Below are positions 1 through 64,000 of a stretch of 64,000 nt of DNA, piece by piece (the stretch's first letter is position 1; each line of letters begins with the position of its first letter). The notes under the pieces are model-generated. The model searched no databases, was not told where the DNA came from, and saw only the letters and a list, made by a program, of their open reading frames with translations. A program made the translations under genes and the position numbers. Source of the DNA: Octopus vulgaris (taxonomy: Eukaryota); the NCBI GenBank assembly GCA_951406725.2, contig OX597837.1:17360001-17424000 (forward strand), in the 5' to 3' direction.

Positions 1-1260
1 GCACAGTAATTACAGGAAAAGTGTGTTGAACAGCAAATAGGACTTTATCAGGTATTCATTGATCTTACTAAGGCTTTTGACTCTATCAATCGAACTGCCT
101 TGTGGGAGATCTTGAGGAGACTTGGATGCCCAGTAAAGTTTCTTACTATTCTGAAGCAGTTTCATGATGGCATGGAAGTAAGGATCAACTTGGTGGAAAG
201 CTCTCATAGTCTAACTCTGTCATGAATGAGGTAAAACAAAGTGACATACTAGTACCCACTCTCTTCACCCTCTATTTTACTATAGTTTTTCAATTGGCTT
301 TCAAAGGCTCCTATGAAGGCAGATATATTAGATATCGCACAGCAGGAAAAATCTTTAACATCAGAAGACTGTCAGCTAAGTCAAGGACGTCCTCAACTCT
401 TATTAGAGACCTCCTCTATGCAGATGATTGTGATATTATCACTCATACTGAGGAGGACATGCAAAATCTTATGAATGCAATTTCAATGGTTTGTGAGGCA
501 CTTGGCTTAACCATAAATCTTACTAAAACTATTGTCATGTTTCAGCCAGCACCAGGAATGCCATACATAGAACATGATATCTTCATGTATAGAAGAAAAC
601 TTGCTGTGGTTTCTAAGTTTGTTTACTTAGGGAGCACACTAAACACAAGAGTGAATCATGTCACTAAGCATCAGTGAATCACGTCACTATGCATTCAGAA
701 AGTCAGTTTTGCGTTTGGCAAACTGGAAGATCACCTATGGTGTAGACATGGTATTTCCACTGCGACAAAGATTAAGGTATACAATACATGTACCTTAACC
801 TCTTTATTGCATGCTTGCGAAACATGGACTGTGTATCGTAAGCACTTATGGAATGTTTTCATCAACAATGCCACAGAAGGATTTTGAGGATCAGCTGGAA
901 AATGTTTGTGAGAGATGATGAGGTGCTTGAAAGAGGGAAAAGCTTCAGTACTGAAGCTTTGCTATTGCAGTACAGATTGAAATGGAGTAACACTTAGTCA
1001 GAATGACAAACAACAGACTGTCTAAACAACATTTTTACTGAGAATTTGTGACAGGTAAGTGTCCATCCCACAAACCAAAGATGAGGTACAAAGATTGTCA
1101 GAAGTTGGGACTGAATAAGATAAATGTTCCAATTGACAACTGGGAAGATTTAACACAGTGCTGAGAAAAATGAAAAAAGTTGTGTAAGAAGGCAAAAAGG
1201 AATATGAAAGGAAGAGAATGGAGCACGCAAAGATCAAAAGAAAGATGAGAAAAAGTGACA
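1..1260 (+). mobile_element. RTE/BovB-like LINE, decayed reverse transcriptase and C-terminal region (5' part outside window)
   Basis: Translates as QEKCVEQQIGLYQVFIDLTKAFDSINR, then ORF 222-677 with VKQ..ILVPTLF, LLYADD and FVYLGS; frameshifts present. Right boundary approximate. Confidence 0.9.
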
Positions 1261-1909
1261 GGAATGATGTTCTAACAAGCATTAATGAACGTGATGACAC
1301 AGTGGAGATGATTTTCTCAAAGTGTTGAGTGTTATAACACCTAAAAGTCATAGACATGGACACTCACACCAATTGTAATTCATATTTGAATTTATCCTTA
1401 TGTATGCATTGTTTGAGCATACCAGTTGATGGTTTTTACACCATTTTACATATAGTCATGCACAGGCTATTCAATTTGCCTTTAGTTCAATTCAGGTGCA
1501 TGATGTTGATAAGCCACAAAATTGGTGAAACATCAATGTTCATCATTCCTGAATGAAACTTGGGGTGAGTTGTCTTGCCTGTCTATGACTATGACTTTTA
1601 GATCTTTTAACACCTACTGTTTTGAGAATTACAGCCAACCAGTAAACAAGCAAAGCACATATATTTTGTGTGTTCAGTAATGTTTACAACACTTGCACTG
1701 TTTGTAATTCATACTTGAATACATCATTCATCCACGGCAGTGGGCAAATTTTTTTTAGCAGTGATGGGCCAGGCTCCAGTTATACTTTGAGATCAGATAA
1801 TTAAAAATTGATTCATCATCATCATCATTTAATGGCTGCCTTCCATGCTGGCATGGGTGGGACTGATTCATTAACAAAAAAGTTAGGTCAAAAGTGGCAA
1901 GAAATATGC

Positions 1910-1981
1910 TACTTTAAAAGAAAACTATAGATTAATTGAATTTTTTACAATTCAATTAATCTATGGTTTTCTTTTAAAGTA
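1910..1981. repeat. 72-bp AT-rich hairpin (33-bp arms, 6-nt loop)
   Basis: tactttaaaagaaaactatagattaattgaatt / aattcaattaatctatggttttcttttaaagta, one mismatch. Confidence 0.9.
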
Positions 1982-2299
1982 ACCAAGACAAATGTGCTCA
2001 TTGAGAAAGATCATTCTGATATAATCTAGATCTGGTTAACCACATTGAATGATAAGGAGCATGCAGAAGTGTTTAAGATAAACAATTACATGGTACTTCA
2101 CTTGATAGGTAAGTCCTGAGTTTGCTTTATTGGATTTGATACAGCATACAGAGTATATAATCAAGAAATCTTAAAAAAGAATGGAAAATTATACACCTTC
2201 AAACCTAGTTTATTACAGTATTATTCTCATCAAATTTCAACTTGACACATGTTTCTGCTAGATATGTGTGCTAATGTTCTTTGATGTAGCACTTATGTG

Positions 2300-3140
2300 C
2301 ATTTAGTTGATTCAGTTGCAGTACACATTCATCTATATCCTGCTCCTCCAGATATTTTAAAAATTGCAGAATTCCCAATAGACCAGGGGGATTTTCCTGT
2401 CTTCGTATTCTTAATGGTCTTATCTGTCATTTTGCTGTCAACTAGAATAGCTGGCCTTTCTCTTGCATTCACATGTAAAAACTTTTCATAGTAGCATTTC
2501 CACACTTCATTTTTTTTTTCAGAGTCACTAAGTGTGAGCATGCCATTATCTATCCACACACACTTCTCTTCCACAACATCTTGATCCTCTCTGATACCCT
2601 CTCTAGCAATCCAGAACAGCTCTCATCTCTGGTTGACATTAATAAACCTCTTTCTGCTTCTGTCCTTGCAAGATAAATGTATTGCTTAAATTCGCTCCTA
2701 GCTACCTCCATTTTTCATTTACTTTTCCTGCTTCCTTTTTCCAGTCTTTCCAAGCCCATCTCTTTGCTTTTATGCCCCTGTCTACCTCACTGTTTCACAA
2801 CCATGTCACCCTCACTCTGACAGAAACCTTGGTCTGCAGCTTGCAGAAAGTTGTCTTACAAGAACTTCCAGTTATCCTCTACATTACACATCACTATCTC
2901 CTTTTATTTTGTCATCAAACACTTTAATCAGAACGTCTCTAAGTCTCTGGCTGTTTCATGGATCTTTAAGCTTCCTTATCTTCCTTTTTAAGACTAGTTT
3001 GTGCTTCTGAGTCCATCTAACCCTAAGTCTGAAGTTACTAACTGCCAACTTATGTTGGGCTGCATATTCTTCACATTTATAAGCCTCTATCTTTGTTTAT
3101 GGTGAGAATGTAGCCAATCTGGCTTGTGTGCCCACCAGAT
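2300..3140 (-). mobile_element. Decayed RTE-clade LINE fragment (EN-RT linker)
   Basis: ORF 2329-2574 EKCVWIDNG...VWKCYYEKFL...KTGKSP is paralogous to ORF 4002-4499. Confidence 0.7.
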
Positions 3141-3964
3141 TGATAAGTGATTAGGTGGTTGGCTGGCTGGCTGGTTTCCTTAAATAAGTGCTTCAGACCA
3201 ATAAGTCATTTCTTTGAATGTAACACAAAAGAGTTACTTTCCTGTTGGACTGAAGTCAGTGAAAACAATTGTGATTACATTTTCGATAAAAACTGTTCAG
3301 ATAAACATAGTTTACATTTGCTTTTATATAATTTCTGGTAAAATGCAAATTATTTTCCAAACACCCTAATATATATACTTTTGTTTTGTGACTAACAATT
3401 TACCATTTGAAGCTGTTGAATTTGTTCCACTTTAGAAAATGTCCTTTCCATATCATTTGACATGAGCTGAAAGTATTTTGCTTATTTTTTATATTTGTCT
3501 TATAACAGTTTAAGTTTTCTAAATTATCCATTTCTACTTGCTGCAACAGTATCCCTGCTTAGTTGTTCAGCTTGTCTTTTGTAGTTAAAAGTTCATTCTG
3601 TTTTCTTAATGCTAAATTAATCTTATCTTACATTTAATAAAATGCAGTGTGTTTCACATCAGCCATCAAACAAGAGAGTGGGAGTGAGTGACAGTCAGAG
3701 ATGCTAGATGCAGGTGAACTGTAAGAGATGTTTTACTCTCAAGTCACTGGTATTTTAATCAAAATAAAAATAAGTTTCCCAATCACATGCTTCCAGGTTC
3801 TGGGATCTGTTGGAAATAGTAACCAAATTTCCCACAAGGAAAATACGAAATGTGACACCTGAGCTATTTAGGAGGGTAGCAACTTCAAATAAGAACTGAC
3901 TCCAATCATATAGATGGTGATGATGATGAGGAGAAAAAAATGAGGATTACAGTGGATAATGTAG

Positions 3965-5230
3965 TCCTTGATTACTGATGGGCCGGGAGCTTTCTCTGTC
4001 TTCAAATTGCTTTATCTACCAAGGTACTGTCAATCTGGATAGCTGGTCCCTCTGTTGGGTTGACATTTAGCAGACTCTCTTTCTCCAATTTGTTCTCTTC
4101 ATTTAGCAACCTTTCATAGTGGTGTCTCCAAGTCTCTCTCCTTGCAGCCTCATGAAATGCAAGTGAGCTATCATCCATGCAGACACATTTTCCTCCTATG
4201 ACATCATGATTTTCTCTCACACACTGTCTTGCAACATGAAACATTTCAAATCTTTGGTCCTCATAATGCAGAACATTGGCAAATTTTTTCTTATCTGCTT
4301 CCCCTCTGGCTAAATAAACCTGTCTCCTAGCTTCCCTTCTGGCGATCAGATACAGTTCCCTGCTACCACCATTCTTCCAGTCTTTCCATGCCTGTTTCTT
4401 TTCCCTAATGGTCCTGTCAACTACGTTGCTCCACCACCACATTACCTTGGGTTGAGAGGGGACTTTGCACCATCCACAGATCTGCACCATCCAAGACACC
4501 TCCAGTTGTCTTCTACATCATGTGATGCTATACCCCGCTCTATTTTGTCAAAAGCTTTGAGTAATATGTCTCCAAATCTCTGACCATTCACAGGATCCTT
4601 AAGCTTCTAGACCCTTCTTCTCTATGCTGGTCATCCATTTAGCCCTGATCCTGAAGTTGCTACCTAACCTTATCTATGTTGTGGGGTGCATTCTTCACCT
4701 GGGAAGGTTTCGGTATTTATAAGTAGCCATCTTTCCCATTTCCTGGTGAGGATGTAGTCAATTTGACCAGTGTGTTTACCAGATTGGTAGGTGAATAGGT
4801 AACTGGCAGGTTTCCTGAAGTAAGTGTTACAAACCATAAGATCATTTGCATCACAGAATCCAGCAGCCTGGTTCCCTCCTCATTGTGGGAACCAAAACCG
4901 TAGCCTCCATGTATGCCATGGAAGGCCCCTGCATGTTGTCCAACATGCCCATTGAAGTCACCAGCCACAAAGAGAAGGTCCCTGTCATTCATCGACGAGG
5001 TAGTCTGCAAGAGGGTATCATAAAATTGGTCTTTTTGTTCATTAGGTAGCCCCCGGCTGAGGGGCATAGGCTGAGATAATGGTTGCTAAACCATGTTGCA
5101 GCACTAATCTAAAGTATTCTGTCACAGATTCTTACTACCTTGATTACCTTATCAACCCATTTCTCCACACCTCTGACACCATCAGTGTTCCCTGCTCAGA
5201 AAATCTTATACTATGTTCTTTACCTGCATG
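3965..5230 (-). mobile_element. RTE-clade LINE fragment (APE endonuclease plus linker)
   Basis: FVAGDFNGHVG...GYGFGSHNEEGTRLLD (ORF 4717-5067); WWWSNVV...WRHHYERLLNEEN (ORF 4002-4499). Confidence 0.85.
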
Positions 5231-6039
5231 CAATATATATATTTCAAGCGAACACACAGTTGCTGATTTTGCAACAAGCAAAAATGCTAGTTCTAAAATC
5301 ACTCTAAGAGATCAATACAGTAGTTGTACTGACAAGTAATATTCATAGCCACTTTAACATGGCTGTCTGTTTGAGTGGACTCTACTGTGATTTTTTAACA
5401 CCAAGAGTACATCTCTTCTAGTTGGTTAAGAATGCTCAGCTTCATCCAATAAAATTGTGAGCAGGGCAGTGAACTCCTACCATCTCCTAGCAATAGGACC
5501 AGTAGACCAGTCCTGGTTTCAGGCTATTTCTGCCACTCCTTAGTACTGGACACCTTGTCTGCTAGAATTTTCTACTGGTACTTACACATGTTTGGGAAGC
5601 TGGGTTAATAGTAAGATCATATTAAAATAACTGTGCAGCAAACTTAGTGGACAGCCACCAGTCACCATTTGCAACAGCTGACGAACAGAAAATGTAAACA
5701 ATCAGACCATTCAGCCAGGTCCCAGGGTCTGTTCTGTTTACAGGGCTTCATTAAAGCACTCTCTCATAATAGCACCCAGCCAGCCAAGGGCTTTCAGCAA
5801 AAGTGTAGTTTACGGTAACTACCCCACCTGTTACAGCAGATTAGCAGCATGTATCAGTACCTTCTGTACCTGGCCAGTTTGTGTCAGTCAGACTAATGAC
5901 AATAAAGCTTACAGTTATTGGTTACTTTCAAACATTTACAGACAGGATTTCTTCAAAAGGCTCAAGTTGTCTCTCTTTCATAAGCAGCAGCACTCTCACT
6001 GGGTGAACATTGATTTCTAGCAACTGTAAAACCCCCTCA

Positions 6040-6305
6040 TTGCTCCAAGTAATAAACGACGGAAATATGAAGCTGACTTTAAGCTGAAAGTGGTAGCATA
6101 TGCCAAGTCCCACAACAATTGTGCTGCTGCAAGAGAATACGGTGTAACTGAGATGGTAAGAGTTTGGAGATTAAAGGAAAACATATTAAGAAGTATATCC
6201 AGCAGCACAAAATGTGCAATGAGAGGAGGCACTGTACACTCGCCAATTCTAGAGAAGCATGTAGCAGACATGGTCAGTGAGCAGCATCAAAATGGATATG
6301 CTTGA
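6040..6305 (+). mobile_element. pogo-type transposase N-terminal fragment (Brinker-like DBD and start of CENP-B HTH)
   Basis: KRRKYEADFKLKVVAYAKSHNNCAAAREYGVTEMVRVWR...PILEKHVADMV. Confidence 0.7.
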
Positions 6306-6334
6306 AGACCAATAGCCTCATGAAGCAAGACAAA

Positions 6335-6485
6335 ATTTGCTGATTAAAGAAAATAGTAGCATTGCTGTTTGTACACACTCATTGTACAATCTGCCTTTCA
6401 CTCTGAGAAAGAGGCCCTTTTTTGCCAACAGAGGTAACAGCTCTCTGAACCTTCTCCATTCTATTCTTTTTCTAGCAACTATACT
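6335..6485 (-). mobile_element. RTE LINE post-RT fragment
   Basis: RIEWRRFRELLPLLAKKGLFLRVKGRLYNECVQTAML. Confidence 0.7.
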
Positions 6486-6591
6486 TTTGTATATATCCTT
6501 CACCACTATGAATTACACCACCTCATATTGACTAATAAGGCATTAAAGATTGAAGCTGGTAGACAGAAATCCATACATTTATATATTTACA

Positions 6592-6640
<49 letters not shown>

Positions 6641-8071
6641 ATTTTACATCTGCTTTCCATGTTGGTTTGAGTTTTACAGTTCAACAGGATTCAATGGGTA
6701 GGAGAATGATATCTTGGTCCAGTGTCTCAATTTTGACTTGGTTTCTAAGGCTGGATGCACTTCCTAATACCAACCACTTTACAGAGTGTACTTACTGGGT
6801 ACCTTTTGTGGGGCACCAGCATTATTGAGGTTGCCTTGCAACTTGCAAGATTAAAGAGCCTTCACAATTGAGGGGGAGAATAAGAGAGAGTGAGAACTTT
6901 AGGTGAAGTGTTGAGAAGTTAAAAGTATGACAGGAGAAACCAGTTTATTTTTGTGAGAATGTGATAACAGAGACAAATGAAGATAGCCTTGGGGAAGAAA
7001 GTAACAAATGGGATTGAGAAGAATAGTATCAAGAAAACAGTGGGGTGGTTTGAATATAAGGAGATTTAGGGCTACCCTTTCCACCACCTAGATTATATAG
7101 AGCTGAAGGGAAGTTGATGGAGTGATGTTGGAAAGAGAGAGAGAGATAAAGATGGTGGTGACAAGGAGCCAAAGCATAACCTTAAGGTAAATATTTCCAA
7201 TAATAGAAGGGAGTATGGTGAGAGAAGAATCAGGAAAGGTGGATAGAGGTTGCTAAAACATGTGAGGAGGGAGAGTATGTGATGCATGGAAATAGGATAG
7301 AGGTAGTCAGGCTGTAAAGACAGTCAATGGTGAACAAGGTCAAGGACGGTCAATAGTAAGTATGAGGGAGGGATGTCAATAGAAAGTGGCACAGAGAGGG
7401 AGTTATTGATGACAATACAGAAAGGGTGATGATATGATATGTAGTTAGGAGTTTGACTGAATAATACAGTAGACAAGAAGTATGATGGATGGACAAGTGA
7501 TGGTGAAGCAAGGAAATGGGCATGTGTGCGTGTGTGTGTGTGAGTGTGTGTGTGTGTACACATGTCTGTGCATATATTGAGAGAAAAAGTTAAATTGGTT
7601 AAACTTGAACAAAAACACTCTATAGTATTTATTCTTCCCATGTTACACAGAGGGTTTTATAGCAAAATAACCGAGCAAAATGGGAATAAAGGGGCAATAT
7701 TTATTTAATAATGAGAACATAAAGTACTGAAATTTACTTACTGAACATATCAATATGTTTTTTAAAATTTTGAAAGAATGAAAATATAATTGCAAATGCA
7801 AATTATATGCATTTATATATGTCAAATGCAAATGGTATATATTTATACAATTATGTTTATGCATTTGTTCATTGTCTATACTGAAAACATTGGAAAATCA
7901 GTCTCGGACAGTAGTAATTCCAGAAGAATATTTTGGTAAAATTTTATGCGCAATTGCTGTGGGTTCTCTCTTTTCCTTTTAAGGATGAAAATGATATGTG
8001 CAAACAATATATTTATACATTTATATTTATGTACCTGATCATCATTTGAATTGACAACACTGTGACGAAGT

Positions 8072-8197
8072 AAGGTGGTGAGCTAGCAGAATTGTTAGCA
8101 TGCCAGGCAAAATGCATAGTGGCATTTCATCTGTCTTTACATTCTGAGTTCAAATCCTGTGGAGGTTGACAGCTGGCTTTGTGCCAAAATTTGAAAC
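8072..8197 (+). mobile_element. tRNA-derived SINE family A, internally deleted copy
   Basis: A-box-like gagctagcagaattgtt and B-box gagttcaaatcc; homologous to copies at 14.2, 19.8, 20.8, 21.0, 61.4 and 63.8 kb. Confidence 0.75.
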
Positions 8198-8371
8198 CAA
8201 TATTGTAACAAAGCAAAAGAATACATACTAAAATAATTACTTCTCTCTGAGCTATGTGCATACATGTGTATGTGTACACACATTGCAGCCTGTGCACAAC
8301 AGAAATCAATGCAAGTATATGCACTCAAACATTCGTTGATTATGTTGATTTAGTAACTAATGTCTTCTGAT

Positions 8372-8571
8372 TAGGCACAAGGCCAGGAATTTCAAGGGGA
8401 GATGATTAATCAATGCCATCAGTTCTAGTACTTGATAGGTACTTTATTGATACCAGAAAGATGAAAGGCAAAGGTGACCTCAGAAAGGTTTCAAGTCAGA
8501 CCGTACAGTCAGAATAAATGCTGCAGAGCATTTTATGTGATGTCCATCAGTTCTCCTAGTTCAACACTTTA
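8372..8571 (-). mobile_element. SINE family A, diverged reverse copy
   Basis: gatgaaaggcaaaggtgacctc is the reverse complement of the family core gaggtcgactttgcctttcatc. Confidence 0.65.
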
Positions 8572-8824
8572 AATGATTTACTAATTAATAATTATACATT
8601 TAGTCAGACATACATCTGCCATGAAGAAGAAAGAAGAAGTGGAGGAGGAGGAGGAGGAGGAGGAGAAGAAGAAAAGGAGAGGAAGAGGAGGGGGAGAAGC
8701 AGGGGACGAAGAGAAGCAGCAGTAGCTGAAGAAGACGATGCTGATGCTGTTGATGATTCTACACCATTAGAATTTTTTCATATGTTACTTTTACTATTTT
8801 CTGTGAGTTGCGCAAACACTCACT

Positions 8825-9388
8825 GGTTCATTACCTTTTGACCAGTAGATTTAGAAAATAATTGTTTGTAAGTAAACACTTTCAAACTTCGTATACTGGT
8901 GAGTGTATCAGAAGCATGCTTACTTCATGGCACCACCATAATCGTTCATGGTTCGTTTTTCATTTTTTTCCGTAACCTTAACCTTAAAACCCCAACCCTA
9001 ACCCTAAAACCTTAACCCTAACCTTAACCCTAAAACCTTAATCCTAACCCTAAAACTCTAACCCTAACCCTAAAACCCTAAAGCTAAAACCAGTACAAAC
9101 GCACGAACGATGTCATAAATAACAGTGACAAACGAAAAATACACCGCCGATAGTTGATGTTGACAAACAATAGTAGTAATTTTATTTAGCTGAATACACG
9201 TCATTGATTGGTTGAAATTACCGAAATACGAGAACTTTAACACGGAATAACATCATAAACAAACTTTTGTCAAAAACGCTAAGAGTAAAATATATTTTAT
9301 ATGACACATTCTACCAGTATACGAAGTTTGAAAATGTTTTGTTACAAAAAATTATTTTCTAAGTCTGTCGGTCAAAAGGTAAAGATCC
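8825..9388. mobile_element. MITE-like element with ~80-bp imperfect TIRs and an internal degenerate (CCCTAA)n array
   Basis: ggttcattaccttttgacc...caaacttcgtatactggt versus accagtatacgaagtttg...ggtcaaaaggtaaagatcc; telomere-like repeats ~8972-9085. Confidence 0.8.
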
Positions 9389-9505
9389 CAATCCGGCTGT
9401 TAGAATGCAATTGGACCATCCTATCTCCGACGATTCAAACTACATTCAAACTTTCAGTTGACAGATCACATCGTCTTGTCTTCCACGCACGCACGCACAC
9501 ACACA

Positions 9506-9612
<107 letters not shown>

Positions 9613-10638
9613 GCGTATCTCTTAAATTAATAAATTATAGATTGTAAATACAAGGCAGAGAATACAATTGCGCAAGAATACAGGTGCAGAGGCCACTGTG
9701 TATACTGTGTGCATCTATGTCTGCGAGCGTGTGTGCGTGTATGCTGTATTGTCTTGTGTGTATGTGTGTGTGACTGCGTCTGCGGAGTGGGAGTATGCAT
9801 ATGTGCATATGTATGACTGTCTGTGCAGGTGAGTATACAGTGTGCTGATGTTTGGTGTGCGTGTGTGTGTGTGTGAGAGAGAGAGAGAGGGGGGGAGAAA
9901 GAGAGTACGCGTGTCTGTGTGTATGTGCCAACTTTCCAGAAGTTTTTATTTGATACTTTAAAACAATAACGATGGTGGATTAAGAAACCGTAATTTCCTT
10001 TGATTCGATAACGGATAAGAAAGTCACCATTAAATAACAGATTGCTGCTTCTCTCATGCCCTGCGCTCTCAGATCTGCAGATTTTATGATCTGCAAAGAC
10101 ATCCCGTCCCTGATGACGCTATAATCATCTAATGTGCTCTCCAGCCCTTTATCTTTTGACTGCTATTTCTAGTAGCCTGAGCTAGTGCGACAGATTTTTT
10201 TTTATGGTAGTGGTAGTGGTGTTGGTAAATAAAATGTAACAAAACAGCAAATATAACGAAAGTAAATGTAACTCAACACACACACACACCAGTTTCCAAA
10301 GAATTAAGTGAAATGAGACAAAAATATTTTTACTGGGTAAAGGAAGAAATATTTCGCAGTTGCGTAGCGATTGTGAGGTGATAATGAAATATGGTGGTTG
10401 TGGGATTGATTGTTGCCAGAGTCATGTGGCTTCCTGATTGTCTTTTGTTTTTTCTTCAAACAATAAAAGATGAAAAGGAAAGTAATGAATACAACTATAC
10501 TGTTAAATAAACAACACAATGGTTATACACACACGCACACACACAAGCGCAGGCGTAGCTGTGTGGTAAAAAGTTTGCTCACTCATAGGTAATATCAGGA
10601 AATAAGGTATACATACAATAATTATAATTTAACAATTA

Positions 10639-11190
10639 CACTGGTTAAACAAGTATTTTTCAGCAAGCATACGTCAAGGTGTACCTAGTCTACTTTTTAA
10701 TGCTGATTTCAAATATACAATTAGTTTTTTGACATTATGTACAATTTTCAAGATGAGAAAGTTTTATTTTTTGTTTTAGCTCACGCATTATATAGAAATT
10801 CCAGTTAATAACGTATATGCATGTATTTCATTTACATCATGGAAACATACCTTTAAAATAAACTACATTATTCATTGCTGCATAGTTCAGATGCAATATT
10901 TCATCATCTTAAATCAGCTTGCTCAAATGGCTTACGTGACTGGTTCAATAATAAGTCCATGCCTTTTGCCATTCCAGTGATATGGAGGGAGCCAAAAGAC
11001 CATTTTAATTACTGTTATTTTTGCAAACTAACTGTTACAGGATTTTCTATGAAGAATAAACACAAAATTGTGTATCCAAATTTGTATTCTGCAATGAGAC
11101 CTGTGACTCAAAATGGAAGTCTGCCAATTCCAGTTCCACCCGATTGAAACATCAGATGATGATGCTGACTGCCACGATAGTGCTGCTGAG
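10639..11190 (+). mobile_element. Chapaev3-like DNA transposon 5' end with transposase N-terminal fragment
   Basis: TTA|CACTGG terminus; ORF 10875-11147 MPFAIPVIWREPKDHFNYCYFC...YPNLYSAMRPV...LPIPVPP. Family assigned from remembered motifs, not from a search. Confidence 0.7.
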
Positions 11191-14100
11191 GACGTCGCAT
11201 TCACTAGTACTGTTAGGAGACTTTAATACAATATGTGCAGCACACACAAATCGTGTTGGCTCGAGCTCGAACATGAACAGAAAATGTAACCCAGGTTTTC
11301 GTGATCTGCTAAGTCAATTTCAGCTAGCAGATCCATATAGCTTGGAGCAACCGAACACTCCACAGTGGATGTGGTCAAATAGTGATGGGTCTACCAGAAC
11401 ATATCTAGATAGGATTTTAATTAGAGAAAAAGATAAGTCCATAGTTGAGTGTCCACAGTTTTTTCTAGTCAGCTACAGTGACCACAAGATGGTTACCAGT
11501 AAACTGACGGCAGATAAGTTGCATAGACAGGGATCTGGCTACTGGAAACTCAATACGTCCCTTTTGGCGATTGAGGAGTACAGAAAGCGGATCAAGATGT
11601 TAATACAGAGGGCATTAACAGGTACCATCATTAATAACAAATGGTGGTACGCCCTAAAAAGAGCCATCAAATATGAGTCTATTAGGTTTAGCATAAGTTT
11701 AGCTAAGAAGGGACGTAAAATAGGAGATGGTCGAGTTAAGGAACTAGAAGAAGCCTGGAGGACTGGTAATGCAGACCAAGCGAGGATGAAAAGACTGGAG
11801 TTAAACCAGTATCTTGAAACCCACCACATGGGAAGTATTGCCAGAGCTAAGTTACGTGCAATGGGAAGTGAAGGAATCAAGGCCGCTGGATGGGCCCGAG
11901 TGGTGGAAGCTCGGCAAGGAAATAGTTCCTCTATTCGGTCTTTGACGAATCAAAATGGTGTCTTGGTAAACGAACCCGAGAAAATGTGTGAGGTCTTTCA
12001 GGAGTACTTCACCCAGCTGTTCGGGGGCGACGGCGGTCCTGGTGGTGGAAGAGCCCTCGAGCACTTTCTTGCCGGGCTGCCGTGCCTCTCGGGGTAGGAT
12101 GCGGAGTCTTGCGAAGGGCCAATCACGCCCGAGGAGGTGATGGAGGCTTTGGCCGATTGTAAAGCGGGTAAGTCGCCGGAACTTGATGGTCTTCCGTACG
12201 AGCTGTATAAATGTATGCCAGACTTGTTCGGGCAACTACTGACTGACGTGTACGCGAACTGGAAACAAAATGGGTTTATCCCCAGATCTGTGCGCCGGGG
12301 AGTAGTGACGTTGGTCAGAAAGGACCCGGACAAGGGGGGCGTTCTAGAGAATTTCAGGCCCATCACTCTGTTAAACGCAGAAGTGAAGATTTTGGCCAAG
12401 ATTCTAGCAAAAAGGTTGGCGCGTGTCGCGAATGGTATAGTCGGGGAGGCACAGACATGTGCCATCGCAGGCAGAACCATTCAGGATACTCTCCATCTTA
12501 TTCGCTATACCATAGAGAGGGTTGGTAATAAATCTGGCAAAGGTGGGGCATTGGTGCATTTGGACCAGTCTAAAGCTTTTGATAGGGTTGACCATCGATA
12601 CCTAGCGACTGTACTTGCGCGGTTTGGCCTGGGTCTTGGCTTCCTCAGGTGGTTTATCGCTTTATACCACAACATTGACTCGATAGTTCGGGTGAACGGT
12701 TTCCTTTCGAAGCCGTTCTGCATCAAACGCTCGGTTCATCAGGGATGTCCGCTTTCACCAATTTTGTATGTGATGGCTCTCGAGCCATTTCTGCGAAGGT
12801 TGAGTGGCATCCCGAGAGAACCAGGACTAGAGGAGTTTGTTACGGCTTTCGCGGATGATATCACTATCAGTGTAACCACAGTAGCACGCCTACGTGAAGT
12901 AGGTAAGACTATTGAGGCTTACGAGGAGGTAGCAGGAGCAAAGATTAACCGGGAAAAGTCGATCGACTTGCAGCTCGGCACCTGGGTTGGCAAGTCGATG
13001 CCTTCAGACATCGTTGTTGGGTGCTGGACGGAGGGACCGGTTACGTTGCTGGGAGTCTGGTTTGGACCAGGCCTCCAGATAGAGAAGAACTGGACGGAGG
13101 TATTAAGCAGGGTGACTGCAGTAGTCAAGACCTGGTCTTGGCGGGGGCCTATCCCTGAAAGGGAGGGCGGAGGTGGCCAATGTGTTTATCGCATCGGTCA
13201 TTACCTACCGCCTGACCATCGTGTCCTGTCCGGATTCGTGGTTGATCAGGTTGGAGAGACAGCTCTTTCGCTTTTTGTGGAAGGGCAGGTCGCCACTTGT
13301 GAAACGCTCTGTCTGCTGTCAAAAGCCTTTAAAGAGAGGTTTAGGGATGCCTTGGTTAATGATGCGCAGACATGCGTTGAGGTTGAGGCATCTCTGGATT
13401 CTCCTGGATAGTGAACGGGTGTGGTCTCCGCTGGCCAGACAAATGTTCCCTGAGTTCAAGAGTTTTTGCGAACAGGAAGCCTGGTGTTCTCGTAGACCGA
13501 GGTCAAGTGAGTGGCATAAAGAGTGCCGTAAGGCCCTCTTGCTGTTCCGGCGCTCGGGCAACGCCAGCGGTGGGGGTTCCACACGGATTTTATATAGTGG
13601 GTTGGTAGAGTCTGAATGCGACGATGGCCTGGGGTCGACTCTAGGTCTCGGATTTATACAACTGGACAGCCTGTTTCATCGTACATTCGGGTTGAGAACG
13701 ATGGACAACTTCCAAAAGTCCTTAACCTGGCAATGCTACAGAGGTGCCTAGCCCGTTTGGGATAAGCTCGCAAGACATGGTAAACGTCAGTCGCCGACCT
13801 GTCCAAGATGCGGGGGGGGGGGGGGACAGGGAAACCGTCCCTCACGCTATTGTTCAGTGTCCGGAGATAACTGAAATGTGGGCTTATGCTGAACACCTGT
13901 TGTCCGGCGAAGGAAGAGTACAGCTGTCGACACCGGGAGTTCTAACGAACGAAGGTAAGAATTGTTTTCTCACGGTTGTAGCAATAGCAAAAGCGGTAGA
14001 TCGGGGCTCGTGGGGTCGGGGCGTAACCTGATCATCGCTTCATTTGTATTGTTTTTGTATTGTGTATTCCATTCGATTTTTTATGTATTGTATTTTATTT

Positions 14101-14197
14101 ATAAAGTCACATTTATATAAAATCATATCGATTCACTGATCCCATCAGTTGTACTGTCCATAATCTATGTTTGGCCCCCGGTGGGCAATAAAGAAAT
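11190..14197 (+). mobile_element. 5'-truncated Tx1/L1-clade non-LTR retrotransposon (EN C-terminal half, RT, 3' UTR)
   Basis: LLGDFN, YLDRILI, SDHKMV, WKLNTSLL, KSPELDGLPYELY, FRPITLLN, LDQSKAFDRVDH, QGCPLSP, FADD; one stop and frameshifts; ends in aataaagaaat. Confidence 0.93.
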
Positions 14198-14198
14198 T

Positions 14199-14540
14199 CG
14201 TATTTCGTCTGCTACTACGTTCTGAGTTCAAATTCCGCCGAAGTCGATTTTGCCTTTCATCCTTTCAGGGTCGATTAAATAAGTACCAGTTGCGCACTGG
14301 GGTCAATATAATCGACTTAATCCGTTTGTCTGTCCTTGTTTGTCCTCTCTGTGTTTAGCCCCTTGTGGGTAGTAAAGAAATAGGTATTTCGTCTGTCTTT
14401 ACGTTCCGAGTTTAAATTCCGCCGAGGTCGACTTTACCTTTCATCCTCTCGAGGTCGATAAATTAAGTACCAGTTGCGTACTGGGGTCGATCTAATCGAC
14501 TGGCTCCCAACCCCCAAAATTTTGGGCCTTATGTAGAAAT
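14199..14540 (+). mobile_element. Two tandem 5'-truncated SINE family A units
   Basis: Both begin gtatttcgtctg...acgtt(c)gagtt(c/t)aaattccgccg; unit 1 ends in a Tx1-like tail. Confidence 0.85.
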
Positions 14541-14852
14541 AAAGTATATTATTCGTAGCAGACATTCTCTCGACATCGTTCACACGCGCCTGACTCGGAT
14601 TCAGAAGTTACAGTTTGAGTTATCTATAATCGTAAAAATTAAAAGTAATAAACTGTAAACGTATAGACAAATACCAAAATATATAGTATTTGGGTATATA
14701 GGTATGTTAAAAATTATTTAAGCCATTAGCCTGACTGTTGATTTTCTGTCGTATCTTTCAGTATTATTGGTGGTTTAAATGAGAGTTTTAACTCCTCTTT
14801 TCTAACGACTTGTGCGCCCTTATCATTGATATATACACACACACACACACAC

Positions 14853-14883
<31 letters not shown>

Positions 14884-15623
14884 ATTGTGTGTGTGTGTGT
14901 GTGTGCGTGCACACATGCATACATATACCGTTTTTTCGCATGATTTAACAATTATATTTATCAATAAGAAAACTCATTTAAAACAGCTATAGTGAATAAA
15001 CCAATTTCCATCTGTTATTCACCTTACTTGGAACTTGCAATAAGCGTGGGTCTGGAGTCTATTATGCGCAGTACAATAGTTGCAGTGTGTGTTCAGCCGA
15101 CTCATGGTATATTCAGTCGGAAGATTGTCGATAATATTAATATGCCAATTTTTCTTTTTGTACGTACCTGGCGTGTGTGTCACACATACTTCAAAGAAGT
15201 GAGTGGCAAAGTGAGAGAGAGAGAGAGAGGAGGATAGAGAGGAAGTAAGAGAGATAGAGAGAGAGTGTGAGAGAGAGTGAATTGAAGAGACAGTTAGTTG
15301 TGACGGCATTCGTTTTGTGTTTATAAATGATTCAGAGAGGAAGTAAGAGAGAAAGAGAGAGAGAGAGAGAGTGACAGAGATAATGAGTGGTGACGACGTT
15401 CGATTTGTGTTTTTAAACGTTAATCACATCGCAAGTAAAGTAGACACATAAATGCATACACACATTGTTAAGTTAAAAGAGGGAGAGAGGAGGAACACAA
15501 AGGAAGTGAAAGAGGAGGAGAGAAAGTGAGAGAGACGGTAGATCCAAAGAAAAGTTTATACATAGACGCAGAAAATATTGGATGTCACTTTCACTTTTCA
15601 TTACCACACGAGGATAAAATTAA

Positions 15624-15768
15624 CTCGCAAGTGGCTGAGTACTCCTCAGACATGCATATTATTAACGTACTTCTCAAGGAGATTCAGCCTCGCACAGAAT
15701 ATAACGAGGCTGACCCCTTTCAATTACAGCTTCAACTCATTTTGGCCAGCTGAGTGGACTAGATCAAG
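15624..15768 (-). mobile_element. SINE family C, 3' fragment
   Basis: Homologous to 16135-16270 (gcaagtggctgagtactcc...cagctgagtggact). Confidence 0.7.
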
Positions 15769-16134
15769 ATAAGCCTTCAAGTGGTTGGAAGAAAACGAAA
15801 AAAGATTCTATACAGGGACAGGGAAGTCTTTTTAGTCGTTAGGGTCACTATGGGTGTTAATCCGGTCCTAACAGCGGCATTTGTGGGTCTCACAGATCTG
15901 GAGGCCAAGCCTCCAAATAAACATCGACGCGCAGGCTGTTGTTATCAAGCTGAGCGTGAGTCGAGGCCGAATACACGACGGAATAGCAATTATTTCGTCT
16001 TAGCTTTCATTGCTTATGCTAAACACGACATTTTTACCTCACGCTGTGGAACATTTCCTTTCCTTTCACGCTTTACGGTTACGACAACAAGGTTCCTGTT
16101 TTTTTGATCAACAAACAGTCTGCTCGTAAATTTA

Positions 16135-16387
16135 ATGCGCAAGTGGTTGAGTACTCCACAGACATGCATACCATAACGTAGTTCTAAGGGAGATTTAACT
16201 TCATATAGAATGTGACAAGGCTGGCTCCTTTGAATTACAGGTACAACTCACTTTTGACAGCTGAGTGGACTGCAACAAGGTGAAGTAGAGTACCTTGTTC
16301 AAGAACACAACGCACGGCAGGGTATCGTGCTCATGACTTTACGATCGTGGGCCGAATACCCCTAACCACTGAGCCACGTACCTTCAC
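16135..16387 (-). mobile_element. tRNA-derived SINE family C
   Basis: Reverse strand starts gtgaaggtacgtggctcagtggttagggtattcgg (A box), followed by ttgtgttcttgaacaagg core. Confidence 0.75.
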
Positions 16388-17070
16388 TCTCTTAACCGTA
16401 GAGAAAAGGAGTGAAGCGATAAAGACAGAGAAAGGAAAGCCTCAGTCATTTACAATGACAATTAGACTGAAATACGATCGATCTTTTCTAGCTTCTTTGC
16501 TTCTAACAATGAAGAAGAGGGGAAAGACATTTAGCAATGAATAGAGGGAAAGTCTTTCAGGTGTTTACGTTTTTATTCTGGAAGTTCTAGAACGATTGAG
16601 TGTTAGTTCTCTCTTCTTTCCCCCACCCTGGTACTTATTCACTCTGTTTCATAGTTCTTCGTGTCTTTTAGTAGGTGGGGAAAGACCATGATTTTTTTTC
16701 AGGCACGTTTAACGTTTTCTCTAGAAACTACAAACGAGCCCCACTCTTTTCCTTTTTTTTCATACAAAATCTAATGCAAATTTCGAACAGGATATAGCTG
16801 TGAAAAGAGCCCAGAAAAATGGGTAATACCTCTACAAAACGGGTGGGGGAGACAAATTGCCAACAGGTAGATACACAACAGGTAGGTACTTTAAAAAGTG
16901 TCTTCTGTTATAGCCTCGGGCCAGCCAAAGCCTCGTGAGTTGATTTGGTAGACGGAAACTGAAAGAATCCCGTCATATATATATATATATATCTTATGAT
17001 ATCTTATGATAAAAGGCAGATTTTATCTGCCTCTCACATAGTTTGTTTTTAATACAATTGTACAATATAG

Positions 17071-17655
17071 AATTTCTTCAATTGGAATTTACCTATGATT
17101 TTTCGAAGTAGATTCGATTGGGTCATGGCATATAAAGTTTTTTCAATTTGACCCCCAATTAAGCAAAAATTCGAGAAAACTAAATATTTTACGATTTGCC
17201 TCTCTAATTTCAACTGCTTCACTCCTTCTATTACCACACTTTCTCCTACTTTCTCTTTGCAAGTGTACCTTCAACCACTACTCAAAAAAAATACACAGGA
17301 AACAGAAACAAATAAATACATAACGATTTACTCCTCACACAATTTCTTCAATTGGAATTTACCTATGATTTTTCGAAGTAGATTCGATTGGGTCATGGCA
17401 TATAAAGTTTTTTCAATTTGACCCCCAATTAAGCAAAAATTCGAGAAAACTAAATATTTTACGATTTGCCTCACTAATTTCAACTGCTTCACTCCTTCTA
17501 TTACCACACTTTCTCCTACTTTCTCTTTGCAAGTGTACCTTCAACCACTACTAAAAAAAAAAATACACAGGAAACAGAAACAAATAAATACATAACGATT
17601 TACTCCTCACACAATTTCTTCAATTGGAATTTACCTATGATTTTTCGAAGTACAT
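17071..17655. repeat. ~270-bp tandem repeat, about 2.2 near-identical copies
   Basis: aatttcttcaattggaatttacctatg recurs at 17071, 17341 and 17613. Confidence 0.95.
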
Positions 17656-17783
17656 TCCATTCTATATTTTATAAATTAAAATTGGTTTTTAATTTACTTT
17701 CTGTCGCTAAGTTTTGGTAGTATTAATTTGCGAGCGTACTTCAGTTGTCAACTGTTGAAAAAAAGAAATTGTGAGCTAAGAAG

Positions 17784-17815
<32 letters not shown>

Positions 17816-17984
17816 GTGTGTGTGTGTGTCTGTGTGTGAGTGTATGTGTGTGTGTGTGTGTAGGAAGTGAAGGATAAAAATATGGCAAGAAGTGGACAGA
17901 TGTACATATATACATACATACATCCATACATACATACATGTGTGTGTGTGTGTGTGTATTATGTGTATTAATGTGTGTGTGTTA

Positions 17985-18373
17985 TCTCTCTATATAAAGC
18001 TGAAGTTGTCTGTGTGCGCCAGGTTTGGTAACCTTCAACTAACACTATCTCCTCCGAGACCCTGCGGCGCAAGTTGACCAAAATTGAGAGTATGATAGAA
18101 GAAGGGTTGCTCTTCCTTCCGTAGAAGATAAAATTCAAATCGGACCATGTTAACACCAAAAATGATTTACATCAAAAAGGTGCTTTTTTCTATGAAAATC
18201 CCTATTTTTTACGATTTTTTGACAGCTGTGTCGCCACTTTTCGGTGTATTTCAACCAGAAAAATGTTCACTTGAAGAGAATAACAAGCTACATAATGCAA
18301 AATCTTTACTTTTCAAAAATTCCAATTCCAGCGGGTCGAAACAAATCCGAGCAACGCCGGGCGATACTGCTAG
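17985..18373 (+). mobile_element. Non-autonomous Helitron
   Basis: A|TC start (tctctctatataaagctgaagttg), 3' hairpin ccgagcaacgccggg, CTAG|T end, no TSD. Confidence 0.85.
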
Positions 18374-18629
18374 TATATATATATATATATACACACAGGA
18401 GGACAAACACAGACGCAAACACACACACACATAAAAATTAATTTAAGGATAACAATTAAGAAAAAAAAACGAAACGCTAAAACGAAAGCAATGGAAAATA
18501 ATTTTAATTTAACAATTAAGAAAAAGAAACGAAAGGCTAAAACGAAAGCAAAACCTCAAAACAAAAACAAAACGAATCATTTTAGACACACGCTTAACAA
18601 TTAAGAAAAAAAAAAAACGAAAGGCTAAA

Positions 18630-18883
18630 TTTTAGGGTTAGGGTTAGTGACAGGATGTTGTCTCAGTTTTAGACGCAGCAAATGATTTTAGCTCAATAGA
18701 GGGAATAGGATTGGTTAAAATTCGAAAAATTAAACTACGTTAAACTTACAAATTACAATTTTCTCAAGAAAGCCAAGAGAAAAAAATGTTTTATTTTGAC
18801 ACATTCTACCAGTATACGATGTTTAAAAGTGTTTAGTTAACTAGAAATTGTGTTGAAAACTGCCGTTCAAAAGGAAAAGATCC
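18630..18883. mobile_element. Partial relative of the telomere-repeat MITE
   Basis: ttagggttagggttag at ~18633, then TIR-like gacacattctaccagtatacg...caaaaggaaaagatcc. Confidence 0.65.
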
Positions 18884-19113
18884 GAACTTTCGTACCACTA
18901 AACCAAGAAGTTTCTTTGAATATGTGTGATGTATTTTAAGGTTAAATAATAATTCTGTTTACGTTTGCGTCACTAAGATATTTTGGTTGGATTATATAGT
19001 TATCGGTTTTACACGTCTTTCTATATTCTGTAACTGTCACAATATAGAAACATTTCTCATGGCACCAGCACACAATTTAGAGGTGCTTGTGAATTTTTCA
19101 ACGGGTCCAGCTA

Positions 19114-19158
<45 letters not shown>

Positions 19159-19715
19159 GAGTGAGAGAGCAGTGCATGCCATCAAAGTGACACTGGGGTA
19201 AAATATACGAAGCCCAATATACCCATCATGACTACCCGTCTGATAAGGGTACACTAGGCACATGCATCACAACCATATGTGCGCGACATGGTGATCTCAT
19301 ATCAAGATAAACAGCACATGACCTTGCAGGTGGGGCCCAGTTAGAATTTTCTTCAGGTTGAGTAACCCATCCCGCTCAAAAGGTCCCTGAATAAGGGTTG
19401 TTTAAGGATGTTGAAAGAACCACCCATGTTTCCAGAGGTGAATTATTCAAACCGCAAAGAATCCCTCTCAACACATGGCTATGATGCTCCCCCACTACTT
19501 CTGCTCGTGATCAGAGATGCACATATTGTCAGCCACTAAGGGACATGCTCAACTGGTTAAGGTCAAACAACTGACAAGCAAATCTGTGGTATTGAGCAGA
19601 ATATTTGCTGTAGCCCATCTTTTATACCAAGACAAAACAATGTACATGATAACACTTCCAATCAGTTAAGATCAGAAGCCACGAGAGCCACTGCCTGGTA
19701 CTGCATCAGGGCATT
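19159..19715. mobile_element. ~557-bp non-coding insertion within an (ATT/TAA)n microsatellite
   Basis: Complex sequence bounded sharply by (att)n on both sides; no ORF and no TIR seen. Confidence 0.6.
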
Positions 19716-19728
19716 TATTATTATAATG

Positions 19729-19781
<53 letters not shown>

Positions 19782-19805
19782 TATTATTATTATTATTATT
19801 ATTAA

Positions 19806-19905
19806 CGCGGTGAACTTACAGAATCGTTAGAACTCCGGGCAAAATCCCTAGCAGCATTTCGTTCGTCTTTACGTTCTGAGTTCTAATCCCGCCGGAGTCG
19901 TGGCT
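19806..19905 (+). mobile_element. SINE family A head, truncated at a Helitron
   Basis: gcggtgaacttacagaatcgttag...acgttctgagttctaatcccgccg. Confidence 0.7.
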
Positions 19906-19909
19906 TATA

Positions 19910-20307
19910 TCTTTATATATAAAACTGAAGTTGTGTGTCTGTCTCCTACGATTTAGATTCGTAACTACTCCCACATTTTGCGGTGCAGTTTCACCAAAAG
20001 CGGGTATCTTAAAGTCGTGAGTCATATCGAGCCCTTCTGGGTATTAGCGCGCGTCTACGATGAGTCTACGATTTAAAAAAAAATTTACCATCATATTTTT
20101 CCATTTTAATGCATTTTTTCGCTATTTTATAAGGGAAGTAACTCTCTAAAAATATCTACGATGTGTCAACGATTTAAAAAAAAATTTACCTTAATTTTTT
20201 TTCCATTTTTAATGCATTTTTTTGCTATTTTTTGGCTATAACTCTCTAAAAATGCTTATATAGTTATTTCCCTTACAAACCCGAGCAACGCCGGGCGATA
20301 CTGCTAG
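19910..20307 (+). mobile_element. Non-autonomous Helitron
   Basis: A|TCtttatatataaaactgaagttg ... ccgagcaacgccgggcgatactgCTAG|T; last 27 nt identical to the 17985-18373 copy. Confidence 0.88.
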
Positions 20308-20826
20308 TGAATAAATAAATACAAATAATCAGACCAGAGAGTTTCACAAAAATTCACAACATATATTCCTTTTAATTTGAAGTTTCTGTGTTTGAGGATT
20401 TAAGCCATAACTTAATTAGCTTAAAAAATCCGATTCTGCAAAATCCCTTATTGACGTTCATGGTTCGTTGTACTAACCCGCCTCATCACCCTTTTTTCCA
20501 TATTTTAAAATGTAAATATACAAAGTTTTGAAAGGAAAAAAAAAGGAAAAGTACCCTTTTACAAGTTCAAAATTCTGACATAGTAATGGGAAGGGCAGTC
20601 AATTTTGATTGCTATTTCAACAGAAAGGAAAAGTTGGTGCATGGAAAGCTAAATAGTTTATTGATATTATCTCCACTCTGAGGAGCAAAAGAAAATTTTC
20701 CGTGGAGCCGAGCTGACAAAAACCACTGCAAACCTCTACCATACTTCTCTCAAAATTACTGAAGTTGTGTATAAATTAGAAGGATGTATTATTATTGTTG
20801 TTGTTATCATCATCACCACCATCACT

Positions 20827-21270
20827 AAAGGGGTGAGTTGGCAGAGTGGTTAGCACGCTGGGCAAAATGCTTAAAGGCCTTTCGTCCGTCTCTGTGTTCT
20901 GAGTTCAAATGTCGCAGAGGTCCACTTTCCATTTCATCCTTTCGGGTCCGATAAAATAAGTACCAGTTGAGCACTGGAGTTGATGTAATCGACATGCCAT
21001 CACCGCCGAAAATGTTAGCTGGGTCAATATTTGAAAGTATTATCACTGAAGGCAATGAGCTGGCAGAATCGTTAGCACGCTGGGCGAAATGCCGCCAAAC
21101 ATTCTGTCTGTCTTCTCGTTCTGTGTTCAAATTCCGCCGAAGTCGACTTTGCCTGTCATCCTTTCTTCACCGATGAAAAACAAAACAAAAAAAAAGCGCC
21201 AGTCAAATACTGGGCTTCCGCTCCCTTCAAAAGTATTGCCCCCCGCCCCCCATGCCAAAATTATAAAGAA
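20827..21270 (+). mobile_element. Two adjacent SINE family A copies
   Basis: Heads at ~20827 and ~21048 (gag(t/c)tggcaga...gttagcacgctgggc) with B-box gttcaaat. Confidence 0.8.
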
Positions 21271-21286
21271 TTATTATTATCATTAC

Positions 21287-21387
21287 CTTTCATAAAGTGA
21301 TAGCTTTGCTTCTACTTCATCGTCAACAGGATCTTCTGGCAGCTCTGTACTGTCAACGTCTTGGGTATTTGACATAGAAGTTTCCAT
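21287..21387 (-). CDS. Candidate first coding exon of an unidentified host gene ([33 protein letters not shown])
   Basis: ATG-initiated, stop-free acidic peptide ending AAG|GTAATG donor; non-repetitive island between a SINE and (TA)n; no homology recognised. Confidence 0.35.
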
Positions 21388-21416
21388 TTGTTATTTAAAA
21401 ATACACACATACACAC

Positions 21417-21510
<94 letters not shown>

Positions 21511-21928
21511 ATATATATATATATATATACACAACACACACACGCACGTTTAAACTGCTGCTGTCTAGAGAGTGAGAGAATTACGTGTGCAATTAAGAGA
21601 AATACTAAATAAATGACGTTTCACAAAACTACTTGCTGCTAGAGAGAGAGAAGGAGAATTCAAAAATTAATAAAGGGAGGGGCACGTAACACATAAGACG
21701 CAACAAGTTTCTCGTATACACAAGTATACGCAGAAACATAGCGGCGTGTGTGTGTGTATTGGTGTGCGTGTGTGTTATTTCTACCACTGTAATCCAGCTT
21801 TTCATAAATTCACTGGGACAGAGCATTTTCCTCTCCGCCCACCACTTGGTTGTAGAGCGAGCTTCTTAATTACAGCCATACTTACGCCTGTGTGAGTGTG
21901 TATTTGTGCGTGCGTGTATGTGTGCGTG

Positions 21929-22002
<74 letters not shown>

Positions 22003-22086
22003 CGTATGTGTGAGAGCTCATCGTTCGACAAAACCCATCAAACCAGGTTGCAGTCGAATGACTGAAACAAGTGAAGGAACATCAGA

Positions 22087-22411
22087 ATGGTGGTTGTGTG
22101 GTAAGAAGCTTGCTTCCCAATCACATGGTTCCGGGTTCAGTACCAGTGCCTGGCACCTTGGGCAAATGGATTTTTCTTGACGGTTACTGAAAGAAGTCTG
22201 TCGTATGTAGATGTATATATCTATGCGTGAGTCTTCATATCTGTGTTTGATCCCCACCACCATTTCACAACCGGTGTTGGCGTGTTTTCGTTTCTTTAAC
22301 TTAGCAGTTCGGCCAAAGGAAACGACAGATTAAGTTACAGGCATAAAAAAGTCCTGGGGTCGATTTGTTCGACCAAAAATTATTCAAGGTGGTGCCCCAG
22401 CATGGTTGCAG
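22087..22411 (+). mobile_element. tRNA-derived SINE family B
   Basis: tggttgtgtggtaagaagcttgcttcccaatcacatggttccgggttcagt, accttgggcaa; homologous to 53533-53884, 16870-16974 and 10548-10580. Confidence 0.8.
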
Positions 22412-22412
22412 T

Positions 22413-22517
<105 letters not shown>

Positions 22518-22680
22518 TAATGGTATTGGTAAGACAACAAAAGAACGAAAGAGACCTCGATATTATGTAAACAGGAATTTATCTGTAAATATAATATGTG
22601 ACAATTATTCGGTTTCTGATGTTTCGGAATTTTATCATAGCTATCGAACAATTGTCACATATTACACACAAACACACATA

Positions 22681-23570
22681 CAGGGTGCGGTGAATATATT
22701 GTCGTCTAAATTACGCAAAAATGGAAATAACACTAACATCTCATTTTAACTGATATATTTACCAAAATTACATAAAAATATCATGAAATACTAAAGAGTA
22801 AATTCATTCCATAAAATCGCCATTGGATTCAACCATGGCCTCCAGACGCCTTCGGAATTTCCTGCAACTCTTCTGGACGGTCTCCTTGTCTAAGTTAGTC
22901 AATGCTGCCATAATCCTTGCCTTCAGTTCATCTTTTGTGTTTCAAGGAGTTTTGTTGCTTTGTCGCTCAACTGCGCCCCACACATAATAATCGGGGGTGG
23001 GGGGTGTAGCTCGGGAGTTAGGTAGCCAGATGTTAGGGGTGATGAGGTCACAGAAATTGCCTGATAGCCATGACTAAGTTCTGCTTGTGCGACATAGTGC
23101 AGAGTCCTGTTGCTAGACATTGAGTTCGCCAGCAACCATCCTATTGACCGAGGGTTGCACTACCTCCTCCATGCACTTGGTGTAGGCCTTCGTGTTGTGT
23201 CTGAGACCGTGTGGGAAGATGAATGGAGGCATTATGTCACCATCACTAGTGATCACTCCAAACACCATGATGTTGACTGGATGTTTGATTTTTATCACTC
23301 TTGGTACATGTCCTCAGATTGCACTGTCCTCAGATTCACACCCAAACACTCTGAAATGTTTGTATTGGAGCTTCCGGTGCGAAAAGCAAGCAGCACAACA
23401 TGTCGTTTTCAAATTACTGGCAGAGTGAATTGCATCATGGTGCTTTTTTTCTCACAGACGGTGCCCAACTGACCCTACTATACTGTGTAGTCAACAAAAT
23501 AAAAAACAAGCAATGCGTATGCGCGAAATAAAAAAATATGAACTTGCGACAATTTTCTCATCGCACCTCG
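22681..23570 (-). mobile_element. Internally deleted Tc1/mariner-superfamily (maT/DD37D-like) transposon
   Basis: TA|cagggtgcggtgaatatattgtcg ... cgacaattttctcatcgcacctcg|TA imperfect TIRs; KHPVNIMVFGVITSDGDIMPPFIF, QQDSA, WLPNS..DYYVWG remnants. Confidence 0.85.
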
Positions 23571-23629
<59 letters not shown>

Positions 23630-23638
23630 GTATATGTG

Positions 23639-23682
<44 letters not shown>

Positions 23683-23693
23683 CTATGTATATA

Positions 23694-23736
<43 letters not shown>

Positions 23737-23824
23737 GCATATATATATATATTATATATCTATGTATATATATATACATATATATATATATATGCATATA
23801 TATATATATATTATATATCTATGT

Positions 23825-23871
<47 letters not shown>

Positions 23872-23951
23872 TTATTATATATCTATGTATATATATATAT
23901 ACATACATATATATATGTGCATATATATATATATTATATATCTATGTATGC

Positions 23952-24012
<61 letters not shown>

Positions 24013-24074
24013 GTGAGAGATAGATAGATAGATAGATAGAAAGATAGATAATAGTAATAAGTATTAAAGAAATA

Positions 24075-24574
24075 TGTAGATATATCTTTATAGAATCCAA
24101 TCGCTTGTTGCTTGTCAAGCAAGTCTGAAATTCCTTTGTCTTTGCCTCTCCACACTGAATGATTAATGGGAAATACTTGTTTAGGATTTAACCTACATCC
24201 TGGCCATAGAGTATATAACATGGCATTTCTTTCTCCAGCCTCTTCAACTTTCTGTCGGCAACCGAAGCGCACCTTTCGGCCGAGTCAAAGGGACGATGTC
24301 ACCTTTACCCTTTCCTCCTCTCTGTCAGTAGAGTGCAATCCTTACTCTTTCTCTCCCTACCAGCTGAACGTAACTTCCACACTACTGACTAAGAACCAGC
24401 GGGCGAAATCTTGTCACTATCAACTATGTACAGTTACTGCTGTCTTACTAACAACTGCGGGCAAATAAATTTGTAAATATTATTCATTCTTCTTAGGTGT
24501 TCTCTTTCGCGTGGTATCTCCAACGTGAGAACCTTACATTTTCCATTTTCACTTCAACAGTAGTTACATCTACA
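24075..24574 (+). mobile_element. Orphan LTR candidate (500 bp)
   Basis: TGTAGAT...ATCTACA inverted ends, internal AATAAA, followed by PBS-like tgatgaccccga; no TSD. Confidence 0.5.
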
Positions 24575-24636
24575 CACTGCATGTGATGACCCCGAACACC
24601 GCACACACGCACACACACACAGATAGATCAAAACAG

Positions 24637-27600
24637 TGTAGCGTATGCGAGAGATTCGAAATAAAGGCACCTACCTTCTCTTCGCTCAGATGGAGACCCT
24701 TCAGTGGTAACGGATCCTTCAACACAGCCCCGACCCGAACGCTAGAGATAGCAGCTGCTTCACCCAACCTTAACAACGTGATGACCCTTCTTAACCCCTC
24801 GACGACCTGACTCGAAAGCCAGAATCCCCCGCTCGCTGCGCGCGCGTCACGGCTGCCCCTTCCGGTCAGCTCCCCAGCTGCTGACGTCATCCCACACGCC
24901 ACCCTGATCTTAAAGATCACAATCTCTGCTCCATTGAGACGTACAGCGCGCCTTTGGTGGCTTAACCCAGACTTCCTCCCCTATTTTCACGCAAACGGGT
25001 CCCTTCTCTTCCTCGTGGCCCCCCGGCGCTTTGCTCGGGTGCCTCCATTCATATTTAAATACAGCTTTCTGCGGCACAGATTCCTCAGCTTGTTCAGATC
25101 GGGGAGACAAGTTGTACCAAAAAACTGCTTCAAGCGGCGAAATGTGCCCTCTTTCCGCTATGGCCTTGACTGTCCGATGGTGCCTCTCTACGATCCCGTT
25201 ACTGCTCGGTTTATACGCTGCTCTGAACAAGCGACGCACCTTCCACCGATCAAGCATAACCCTCAATGCTTCCGAACGAAACGCCGCCCCGTTGTCCATC
25301 AGCAGTTCTTCCACGGGACCTCTCTCTAAAAATATCCCGTTCAAGATCTGCGCGATCTGTCAGCAATGTCCGTTCTCAATTCCCTCCAAATGGCCAGCCG
25401 GCCCGGCCCGCAATCGACCATGGAGAGATACATTCCCTGACGGTAGTGCGTCACATCCACAGCTAGCCTTTTCCAGTTGTGCTCCACCGAAAGGCTTCCC
25501 TGTTCATGCCCACACGGAGCAGGGTCGCAGCTTCCGACCACTTTCCGGATGCTTCTCCTAGTGACGTCAGCATCAAATTTCTTCGCCAGATACAGGGTCC
25601 TGTCCACACCCAGGTGATGCATAGCATACAGTCTCTTCAGTTCAGTCATCCAACCGACACACCGCAGCTATCCCTTTCCGGGCCCCCTCCGGTTCTTCCA
25701 ACCACGCTCTTTTCACCCTGGTCAGTGCGTCCGCCCTGTTTTTCTCCGAAGGCACGAAAACCACGTTCAGCTTCAGTCCGAACTCGGCGATCAATTCACC
25801 TAGAACTCCTAGACGGCGCTTCATATACATCTCCGCGACACCTTTCGTCCGCACTCTCCTTTCACCGGTGATCACCGATCCTACCCAGCCAAGCACAGTG
25901 GCCGAATCCGTCCGGGTTTCAATTGCAGCCCCCATTTCAGGGCCAAGTTCACCCCTTTCAGCACCGCGTCTAATTCGGTGACATTGATTTGGTTAAAATC
26001 ATCTGCTTTCCGAAGCCAGGCCGCGTCCTCCACCGCAGCGCCTTCGATTGCCAACACAACCCCTATCGCTATACTGCTAGCGTCACACCAGACGGTCCCG
26101 CATTCCGTCTTGGGCACGTACCAGTTCCCCCTGACTGGGTCTTCCGCTCTCGTCCTCTCTAGGATTTCCTGCATCATCGCCACCGTCCCTTCTCCCACCT
26201 TGTCGCCCCAACTCTCCCCCTCCGCTCGTCTCTTGGTGTAACTGCACGCCGTGCGCAGCCATCCAGCGATCGGGTAGTGACCGACCAACTTCCCACACAC
26301 CGAAAACAGCACTCTCCTGCTGACGCTGGAACTCAGCTCTGGAATTTCATTCCATCTCCAGAACACCAACTCACCCGATCTATCTCTTCGCAGCTTCAGC
26401 CCCAGTCCAGCTCCTCCTTCCATCGACTCCGGTGGCTTCGCAATCAGTCTGAATTTCTCCAGATGTCTAACTACCTCGTTGGCTGGCACTACAGTTTCGT
26501 CCACCAAAATGTCGTCAATGTAGGAGCTGGTGGCTTTTCTAATCTTGCCGTCTTTCCCTAGGACGGACTTAAGCACTGCTGCCATGATCTTCGGAGCGGA
26601 ATTCAGCCCGAAACCCAGCCTGGTTAAACAGTACGTCCGGCCTTTGTACCGCACCACAGTTTGTCGCTCACATGGAGCTGCAAGTATGCCGATTTCAAGT
26701 CGACAATCGTCGCTGCCTCGGTCGACTGTCTCCACGCATGTAACGTCTCGCCACAAACGTCTGTCGCCTCACCTCCCGTGTGACACGATATATGCTCGTT
26801 TAGCTCCCTGAAGTCCAGCACCGGTCTGACTTTTCCCTTCGTAGGCTGCACCACCGCCATCAGGGGTATCACTCCGCCCGCTACCTCCTCTTTCCACGGG
26901 ACAAGGACCCCTTCCTCGATCGACCTCTCCATATCGTCTTCAAACTCAACCCTGACGTGGCCTTTCAGGGCATGCTGGTAGCAGCTCACTCTGTTTTTCA
27001 TCATCGGGGGCTCGTCCTTCCATCGCCACTCTATCATCCACCGCTGACCATCGAACGCCGCCTGAAAGTCTTTGTCCTCAATGGTGTAAGCGGCGCAGCG
27101 CAGTCCCTCGCGGGGTTCTGCTCTCTCTGGCGATCCTGACTCGCAGTGCACGACGCCCCCACGCTTCCGAACATGACCTCATCTCCCACAATGCTGACGC
27201 CACCGAGGCGGTTGATGGCGTCCATCCCCATCACCACATCAACCCCATCTATCACGCGTTCAGCCACAATTACCTGCAGCCTTAGCGTCGCACCGCCCAA
27301 CACTATCTCTACCTTGCTGCTGCCTCTGCAACGGATTTCGCTGCCGTCGACCGCCCGGATGCTACTTGCCCCGTTCCATTTCTTCGTCACCCTTGAAGTC
27401 ACAAGGGTGGTCGCACAGCCCGTATCCACGAGGGCCTTCAACGTCTTCCCCTCGGCCTCCACGTCAATTAATGGCAGCGTCTCCAAAAGCGCCTCTACTC
27501 GTTTGCAGGGAAAGTTCGAGAGGCAGCAACTTCCCCGCGGGCGATGTGTCCTGTCTGCCTGCATCGATAGCAAACGGGCCCCGGTTGCGTACAGTCCCGC

Positions 27601-28547
27601 GCCATGTGCGACCCCTGACATCTAAAACACCGACCTGAGAACGGCCGCTGTCGTTGCATGGTAGGCTTCTATACGTCTTTCTACGGTCGTCGTCCGTATT
27701 TACGCACCTCCGTCACCGCTATCACTATCGCCTTTCGCCCAGAGTGTCGCCTCAACACGCGGACTTGAGTCACAAGTTCGCTCAGTGCCATCTTTTTAAT
27801 CCCGGGCAATCGTTGTAGGTGAATCCCTACATCGTCGGGGAACCCATTTACAAACGCCAGTCGCGCTGCTCTCTCCAGCCCTTCTCCTGTAAACCCAGCC
27901 AGCGTCGCTAACCTTCGAACTTCTGCCGCATGTTCGTCCACCTGTCCTCCCGTCCATCTGATCGTACCCAGCTGAGCAAAAACTGTGTATTCACACTCTG
28001 TGTAGGCATCCCTCAGACGTTGCTCTATCTTTTCCTTGCTCAGACGTTCTTCCCCATCCATCTCAAGATATAGCGTCAACGCGCTCCCTTCCAAATACAG
28101 CGCCATAAGACTTGCCACATCGCTTATACCTTGCAGTCTTGCCACCAGCCTGATTTTACGAATCCAGGCCACTACATCGCCTTCACCATTAAAGGGTCTG
28201 ATGATGTCGCTGGCGATCCTGATTTTCACTGCCATCGTGATGACGTCTTATGTGGAGCGCCGAAATAGCTTGTGGCGTATGCGAGAGATTCGAAGTAACG
28301 GCACCTGCCTTCTCTTCGCTCAGATGGAGACCCTTCAGTGGTAACGGATCCTTCAACACAGCCCCGACCCGAACGCTAGAGATGGCAGCTGCTTCACCCA
28401 ACCTTAACAACGTGATGACCCTTCTTAACCCCTCGACGACCTGACTCGAAAGCCAGAATGCCCCGCTCGCTGCGCGCGCGTCACGGCTGTCCCTTCCGGT
28501 CAGCCCCAAGTTCCGGTCAACTCCCCAGCTGCTGACGTCATCTCACA
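24637..28547 (-). mobile_element. Compact Ty3/Gypsy LTR retrotransposon, structurally complete but frameshifted
   Basis: LTRs 24637-24896 and 28271-28547 (TG..CA), TSD AACAG on both sides; gag 27681-28235, protease LVDTGC, RT LGFGLNSAP/YIDD, RNase H WCDASS, integrase LMDNGAAF/IVERHHR. Confidence 0.96.
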
Positions 28548-28620
28548 AACAGTTTAATTCAAACTCCTTGGTACTATGAGTTTCAAGCGTGTGGCTAGTC
28601 TTTGGTCATTCTACTTATTC

Positions 28621-28663
<43 letters not shown>

Positions 28664-28679
28664 CATATAAATACATACA

Positions 28680-28728
28680 GTATCAGAGATACCCGTCGTT
28701 GCTCGGGATTAAAATGGCATAGTTTGTA

Positions 28729-28762
<34 letters not shown>

Positions 28763-29560
28763 CAGTTGTGTTGAAACAGGTGATACAGGAAAGTGCAGCA
28801 TTGACGACAAAACAATTGTGGAGTAAATTTGCAGAAACAACAATTTGAGGTAAAGATTATTTGCTAACATAACATGGCAGTCATTGTTTAGGACGAATGT
28901 TGCTGTAATTTAGCCCCAGGAAACATCGTCTCTAGCTGGCTCTACGACGCGATCTGTGTCCTTATATTTTCGAACAAGGGAATCTAGCACCCCCACTCAG
29001 CTCAAAACAATATCTGTGTATCGCGATTTCCGGGATACACAGATATTGTTTTGAGCTTGTTCCCTTGTTCGAAAATATAAGGACACAGATCGTGCCGTAT
29101 AGCCAGCTGGAGACGGTGTCTCCTGGGGCTAAATTACAGCAACATTCGTCCTAAACAATGACTGCCATGTTATGTTGGCAAATAATCTTTACTCCAAAGT
29201 ACTGTTGCTGAATATCTCTCCTTGTGAGATTTACAAATAGTAATTTTCTAACAACAATTTGAGTTTAGCACACCAATTTGGACAGAATTATAATTTTCAT
29301 AAGAATGGGTGGATCATATCTGAAAGCAGCTCCAGGAGTTGTGAAGAACGAATTTGTGCGTGGTCTGTTTCTGAGAGTTGTTCTATTGGACCTCTGTGTA
29401 ATCTGGCGCGTTAAACGTTGTTTTAATGCTTCAGCATTAAGTGCTGTAGCATGCCTTTGCTGATCTTTGGAAGGTCTCATCTCCTTTCTCCCTTGAGACT
29501 CCATCAAACGTGCAGCAGCATGTCTTTGCTGATTTTCAGAAAGTCTCATCTCCTTTGCAG
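28680..29560 (-). mobile_element. Helitron remnant with Rep/Hel N-terminal-like coding fragment
   Basis: Reverse-strand 3' hairpin cccgagcaacgacggg at ~28692-28707; ORF 29265-29549 has repeated MRLSENQQRHAAAR units then AAFRYDP. Confidence 0.55.
28848..29194. mobile_element. Foldback/MITE: ~345-bp near-complete palindrome
   Basis: ~130-bp outer arms gtaaagattatttg...cgaacaaggga / tcccttgttcg...caaataatctttac plus 24-bp inner arms agctcaaaacaatatctgtgtatc / gatacacagatattgttttgagct. Confidence 0.85.
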
Positions 29561-29565
29561 GCCAC

Positions 29566-29952
<387 letters not shown>

Positions 29953-32900
29953 TCAGTAGTTTTATTTTTATAACGTGCTTTCACTTCACTACCGAGCGCA
30001 GCTCTGTGTGCCTTGGGTATGTGCTGTGATTTGCTGTGATGCTCTGATGGTTACTGTATTGAAAGTGTTCTGCATAGGATGTGTGCAGTGCCCAGTAGTG
30101 CAATTTTCTGTATGTTATATGTGTTTGTAAGTCCTGGTGTTTTTGTTATGTATTTGTCTGAACATTTTTTTTTATCATGCCTAATGCACCTACTATGATA
30201 GGAATTGTTTCTGTTTTTAGATTCCACATTCTAGTTACCTCTATTTCCAGGTCTTTGTATTTTGAAAGTTTCTCCATTTCTTTTAGAGACACGTTGTCAT
30301 CTGCTGGTATTGATACATCAATTAGAAAGTATTTTTTTCTTCATGATCTCTGACAACTATATCTGGTCTGTTGGCCTTAATTTCTCTATCTATGTGTATT
30401 GGCATATCCCAGAGTATGGTTGCTTTCTCGTTTTCTATGACCTTTTCTGGTGTGTGCCTATACCATTTTTTTCTGTTGTTATTCCATAATGTTGGCATAG
30501 CTTCCAGTGTATGTAGGTCCCAACTCTGTCGTGTCTGTGAATATATTCCTTCTTAGCCAGGACTGGGCAGCCAGAGAAAATATGATTTATTGTTTCTTGT
30601 CCATCTCCACATATTCTGCAGTTACTTGTTATATTTCTTTTCATTGCATGTTTTTGGTAATTTCTGGTGGGGAGGCTTTGGTCTTGTGCTGCAATTAAAA
30701 ATCCCTCTGTCTCTGCTTTGAGTCCTGAGCTTCTTAACCACTACTGGGATTTTTCTTTGTCTATTTCTTTTGCATTTAGTTTAGTCCAGTATTTGCCATG
30801 AAGGGGCTTTTCTTGCCATCGTTTTATCATGGTCCGTTGCTGTTCTAGTATTAGTTTTGATTTCATTTGCTTTATAGCTTTTGTTGTGTTTTCTTCTTCT
30901 TCTTCATATTTGTTAGGTGGTATGATTTCTTGTTTGTATTTGTCAGCTTCTTTAAATACTGAGAACAATTTTTTGTTTTGCTCGTGTTTTGCACCTATTT
31001 GTATCAGTTTTCCTTGCTTCTGAAGTAGGTATTTTTGCTGTCCTATGGTGGTTATTTTATAGTAGTTTTCCAGCTTTATAAGGCCTCTACCACCTTCTAT
31101 ACGTTATATATATAGCCTTTCTATGTCAGATTTTGGGTGATGCATCCTAGATCCTGTCATTATTTTTCTTGTTTTCCTATCTATTTTGGTTAGTTCATTT
31201 AGCGTCCAGTTAAGGATATTGTAGCTGTAGCTTATAACTGGGACGGCTAAAGTGTGAATACCTATTATCTTGTTTTTAGCATTGAGCTCTGTTTTTAGTA
31301 TTGGTCTCACTCGTCTATAGTATTGTTTCTTTATTTTCTCTTTCATTTGTGTGTGCTGTGTCTTATCTAGTTCATGGATTCCTAAATATTTGTAAGTTTG
31401 GCTTTGGTCTAATTCTCTTATTTCATTGGCTTTATCTAGTGTGATGTTGCTACTCTTAACTAGTTTTCCTCTTTTCAGGGTTACTTTGGCGCATTTTTCT
31501 AATCAAAATTTCATATCTATTTCTTTGGTGAATCCATGAACTGTCTTTAGTAGTGTTTCCAGCTGTTTGTCATTTGTAGCGTATAGTTTTAGGTCATCCA
31601 TATATAAAAGGTGGCTGATCGTTTTGCCGTAACATTTATATCCGCATCCAGTTCTAATTAGCATATCAGATAGAGGTGACAATGCCAAGCAGAAAAGGAG
31701 TGGAGAGGGCGTGATCCCTGGAATATTCCTCTTCTAATGGAAATGGCTTTGGTTTTCACGAGTCCCTCTTTTGTTTGGAGCTGTAGCACTGTTTGCCATT
31801 TATTCATAGAGTGTCCTATGTTTCTTATAATTGTTGGTGCTACTTTGTTAATGGCTAGTGTTTCGAGGATCCATGCGTGGGGGATGCTATCAAACGCCTT
31901 TCTGTAGTCGATCCAGGCCATACTGAGGCCTTTCTTCTTTCTGTGGCTGTCTTCAGTTATGGGTTTATTGATCATTAGTTGATCTTCACAGCCATATAAG
32001 CTTTGCGGCATCCTTTCTGTTCTTCTGGAAACAGGTTGTTTTCGTCCAGGTGCTTGTTTAATCTTTGTGATATTACTGCAATGAATGTTTTGTACGTTGT
32101 AGAGAGACAGGTTATAGGTCTGTAGTTTTCTGGTTTTGCTGTCTCATTGGATTTGGGAATTAAGTTGGTTTTCCCCTTCGTGAGCCATTCAGGCATTGTC
32201 TCTGGCTCTGCCAGTATGTTGTTAAAGTTTTCAGCCAGCTTTTTGTGCATTCCTGTCAGATATTTCAACCAGAAGTTGGGGGATCTTGTCATGCCCAGGT
32301 GCCTTCCAGTTGCTTAGTCTTTGCAGTGCCTGGGTGACCTCTTCAGTTGTTATGGGGGTCCAAAGTTGCTCAGATGCTGAGTTTGTTATTTTAATACTCC
32401 TTTTTTTTTGGTTGTTGTTCTTTCGCCGACCATATTTCTTTCCAGAATTCTTCCACTTCTTCTGCCGTTGGTGCTGCAGTGATGTCTATTTTATTTTTGC
32501 CAAGTTCTTGGTGGAACTTTTTGGGGTTGGAGTTGAACTGTTTGTTTTGTTCAAAGAAACGTTGGCGTTTCTCATACCGGCAGATCCTTTGTGCTTTGGC
32601 AAGGATATCTTACTTTAGCTTTTCTTTTATCTCGGGTAAATCTTTTTCTGTACTGTGGTATTTGCACAGTATTTTTGTTTTCTTTTTGTTGCTTAGTAGC
32701 GTTGATTGTCTACTGATTTCATTAAGAATCGACAGATCTTTTCTCACTTTTTGTATTTTTTTAATGTTATTTATCCACAGGGTTTGTTTGGGTGCTGGTA
32801 CTCCTGTTTGGATGGGTTTGAGGGAGTATCCAGCTTCTTTTGTGGCTGCAGTGGCTGCTGCATATACTAAGTCATTTAGCTCAGTGATATCGCTATTTGT

Positions 32901-34015
32901 TTCGGTGGCTATTAGTTCTGTGACGGCTAGGTTCATGCTGTTTATAATTGATGTTGTTTTTTTGTCTATTTTGATTTTTGGGAGGTATGGTCGGTGGTCC
33001 ATTTTGAGATCTGTGTTTTTCAGTTCTTTGATTATTCTACTTTTTATAGTATCATAATCATTAGGCTCCCCTTCGTTGTTTCCAGATTTTAGATTTGTAT
33101 CACTTTCTTTCTCATTCGTATGTTTGTCTGTCGTGTTTTGACTTGCTGCTTGTCGTGCATTATTATGCATCTTTAGGGTCTGGGTTTGTTGTTTTTTGTT
33201 TATATTGTTTTTGTTGGAAATGTTACGTTTGTCTTCGTGTTTTACTATCTCAGTGTTTATATTATTTGGCATTGTTGTGTGGCTTCTATCTACATTTTCC
33301 TGGTGTATTTTTTCTTTTAAATGTTCTATTTCTATTTCTGATATTTTTTTGCGTTGAGAATATATCTTCGTACGTTAGCTAGTTTATTAGGGTTCATTGC
33401 TGTATCCAAGTCTTTGTTTATGTTATTTTTCTTCCATATTTTATATGTATATGTTGTGTTTTCGTTCTTTGGGTAGAGCACTGCTGTAAAGTAAGCGTGT
33501 AGGATTGAAATGTATTCCTCACGTGTCCATTTATGCCTTTTTGGTTTTATTTGCGGGACATGAGGAACAACGTCCGGTCCATTATTTTGACGGTCGTCAT
33601 TTTCACATTGTTTTGCACGTGTAGTTTTTCGTACTTTTTGTGTAACAAATTTAAAGTACGTACTTCCAGATTGTTATTCTTGAGTTGAATAATACTGGTA
33701 TTATTTAATTTTTCGTAGTTTTTTTGTACATGGTGTTTGGGGTCGGAGATGATCTGTTGTTGATGGATCGTAATGTATCAAGCATGTTTACATGGTTGGA
33801 GATGATATCGAGTTAAAATACATCATTTCGCTTGGAAAATAGCAATAAATTTCAATGAATATTACTTACTCGGATATAGTCCAAACCTTTGTCAGTTATT
33901 TTTTGGCTCCATGCGATGTCTTTGTTTCCGATGTTTGTGGGTAGATTTCAGAGCACTGTTTTATAACTCTCACATGTTAAACGTCCCCTGGTGTTCTCCG
34001 TTAAACGTCCCCCGG

Positions 34016-34017
<2 letters not shown>
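29953..34017 (-). mobile_element. Near full-length R4/Dong-like RLE non-LTR retrotransposon inserted in (TAA)n
   Basis: KWTREEY N-terminus, WKAPGHD, YRPITCL, PEEQKGCRK, WIDYRKAFDSIPH, RGIFQG, LLYMDDLKLY, CRICG..ETINHIFSGC..RHDRV, NRPDIV and KYKDL (RLE); (ATT)n at both ends; several frameshifts. Confidence 0.93.
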
Positions 34018-34088
<71 letters not shown>

Positions 34089-34102
34089 TATATATTTACT
34101 GC

Positions 34103-34175
<73 letters not shown>

Positions 34176-34203
34176 AAGAAGAAGAAGAAGAAGAAGAAGA
34201 AGA
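34018..34203. repeat. (ATT)n, (AAT)n and (AAG)n tracts
   Basis: Direct reading. Confidence 0.97.
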
Positions 34204-34249
34204 ATATCTATATGAATATTCATTCGAACATTTACTCATTTATCGTATA

Positions 34250-35852
34250 TCTCTCTATATATAAAACTGAGAATGTGTGTGCGTGTGTCTGTCTGGCTGT
34301 GTGTTTCCCTAAAACTTGAGAACTACACAACCAATTTCATTCAAATTTTATACCTGTCCGGGGAGTGTCATCGGCAAAAATTTTTTTTACTTTTTGCCTA
34401 GGGCGAACCCACAGCAATATCATATCTTCTCCACTACGATTCCCTAAAACTTGAGAACTACACAACCAATTTCATTCAAATTTTACACATGCCTTACTTA
34501 AGGTCCATGTAGTTTCATGGGCAAAAAAATGTTCAACTTCTTGCCTAGGGTGACCCCATAGCAATATCATATCTTCTCCACTATTTTAGTATTACGTGTT
34601 AAAAGTGAAACAAAAACATTTCTCTATTTTATGTCAGATACTTTCACTTTAACAATAAAAATTATAGATAATAATAACAATTGAATTATATGTAGTAAGT
34701 AATAATTAAAATCAAACTAAAGTATAATATAATCGAAACATAACAAAAGTAAAAATAGCAATTGGTATAAAATTGCATCAATGGCTTGAACTTGAATAAG
34801 TAGTTTCACATGAATGGGAATAAATTAAAAATAAAATTAGCGTGCAGAAATGGAATAGTCCAGATGGACTATTATACATAAAGGACTATAGCTTCAACTG
34901 CGTACTGCTTTTTGATTCACCGTAAGGTTTGTTGTTATTATTATTACTGTTTAACTATTGTTATCACGTTTGTTGGTTCCTCGTAAGGGAAACGTTGTTG
35001 TGTTGCATTTGTTAAATAATTGTAAACTGTAACCAGCCCCCTTTGGGAGAAGGAGCTTTGGTTATTGTTTAAAAATTGAATTGTCTCCCTGTCTGGGGAA
35101 ATCGACAATATTTTCACCGTTTACACGGAAGCATTTTCGTTAGAATGCCTTCGATAGAAGAAAGTCCAAAAATGAATTTCGCTGCAGCCGTCGGCGGGCG
35201 CGAACTCATTAAAATTAAAATGGAAGGAATACAAACCTATTTCGGATTGATCACCGACAAAGGCGGTGAATCTAGGATAACACCACCAAACGAAATAAAA
35301 AATTAAATTAAAGAAAAGACTATTGTCTATAAAGTATACAATGTAGAGAAGAAAAAAAGAGTTGAATACCTGGAGGAAAGCACCATCGAAAAGTGTCTTG
35401 GTGCGACTATGAAAGATATCTAATCAGAGGTGGTAAATTCGCCACAATAGAAGCAAGGTTCCAGTAAACGGAGCGTGCAAGGGAGTACTCGACTCGTACC
35501 TTGCAAAGTGGAAATATTTTATTTTTACCTTTATATCTGGGACGTAGGACGTCTCGGATAAAAATTTAAAATGTCCCCCCAGAAGTAGAAGTAGGCTGGA
35601 TTGTAGTCACACTTCTATACAAGAGAGAGGACAAGATACAATTGATCGAAATTGCAAGAGGCAAGCCTACAATTCCAGTCTGTTATATATTTTGAGTATT
35701 GTTATCACTAGCGATATCAAGATATAACTTTGTATTTTGTATTTTATGTGTAGATGTATATATATAGATGTACATGTAATATGTACACATATATATACAC
35801 AAAAGTACATGTACTAACACTATGACCCGGCAACGACGGGTCATAATGCTAG
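34250..35852 (+). mobile_element. 1.6-kb non-autonomous Helitron
   Basis: A|TCtctctatatataaaactgag start like the other Helitrons; 3' hairpin atgacccggcaacgacgggtcat then CTAG|T; internal ~125-bp duplication (34306/34441). Confidence 0.7.
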
Positions 35853-36531
35853 TTATGTTATATACTAATTGCACAATTTTATAGACTTAATACACAGCAC
35901 TCCTAAAATAAATATTCACTTTATTTTTCCATTTTCTCCATAAACAAAAGAAAAAATCCCGTACATATGATACAACCTTTAGTTAAATTGTACATATCTG
36001 CCACATAAGTAAGCGTGAATATTTCACGGAATTGCGCATGCGCTAAGTGATATAAAAAAACTTAGTTCAATTTTAAAAAAAGTATACTTTTCACTATCCA
36101 GTCACGATCACCACCTCCATCTCCACCACCACCACCATCTTTCTCCTCCTTCTCTCTCCCCTCTTTCTTTCTCCCCCCCCCTCTCTCTCTCTCTGCCTTT
36201 CTTTAACCTCCCCATCAGAACATCACCCCTCTGCAAAAATTATTACGTTCCCCCTACCTCACATCATGGAGGTTTCTCTCTCTCTTCTTCTTTCTCCCTC
36301 TTTCTGTTTCAGTCTTCGCCTTATCCTCTTTTTCCCTCTCCTTTTCTTCTTTCTTTCCCTTTAACTAATTACATGAAAGCGTTGCAATTACATTCTCTCT
36401 ACCTCATGTTATGGATGCTTCTCTTTTTGTCCCTCCCTTTTGTCTCTCTTCCTCTTTTCTTTTTCCCTTTTTTTTCTGTAATATATATAAATGTTTTACG
36501 TTCCTGTCCCAGTTTGTATTTTTTTACATAT

Positions 36532-36839
<308 letters not shown>

Positions 36840-36912
36840 GTAAAAAATACAAACTGGGACAGGAACGTAAAACATTTAGAAGACGATACAAAAACACGGA
36901 CGGGACATTCGA

Positions 36913-36978
36913 AGCCTTCAATCTTCAGTCAAGAACCGGATCATCTTCGCAATTTCGGCTGATTAATCTTGAGATTTC
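36913..36978 (-). ncRNA. Candidate non-circularly permuted hammerhead ribozyme (family 1, reverse copy)
   Basis: gaaa-UC-ucaaga-uuaaucagcc-GAAA-uugc-14 nt-ucuuga-CUGAAGA-uugaaggcu. Confidence 0.5.
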
Positions 36979-37538
36979 TCCGATCTGGCCAGCCCCAAGG
37001 GAAAATCTAAGCCAAGCGCATTAGATTCCTTGGAAGAAAGCCTCGAATGTATACAAAACAAGGATGGAAAACAGGACAATTCTCTGCCTTTCACACTTCG
37101 CACTCCTCTTTGATCGTCTCTTTCTCTCTCTGTCTCTCTCTCTCTTCTCCTCCTCCTTTGTTCCTTGTTCGCCTTCTTTCTCTCTTCATCTGTCCCTCTT
37201 TTCCTCTCTCTTCTCACACGTGACTAGCCGACCGATTGCTAACCCTTTCGTGGTCAGCAGCCGTTGCGGCAAGACACAATTTTTTTTCTCTCTCTAGCCC
37301 TAAGGCTTTTTTCTAACGCCAGCTCAAACATTTACTCGTCCTGTCGAAAAGACGCTTGTCTGTGATGTCCTGTTTTTGTTGTTATTATTAGTATCATTAT
37401 TGTTTTTACGTATTTTTGCATTTTTATTCGTGTAACATCGTCCTGTTTTTCGTCCTTGTTTTGTATACATTCGAGGCTTTCTTCCAAGGAATCTAATGCG
37501 CTTTGCTTAGATTTTCCCTTGGGGCTGGCCAGATCGGA

Positions 37539-37604
37539 GGAATCTCAAGATTAATCAGCCGAAATTGCGAAGATGATCCAGTTCTTGACTGAAGATTGAA
37601 GGCT
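37539..37604 (+). ncRNA. Candidate non-circularly permuted hammerhead ribozyme (family 1, forward copy)
   Basis: ggaa-UC-ucaaga-uuaaucagcc-GAAA-uugc-14 nt-ucuuga-CUGAAGA-uugaaggcu; perfect 6-bp stem I. Confidence 0.5.
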
Positions 37605-37676
37605 TCGAATGTCCCGTCCGTGTTTTTGTATCGTCTTCTAAATGTTTTACGTTCCTGTCCCAGTTTGTATTTTTAC

Positions 37677-37844
<168 letters not shown>

Positions 37845-38077
37845 GTATATGTAAAAAATACAAACTGGGACAGGAACGTAAAACATGTATATATATATAT
37901 AGGTTATAAAATGAGATAGGGGTTGAAAATTCAACCCACCATGGGATAATATATATCCAATATACTGCTAGATAGGTACCCAACAAGACTAATACATAGA
38001 TGTTAAAAATTGTCAAACAATCAGTTCATCTATTGTATTATATGGGTAAAGGTAATAATATTACCGTAAATTAATAC

Positions 38078-38358
38078 TACAAAATTAGAGAATGGAGAAA
38101 CATACTTAAATCAATAAAACATCAACTATCAGATGATACCCAATCAATACTTTAATACACCATTACATATCAGTAAAGGCATTATACAAAATATACAGTA
38201 AGAGTAAATAGACAAAGAGATATAAGTATAAAATTTCAAATATAATATGTAATTTGCCTTTACTGATATGTAATGGTGTATTAAAGTATTGATTGGGTAT
38301 CATCTGATAGTTGATGTTTTATTGATTTAAGTATGTTTCTCCATTCTCTAATTTTGTA
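38078..38358. repeat. 104-bp apparently perfect inverted repeat with 73-nt spacer
   Basis: 38078-38181 versus 38255-38358. Confidence 0.92.
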
Positions 38359-38393
38359 TTATATATATATATATATATTTATTTTATAGAAGG

Positions 38394-38444
38394 AGCTTCT
38401 ACAGGACTAGAACTGTTTCATTCAAAAGAAATCATCAGGAAGCT
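38394..38444 (-). ncRNA. Type I hammerhead ribozyme
   Basis: agcuuc-CUGAUGA-uuucuuuugaau-GAAA-cag uucuaguc cug-UA-gaagcu; stem I 6 bp, stem II weak (U-U at base). Confidence 0.7.
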
Positions 38445-38632
38445 AGTAGACAAGAGTTGTTTTGGCATTTATACATTTAGGCAGGTTTAAATGGGTGGTG
38501 GTGGGGGACTTTTTGGGGGGTAGGCATGGCGCAAATATATATATATGTATATATATGTATATATATATATGTATGTGTATGTATATGTGTGTGTATGTGT
38601 ATGTGTATATATATGTGTAGATGTGTGTGTAA

Positions 38633-38676
<44 letters not shown>

Positions 38677-40020
38677 ATGTGTGTGTATGTGTGTATGTGT
38701 GTATGTGTATATGGATGTGTATATATATGTGTGTGTGTGTATGTGTATGTATATATATATGTATATATATACACAAATATATATATATGTGTATATATAT
38801 GTATATATATATGTACGCTTGTGTGTTTATGTATATGTAGGTATGTAGAGTTATGTGTGTATGTATGTATGTATATATACATATGTGTAAATAGGTATAT
38901 ATGGGTATGTTTATATGTATGTATCCGTTTGTATAATGGGTAACTGCACGTATATATATTTATTATTTTTATTATTATTATTATCATTATTATTATTATT
39001 ATTATTAGTTGAGTATGCATGTATCCCGTTTTATATATATATATATATATATGTATATGTATATGTATATGTATGTGTGTGTGTATATATGTATGAGTGT
39101 ATATGTGTATGTATATGTATATGAGTATATATGTATATATATATATATGTATATGTGTATGTATATGTATGTATGTGTATGTATGTGTATATGTATATGT
39201 GCATATATATTAATTAGTGTATATGTATGGACTAGTCTTCTGTGAGTGTGTTGAGGTATGTATGTGTATGCGTGTATGTGAATATACGTGAATGTATGTA
39301 GATGTATGCGTGTATGAATATAACACGTACGTGTGTGTACGTGTGAGCGTGTGGGCGTGGGTGAGTGCCTGCGTTCTTCGTATAAGTAAGTAGACAGATA
39401 AACGGAATCTTTATATCGTCCCTTGAGACCGATTGACCGGTCAAGATAAAAATAAAAAATAAAAATAAAGATATAAACAAAAAGCAGTAATAATAAAATT
39501 AAAATAAGAGAATAAAAATGTGTGTGTTTGTGTGTGCATGTATATGCATTTGTATATATTCGTGCGAGTGGGTATACATATATGTATGTATATGTATGTA
39601 TATGTGTATCTGTGTGTACGTACATGGGTATGTGTATGTATGTATGTATATGTATGTATATATATATGTATATGTATGTGTATGTATGTATATATGTATA
39701 TATATATATATGTATGTATATGTGGGTATGTATGTATATGTATAGATATATGTGAATTTGCGGGTGTATATATGTGTATATATATATGTAGATGTACAAG
39801 TGAGAGTCTCCCTACTAACCTAAAACCCTATTTTTCTTTTATTTTATTTTTTATTTTTTTATTCTTTTATTTATTCTATTATCTACTTTACCAACGATTC
39901 CTTTGACCACTCCCCTTATAATGACAGTTTTGCGCCATGCCTATCCCCCAAAAAAGTCCCCCACCACCACCCATTTAAACCTTCCTAAATGTATAAATGC
40001 CAAAACAACTCTTGTCTACT

Positions 40021-40071
40021 AGCTTCCTGATGATTTCTTTTGAATGAAACAGTTCTAGTCCTGTAGAAACT
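40021..40071 (+). ncRNA. Type I hammerhead ribozyme, inverted partner copy
   Basis: Same motif with one stem I mismatch (gaaact). Confidence 0.62.
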
Positions 40072-40151
40072 CCTTCTATAAAATAAATTAATTTACTCTG
40101 CTATGTATTGAGTACCTTATTGACTGTGGTTAACCCCGACTCAACGCGGGA

Positions 40152-40225
<74 letters not shown>

Positions 40226-40439
40226 TATATACATACATATATGAACATACTTACATATATATGTATATATATATATATATGCATATATGGCTACAGGACG
40301 TCACAAAACGTAAACAACATGAAATACGCAAACAACATGAATCATGAAACACGAAAATAACATGAAATACGAAAGGAAACTTGGATATGCGAACAACGAG
40401 AGAAACAAATGGAAAACAAGACGAGTAACATAAAGAAGG

Positions 40440-40503
40440 ACCCTTCATCAGTTGTTGGCTGTTCATCTACTCCACATTTCGAGCAATTAATGACAATATG
40501 AGG
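40440..40503 (-). ncRNA. Candidate non-circularly permuted hammerhead ribozyme (family 2)
   Basis: ccuca-UA-uugu-cauuaauu-gcuc-GAAA-ugugg-16 nt-acaa-CUGAUGA-a-gggu. Confidence 0.55.
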
Positions 40504-40899
40504 CTTCGAAAAACAGATGCTCCCGCGAACCAAAATAAACTTTGGGATTTGCGGAGGGTAACAAAAGCAGGACAGTAGAGACGCACAACAAACCAAACGA
40601 AAACAAACACGGAGGGTCGTTAGGCTAGACGAGTTAAGGTCGGCCGCACGCAGCAACATCGCCAATCATACGACCAGCAGTGATAACCACGGCGATAACA
40701 CGCCAGATCATTGTGCCATATCAACTGAGTCAGCAACGGTGTTACCAACAGCATCCCCAGGATCGGAGCCTATCAGAGATATACCAGGAGTGCGTATATA
40801 GCCACATCCCTAGTCTATAAATATATTGGATCAGCCAGTACATCTCCCAAACGTTGCTTCCGCAACCACCAGTCGTCCTTAAGAGTCCCAGAAAGACGG

Positions 40900-41430
40900 T
40901 TTGTCACGTCCCTGTTCCGCCATATCTGGCACCTGATATCAGGTGGAAAATAATAGATCATCCAGGCCTATATATTAATGCGAAAGGCCGTTGTAAAATC
41001 TGCATTGCGGAGAGAGCCAAAATTCATATACTAAACCTGGCACATTAAATAGTCGTAAAGAAATTTTCTCTAAATGTGTCCACTTCAAGCGCTACCTACT
41101 GTAAAATTAGATCTCCCCATTTGCTGGTTAGACATTTTCAGGTCTATTAGGGATATTTTATCATCTGGTTCAGAGAAGACAATCCGTACACATTAACGTT
41201 TTTATATGTTAAGGCTTAAATCTCGATTTCTGAGCCTTTCCTCAAGTTCGCGACCTAGAAAGTTTTAATTTTTTGTCTTTGTATAGAGTCTGACGAGCTG
41301 TCCATAAGGCTTTGGCTTTGTGGATACGAAACCTTTGGTAACTCTATGTCCAAACTTTCAATTTTTCTTGTAATAATTACTGCTCTATTAGTTAGAGTGT
41401 GCTTCTTTTCCGATATATGTTTTATTGACT
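40900..41430 (+). mobile_element. Penelope-like element 3' end (GIY-YIG C-terminal remnant plus pseudo-LTR)
   Basis: IRWKIIDHPGLYINAKGRCKICIAERAKI then, frameshifted, LNSRKEIFSKCVHF; followed by a hammerhead and (TA)n. Confidence 0.7.
41283..41347 (+). ncRNA. Type I hammerhead ribozyme with long stem II
   Basis: auagagu-CUGACGA-g c uguccauaaggc uuug gcuuuguggaua c-GAAA-cc uuu gg-UA-acucuau. Confidence 0.85.
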
Positions 41431-41442
41431 ATGTATGTATGT

Positions 41443-41473
<31 letters not shown>

Positions 41474-41478
41474 CATAC

Positions 41479-41517
<39 letters not shown>

Positions 41518-41550
41518 TTATTTATATATATATATGCATATATGTGTATG

Positions 41551-41583
<33 letters not shown>

Positions 41584-41586
41584 ATA

Positions 41587-41715
<129 letters not shown>

Positions 41716-44700
41716 ATGTGTGTGTGTGTTTGTACATACATACACCACACAGTTTGAACAAAAAGACATCATTTATCAGCTGTTAACTGGAAATTAACCT
41801 TCCGACGATATCACTCTTTCCATCAGTGCCGAGCAGCTTCCATGTTGCCAGGGAATATCCGAGTTCTTTTGATCTATTATGTGACGAGCTTTTACCTTCC
41901 GTCAGCCATGTCAGCACTACAAATCAACAACAGTTCTCAGTAAAATCCATGAAGGTGATATTCTAAGTAGTAAATAGTTCCATCGATAATCCGTTCGGAG
42001 TCCGGTGGTAAGAGAGTCCTTGAGTGGTGGCAATAGTCTAAAAAGTAGGTCGAAAAGTAGATGAGAGTCCGCGAGAAAAGTGGGGGACCACGTGAGTGTA
42101 TATTATATATGATCCTTAAATAAGAAAAGAAAAAAGACAAAAAACACACAAAGATGGGATTAAAGAACAACGAACAGAGTTTTCTTCTTTAACTCTTAGG
42201 AAAAATAGAAGGAGACTTTAATGCTTCTGTAGAAAGGATAGATGAGGAGAGAGAGAAATATAAGCAAAACGGTCAAAGCAAGTTAAAATGACTGCAAGAC
42301 CAAGAAGTTGGCTTAGGTGTGGACAGCAAAGGAGAAAACAGTGACCTGGTGCGCGAGCGCGTTGTAAGAAGCTAATGTGTGCGTGTGTAAATATGCGTAT
42401 GGGCGCGTGTATGAGAAAGCATATGTGTGTGTGCATGATGCTAATATGTGCGTGTGTATGATGCTAACATGTGCGTGTGTATGTATGCGAACAAGTATGT
42501 GTGTGGTGTATGAAACAATGTGTGCGTGTGTTCGTGTGTTCAAGGGAGTGCGCGCGCGTATGTGCGAACAAGTACGCAAGTGCGCAGCTGTTATGTGTAT
42601 ATATGAAACAATGTATACACTATACGTGAGTGTGTGTGCGTTTATGTGGGCGTGTGCATGTGCGTGTGAGGCTAAGGAAGATATGTGCAGCTGTAAACAT
42701 TTCCAGTCATGCAGCAATTTTACTATTCTTTAAGAAATCGTTCCTTTTTTATTGATCTTTATATATATACGGTTACTATGAGAAATAGATACTCTTAAAT
42801 GACCAGACACCTCCATTCAAGTCACAACACGAAACTTGAATGCAGTGTTTGCGAAGATTAGAAAGAAGGAGATTGAGCAGTACTACTGGATGTGTAACGT
42901 TAGTGTACATGTAACAAGCTGAAGCCGAGAGAAAAAGAGGAATGCAAGAGCAATCAGATGTAATGTACAAAAGGAAAGACTGCTTGAGTCGGTCGTGTAA
43001 TGCGTATGGAGAGAACAAATGCATAAAGAAGTGCAAGGAATTCGAAGTGATTGGAACTTGAAGCGAGAGGTCGAGGCCTCCCGCTTTCAAGGTTAGATCA
43101 CTTCTGAATAAATATATCACTTTTCTCCTGCCGTTGACCATCTCTATGACACTATCAATAACTCACCACTAAACACGCTCTCAGTCCGTCTGTCTGTCTG
43201 TCTTTCTCTCTCTCTCTCACTCTCTCTTCCAATACCCTCATCAACACTGTCTCTTCTATAACAACCATCCTTATCACACCCAATAACTCTTTTCTTCCAT
43301 TCATACTTTTACTTTCGTCTCTGACTTACCTCAGTTCATCTATTGTGACCATAATTTTAATGTGGGTTCTTTAATTTAGCAAGGTATAAACATCATCACT
43401 AGTGTCGGTGTCACGATAAAATACTCCTAGCACACTCTTCAGAGTGTATGGCGAATCGAGAAGTGACAATGGTGGGTCTGGAAGCCTCTTTTGTCATACC
43501 GAATGCACGACAACTTCTCTAGCGCTGATACCACCATGAAAGGCAAGCGGTACACTCTATAAAACACTGGCATGCATTGGGGGATCATCATGTTCATACC
43601 AATTCGTATTCAGATTTGCTGCCCAACAAGACGGTTTGAAGGGCAACGTCTCGAACAGATTTTGGTTGGATGTTCATCCCAGCACCAAACACTTCACAGA
43701 GTGTATTGGGTTCAATTTTATGGTGGCATCTGCACCATTGAAGTTGTATGAGGTCTCACTACTCTACAAGTGTCTCTATTCAACATGATCAATAAGGTGA
43801 ATTGAAGGGAGAAAGGGGATCGAGAGTACGATGAGATCAGAGAATAGTGATTGCAGTGAAAGGATGGTAGGGAAGCATGTTACGAAAGACAGAGTGTGGT
43901 GGTAGAGTGTATAGGAGAGGTGAGTGCAGAAGGGTAGAAGGATGAGAGACCGAAAGAGTTTTGATAGACAGCTTTGAGAGAATCACAAGGCAATTATCAT
44001 ATATTGAACCTGAGAGAGAACGAATGAGTTGAGAGACACAGAGAGAATAACAGATAGATTATGATAGAGAAGATTTCAAAGAGCAGATGAGCAATTAACG
44101 GGTAAGTATTGGGCAATAGTCTTAGGTGTAATTTGGAGAAGCAACTGATAGAGGTTCAACAGGGCTATATGGGCAATCGACCTATATAGGTATATACACC
44201 TTCCAGTCTTCATCGCTATCAATGTTCGCTACGTCATGCTTACACGAATTAACGAGTTTACTCCAGCAAATCATGTCACCAGCGATCGTGATCCTTTTCT
44301 CTTCTTCTGGATTTCAGCATCTAGAGATCAGCCTTCACCACTTTGCCCATAGCAAGGGGTGATATTAAAAACATGCGCGCACGCACACACATATCTTTAT
44401 TCATGTAAGGAACAATGACATAAATATTCAGCAAATTAAGCCTATGATGCAAGCCATATGCATTAAATCTTCCCATGAGTAAGAGCAACATACAAATATG
44501 AGTGTGTGTGGGTGTGTATAAAACAGGGACAGAAAATTTCTTGCAGATGAAAAATAAATATCACAAATAGCTCCAACGAGCGAAAATTCACTATAAAAAC
44601 TTTACTCTTAAAAACTGAAAACAAATTCAAGCCCTCCTTTTCAAAAAGAAGTGAAGATGAAACAGCAGGGCTATGGAAAACATGAAAAAACGAATCATAA

Positions 44701-44970
44701 AAATTTATATATTTTTTTGAAAAAGAATCAGCTTCAGTAAATTACAGAATAAAGCCATTGTTCCTGAGAAATAGTTCACTGACTGCAGACCCCAAAAGAA
44801 TATGTGAAATACTGAAGGAAAAATTCGAATGTGTTTTCACCTCCCCCAATGGGATACTGCCAAATAAATCAGCCACAAGAATTCTCCATCACTGTTACTC
44901 TCTTTCCTATATGTATGCCTTGCATATACATACATACATACGTTCACATACACATATATGGGTATGTTTA

Positions 44971-45071
<101 letters not shown>

Positions 45072-45090
45072 ATTATATATATATATATCC

Positions 45091-45140
<50 letters not shown>

Positions 45141-45142
<2 letters not shown>

Positions 45143-48100
45143 TCAATAAATGGTGGGGTTGTGTTGACCGCACGTGGAGAAATGATAAGCAAGGAAAAAT
45201 TGTAAAAAGGCAGAATGCTAAATTGAAAGAAAATTTTAATGAAAATGGGTGTATGGAAAAAGTTTTTGAAAAATTGATAAAATATATGAATATATATTAA
45301 TTCAAACCGGTTTTCGTCATAATGTGACTTTTCAAGAATTGTAAAGGAAAAATTTTTTTTTAATGTGAGGAGGGGGAAAAAGAAAACTACATTGCTTTTT
45401 GCAAAAAAATAATAATAAATATATACAAAAATTAAAAAATAAGTACTCCGATACATTGTAAAGTCTTTGTGTATCTTGAGTTTAATGATTGTTCACGAAA
45501 AAATTACCTTGAATTATTAGGATCCAATGGGATTAAAACCATGTGTTGTTTAGTTTAATTAAGGGTGTTGGCAAAACAGGAAGTAGTAGTAGTAGTAGTT
45601 CTTCAGTTCCTGTGTTGTAAATAAGGGGAGACAACTCAAGGGTTTTAAGCTCTTCAATTTGTGTTTATCAATTTTTTGTAATGAAGGGTGTTATTAAACC
45701 TTAAATTATAAAATTATCATTTTAGCTTCATTTGCATTATCTTTTTTATATAATTGTTTGCTAACTTAACATTCAGATTTTAACACTTTATTTATATTAT
45801 TTTCTAATTATATAAATTTGCATAAACCAATTTATAATTACATTTCAGATTGTTATGTCATATATAATAAAAATGATAGTAATAATAACAACAATAATAA
45901 TAATGATATTTAAAGAATATAAGTTTTAGCTTAAAGTGATGAATGCATGGTATCCTTATATATTTATGTTAGTCCATCCATGAAGAATGAGGTAGAAAAA
46001 GGAAGTATGATCAACGAGGAGTTTGCATATTAAGTTGCGTTTTGAATTTTTCAATAAAGAGATTCTCCTTGTTAATTCTCTCCTGTGTGGTGATCCCGTC
46101 TTTACATTGGTAGAAGGGGAATATGTAGAATTTGGGATTTTTGTCTTTAGCGCATGAGTCTATGTGGTCACTCAGTGGGATTTGTCGGTATTCCGGGATA
46201 TTTATTTGTTCTTTATGCACTGCTACTCGTTTGTCCAACATAATTATGTTGGCAACCAGCGCATGTGAGAACGTAGATAAGGTTCTCGGAGGAACAGGAG
46301 AAGTTAGTCTTGATTTTAAACTTCGTTCCTTGTTTGAAGATAAATTCAGAGCCTTCAAGTAGGAAGGGGCAGGTGCCACAGTTTGGGCGTGCACATTTTT
46401 TAACTGCTGGGGGTGGATGTGGTGTGTGAAGTTTGGCATTTGTCAAGAGTTTTTTTAAGATTTGTGTTGCCTTTTACATTTGAGGATTTTGTGTGTATTT
46501 ATAATGTTTTTCATTTTTGGGTCTGTTGACAGTAGACTGAGGTTTTGTATGATTGTGGTGTATGCTTCGATATTTTTGGGGTTGTGGGTGGAAATGTATG
46601 GAAGTATTTTGGGGTTGTGTGTGGTGTTAGGTTGGGTGGTTTTCAGTGTAATGTTGTCTAGTTCTTTGGCGCGTTTTATTCCATACTCTATAAGGGTGGA
46701 GGGATATTGGCGTTGTAATAGTGTTTCTTTTTTAGGTCTTGAAGGCGTATTTCTCGTGTTTTTGGATCTGAGACAATGGTGCATACCCTTTTAGCTAAGT
46801 TGAAAGGGATATTTGTCTTGGTGTGTTTTGGGTGGCATGAACTAAAGAGGAGGTATTGTTGTGAGTCTGTAGGTTTGTGTAGATGTCTGTTATGATTTGG
46901 TTCTTAGGTGTTTTTATAATTAGGAGATCAAGGAAAGGGAGATGATGTTTGCTTAATTCCATAGTGAATTGAATGTTGGGATGTATGTTGTTCAGTATGG
47001 TTTTGAATTCCAGAAGTTTTTCATAAGGTTCTTTCCATATGATGAAACAATCAACCTTTTCCAGTTTTCCATTAGGTAGGTGTGGAAAACATGTCCAAAT
47101 TTCTGGCGTGATATCTCATAGAGTGATAGTTCGAAGAAACCCATTATGAGGTTCGCAAGGACTGGTGCAGCCTTGGTACCCATCGCAATACCACATTTTT
47201 GACGGTAGTGTGTGTTGTCGAAGAGGAAATAATTGTTTGTCAGAATGAACTTGAGTTATTCCGTAATAAAGGTCTTGTGAATGCGGTCAGGGAATGTCTC
47301 TGGGTGTTTTTCTAGCCAGAAATCAATTGCCTCAATACCATATTCATGTGGGATGTTGGTGTAGAGGTTGATGACATCAAAGGATACCAGGAGCGCCTCC
47401 TCGTTAACTGTTTTCGGGAGGTGTTTGAGCATGTCCAGATCATCCCTAATGAAACCTTTGATGTGGGTAAGGAAAGGTTTCAAAAGGATGTCTAAGAAAT
47501 TACTCAGGCGGTGTGTTTCACAGGAGGTGCCAGCCACGATGGGCCTTAGTTTTAGGTCCTCCGGTGCTTTGATGTTGATGTGGATGTCAGAGGAGAGTTT
47601 GCAGGCTTCGGTGATGTATTTGTTTTTATGGATTTTAAGAAGGCCATAAAAAAGGCTGGGCTTGCATTTGAAATTGGTGATATAATCCCTTTCTTTTTCT
47701 GTGAGTCCCTGACCGTGTTGGAGTATGAGTGTGGTGAGGTTTCTGATTGTTTTTTGTTGTTTATAGTTGTTAATAACCTCATAGAAAGTGTTATTGTTTA
47801 GCATGGAAAGCACTAGGTGTTTATAAAACTCCGTGTCCATAAGGACCACAGCACTCCCTTTGTCGGCTTCTTTGATGGTAAGGTTTTTATCCAGTTGTAT
47901 GTCACGTAGGTTTTTCCATTCTTCCTTACTGAAATTGGATTTTACCTTGGTTTTGCCTGGGGTAAAGGGGAGACTCTGGATGTGTTTGCAAAAATCGTCC
48001 AGTGTTTTATTTCTCCCTTTTGATGGTAGGAAGTTGCTTTTATTTCTGATCAATGAATCATTGTTGAGATCTGTCAAAACGTCTGTTAAACGAAGTTTTC

Positions 48101-48791
48101 TGCAGAATTCAGAAACGTCATCCTTGACCTCCGGGGGGTTGAGTGTTCTTGGGGTGGGTGTGAATTTCAAACCTCTTGCTAGGATGTTGATTTGGGTTGG
48201 TGTCAGTGTATTGCTGGAGAGGTTTATAACTTTTGTTTTCTTATTTTGGGTCTGTGTTAGCGGTGGTGTTTGTATTTTTCCCCTCTGTCTAAAAAATGGT
48301 TGTTGAGGTAAGGGGTGTATTGTTTATTAAAGTTCTGGTTGTATGTGTGGGGGTGTTTTGGGGTGGGGAGGTTGGAAGGGGGTAGGTAGTTGTAGTACTT
48401 ATGTTGGTATGGGATGCGATGGTGTAAGGTTTTGTGAGAAATGCGGTGGGTTTGTGGGTGTGTGTATGGTAGATTGTATGGGGGGATGTAGAGGGGTATG
48501 TAGTTGTGGTGATTAGGTTCGTGTGGGATGTGAAGGTTTGGAGATCTGTAGGATATGTGGTAGGAATGTGGTTGTTGGATGGGTGGGTATTATATGTATC
48601 GGTGTGGGTAGGATGCCTTGTTTGTTATTAGTGTGAGGGAGGGGAGCACTGAGGGGGGATAATTCCTAGTGTATGGGAGGTTCTTGATGGTTCTTGTCGG
48701 TGGGGGAGGGGTGTTGGAGTGACTAGAAATCCAGGTTTTGTGGTGGGTCTTGTTTGAGATATTTGGGGGGGGAGGCTTTTTGTATGGTTTT

Positions 48792-48795
<4 letters not shown>
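45141..48795 (-). mobile_element. Penelope-like element (Neptune-type, RT plus C-terminal GIY-YIG), decayed, between (TA)n tracts
   Basis: IKEADKGSAVV, LRPIVAG, SFDVINLYTNIP, GIAMGTKAAP, PFLDLLI, CARPNCGTC, SCSSENLIYVLTCAGCQHNYVGQT; hammerhead in the 3' repeat. Confidence 0.93.
45299..45340 (-). ncRNA. Minimal type I hammerhead, U3/A8 core variant with palindromic stem III
   Basis: aauuc-UUGAAAA-guca cauua ugac-GAAA-accggu-UU-gaauu. Confidence 0.78.
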
Positions 48796-48845
<50 letters not shown>

Positions 48846-49975
48846 CACAGGGCGACAAAAAATTGTTTTTGTCTGGTGCCTGAAATATTTCAACGATTTC
48901 TTAAATGATTTTGCTTGAGAAACACTGAAGTGTTTCTCTATCAGGTCTAGTTTTCTGACTAAACCTGATAAAGTAAGTATTTTATTCATAGAAGCGGCAT
49001 ATAATATGAATCAATAAAGAGAGCGTAAAACAAAACAAAACGAAGTATAAATAAAAATCTAAAATTGAAAATGCAGATTGGCAAAAATTTGGGGCAGAAA
49101 ATTCAAGGAATATGTTTACGCTTCTTTGTGCACTGTGAATGTTGAGCTACATGAGTATCTTGTTTTAAACACCAGCAAGAATCTGTCATCATCACAGCAT
49201 CCCAACATCCTTGGTACCGAGTTTTCATCTTGATGTCCTGATGGAATCGTTCACCTTGTTCATCGCTAACATCTCCAAGATTTCCAGGAAAATTATCAAG
49301 ATGACTAAAAAGATAATGCATTTTGATGCTCATATTCGCGCCAACATCACGAAAAGCTGATATCAAGTTGGTAACAAGGTCTTTATAGTTTTCACTTTTG
49401 TGTTTCCCAAGGAAATTTTGTACTACTTTTGCAAAGGCTAGCCAAGATGATGCTTCATTTTTGCTCATTTTCATGAAATTCGTGTCCTTCAAGAGCTTAC
49501 GGATCTGTGGTCCATCAAAAATCCCAGCTTTAAGTTTTTCAGTTGTCAAGTCTAGAAATACACTGCAGATATACTTGAAGCACTCCCCATTTTTATCCAG
49601 AGCTTTGACAAATTGCTTGATCAATCCGATTTTGATGTGCAAAGGGGGTGGAATGATCTCGGTCAACTAAAGGTTCTTTCAATATATTGGCAGTTCTAAA
49701 TGGAGCCATATTTGTTCGAGGCAGCCAGTCTTTCTTAACATAGTGGTTTACTCAGTCTCTACTGATCCACATGCAAACAAAGTGTGGGTATTTGGTATAA
49801 CTAGATTGCTGTCCCATGAGAAAATTCACCATCTTTAAGTCAATGCAGATGACCCATTTATGATCATGAAATAATTTCTTCTCTAAAACCAACCTAATTT
49901 CTTCATATTTTTCCTTCAGAGTTGTTGAGTGGCCGAGTGGGACAGTGCCATACACATTTCCGTTGTGCGGAACAA
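48846..49975 (-). mobile_element. Chapaev3-like transposon 3' half (catalytic region plus terminus)
   Basis: ICIDLKMVNFLMG, PPLHIKIGLIKQFVKAL, KAGIFDGPQIRKL, KMHYLFSHLD, SDEQGERFHQDI; TTA|CACAGG terminus. Confidence 0.78.
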
Positions 49976-50020
49976 GTATAGTGTTATTGGACGCTCAGGA
50001 AAGTAAAGAAAGAAAGAGGA

Positions 50021-50053
50021 TTTAACGTTTCGAGCGGAGCACTTCGTCAGAAA
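50021..50053 (-). ncRNA. Minimal hammerhead in a ~150-bp PLE-like terminal fragment (49976-50124)
   Basis: uuu-CUGACGA-a-gugc ucc gcuc-GAAA-cg-UU-aaa; palindromic aacguu; one mismatch in stem II. Confidence 0.58.
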
Positions 50054-50120
50054 CATAGAAAAAGGGAAGGTCCAAGGAAGTGAAGACGGAGAAAGAAAAT
50101 CGCCAACGATACACGTGCGG

Positions 50121-50163
<43 letters not shown>

Positions 50164-50165
<2 letters not shown>

Positions 50166-51290
50166 GTGGTGGGCACGGTTCCGCTAATCAGCTAATTAGT
50201 GACGCTAACTTTTCGTTTAGAGGATTAGCGTTTTCACTAACTTGGTGGGGGGGGTCTATTAGTGGACCAATCAGCTTCCTTTTAATTTAGTTCCGCTAAC
50301 TTTAAGTCCGCCAACAAAATTCATACGTTTGTTCCTGTCTGTTGTAGGCGTGTCTCAAAGAGTCTGTCAGACACGTTATTGGCTGACTACAAGTACACGT
50401 GACAAGACGTGACTCTTCGACACAGCAGCAGCTAGCTGAGCAGCATTGTATAATTCTGTAGTTTTGAGTTGTGTTCACTTACGACGTTGCCACATTACAG
50501 ACAGTCTTATAGTGTCAGCGATAGCAGTGTACGTTATCGGCTTATCGAGTTAACGCTTATCGTTATGGAAGGTTACTGCTTATCGTTATGGTACGGTTTT
50601 GTTCGGCCTAAGGATGAAGGGCCTGTTGAGGAGACTGCAACGGCTGTAGGGGAGGCAAAGGATGCTCAGGTTGAGAGCCAGAAGTCTCAGAACCTGTGAC
50701 CCCACCCGAAGGACTACTTTGTCCTTACGTCAAAGGATAAGAGGAACACCAACATCCTGTACTTCCGGTGCGTCATGTGCCATCCCAAGGAGAACACCAT
50801 CAAGGGGAAAACGCATGCCATCCTGTTTGAGGAGAGTATAAAAGCCGGCTTTTCCCGTGGGAAGCACAAACAATCTTCTGGTAGCAGTGCCAGTAGCCAG
50901 TCGTTGCAACCATGTGCAAAGAAAACACGCCAGCCCAGCAATGGGGATGCGTTTGCCCAAACTGCTGACATTGGCGTGCGTCAGTCTATGGTGCACAGGA
51001 TTGTAGACCTGTTTGTCGACAACATACAACCGCTGCACGTGGTGGAGTACCCCCACCTTGGTCGGCCTGATCAAGACGCTGAACTCCAGCAAGACGTCGA
51101 TGACCCGCCGCACTCTGCGCAGGATGATCTTGGCCAGCCATAAACAGTTGGAAGAGTATCTTACAAGGTATTTACAAATTAAAATTATACAAGATTATTA
51201 AATTATAATTATGGCGTACTTCATATTTTCTTAACTTAATTAAAATATTATCAAATAATTATTTTGTTAATTAATGTAATAAAATGCATA
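50164..51290 (+). mobile_element. hAT transposon 5' portion (BED-finger-like region), truncated
   Basis: CAGTGGTGGGCA terminus; YFRCVMCHPKENTIKG; IVDLFVDNIQPLHVVEYP; LIKTLNSSKTSMTRRTLRR. Confidence 0.7.
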
Positions 51291-51430
51291 ATAGTTAATT
51301 GAAATAAACGTCATATATAATGTACAGTATGTATGTATGTATGTATGTATGTATGTATGTATGTATGTATGTATGTATGTATGTATGTATGTATGTATGT
51401 TTGTTTGTATGTATGTATGTATGTATGTAT

Positions 51431-51493
<63 letters not shown>

Positions 51494-51547
51494 TACATAC
51501 ATACATACATACATACATACATACATACATACATACATACATACATA

Positions 51548-52467
51548 CACTTTGAAGGGCATACGTTTGCAATCCAGGAACAGAAAATATCAACCAAGTA
51601 CCTGATGCACAAAAGGGATAGAGATGCAGGTAAAGCCGTAAAGTGTAACAACCGATGCTGAGTTCATACTGAAGATATCACCCACATCATAAGCAGTTAT
51701 ACGAAAATGTCATCACGGTGTTATCTACCGATGAGACATGACTATGGAGCTAGGACGCTTTATAATGAAATCCGTTGGAAAGATAATACCGAGGACAAAG
51801 AAATAAGAACCCACAATATGATAGAAGCCATAGTCACTCATAATAAAAAGGAATACTGGTGGAATGTACCAGTGAAGACCTCACTAAAATGTAAGCACAA
51901 TATACCTGATATAATGATTTAGGACAGAGAAGAGAAACTGTGCACAGTTGTGGAAATTAGCGAAGATCAGTGAAAAATGAACACCTATACTGAACTATTG
52001 AGAAATCTGCACTTACTCTATCCAGATTACAAGTTCAGGTTTATACCTGTAATTATTGGGGCCCTGGAATATGTAACACACTGCCTAAATACCAATCTTG
52101 AGATATTGGGTTTCTCAGGACCGAAAGGGAGAAAGCTAATTTGAAGACTACAGATCCAGTCCATCACTGGAACTGTAAAAATCTGTAAAACTTTTCAGAA
52201 GTTTATCATTTAAATATATATGAGCATGTCTAGATATGCAACTCTATGCATGAGAATACATACATAAAACACATATATCTGCACATACATACATACATAC
52301 ATACATACATACATACATACATACATACATACATACATACATACATACATACATACAAAAATACCCTGTTGTTGATGTTGAAATTCCAATGAAGGAGCCT
52401 TGAATCTTGGTTAGAAATCGGTTCTTTCTCTATTGGCAAGAAATCTTGAATTAAACTGAATAATGAC
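51548..52467 (+). mobile_element. 3' end of an R4-like RLE retrotransposon embedded in (CATA)n
   Basis: FEGHTFAIQEQ, YLPMRHD, WWNVPVKTSLKCKHNIPDIMI, FIPVIIGAL; (cata)n upstream, inside the 3' UTR and downstream. Confidence 0.75.
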
Positions 52468-53532
52468 ATACATACGTACGTATACAGACATACATACAGA
52501 CATATATACAGACATACATGTTTATATATATATATATATATATATATTCCACTCATGATTAAGTTAGCACAGTCAAAAAAGTCTAATGAATTAACAAATA
52601 AACGACCTTAAGTTCTGAACTTATCAAATTCCGGCCATCATATTCCATCCCTCAACTCGTTTAATAATTCCCCACCAACGCGTTACCTATCAAGGTAGTG
52701 TCACTATTTTCCAAAGTTTAATAATAAAACTTTAAATTATAAGATATATTTCCATGAATTTAGAATGGATTTCATATTCAGTGTAATGCTACACTTTTAT
52801 AAGCTAATGAATGTTATGAAAATCATTTTCGCCATACATCATTAAATAAAAAGGTATTGGCAATTAAAGTTTGAAAATTTGGGGTAATTTTAGCTAATCG
52901 TCAGTCACAGACACATTCATGTTTGCTCCCATTGTAACAAGCGGAATATGAGAACTCTTTTGTCTGCGAGAAAGCACGTGTTGACAACTATATTGAAATC
53001 ACTTGTTGACGCAGCGTTCTGCTGTTTTATCCACCTGGAAATTTTACTTATCTGTTGACAAATATATTGAAATCACTTGTTGTTACACTGGAAATTTTAC
53101 CGATCTGTTTTTGATGACGGAATACCCCATAGTAAGGCATACTCGCCTATCACTTGGGATATCACAGAAACAGCTGTAAGACCTCAACTAATTTAAGAAT
53201 AATAATGTATATGACTTGAGGTGCTTATTATGCCTTGACGTTTGTTGTCTTCTTTCACAAATATATATACTTATAGTTCACAGATGAGATCCAGATATTC
53301 TCTGTATAGAAGACACTTGGTAGTGCTCAAAAAGATTCAAACTCCGATGTCTTTACAGGGGATCATTTCACAAGGTAAGGAAAGGGATCGTGTTGAGTGG
53401 GTATAGAAGAAATTACGGGGATAAGCAAATTGGACACATCAAATATATTAAATATATTAAATACATCAAATACAAAATATGTATATATGTATACATGCAA
53501 ACTGAGAGAAGGCAAAAGGTGGAAGCTTTCAG

Positions 53533-53884
53533 ATGATGGTAAGAATCTTACTTCACATCACATGGTTCTGGGTTCAATCCCAATGTGTAGTACCTTGGGC
53601 AAGTGTCTTCTGCTAAAGCCTCGGGCCGACCAAAGCCTTGTGAGTGGATTTGGTAGACGGAAGCTGAAAGAAGCCCGTCGAATATATTAGTATATATTAG
53701 TATGTATGTGTGTGTGTCTTTATGTCTGCGTTTGTCCCACCACCCTTGTTTCACAACCGATGTTGGTGTGTTTATGCCCTATAACTTAGCGGTTCGGAAA
53801 AGTGATGGACCAAGCTTACAAAGAATGACTTGGGGTCGATTTGTTCGACTAAAAGGCGGTACTCTAGCATGGCTGCAGTCAAAT
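53533..53884 (+). mobile_element. SINE family B
   Basis: tggtaagaatcttacttc...ggttctgggttcaatccc, accttgggcaagtgtcttc, ggggtcgatttgttcgac. Confidence 0.8.
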
Positions 53885-56800
53885 GTGCTAGTCGTTACAA
53901 AGACTGTGACGTAGGAAGTCGAGTGGTTGAAAATCGGCGAAATTGGTCACAGATAGTCGTGTCTTTACTTGTCTTACCAAACTCACGAGGATTAAATAAA
54001 CTCATTTGGAGTTACAAAACACAAAAAAAGTTTTTTGTGCAAATTTTACGGTATACAAAACCGTAAATTTATGGAATAATTGTTGGCCGGTTTGCTCGAG
54101 TTGCAAAAGCAGCATCAACAACAACTGCAAGAACAACGACAGCAACAACAACAATTGCAATAACAAATGCAACAATAACAACAACAATTACTATTACAGC
54201 AACAAATGCTGCAATTAATGTCGTCCAAAAATACTGAAAAGATGTTCTCGCCAGATTATGTTGCGAAATCACTAACGGAATTTAAGTATGAACCAGACAA
54301 ACGAGTTACCTTCGAGGCGTTCTATTGAAGATATGAACAGATCTTCAATAAAGAAAGCAAAGATTGGGATGACGATATGAAAACGCGTCTAATCCTAAGA
54401 AAACTGGCAGTAGGAGGACATGAGCGTTACAGCAATTACGTACCCCTGAAAAACCTTCTGACATAAACTTTAAAGACACCATAGACATATTGTGTAAAAG
54501 TTTTAGTGAGAAAAGCTCGTTGTTCAAAACACGCTGGAAATGTTTGAACCTAGAAAAGAATAACAAGGAGGACAACATTACATATGCTGATAGAGTTAAC
54601 AGAGAATGTGAAAAGTTCAAACTGGACGAATTAACACCAGACATGTTTAAGTACCTGATATATACTCGGGGACTAACTGCAGAAAAAGACGCAGAAGTAA
54701 GAACAAGAATTCTCGCTAAGCTGGAAAAAAAACCAAGCTGTAACCTTACATGTCAGAAGAGTGTGGAAGAATAGTAAATCTAAGACACGACACAGAGAAA
54801 AGTGAAGATAAAGATTGCTCCCAAGTGAAACAGGTGTATCAGAAAATACAAAACAGGCAAAATAGAAATCAAGTGTGTACTAAAATACAGTACAAACAAG
54901 ACAAAAGTCTGGAAACAAACCCATGTTTTGCATGAGGAGGTCTACACCTGAGAAAAAACAGCCTAGTCTATTTAAGAAAGTAGAATGTATCCGTTGTGGA
55001 AAAATTGGACACGTAAAAGCGCACTGTAAAACCAAGATGATAAAACGTTGGAACAAAGAAAAAAGTAAACAAGGTGTCGTCGAAAGAAAATGGTAATGTG
55101 ACAAAGAGGAAATTCATAAATGTGAAAATTGAAAATATAAGAGTAAAAATGCAGTTTGATACCGAAAGTCATATTACCATTGTGAATGAAGAAATTGGAT
55201 GTATATCGGTAGGCCAAAATTAGGTAAATCTACAAAAGTAGTACACGATGTTACGGGTAAAAGTATTTTGTAGGTGAATTTGTGCGTAATGTGACATTCC
55301 ATGACCAAATAAAAACGGCAAAAGTATGTTTTAAAAAATTCAGTAAATTTGTTTGGCACAGAGTGGATGGAACTGTTTTGTGTGGGAATATAGTCGGACT
55401 GTGATTTTGCTGTCACCTATTTAGACGTTATCCTAATAAAAAATTAATCACACGAAGAAAATGTAGAACACGTAAAAAGGGTATTCGAAAAGATTAGCTT
55501 TAAGCTAAGTGAAGAAAAAATACGAGTTTATTCTGAAAAGAAAGAAAATTAAATACTTGAGCCACATAATAGATAAAAACGGGCGGCAACTGGATTCATC
55601 CAGAGCAACTGAGATAAAAAGTATGCCCACGCCGAATAATGTGCCTATGCTACAAGCATTTTTGGGATTAGTAAATTATTACTAAATTTCTATTCCCAAT
55701 GTACATAGTGTAATGTAAAGGCCTTACTAAATGATTTGTTAAAGAAAATGCAAAATGGTGCTGGACTGATAAGTGCCAGAAGGCATTTGACGAATTAAAA
55801 AACAGTTTAACATCGAACTTATCGTTGACGCATTTAGATCCGAAGCTGGATATTATACTGGCTACAGATGCGAGAGATTACGGTGTTGGAGCAGTGCTTC
55901 TGCACAAATATGACGCTGGGAGTGAAAACCCATGCGTCACGATCGTTATTATCAGCAGAAAGGAACTACAGCCAAATAGAAAAGGAAGCGTTAGCATTCA
56001 TATTCGGTATAAGAAATTCCATAGATTTATTAATGGAAGAAGTTTCTGTCTACAAACAGATCATCGCCCACTACTGTCAATATGCGGTTCTAAACAAGGA
56101 ATACCAACACACACAGCTAATAGACTACAGTGATGGGGGATTAAATTATTGAATTATGATTTCAAAATGGAATATTTATCGTCAAAGAAACTAGGGCATA
56201 CGGATGGTTTGTCCAGACTAATACCGAAACACTGCGAGCCATTCCAAGGTACGGTAATCGCAGCATTCGGAAGGAGAAATAAAAAATGTAATGTGGAATG
56301 TGGTACGGGAATTACCGGTGACCTTTGAAGACAAAACAAAATGCGGAAAAGGACAAATTCATAACAGAAATGAAAAGAATACTGTGGACAGGAAAAGTAA
56401 ATAGGAACAGAGTTGATGCGATACGAAATCAAGATGTGATAGTATGCTGAGGGTAGTAATATCTGAAACACTGCAAAAGGAAATGTTGAGGGAATTCCAT
56501 GTTGGACATCCTGGTATTTCGAGGATGAAAGCTTTAATGCGTGGCTAAGTGTACTGACCAAAAAGGAAAAGAGAAATTGAAAATTTAGTGAAAAGTCGCA
56601 GAGGATGTGCTCTAGCAGCAAAATACCCGACGATAAAAAGTGAACTTTGGCCAAAAGTAGATGTTCCGTGGTTGAGACTACACATTGATTTCGCTGGTCC
56701 CTCAAACCGTTCATACAACTTAGTGGTAGTAGATAGTTTCTCTAAATGACCAGAAATTAGCAAGTGTAAAAAGCCAACCTCCTCAACTACGACAAGCTTT

Positions 56801-59800
56801 CTACAGGAGCTGCTTGTGAGATTTGGTGTCCCAGACATTATAGTGTCTGATAATGGAACGCAATTTGTGTCTTTTGAGTTTAAAGAGTTTTGTAAAACGT
56901 TCGCTGCAGAACATACAACTACAGCTCCATACCATCACAAATCTAACAGACAAACAGAACGCTTTGTCGATATGTTCAAGAGAGCGCTTAGAAAGTCGAA
57001 TAAAGAAGTCACGGATGAGGTAGCTCTATAACAATTCTTAAGACTATACCGAGCGACACCAAATTCAAACACAGTAGCAGGTATGTCACCAGCGGAACTA
57101 ATGTTTGCGAGGAAAATAAAATCAGTCTTCGACAAATTGCTACATGGTAAGTGTTGTGACGAGAGTTACGACACCCACTTGCAAGAGATAGACTGGTCCG
57201 TGTAAAGTATAAACAGTAACGATCCGAGTGCGTTCATAAGTTCAGAGTTCGGAGTCGCGTGAAGTTCGTGTTAGTTCGCAGTGAAGTCGGAAGGTGTTGG
57301 TAGGTTAATTCACAAGGAATATTGATTGTTGGTTCGTAAAGAGATTTCTTAGTTCGTTATATTGTTGTTTACTGTTGTCTGGTTGTCTTATTTATTGTAC
57401 GTAACAAATTAGGTTACAATATCTGATGACGAGGTTTTCGAAGCTTACGTTGGTTATTTAACAAGTTGTTCGTGATACAACTTGTTAAATAATGGAATAC
57501 TTATTAGCTTCCATAGTACAGTTGAAAAAGCAACAACAAGAACAGCAACAGGAGTTGAAGAAGCAACTATCGCAGCAGTAACTATTATTGGAGTTATATT
57601 CAAACAAGTTCAGACGGTGAATCGAATTCGATTAATGAATTCAGTTAAACCTAGAGTAGGGTATAACTGTTGCATCGTACAACAGAAGGTAAGAGGAGAG
57701 TTTTAAGCAAGATTGCAACTCATGGTCGGACAAACAAAATGTGAGATTGTTATTGCGAAAATTAGCTCCGTTAGTGCATGAACGTTACTGTAATTTCATA
57801 TAGCCCAAACAACCCAATGAAATTTGTTTTAAAAAAATAATAGAATTACTGTCTTACATATTCGGTGATAAAACTTCTCTATTTAACACTGGAATGGAAT
57901 GTCGGAATATAACGAAAAAAGAGAATGATGATTTTATCACTTACGCAGGAACAGTCATTCAAGTGTTTTATTTTCGTACAAAGCATTACAGCAAGTGAAG
58001 ATGCAGAAATTCGGGCAAGAATTCTTTCTAAATTGGAACAAGCGAACTAAGGTTTGATCTTACAGTCCGTGGCAGTAGAATGCCAAAGGATGATAAACCT
58101 GAAACACGACGAAGAAAAAATTCAAGAAAAGGACTCCTCAAAAATACAGATATGCCGACCGGAGAAGTACAACTAAAAATGAGTGCCACATCCTAATCCA
58201 TTTTATGGATGTGGTGGCATACATTTCAGAAAAGACTGTCTATTTAAAAATCAAAAATGTTACATTTGCAAAAGAATCAGTCATAAGAGTTCACATTGCA
58301 GAACAAAATTACGAAAGTCAAACGTTAAAAACCCTAGAGGCCTCTCAGTAGAAACAAAAATCAGCACCCAAATAAGAAAATTCGTAGACGTAAAAATAAA
58401 TGGAATACATATTTAACTTCAAATAGATACTGAAATTGACATTACACTAGTAAATATGGACACATAGAAGAAAATAGGGAAACTTATATTGAGAAAAACA
58501 GCGAAATCTGCTCGTAGCATGACGAGCGACAAATTACATTTCATAAGCGAAAAGTGGACTAATATCACATTCCGAGGGACAATATGCAAGGCAAGACTTC
58601 ATCATTGAAAATACAACCGATCTGGTTAGAATTATTCGATTTATGGGACCTCACCATAACTCTCTAATGGTTGTCCCACTAAAAATAATTCGTCTGAAGA
58701 GTTAAAGAGAAAAGTTTTTAAAATGTTTCCGCAAGTACTCTCGGACAGACTAGGTCTATGCACAAAGACTAAGAACCCATGGTCCAGGATTCATATCGAC
58801 TATGATGGACCAGTGAACGGCGCATCCTATCTAATCGTTGTTGATAGATATGAAAAGTGGCCAGAGGTATGCAGATGTAATAAACCCACAGCAAAGACAA
58901 CAATAAAGTTACTAGTCGAGTTATTTGCTCGATACGGTATTCCAGACACGTTAGTTTCAGATAACTAAAGGACATCATTCGGAGAAGAGACACCTGAGTC
59001 AGTTAAAGATGAGACATATAGAAGAACGAAAAGTAATACCAATGGAAGTCTTTTATGATATGTTTGAAGTGCTAGCACCGGGAGATATTGAACCCGTAGA
59101 ACTAGCTTCAGAAAACGAAAACAGACTGAATATCTGGAAGTAATACTTAAATGAAAAAGATATTAAACTTTGTTTTTAAAAAGACAAGAGTGCTTAGCAC
59201 AATGCAAAGAAAGAGTGCTGTGTGCAACGAACAATACTACTTTAAAAGTCGGGTGACAATTAAGATACAACAGCTAAAAAAAAAAAAGAAAATTAAGAGT
59301 GAGAGGTGTTGGAGAGAAAAAAGAAAAGAAATTCCACTTTCAAAAGGGGGAGATGTTGTGATGAGAGTTACGACACCCCTTGCGAGAGATAGACCAGTCT
59401 GAGTAAGGTATAAATAGTAACGATCCGAGTGAGTGCATAAATTCAGAGTTCGTGTTAATTCGCAGTGAAATTGGAAGGTTAGTTCACAAAGAATACTGAT
59501 TGTTGTTTCATGGAGGGATTTTTTAATTCGTTACATTGTTTTTACTGTTGTCTGGTTACTTTATTTATTGTACGCAACAAAGTAAGTTACAACAGTAAGA
59601 AAAGAAAAATTGCAAATGATAATACAGCTAGATGTATTGAAATTGGTGAAAATATATTTGTTAGAGTATATAACAACGGAAACTAAAGTTGGGAAAACGG
59701 CGCGATTGCCAATCGCATAGGAAAAATGCTATGCTTAGTAAAAGGAAGAAAATGGGTATAAAAGAGATTCGTCGAGAGCGAGCCCAAGAGACTGGAGTGC

Positions 59801-60260
59801 TTAGTACAACGCAAAGAAAAATGGAATGATTGTATGATACTTGTCAAGTACCTACGCCACTACAAATAATTGAACTCAGACGCACAAGTGATGGAAAAAG
59901 AAAATGTACGGAGTTCCTGAAAGTGGATGCAAAACGGGAAAAAAATATTTGAATTGTAACTGTATGAAGAAAAAAACTCAAAAAAGGGAGGCGAGGTGAT
60001 GTAAAAAATTATTTTAAATAAAAAGAAATGAAATTACACCGCTTAGAGAAAAAACTTAAAAGAAGAGGTATTATGAGGATAATAAAATGGAATACCCCTC
60101 CCACGTGACGAGCGGTATGTGACAGTCGCTACAAATATTGTGACGTAGGAAGTCGAGTTGTCCTGAAGTCAGCGAAGTTGGTCATAGAGAGTCGCGTCTT
60201 GTCTAATTATACTGCTATACCGGAGTGGACGTTATAACAGTCTGACGTTGGATTACAACA
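53884..60260 (+). mobile_element. Old Ty3/Gypsy element (outer), heavily decayed, RT partly deleted
   Basis: LTR homology tgtgacgtaggaagtcgag at ~53905 and ~60139; gag SLFKTRWKCLNL, CIRCGKIGHVKAHC knuckle, LATDARDYGVGAVL, LHIDFAGP, IVSDNGTQF. Confidence 0.88.
57152..59594 (+). mobile_element. Internally deleted Gypsy element nested in the outer element's integrase
   Basis: LTRs 57152-57421 and 59354-59594, TSD GTAAG on both sides, PBS-like tgatgacgagg, PPT aaaagggggaga; gag knuckles and IHIDYDGP...LVSDN, no RT/RH seen. Confidence 0.92.
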
Positions 60261-61200
60261 GTGATATAGATTTTTATTTAAGTCCAGAGTAACGTCTAAG
60301 AAATTGGTCACCTTAGTATCATTTTCGGGGTTATAGCTTTTAAGAAGTTTGTGTAGGGCTTTTTTGGTGCGTTCCACAGACGGTTGAGACAATCCAGTTG
60401 ATGTAAGGAGTGCATCATCCCTATAGAGTGTTCTGAAGAGGTTAGGGAAGTATTGTTTAATTTGGGAAAGAAGGAACAGGCCACCTAAGTCAGTAACTTG
60501 GGCTGAGTCACATGAGCCTCTGATTATATCGAAGAAATCGGTAGATGAGTTGCGGGTCCAGTTATTATCCTTACAGTGAATTAGAGTGTTCTTAGCACCC
60601 AGGATGATATCAATATCAGATTGAGATATAGGTGCATACTTTCGAGTGAAGATTAAAGCTTTATTTAAGAGAATTGGTGATATTGAAGAATGATAATTTC
60701 AGATGTCAAACTGAAGGAAATGGGTATGCTGTTTATCAGGAAGGGAGTGAAACCAGGTGATGATGTCACCAGTACAATTCCAGAGCGGAAGCTAAACGTT
60801 AGTCCTAACTAGGGTTAGAATACGGTCAATAATGCATTTACTAATTCGACCCAAGTTTGATTTAGTGGAGCAGATCAGTCTAATAGAAAGGCTAAGTGGA
60901 GAAGTTGGGTTTGTGATCTTTCAGGGTGAAGTGTGTATGGTTCAGTTCTATTTCGTAAATTTAGATCAGTGGATGTTATTAATGTCCTTAAGAGCATTCC
61001 TATGTGTATGTTTATAATTTGCGTTTAGTTCCTTTGATATAAGTTTGGTGTACGTTTTCAAGGGGAGGGAGTAAAGATTTCCAGTTTTGCCCGAAAAGAC
61101 GTGCAGGTGTGGTGAACCCCTTATTTTAGATATAATTTTGTATAGATCCTTCTGGAAAGAATTAGTATTATTAGAGAATTTCATGTTTTTTATCATACAT
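60261..61200 (-). mobile_element. Penelope-like RT fragment
   Basis: FSGKTGNLY, FLQFDI, GSCDSAQVTDLGG, LYRDDAL, VTNFLDVTLDL; cut at the Gypsy 3' LTR. Confidence 0.78.
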
Positions 61201-61939
61201 AGATAAAATTATTAAAAGAGTGCTCTCACCACTACTCCAATATAAGATTAGATGAGGAAAATAAGTTACCCGTGGAACTCGAACCTACATCTTCCCTACA
61301 CATCTTTTGAAAGAATTATTTCTCTTCTACACAAAAGATCTAATGATGTTACAATCCTCTGCAGCAGATGTATTACTCTGAAACAAATCGAAATATGCAT
61401 CTAGTGTGTTACATTATTTGACAACCACGAAGCATTGGATTGACAAAATCATTTGAGCGTCGGACGAAAAATATCTTGCCATAATTCTTCCAGCTTTTTA
61501 TGTACTCAATTCAAATCCCGCCGAGGCCAGCTTTCCTTTGCATTTTTTTCGGTCGCATACTGAGGTTGATGTAATCGATAAAGCTCCCTTTGTGAGTAAA
61601 TTAGAAACAATCATTAGATTCTTTTGTACAGGGAAAACGCGGTTGCCAACCAATTGCAACTTTCATGTGTACGTAAAGTCTGTCTATATTTATTACTCTG
61701 ATCACTGGCAATGCTCTATTGTGGCTTTAACAGAATAACTTGTTTGACTCATTTATGCTCGAGTGCATTAAGTTATTGGTGATTGGTTTAGTGGAATGAA
61801 GAGTTGGGTGAAGTATGAAGAACATAAGGCTACTTTGACTAGCATGTCTGTATCGCATCTATCACATATAAATATTGTATAACCACCATCTCGTATACAA
61901 TGCTCTCACCACTACTACAATACACTATCACATTTCATT

Positions 61940-61985
61940 AACACCACCACCACACCACCACCACCACCACCACCACCACCACCAC

Positions 61986-62016
<31 letters not shown>

Positions 62017-62710
62017 CACTACTACTACTACATCCCCTTTACACTACGCCATCATTAATACTGTACTGCACCGTCAGCATCACTGATCCCAACATTACCA
62101 CCAGACCCAGATTAACTATTAAACTATATAACCATCTGCGCTTAAGGCAACAAGGGTATCGCAGCTTTACCGTGGTACAAATGATTAATTATAACAGTTT
62201 AAAAACAACAACAACAAAAAAGTGCATTTTCTCCAGTTGCCATGGTTATATTTAAATAATCTACTTATATCACTTACAGCTATTCAGTGGCAAGTAAATA
62301 AAATTTTAAAAAAATAGATTATATTAAAAATATAGTTTTAGGCCTGGGTGTTCGGGGGATAAAAAAATAACTAAATGGATATTTAATCTGTTATTTCACT
62401 TTCTGAATGAGTAGTCAGACAACGGAAAGGGCACCGGTAGAATTAATTAGGCTCTGATCGCCGCCACCACTACCACCACCACCATCACCATCACCACCAT
62501 CACCACCATCACCACCATCACCACCACCACCACCACCACCACCACCATCACCACCATCACCACCACCACCACCACCACCACCACCACCACCACCACCACC
62601 ACCACCACCACCATCACCACCATCACCACCACCATCCCCACCACCACCACCACTACCAACACTATCACTACACTACGCCCTCACCACCGCCACTACCACT
62701 ATACTATCAC
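61940..62710. repeat. (CAC)n, (CTA)n and (CACCAT)n microsatellites
   Basis: Direct reading; two clusters separated by AT-rich sequence. Confidence 0.92.
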
Positions 62711-63079
62711 TATCTGTACTAAAAGATGGCTACCTCCTTTACGCTACATCACACTATACTACACCATTACCACTATACTGAACGTGACACATTCATAGTT
62801 GAGAGAAGAGGACATATTTGTGTATGGGCGAGGCGAGGGGAGTGGGGCACATACTGCAGCTATATTGAGAAGGGAATAAGTGGTGGTGATGGTGGTGGTG
62901 GTGGTGGTGGTGCTGGTGGTGGTATGCGTATTAATATTTTCAGTGCTGTCAGTTGTGGCATTGTCAGTGACGGTTCTAATAGTAGTGGTTTGGCAGGGTT
63001 GTAAGTGGTTGTGATGCTGGATTGCAGGTCTATCCTTGTGCACAAGAGAAAGAGGTAAAACACTATCCTAGAACCAACT

Positions 63080-63330
63080 TTGACGGACCCACTATCTAGA
63101 CAGTGGTGACCTTTAATGAAGCTAGTGTTGTGAGGATGTCAGTAAGTCTCCATTTCAACAACGTTCCGAACGTAAAAGTCCATGGAATATAAATCTGGCG
63201 AGTATGGAAGCCACAGATTTGGTATCAAATGATCATAAAGATTGTCTGACATCCTTTCATAAGTTACGTGGGCTTTGTGAGAAGGTGCCGAAATTGAAAC
63301 ACGTATGGCCTACCGATAGTGCTGGGTAAC
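63080..63330 (-). mobile_element. Tc1/mariner transposase C-terminal fragment
   Basis: GRPYVFQ...NLYDHLIPNLWLPYSPDLYSMDFYV. Confidence 0.65.
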
Positions 63331-63444
63331 TCTGAAGGTGGACGAGCTTTATACTGTACTCTACTACACTCCTGACGGAATATAAAATAACTATATACAA
63401 ACATACATACATGCATACATACATACATACATACATACATACAT

Positions 63445-63573
<129 letters not shown>

Positions 63574-64000
63574 GGGGGTGGGAGAGAGAATGATTCAAAT
63601 AAACAGACAAAACTTGGGGTTTTAATGTACAAAATATATATACATGTATACATGCAAAAAGAGAAGCCAAACTTGACATTTTCAGATAATCAACAATCAA
63701 GTATGAAACTATATATGTGTTTTTATAGAGCAAACTTACTCAGATCACATAGACTCTCAAAGAATAAGTGCGGAGAAGGCATTACAACTCCGACAGCTGT
63801 TTCTGGGGGATCGGAGTTACTTCATAATATTGAATACCACCAAAGTCGATTTACTTTACCTTTCATCCCCCAGGGTCAATAAATAAAGTAGGCTATCAAT
63901 TACTGGGCTCAATAGTATCGATGCTTTTAATAACGGGATTTTTAGCTGATCAGTAATATATATATATATATATATAAAAATTATATTATTTTATTTATTT

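Follow-up and report, generated by a model that had tools for sequence, protein, structure and literature searches.

Hammerhead ribozymes of types I, II and III are nested three-way junctions whose blocks follow one another in the circular order C-G-S (CUGANGA, GAAA and cut site). Eckert et al. (2023; PMC10085705) described permutations of this order, among them type SGC, which comprises HRIMA-1 and its variants and with which an S-G-C block order is already published. In that report, stem II of type SGC directly follows CUGANGA, an arrangement assumed to be necessary, and the type is known only from metatranscriptomes and from no genome of a known organism. Type CSG, in which block C is whole and 5'-most, came from metagenomic DNA, and its host element was not previously known. 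Insertions into the core have been described on a smaller scale: of 1–2 bases only in the available text of Perreault (2011). An extra base is tolerated at the A9/G10.1 step of the CChMVd plus strand and of minimal hammerheads in Penelope-like elements (PLEs). Hammerhead variants "containing additional helices" are cited in PMC13725137. Animal non-LTR retrozymes (PMC7229834; bioRxiv 10.64898/2026.07.22.740005) are PLE-tied, non-coding, pyrimidine-rich tandem units with one type I hammerhead each, typically 170–400 nt long and up to 972 nt in the bioRxiv report. No canonical hammerhead was reported for Naiads, PLEs with an N-terminal GIY-YIG domain, a DKA motif and (TA)n targets, by Craig et al. 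(2021, PMC8557442), who labeled eight of them "HHR_half_core", with GAAA 35–50 nt away on either side; two of these eight are cephalopod elements. The available octopus repeat annotation passages contain none of the terms "hammerhead", "ribozyme" or "Naiad".

We analyzed 64,000 nt of the Octopus vulgaris genome (contig OX597837.1, positions 17,360,001 to 17,424,000; hereafter the window). Sequence comparison makes it probable that a minus-strand stretch of the window derives from a Penelope-like repeat without coding sequence, of which it is an aged copy, and that all hammerhead core bases are present in the 3' part of this repeat, ordered as cut site, GAAA and CUGANGA; stem II is predicted to form with an upstream strand across a four-way junction at A9/G10.1, and the RNA likely served to cut element transcripts into unit lengths. 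This split form resembles type SGC in its S-G-C order, double pseudoknot, short linker between stems I and II and a helix joining the far ends of these stems. It differs in that the 10.x strand of stem II is supplied from upstream through the four-way junction, and in that thousands of copies reside in an animal genome. With type CSG it shares the circular block order and the interaction helix. Where the CChMVd plus strand and PLE minimal hammerheads accommodate one base at A9/G10.1, the split form would place two helices and the chain ends. The units found here share with retrozymes a non-coding, pyrimidine-rich tandem make-up, one hammerhead motif per unit and a tie to PLEs. They differ in measuring 713–868 nt and in being permuted, core-split and known from genomic DNA, and fold and covariation indicate that the retrozymes' type I hammerhead is absent from them. 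The core-split layout with its four-way junction, and its link to Naiads, were not found in the largely open-access literature searched.

Table. Features of the split-form motif, its host copies in the window, and type-CSG loci (single-number loci refer to the window; RNA elements as predicted).
Feature	Position	Strand	Remark
X, 5' arm of junction helix P0 (ACCCU), partner X'	40555..40559	-	each pair kept in 24–27/30 copies
Hairpin P1 between X and Y, closing CCGC/GCGG	40523..40554	-	kept in 24–27/30 copies
Y, stem II 10.x strand (GAGCA, with G10.1 at 40522); partner 40481–40485	40518..40522	-	28–30/30 copies
Stem III extension (interaction helix), 5' strand, with GAAG side of internal loop	40504..40516	-	
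Block S: stem III 16.x strand, U16.1 (40498), A17 (40497)	40497..40503	-	
Stem I, 5' arm	40491..40496	-	4 pairs in window copy; most copies have 6
Block G: 11.x strand, GAAA (40480–40477), stem III 15.x strand	40472..40486	-	
AGUA side of internal loop with stem III extension, 3' strand	40459..40471	-	
Stem I, 3' arm, with CUGAUGA (40451–40445)	40445..40457	-	
X', P0 3' arm (AGGGU)	40440..40444	-	immediately 3' of A9
Aged, 5'-truncated copy of non-coding repeat family 2 (= A1)	40221..40640	-	TA-rich tail at (TA)n tract
Family 1 (= B1) copy, architecture as in family 2	37467..37612	+	kink-turn consensus in stem III extension
Inverted family 1 copy, architecture as in family 2	36905..37050	-	
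Type-CSG hammerheads behind metagenomic Naiad ORFs	L226:3440-3560; L231:2890-3000; L256:1660-1780		

The initial annotation of this DNA described a rearranged hammerhead at 40440–40503. The minus-strand letters it cited (CCUCA-UA, UUGU, GCUC-GAAA-UGUGG and ACAA-CUGAUGA-A-GGGU) are present at 40503–40440, and its spacings hold for families 2 and 1, respectively: 16 and 16 nt from the site to GAAA, and 25 and 24 nt from GAAA to CUGA. Both motifs are also oriented in the same polarity toward an element end abutting (TA)n in the window, as it had noted. That span is part of the motif but falls short of its full extent, which reaches 40559; stem II forms best with the upstream strand. The hammerhead core bases CUGANGA, GAAA, U16.1 and H17 all occur in the window copy, and the cut is predicted, by analogy, between 40497 and 40496, in agreement with the earlier placement after the A at 40497. 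Among 30 aged family-2 copies the full core set is retained in 17, and each base in 24–30. CUGANGA and CGAAA were selected for by the search patterns. The window copy is decayed, and its predicted single-strand fold, from a model outside of which pseudoknots lie, differs from the ribozyme (z 0.24). No hammerhead appeared among the 150 of 152 Rfam matches listed for the window, which amounted to microsatellite noise, and Pfam searches of four window ORF remnants returned nothing informative. Among sequencing runs searched for the stretch, no match came from a run on record as RNA or from raw reads.

Copies of the non-coding families 1 and 2 sit at (TA)n and may be 5'-truncated, arranged in tandem or inverted, traits common to other PLE clades. 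Family 2 has 4,457 search candidates genome-wide, with top copies 81%–87% identical, and family 1 has 3,364 candidates that are 95%–97% identical. A tandem period of 868 nt at one locus (L029) sets the full family-2 unit at about 868 nt; non-coding tandem units with one ribozyme motif each measure 868, 836, 779, 744 and 713 nt. For the family 1 copy on the plus strand, the cut is predicted to fall between 37544 and 37545. Each family 1 copy also has its final 40 nt repeated in inverted orientation beyond its (TA)n tract (36490–36527 and 37850–37887). A search for the motif order against a control puts that order far above chance in this genome: the pattern CGAAAN{5,10}AGATRAN{10,13}CTGANGA has 8,392 matches versus 13 for its reverse, and a looser pattern 15,125 versus 651 for its control, although these matches are not independent because all copies stem from few founders. 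The conserved structured RNA class in Penelope-like element ends that the annotation had proposed from two families is borne out on a far wider basis.

In the proposed fold, the 5' to 3' order would be X, hairpin P1, Y (10.x), interaction helix, stem III, UH, stem I, a short linker, 11.x-GAAA, stem III, interaction helix, stem I, CUGANGA and X'. The strand before GAAA pairs with the upstream Y, and the strand following A9, after CUGANGA, pairs with the upstream X. X, P1 and Y are consecutive, often without gaps, which places a four-way junction between A9 and G10.1; Y lies 21–29 nt upstream of the predicted cut site. Given the upstream stem II and the X/P1/Y junction, the RNA can be described as an SGC/CSG circle opened between A9 and G10.1. 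The sequence of the upstream stem II varies among families while its pairing persists (GAGCAA/UUGCUC, GAAGG/CCUUC, GGCUG/CAGCC, GGGCA/UGCCC and GACACC/GGUGUC). Parsing of 23 sequences, either family majorities or single copies including that of the window and representing the best preserved of 218 matches, recovered stems I, III and upstream II in 23 of 23 and the junction in 22 of 23, a few with a doubtful partner; all parse features occurred together in 0–2 of 300 shuffles per sequence.

Alignments of real copies (MAFFT) show that the stem pairing is retained on a wider scale, with 93.9% paired and both-side changes in 16 of 27 pairs in clade A (24 copies), and 87.2% paired and both-side changes in 21 of 34 pairs in clade B (19 copies); the alignment shuffles ignore relatedness, and the structure model derives from the same families. 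Compensatory changes affect three of five pairs of the upstream stem II and four of five of stem III in each clade, along with stem I (four of five pairs in clade A, four of six in clade B) and, across clade A, three of four pairs of P1. Helix P0 is invariant in clade A, with no compensatory change; its two junction pairs are open in 12–13 of 19 clade B copies, and it spans only ~3 bp in some metagenomic matches. Core features that our searches did not target, namely U16.1, a non-G17 and the A15.1-U16.1 pair, are kept, the pair in 24/24 clade A and 19/19 clade B copies aligned there. The G10.1-C11.1 closing pair of stem II exists only with the upstream strand Y, C11.1 being partly fixed by the pattern. 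Taken as a structure, a conserved RNA with all hammerhead parts, a non-circular order and a predicted break in the core is well supported by these comparisons.

Stem III runs through an internal loop into a helix that bridges the far ends of stems I and II. This extension is 88%–90% paired with compensatory changes in clades A and B, and is present in most metagenomic matches. In clade B and the local Naiad, the loop has the kink-turn consensus of a 3-nt bulge and then tandem G.A and A.G pairs, the latter intact in 15/19 and 23/28 copies, respectively. At position 3n, 13 of 19 clade B copies have G, a base reported to permit ion-induced kink-turn folding (PMC4382518). Where it occurs, the kink-turn suggests how stem III may join the interaction helix, a question left open until now. 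The family 2 internal loop is instead a 4x4 GAAG/AGUA loop with no kink-turn consensus; its AGUA/GAA portion resembles, we presume, a loop E motif. A universal kink-turn was rejected, as family 2 and most metagenomic matches have other loops. At one metagenomic locus (L229:2900-3050), a hairpin takes the place of the kink-turn loop.

The split layout is carried by Naiad elements. At 12 of 30 loci of this genome, the motif lies 735–2,390 nt downstream of Naiad-type reverse transcriptase (RT) matches on the coding strand, and the RT piece at one locus (L157) best matches proteins with an N-terminal GIY-YIG and DKA. The published elements Naiad_Obim and Naiad_Ovul carry the same motif at their 3' ends. 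Both the N-type motif and the metagenomic loci have an upstream ORF with an N-terminal GIY-YIG, a CxC linker, DKA and a C-terminal RT. A metagenome scan yielded 58 Naiad-related loci, of which 13 lacked a usable ORF end and were dropped, leaving 45 3' flanks (50 kb). Fifteen of these contain the split form, 11 with junction gaps of ≤2 nt, although some matches are close relatives (L248/L249; L244/L257/L263); the other four of the 15 show by eye a hairpin beside Y and a P0 of 3–5 bp. Type CSG occurs in 3 of the 45 flanks and types I–III in none; 27 flanks, several of them shorter than 100 nt, have no hammerhead. The controls, consisting of antisense flanks, 91 kb of ORF and 10 shuffles, contained neither the split form nor CSG. 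One further locus (L254:880-1050) has a split layout with a long insert before GAAA and was missed by the descriptor.

From the supplement of PMC8557442, 41 Naiad 3' ends (330–420 letters each) were inspected by eye. Six nematode ends read as CSG, and two octopus ends and probably one squid end as the split form; the bivalve and hemichordate ends among the 41 show no hammerhead core. Oyster, pearl-oyster and hemichordate Naiad 3' UTRs in this supplement share a GC-rich stretch of ~70 nt without a hammerhead core, possibly another structured RNA. The end of the spider element Naiad_Ptep would represent yet another variant, in which the order is S-G-C, stems I and III are long and GAAA is preceded by a local hairpin.

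Somewhat less firmly than for the window copy, we think it likely on these comparisons that non-circularly permuted hammerheads have their natural home in the Naiads of several animal groups. Some would carry CSG; others, with their non-coding derivatives, would have a seventh permutation, whose opening lies within the catalytic core and which a four-way junction holds together. This form would act as a monomeric ribozyme and be present in well over ten thousand copies in one genome, yet be invisible to all standard hammerhead searches. If true, this would break the six-permutation scheme's stated assumption of a contiguous CUGANGA and stem II and supply the first genome-encoded home for non-circular hammerhead permutations. 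It would also account for the apparent absence of the ribozyme of other clades from Naiads, which in many invertebrates are the most abundant PLEs.

Families 1 and 2 share with Naiads the ribozyme layout only, and their units have no sequence beyond it in common with Naiad or with three intact Neptune copies. No ORF for family 1 or 2 was found when 30 Naiad RT loci and the intact Neptune copies were compared, and no A- or B-type motif lies behind a Naiad ORF at those 30 loci, 17 of which were widened to 8–9 kb. The intact Neptune-type ORFs (L404:-, L405:+, L406:+) have open frames of 1,098–1,200 aa and pLTRs at (TA)n; their pLTRs bear a minimal hammerhead-like core with U in place of C3. These elements are a candidate enzyme donor for the young families. 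As the Naiad copies examined are decayed and the Neptune-type element is intact, Naiad may have supplied the ribozyme and another clade the enzyme.

Copy ends bear on how the RNA might be processed. Among 94 family-1 copies, chosen by a pattern downstream of the site and representing 90 loci among the first 100 matches listed of 2,012, 22 start 0–12 nt after the predicted site, compared with 14 over 60 nt upstream and 12 over 23 nt downstream; two starts were shifted from -3 to 0, their extra letters being TA tract. The corresponding rates per nt are 0.024, 0.0044 and 0.0059, an approximately 5-fold excess over upstream (binomial p ~5e-7, with the 0–12 nt interval set post hoc). Starts between the site and C11.1 occur in 14 of 46 clade A copies, with 4 in the 60 nt upstream, and in 13 of 50 clade B copies, with 8 upstream, the latter overlapping the 94-copy family-1 set. 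With most 5' ends at +5 to +10, their position could also be due to TA microhomology or stalling of the enzyme.

We propose that a transcript with the split hammerhead would be cut at the predicted H17 site into unit lengths. Stem II would stack on the core and P0 on P1, and a bend between stem III and the interaction helix, provided by the kink-turn in clade B and the local Naiad, would draw stems I and II close to each other within one molecule; the model thus envisages three-dimensional equivalence to the hammerhead core and monomeric cleavage. As in animal retrozymes, tandem or read-through transcripts would be cut, and the monomers may be ligated to circles, as RtcB is reported to do with retrozyme RNA. 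A Penelope-type enzyme would then copy the unit RNAs into (TA)n, with priming at an internal position of the RNA, close to its TA-rich tail; for one PLE, internal initiation has been reported.

The helices as such could be explained in other ways, and stem II is the point at which one of these departs from our model. The initial annotation implied a stem II of GGGU and GCUC over a bulged A, which would make the RNA an ordinary type-SGC hammerhead and the upstream pairings an alternative, inhibitory fold. This direct helix is 95.4% pairable in clade A and kept in 27–30 of 30 family-2 copies, and an extra base at A9/G10.1 is reportedly common in PLE hammerheads. Yet it is possible only in the clade of family 2, where it shows no both-side change and many U-G cells; it is 6.6% paired in clade B and 0–2 bp long in the local Naiad, and direct SGC occurs in 0/45 metagenomic flanks versus 15 with the split form. 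We accordingly rejected the direct stem II as a general fold, given its values in clade B and the metagenomic flanks and its lack of covariation in clade A, and consider the inhibitory-fold reading improbable. The annotation had also stated that both linkers keep AUUAAU and AGAUGA, and suggested that the palindromic AUUAAU might mediate dimerization. AGAUGA does occur in both families, although it was selected for by the first search pattern and is absent from most metagenomic examples; AUUAAU, present in 24 of 24 family-1 copies, is not a family-2 trait, occurring in 5 of 30 copies against 15 with GUUAAU and 6 with GUGAAU. In the window copy, the first A of AUUAAU represents a G-to-A change, which also disrupts pair 6 of stem I, intact in 22/30 copies. 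Nor is the stem III mismatch shared as had been stated: U.U occurs in 22 of 30 copies of family 2, whereas in family 1 all 24 other copies keep the equivalent pair intact. PLE hammerheads with a minimal stem III are known to form dimers, whereas stem III here has 4–7 bp plus its extension, and linkers in other families are UUCA, GA, UUUA or a single A. With the palindrome and the family-1 mismatch copy-specific, and a long, extended stem III that does not point to dimerization, pairing of two molecules through AUUAAU to cleave as a dimer is unsupported, and we judge it very unlikely.

The more serious alternative accepts the upstream fold but doubts its activity: the RNA could be an inactive or protein-dependent hammerhead, or a binding site recognized by the Penelope enzyme. 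Cleavage by the split form is a prediction, metazoan PLE hammerheads are reported to cleave poorly in vitro, and a two-helix insertion beside the core could distort it. Moreover, 60 of the 94 family-1 copies reach past the predicted site, although ligated circles would likewise yield copies that pass it. Against this reading stand the retained untargeted core features, with the A15.1-U16.1 pair present in every copy aligned for it, the validated CSG form at the same place in some Naiads and the steep fall of 5' ends upstream of the predicted site; we regard it as unlikely, if less so than the inhibitory fold. A chance resemblance amplified by transposition would fit the descent of all genomic copies from few founders, which deprives the match counts of independence. 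Unrelated metagenomic Naiad sequences nevertheless keep every helix, and the controls gave zero matches, making chance a negligible contender beside a split-form ribozyme.

Other PLE-derived and retrotransposon sequences surround the motif in the window. A well-formed canonical type I hammerhead at 41283–41347 (+), with a 7-bp stem I, long stem II and CC/GG stem III, is not in the Rfam matches listed; it sits in the 3' end of a decayed PLE with a C-terminal endonuclease remnant at ~40940–41100. This element we take to be Hydra-clade-like. [quoted passage not shown] Short CUGANGA-GAAA motifs of the minimal type I kind occur at 50028–50050 (-), 40027–40049 (+) and 38416–38438 (-), the last two forming an inverted duplicate. 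The window also contains a LINE remnant with endonuclease and RT at 11060–13751 (+) and, at 24570–28247 (-), an LTR retrotransposon remnant with pieces of gag, protease, RT and integrase.
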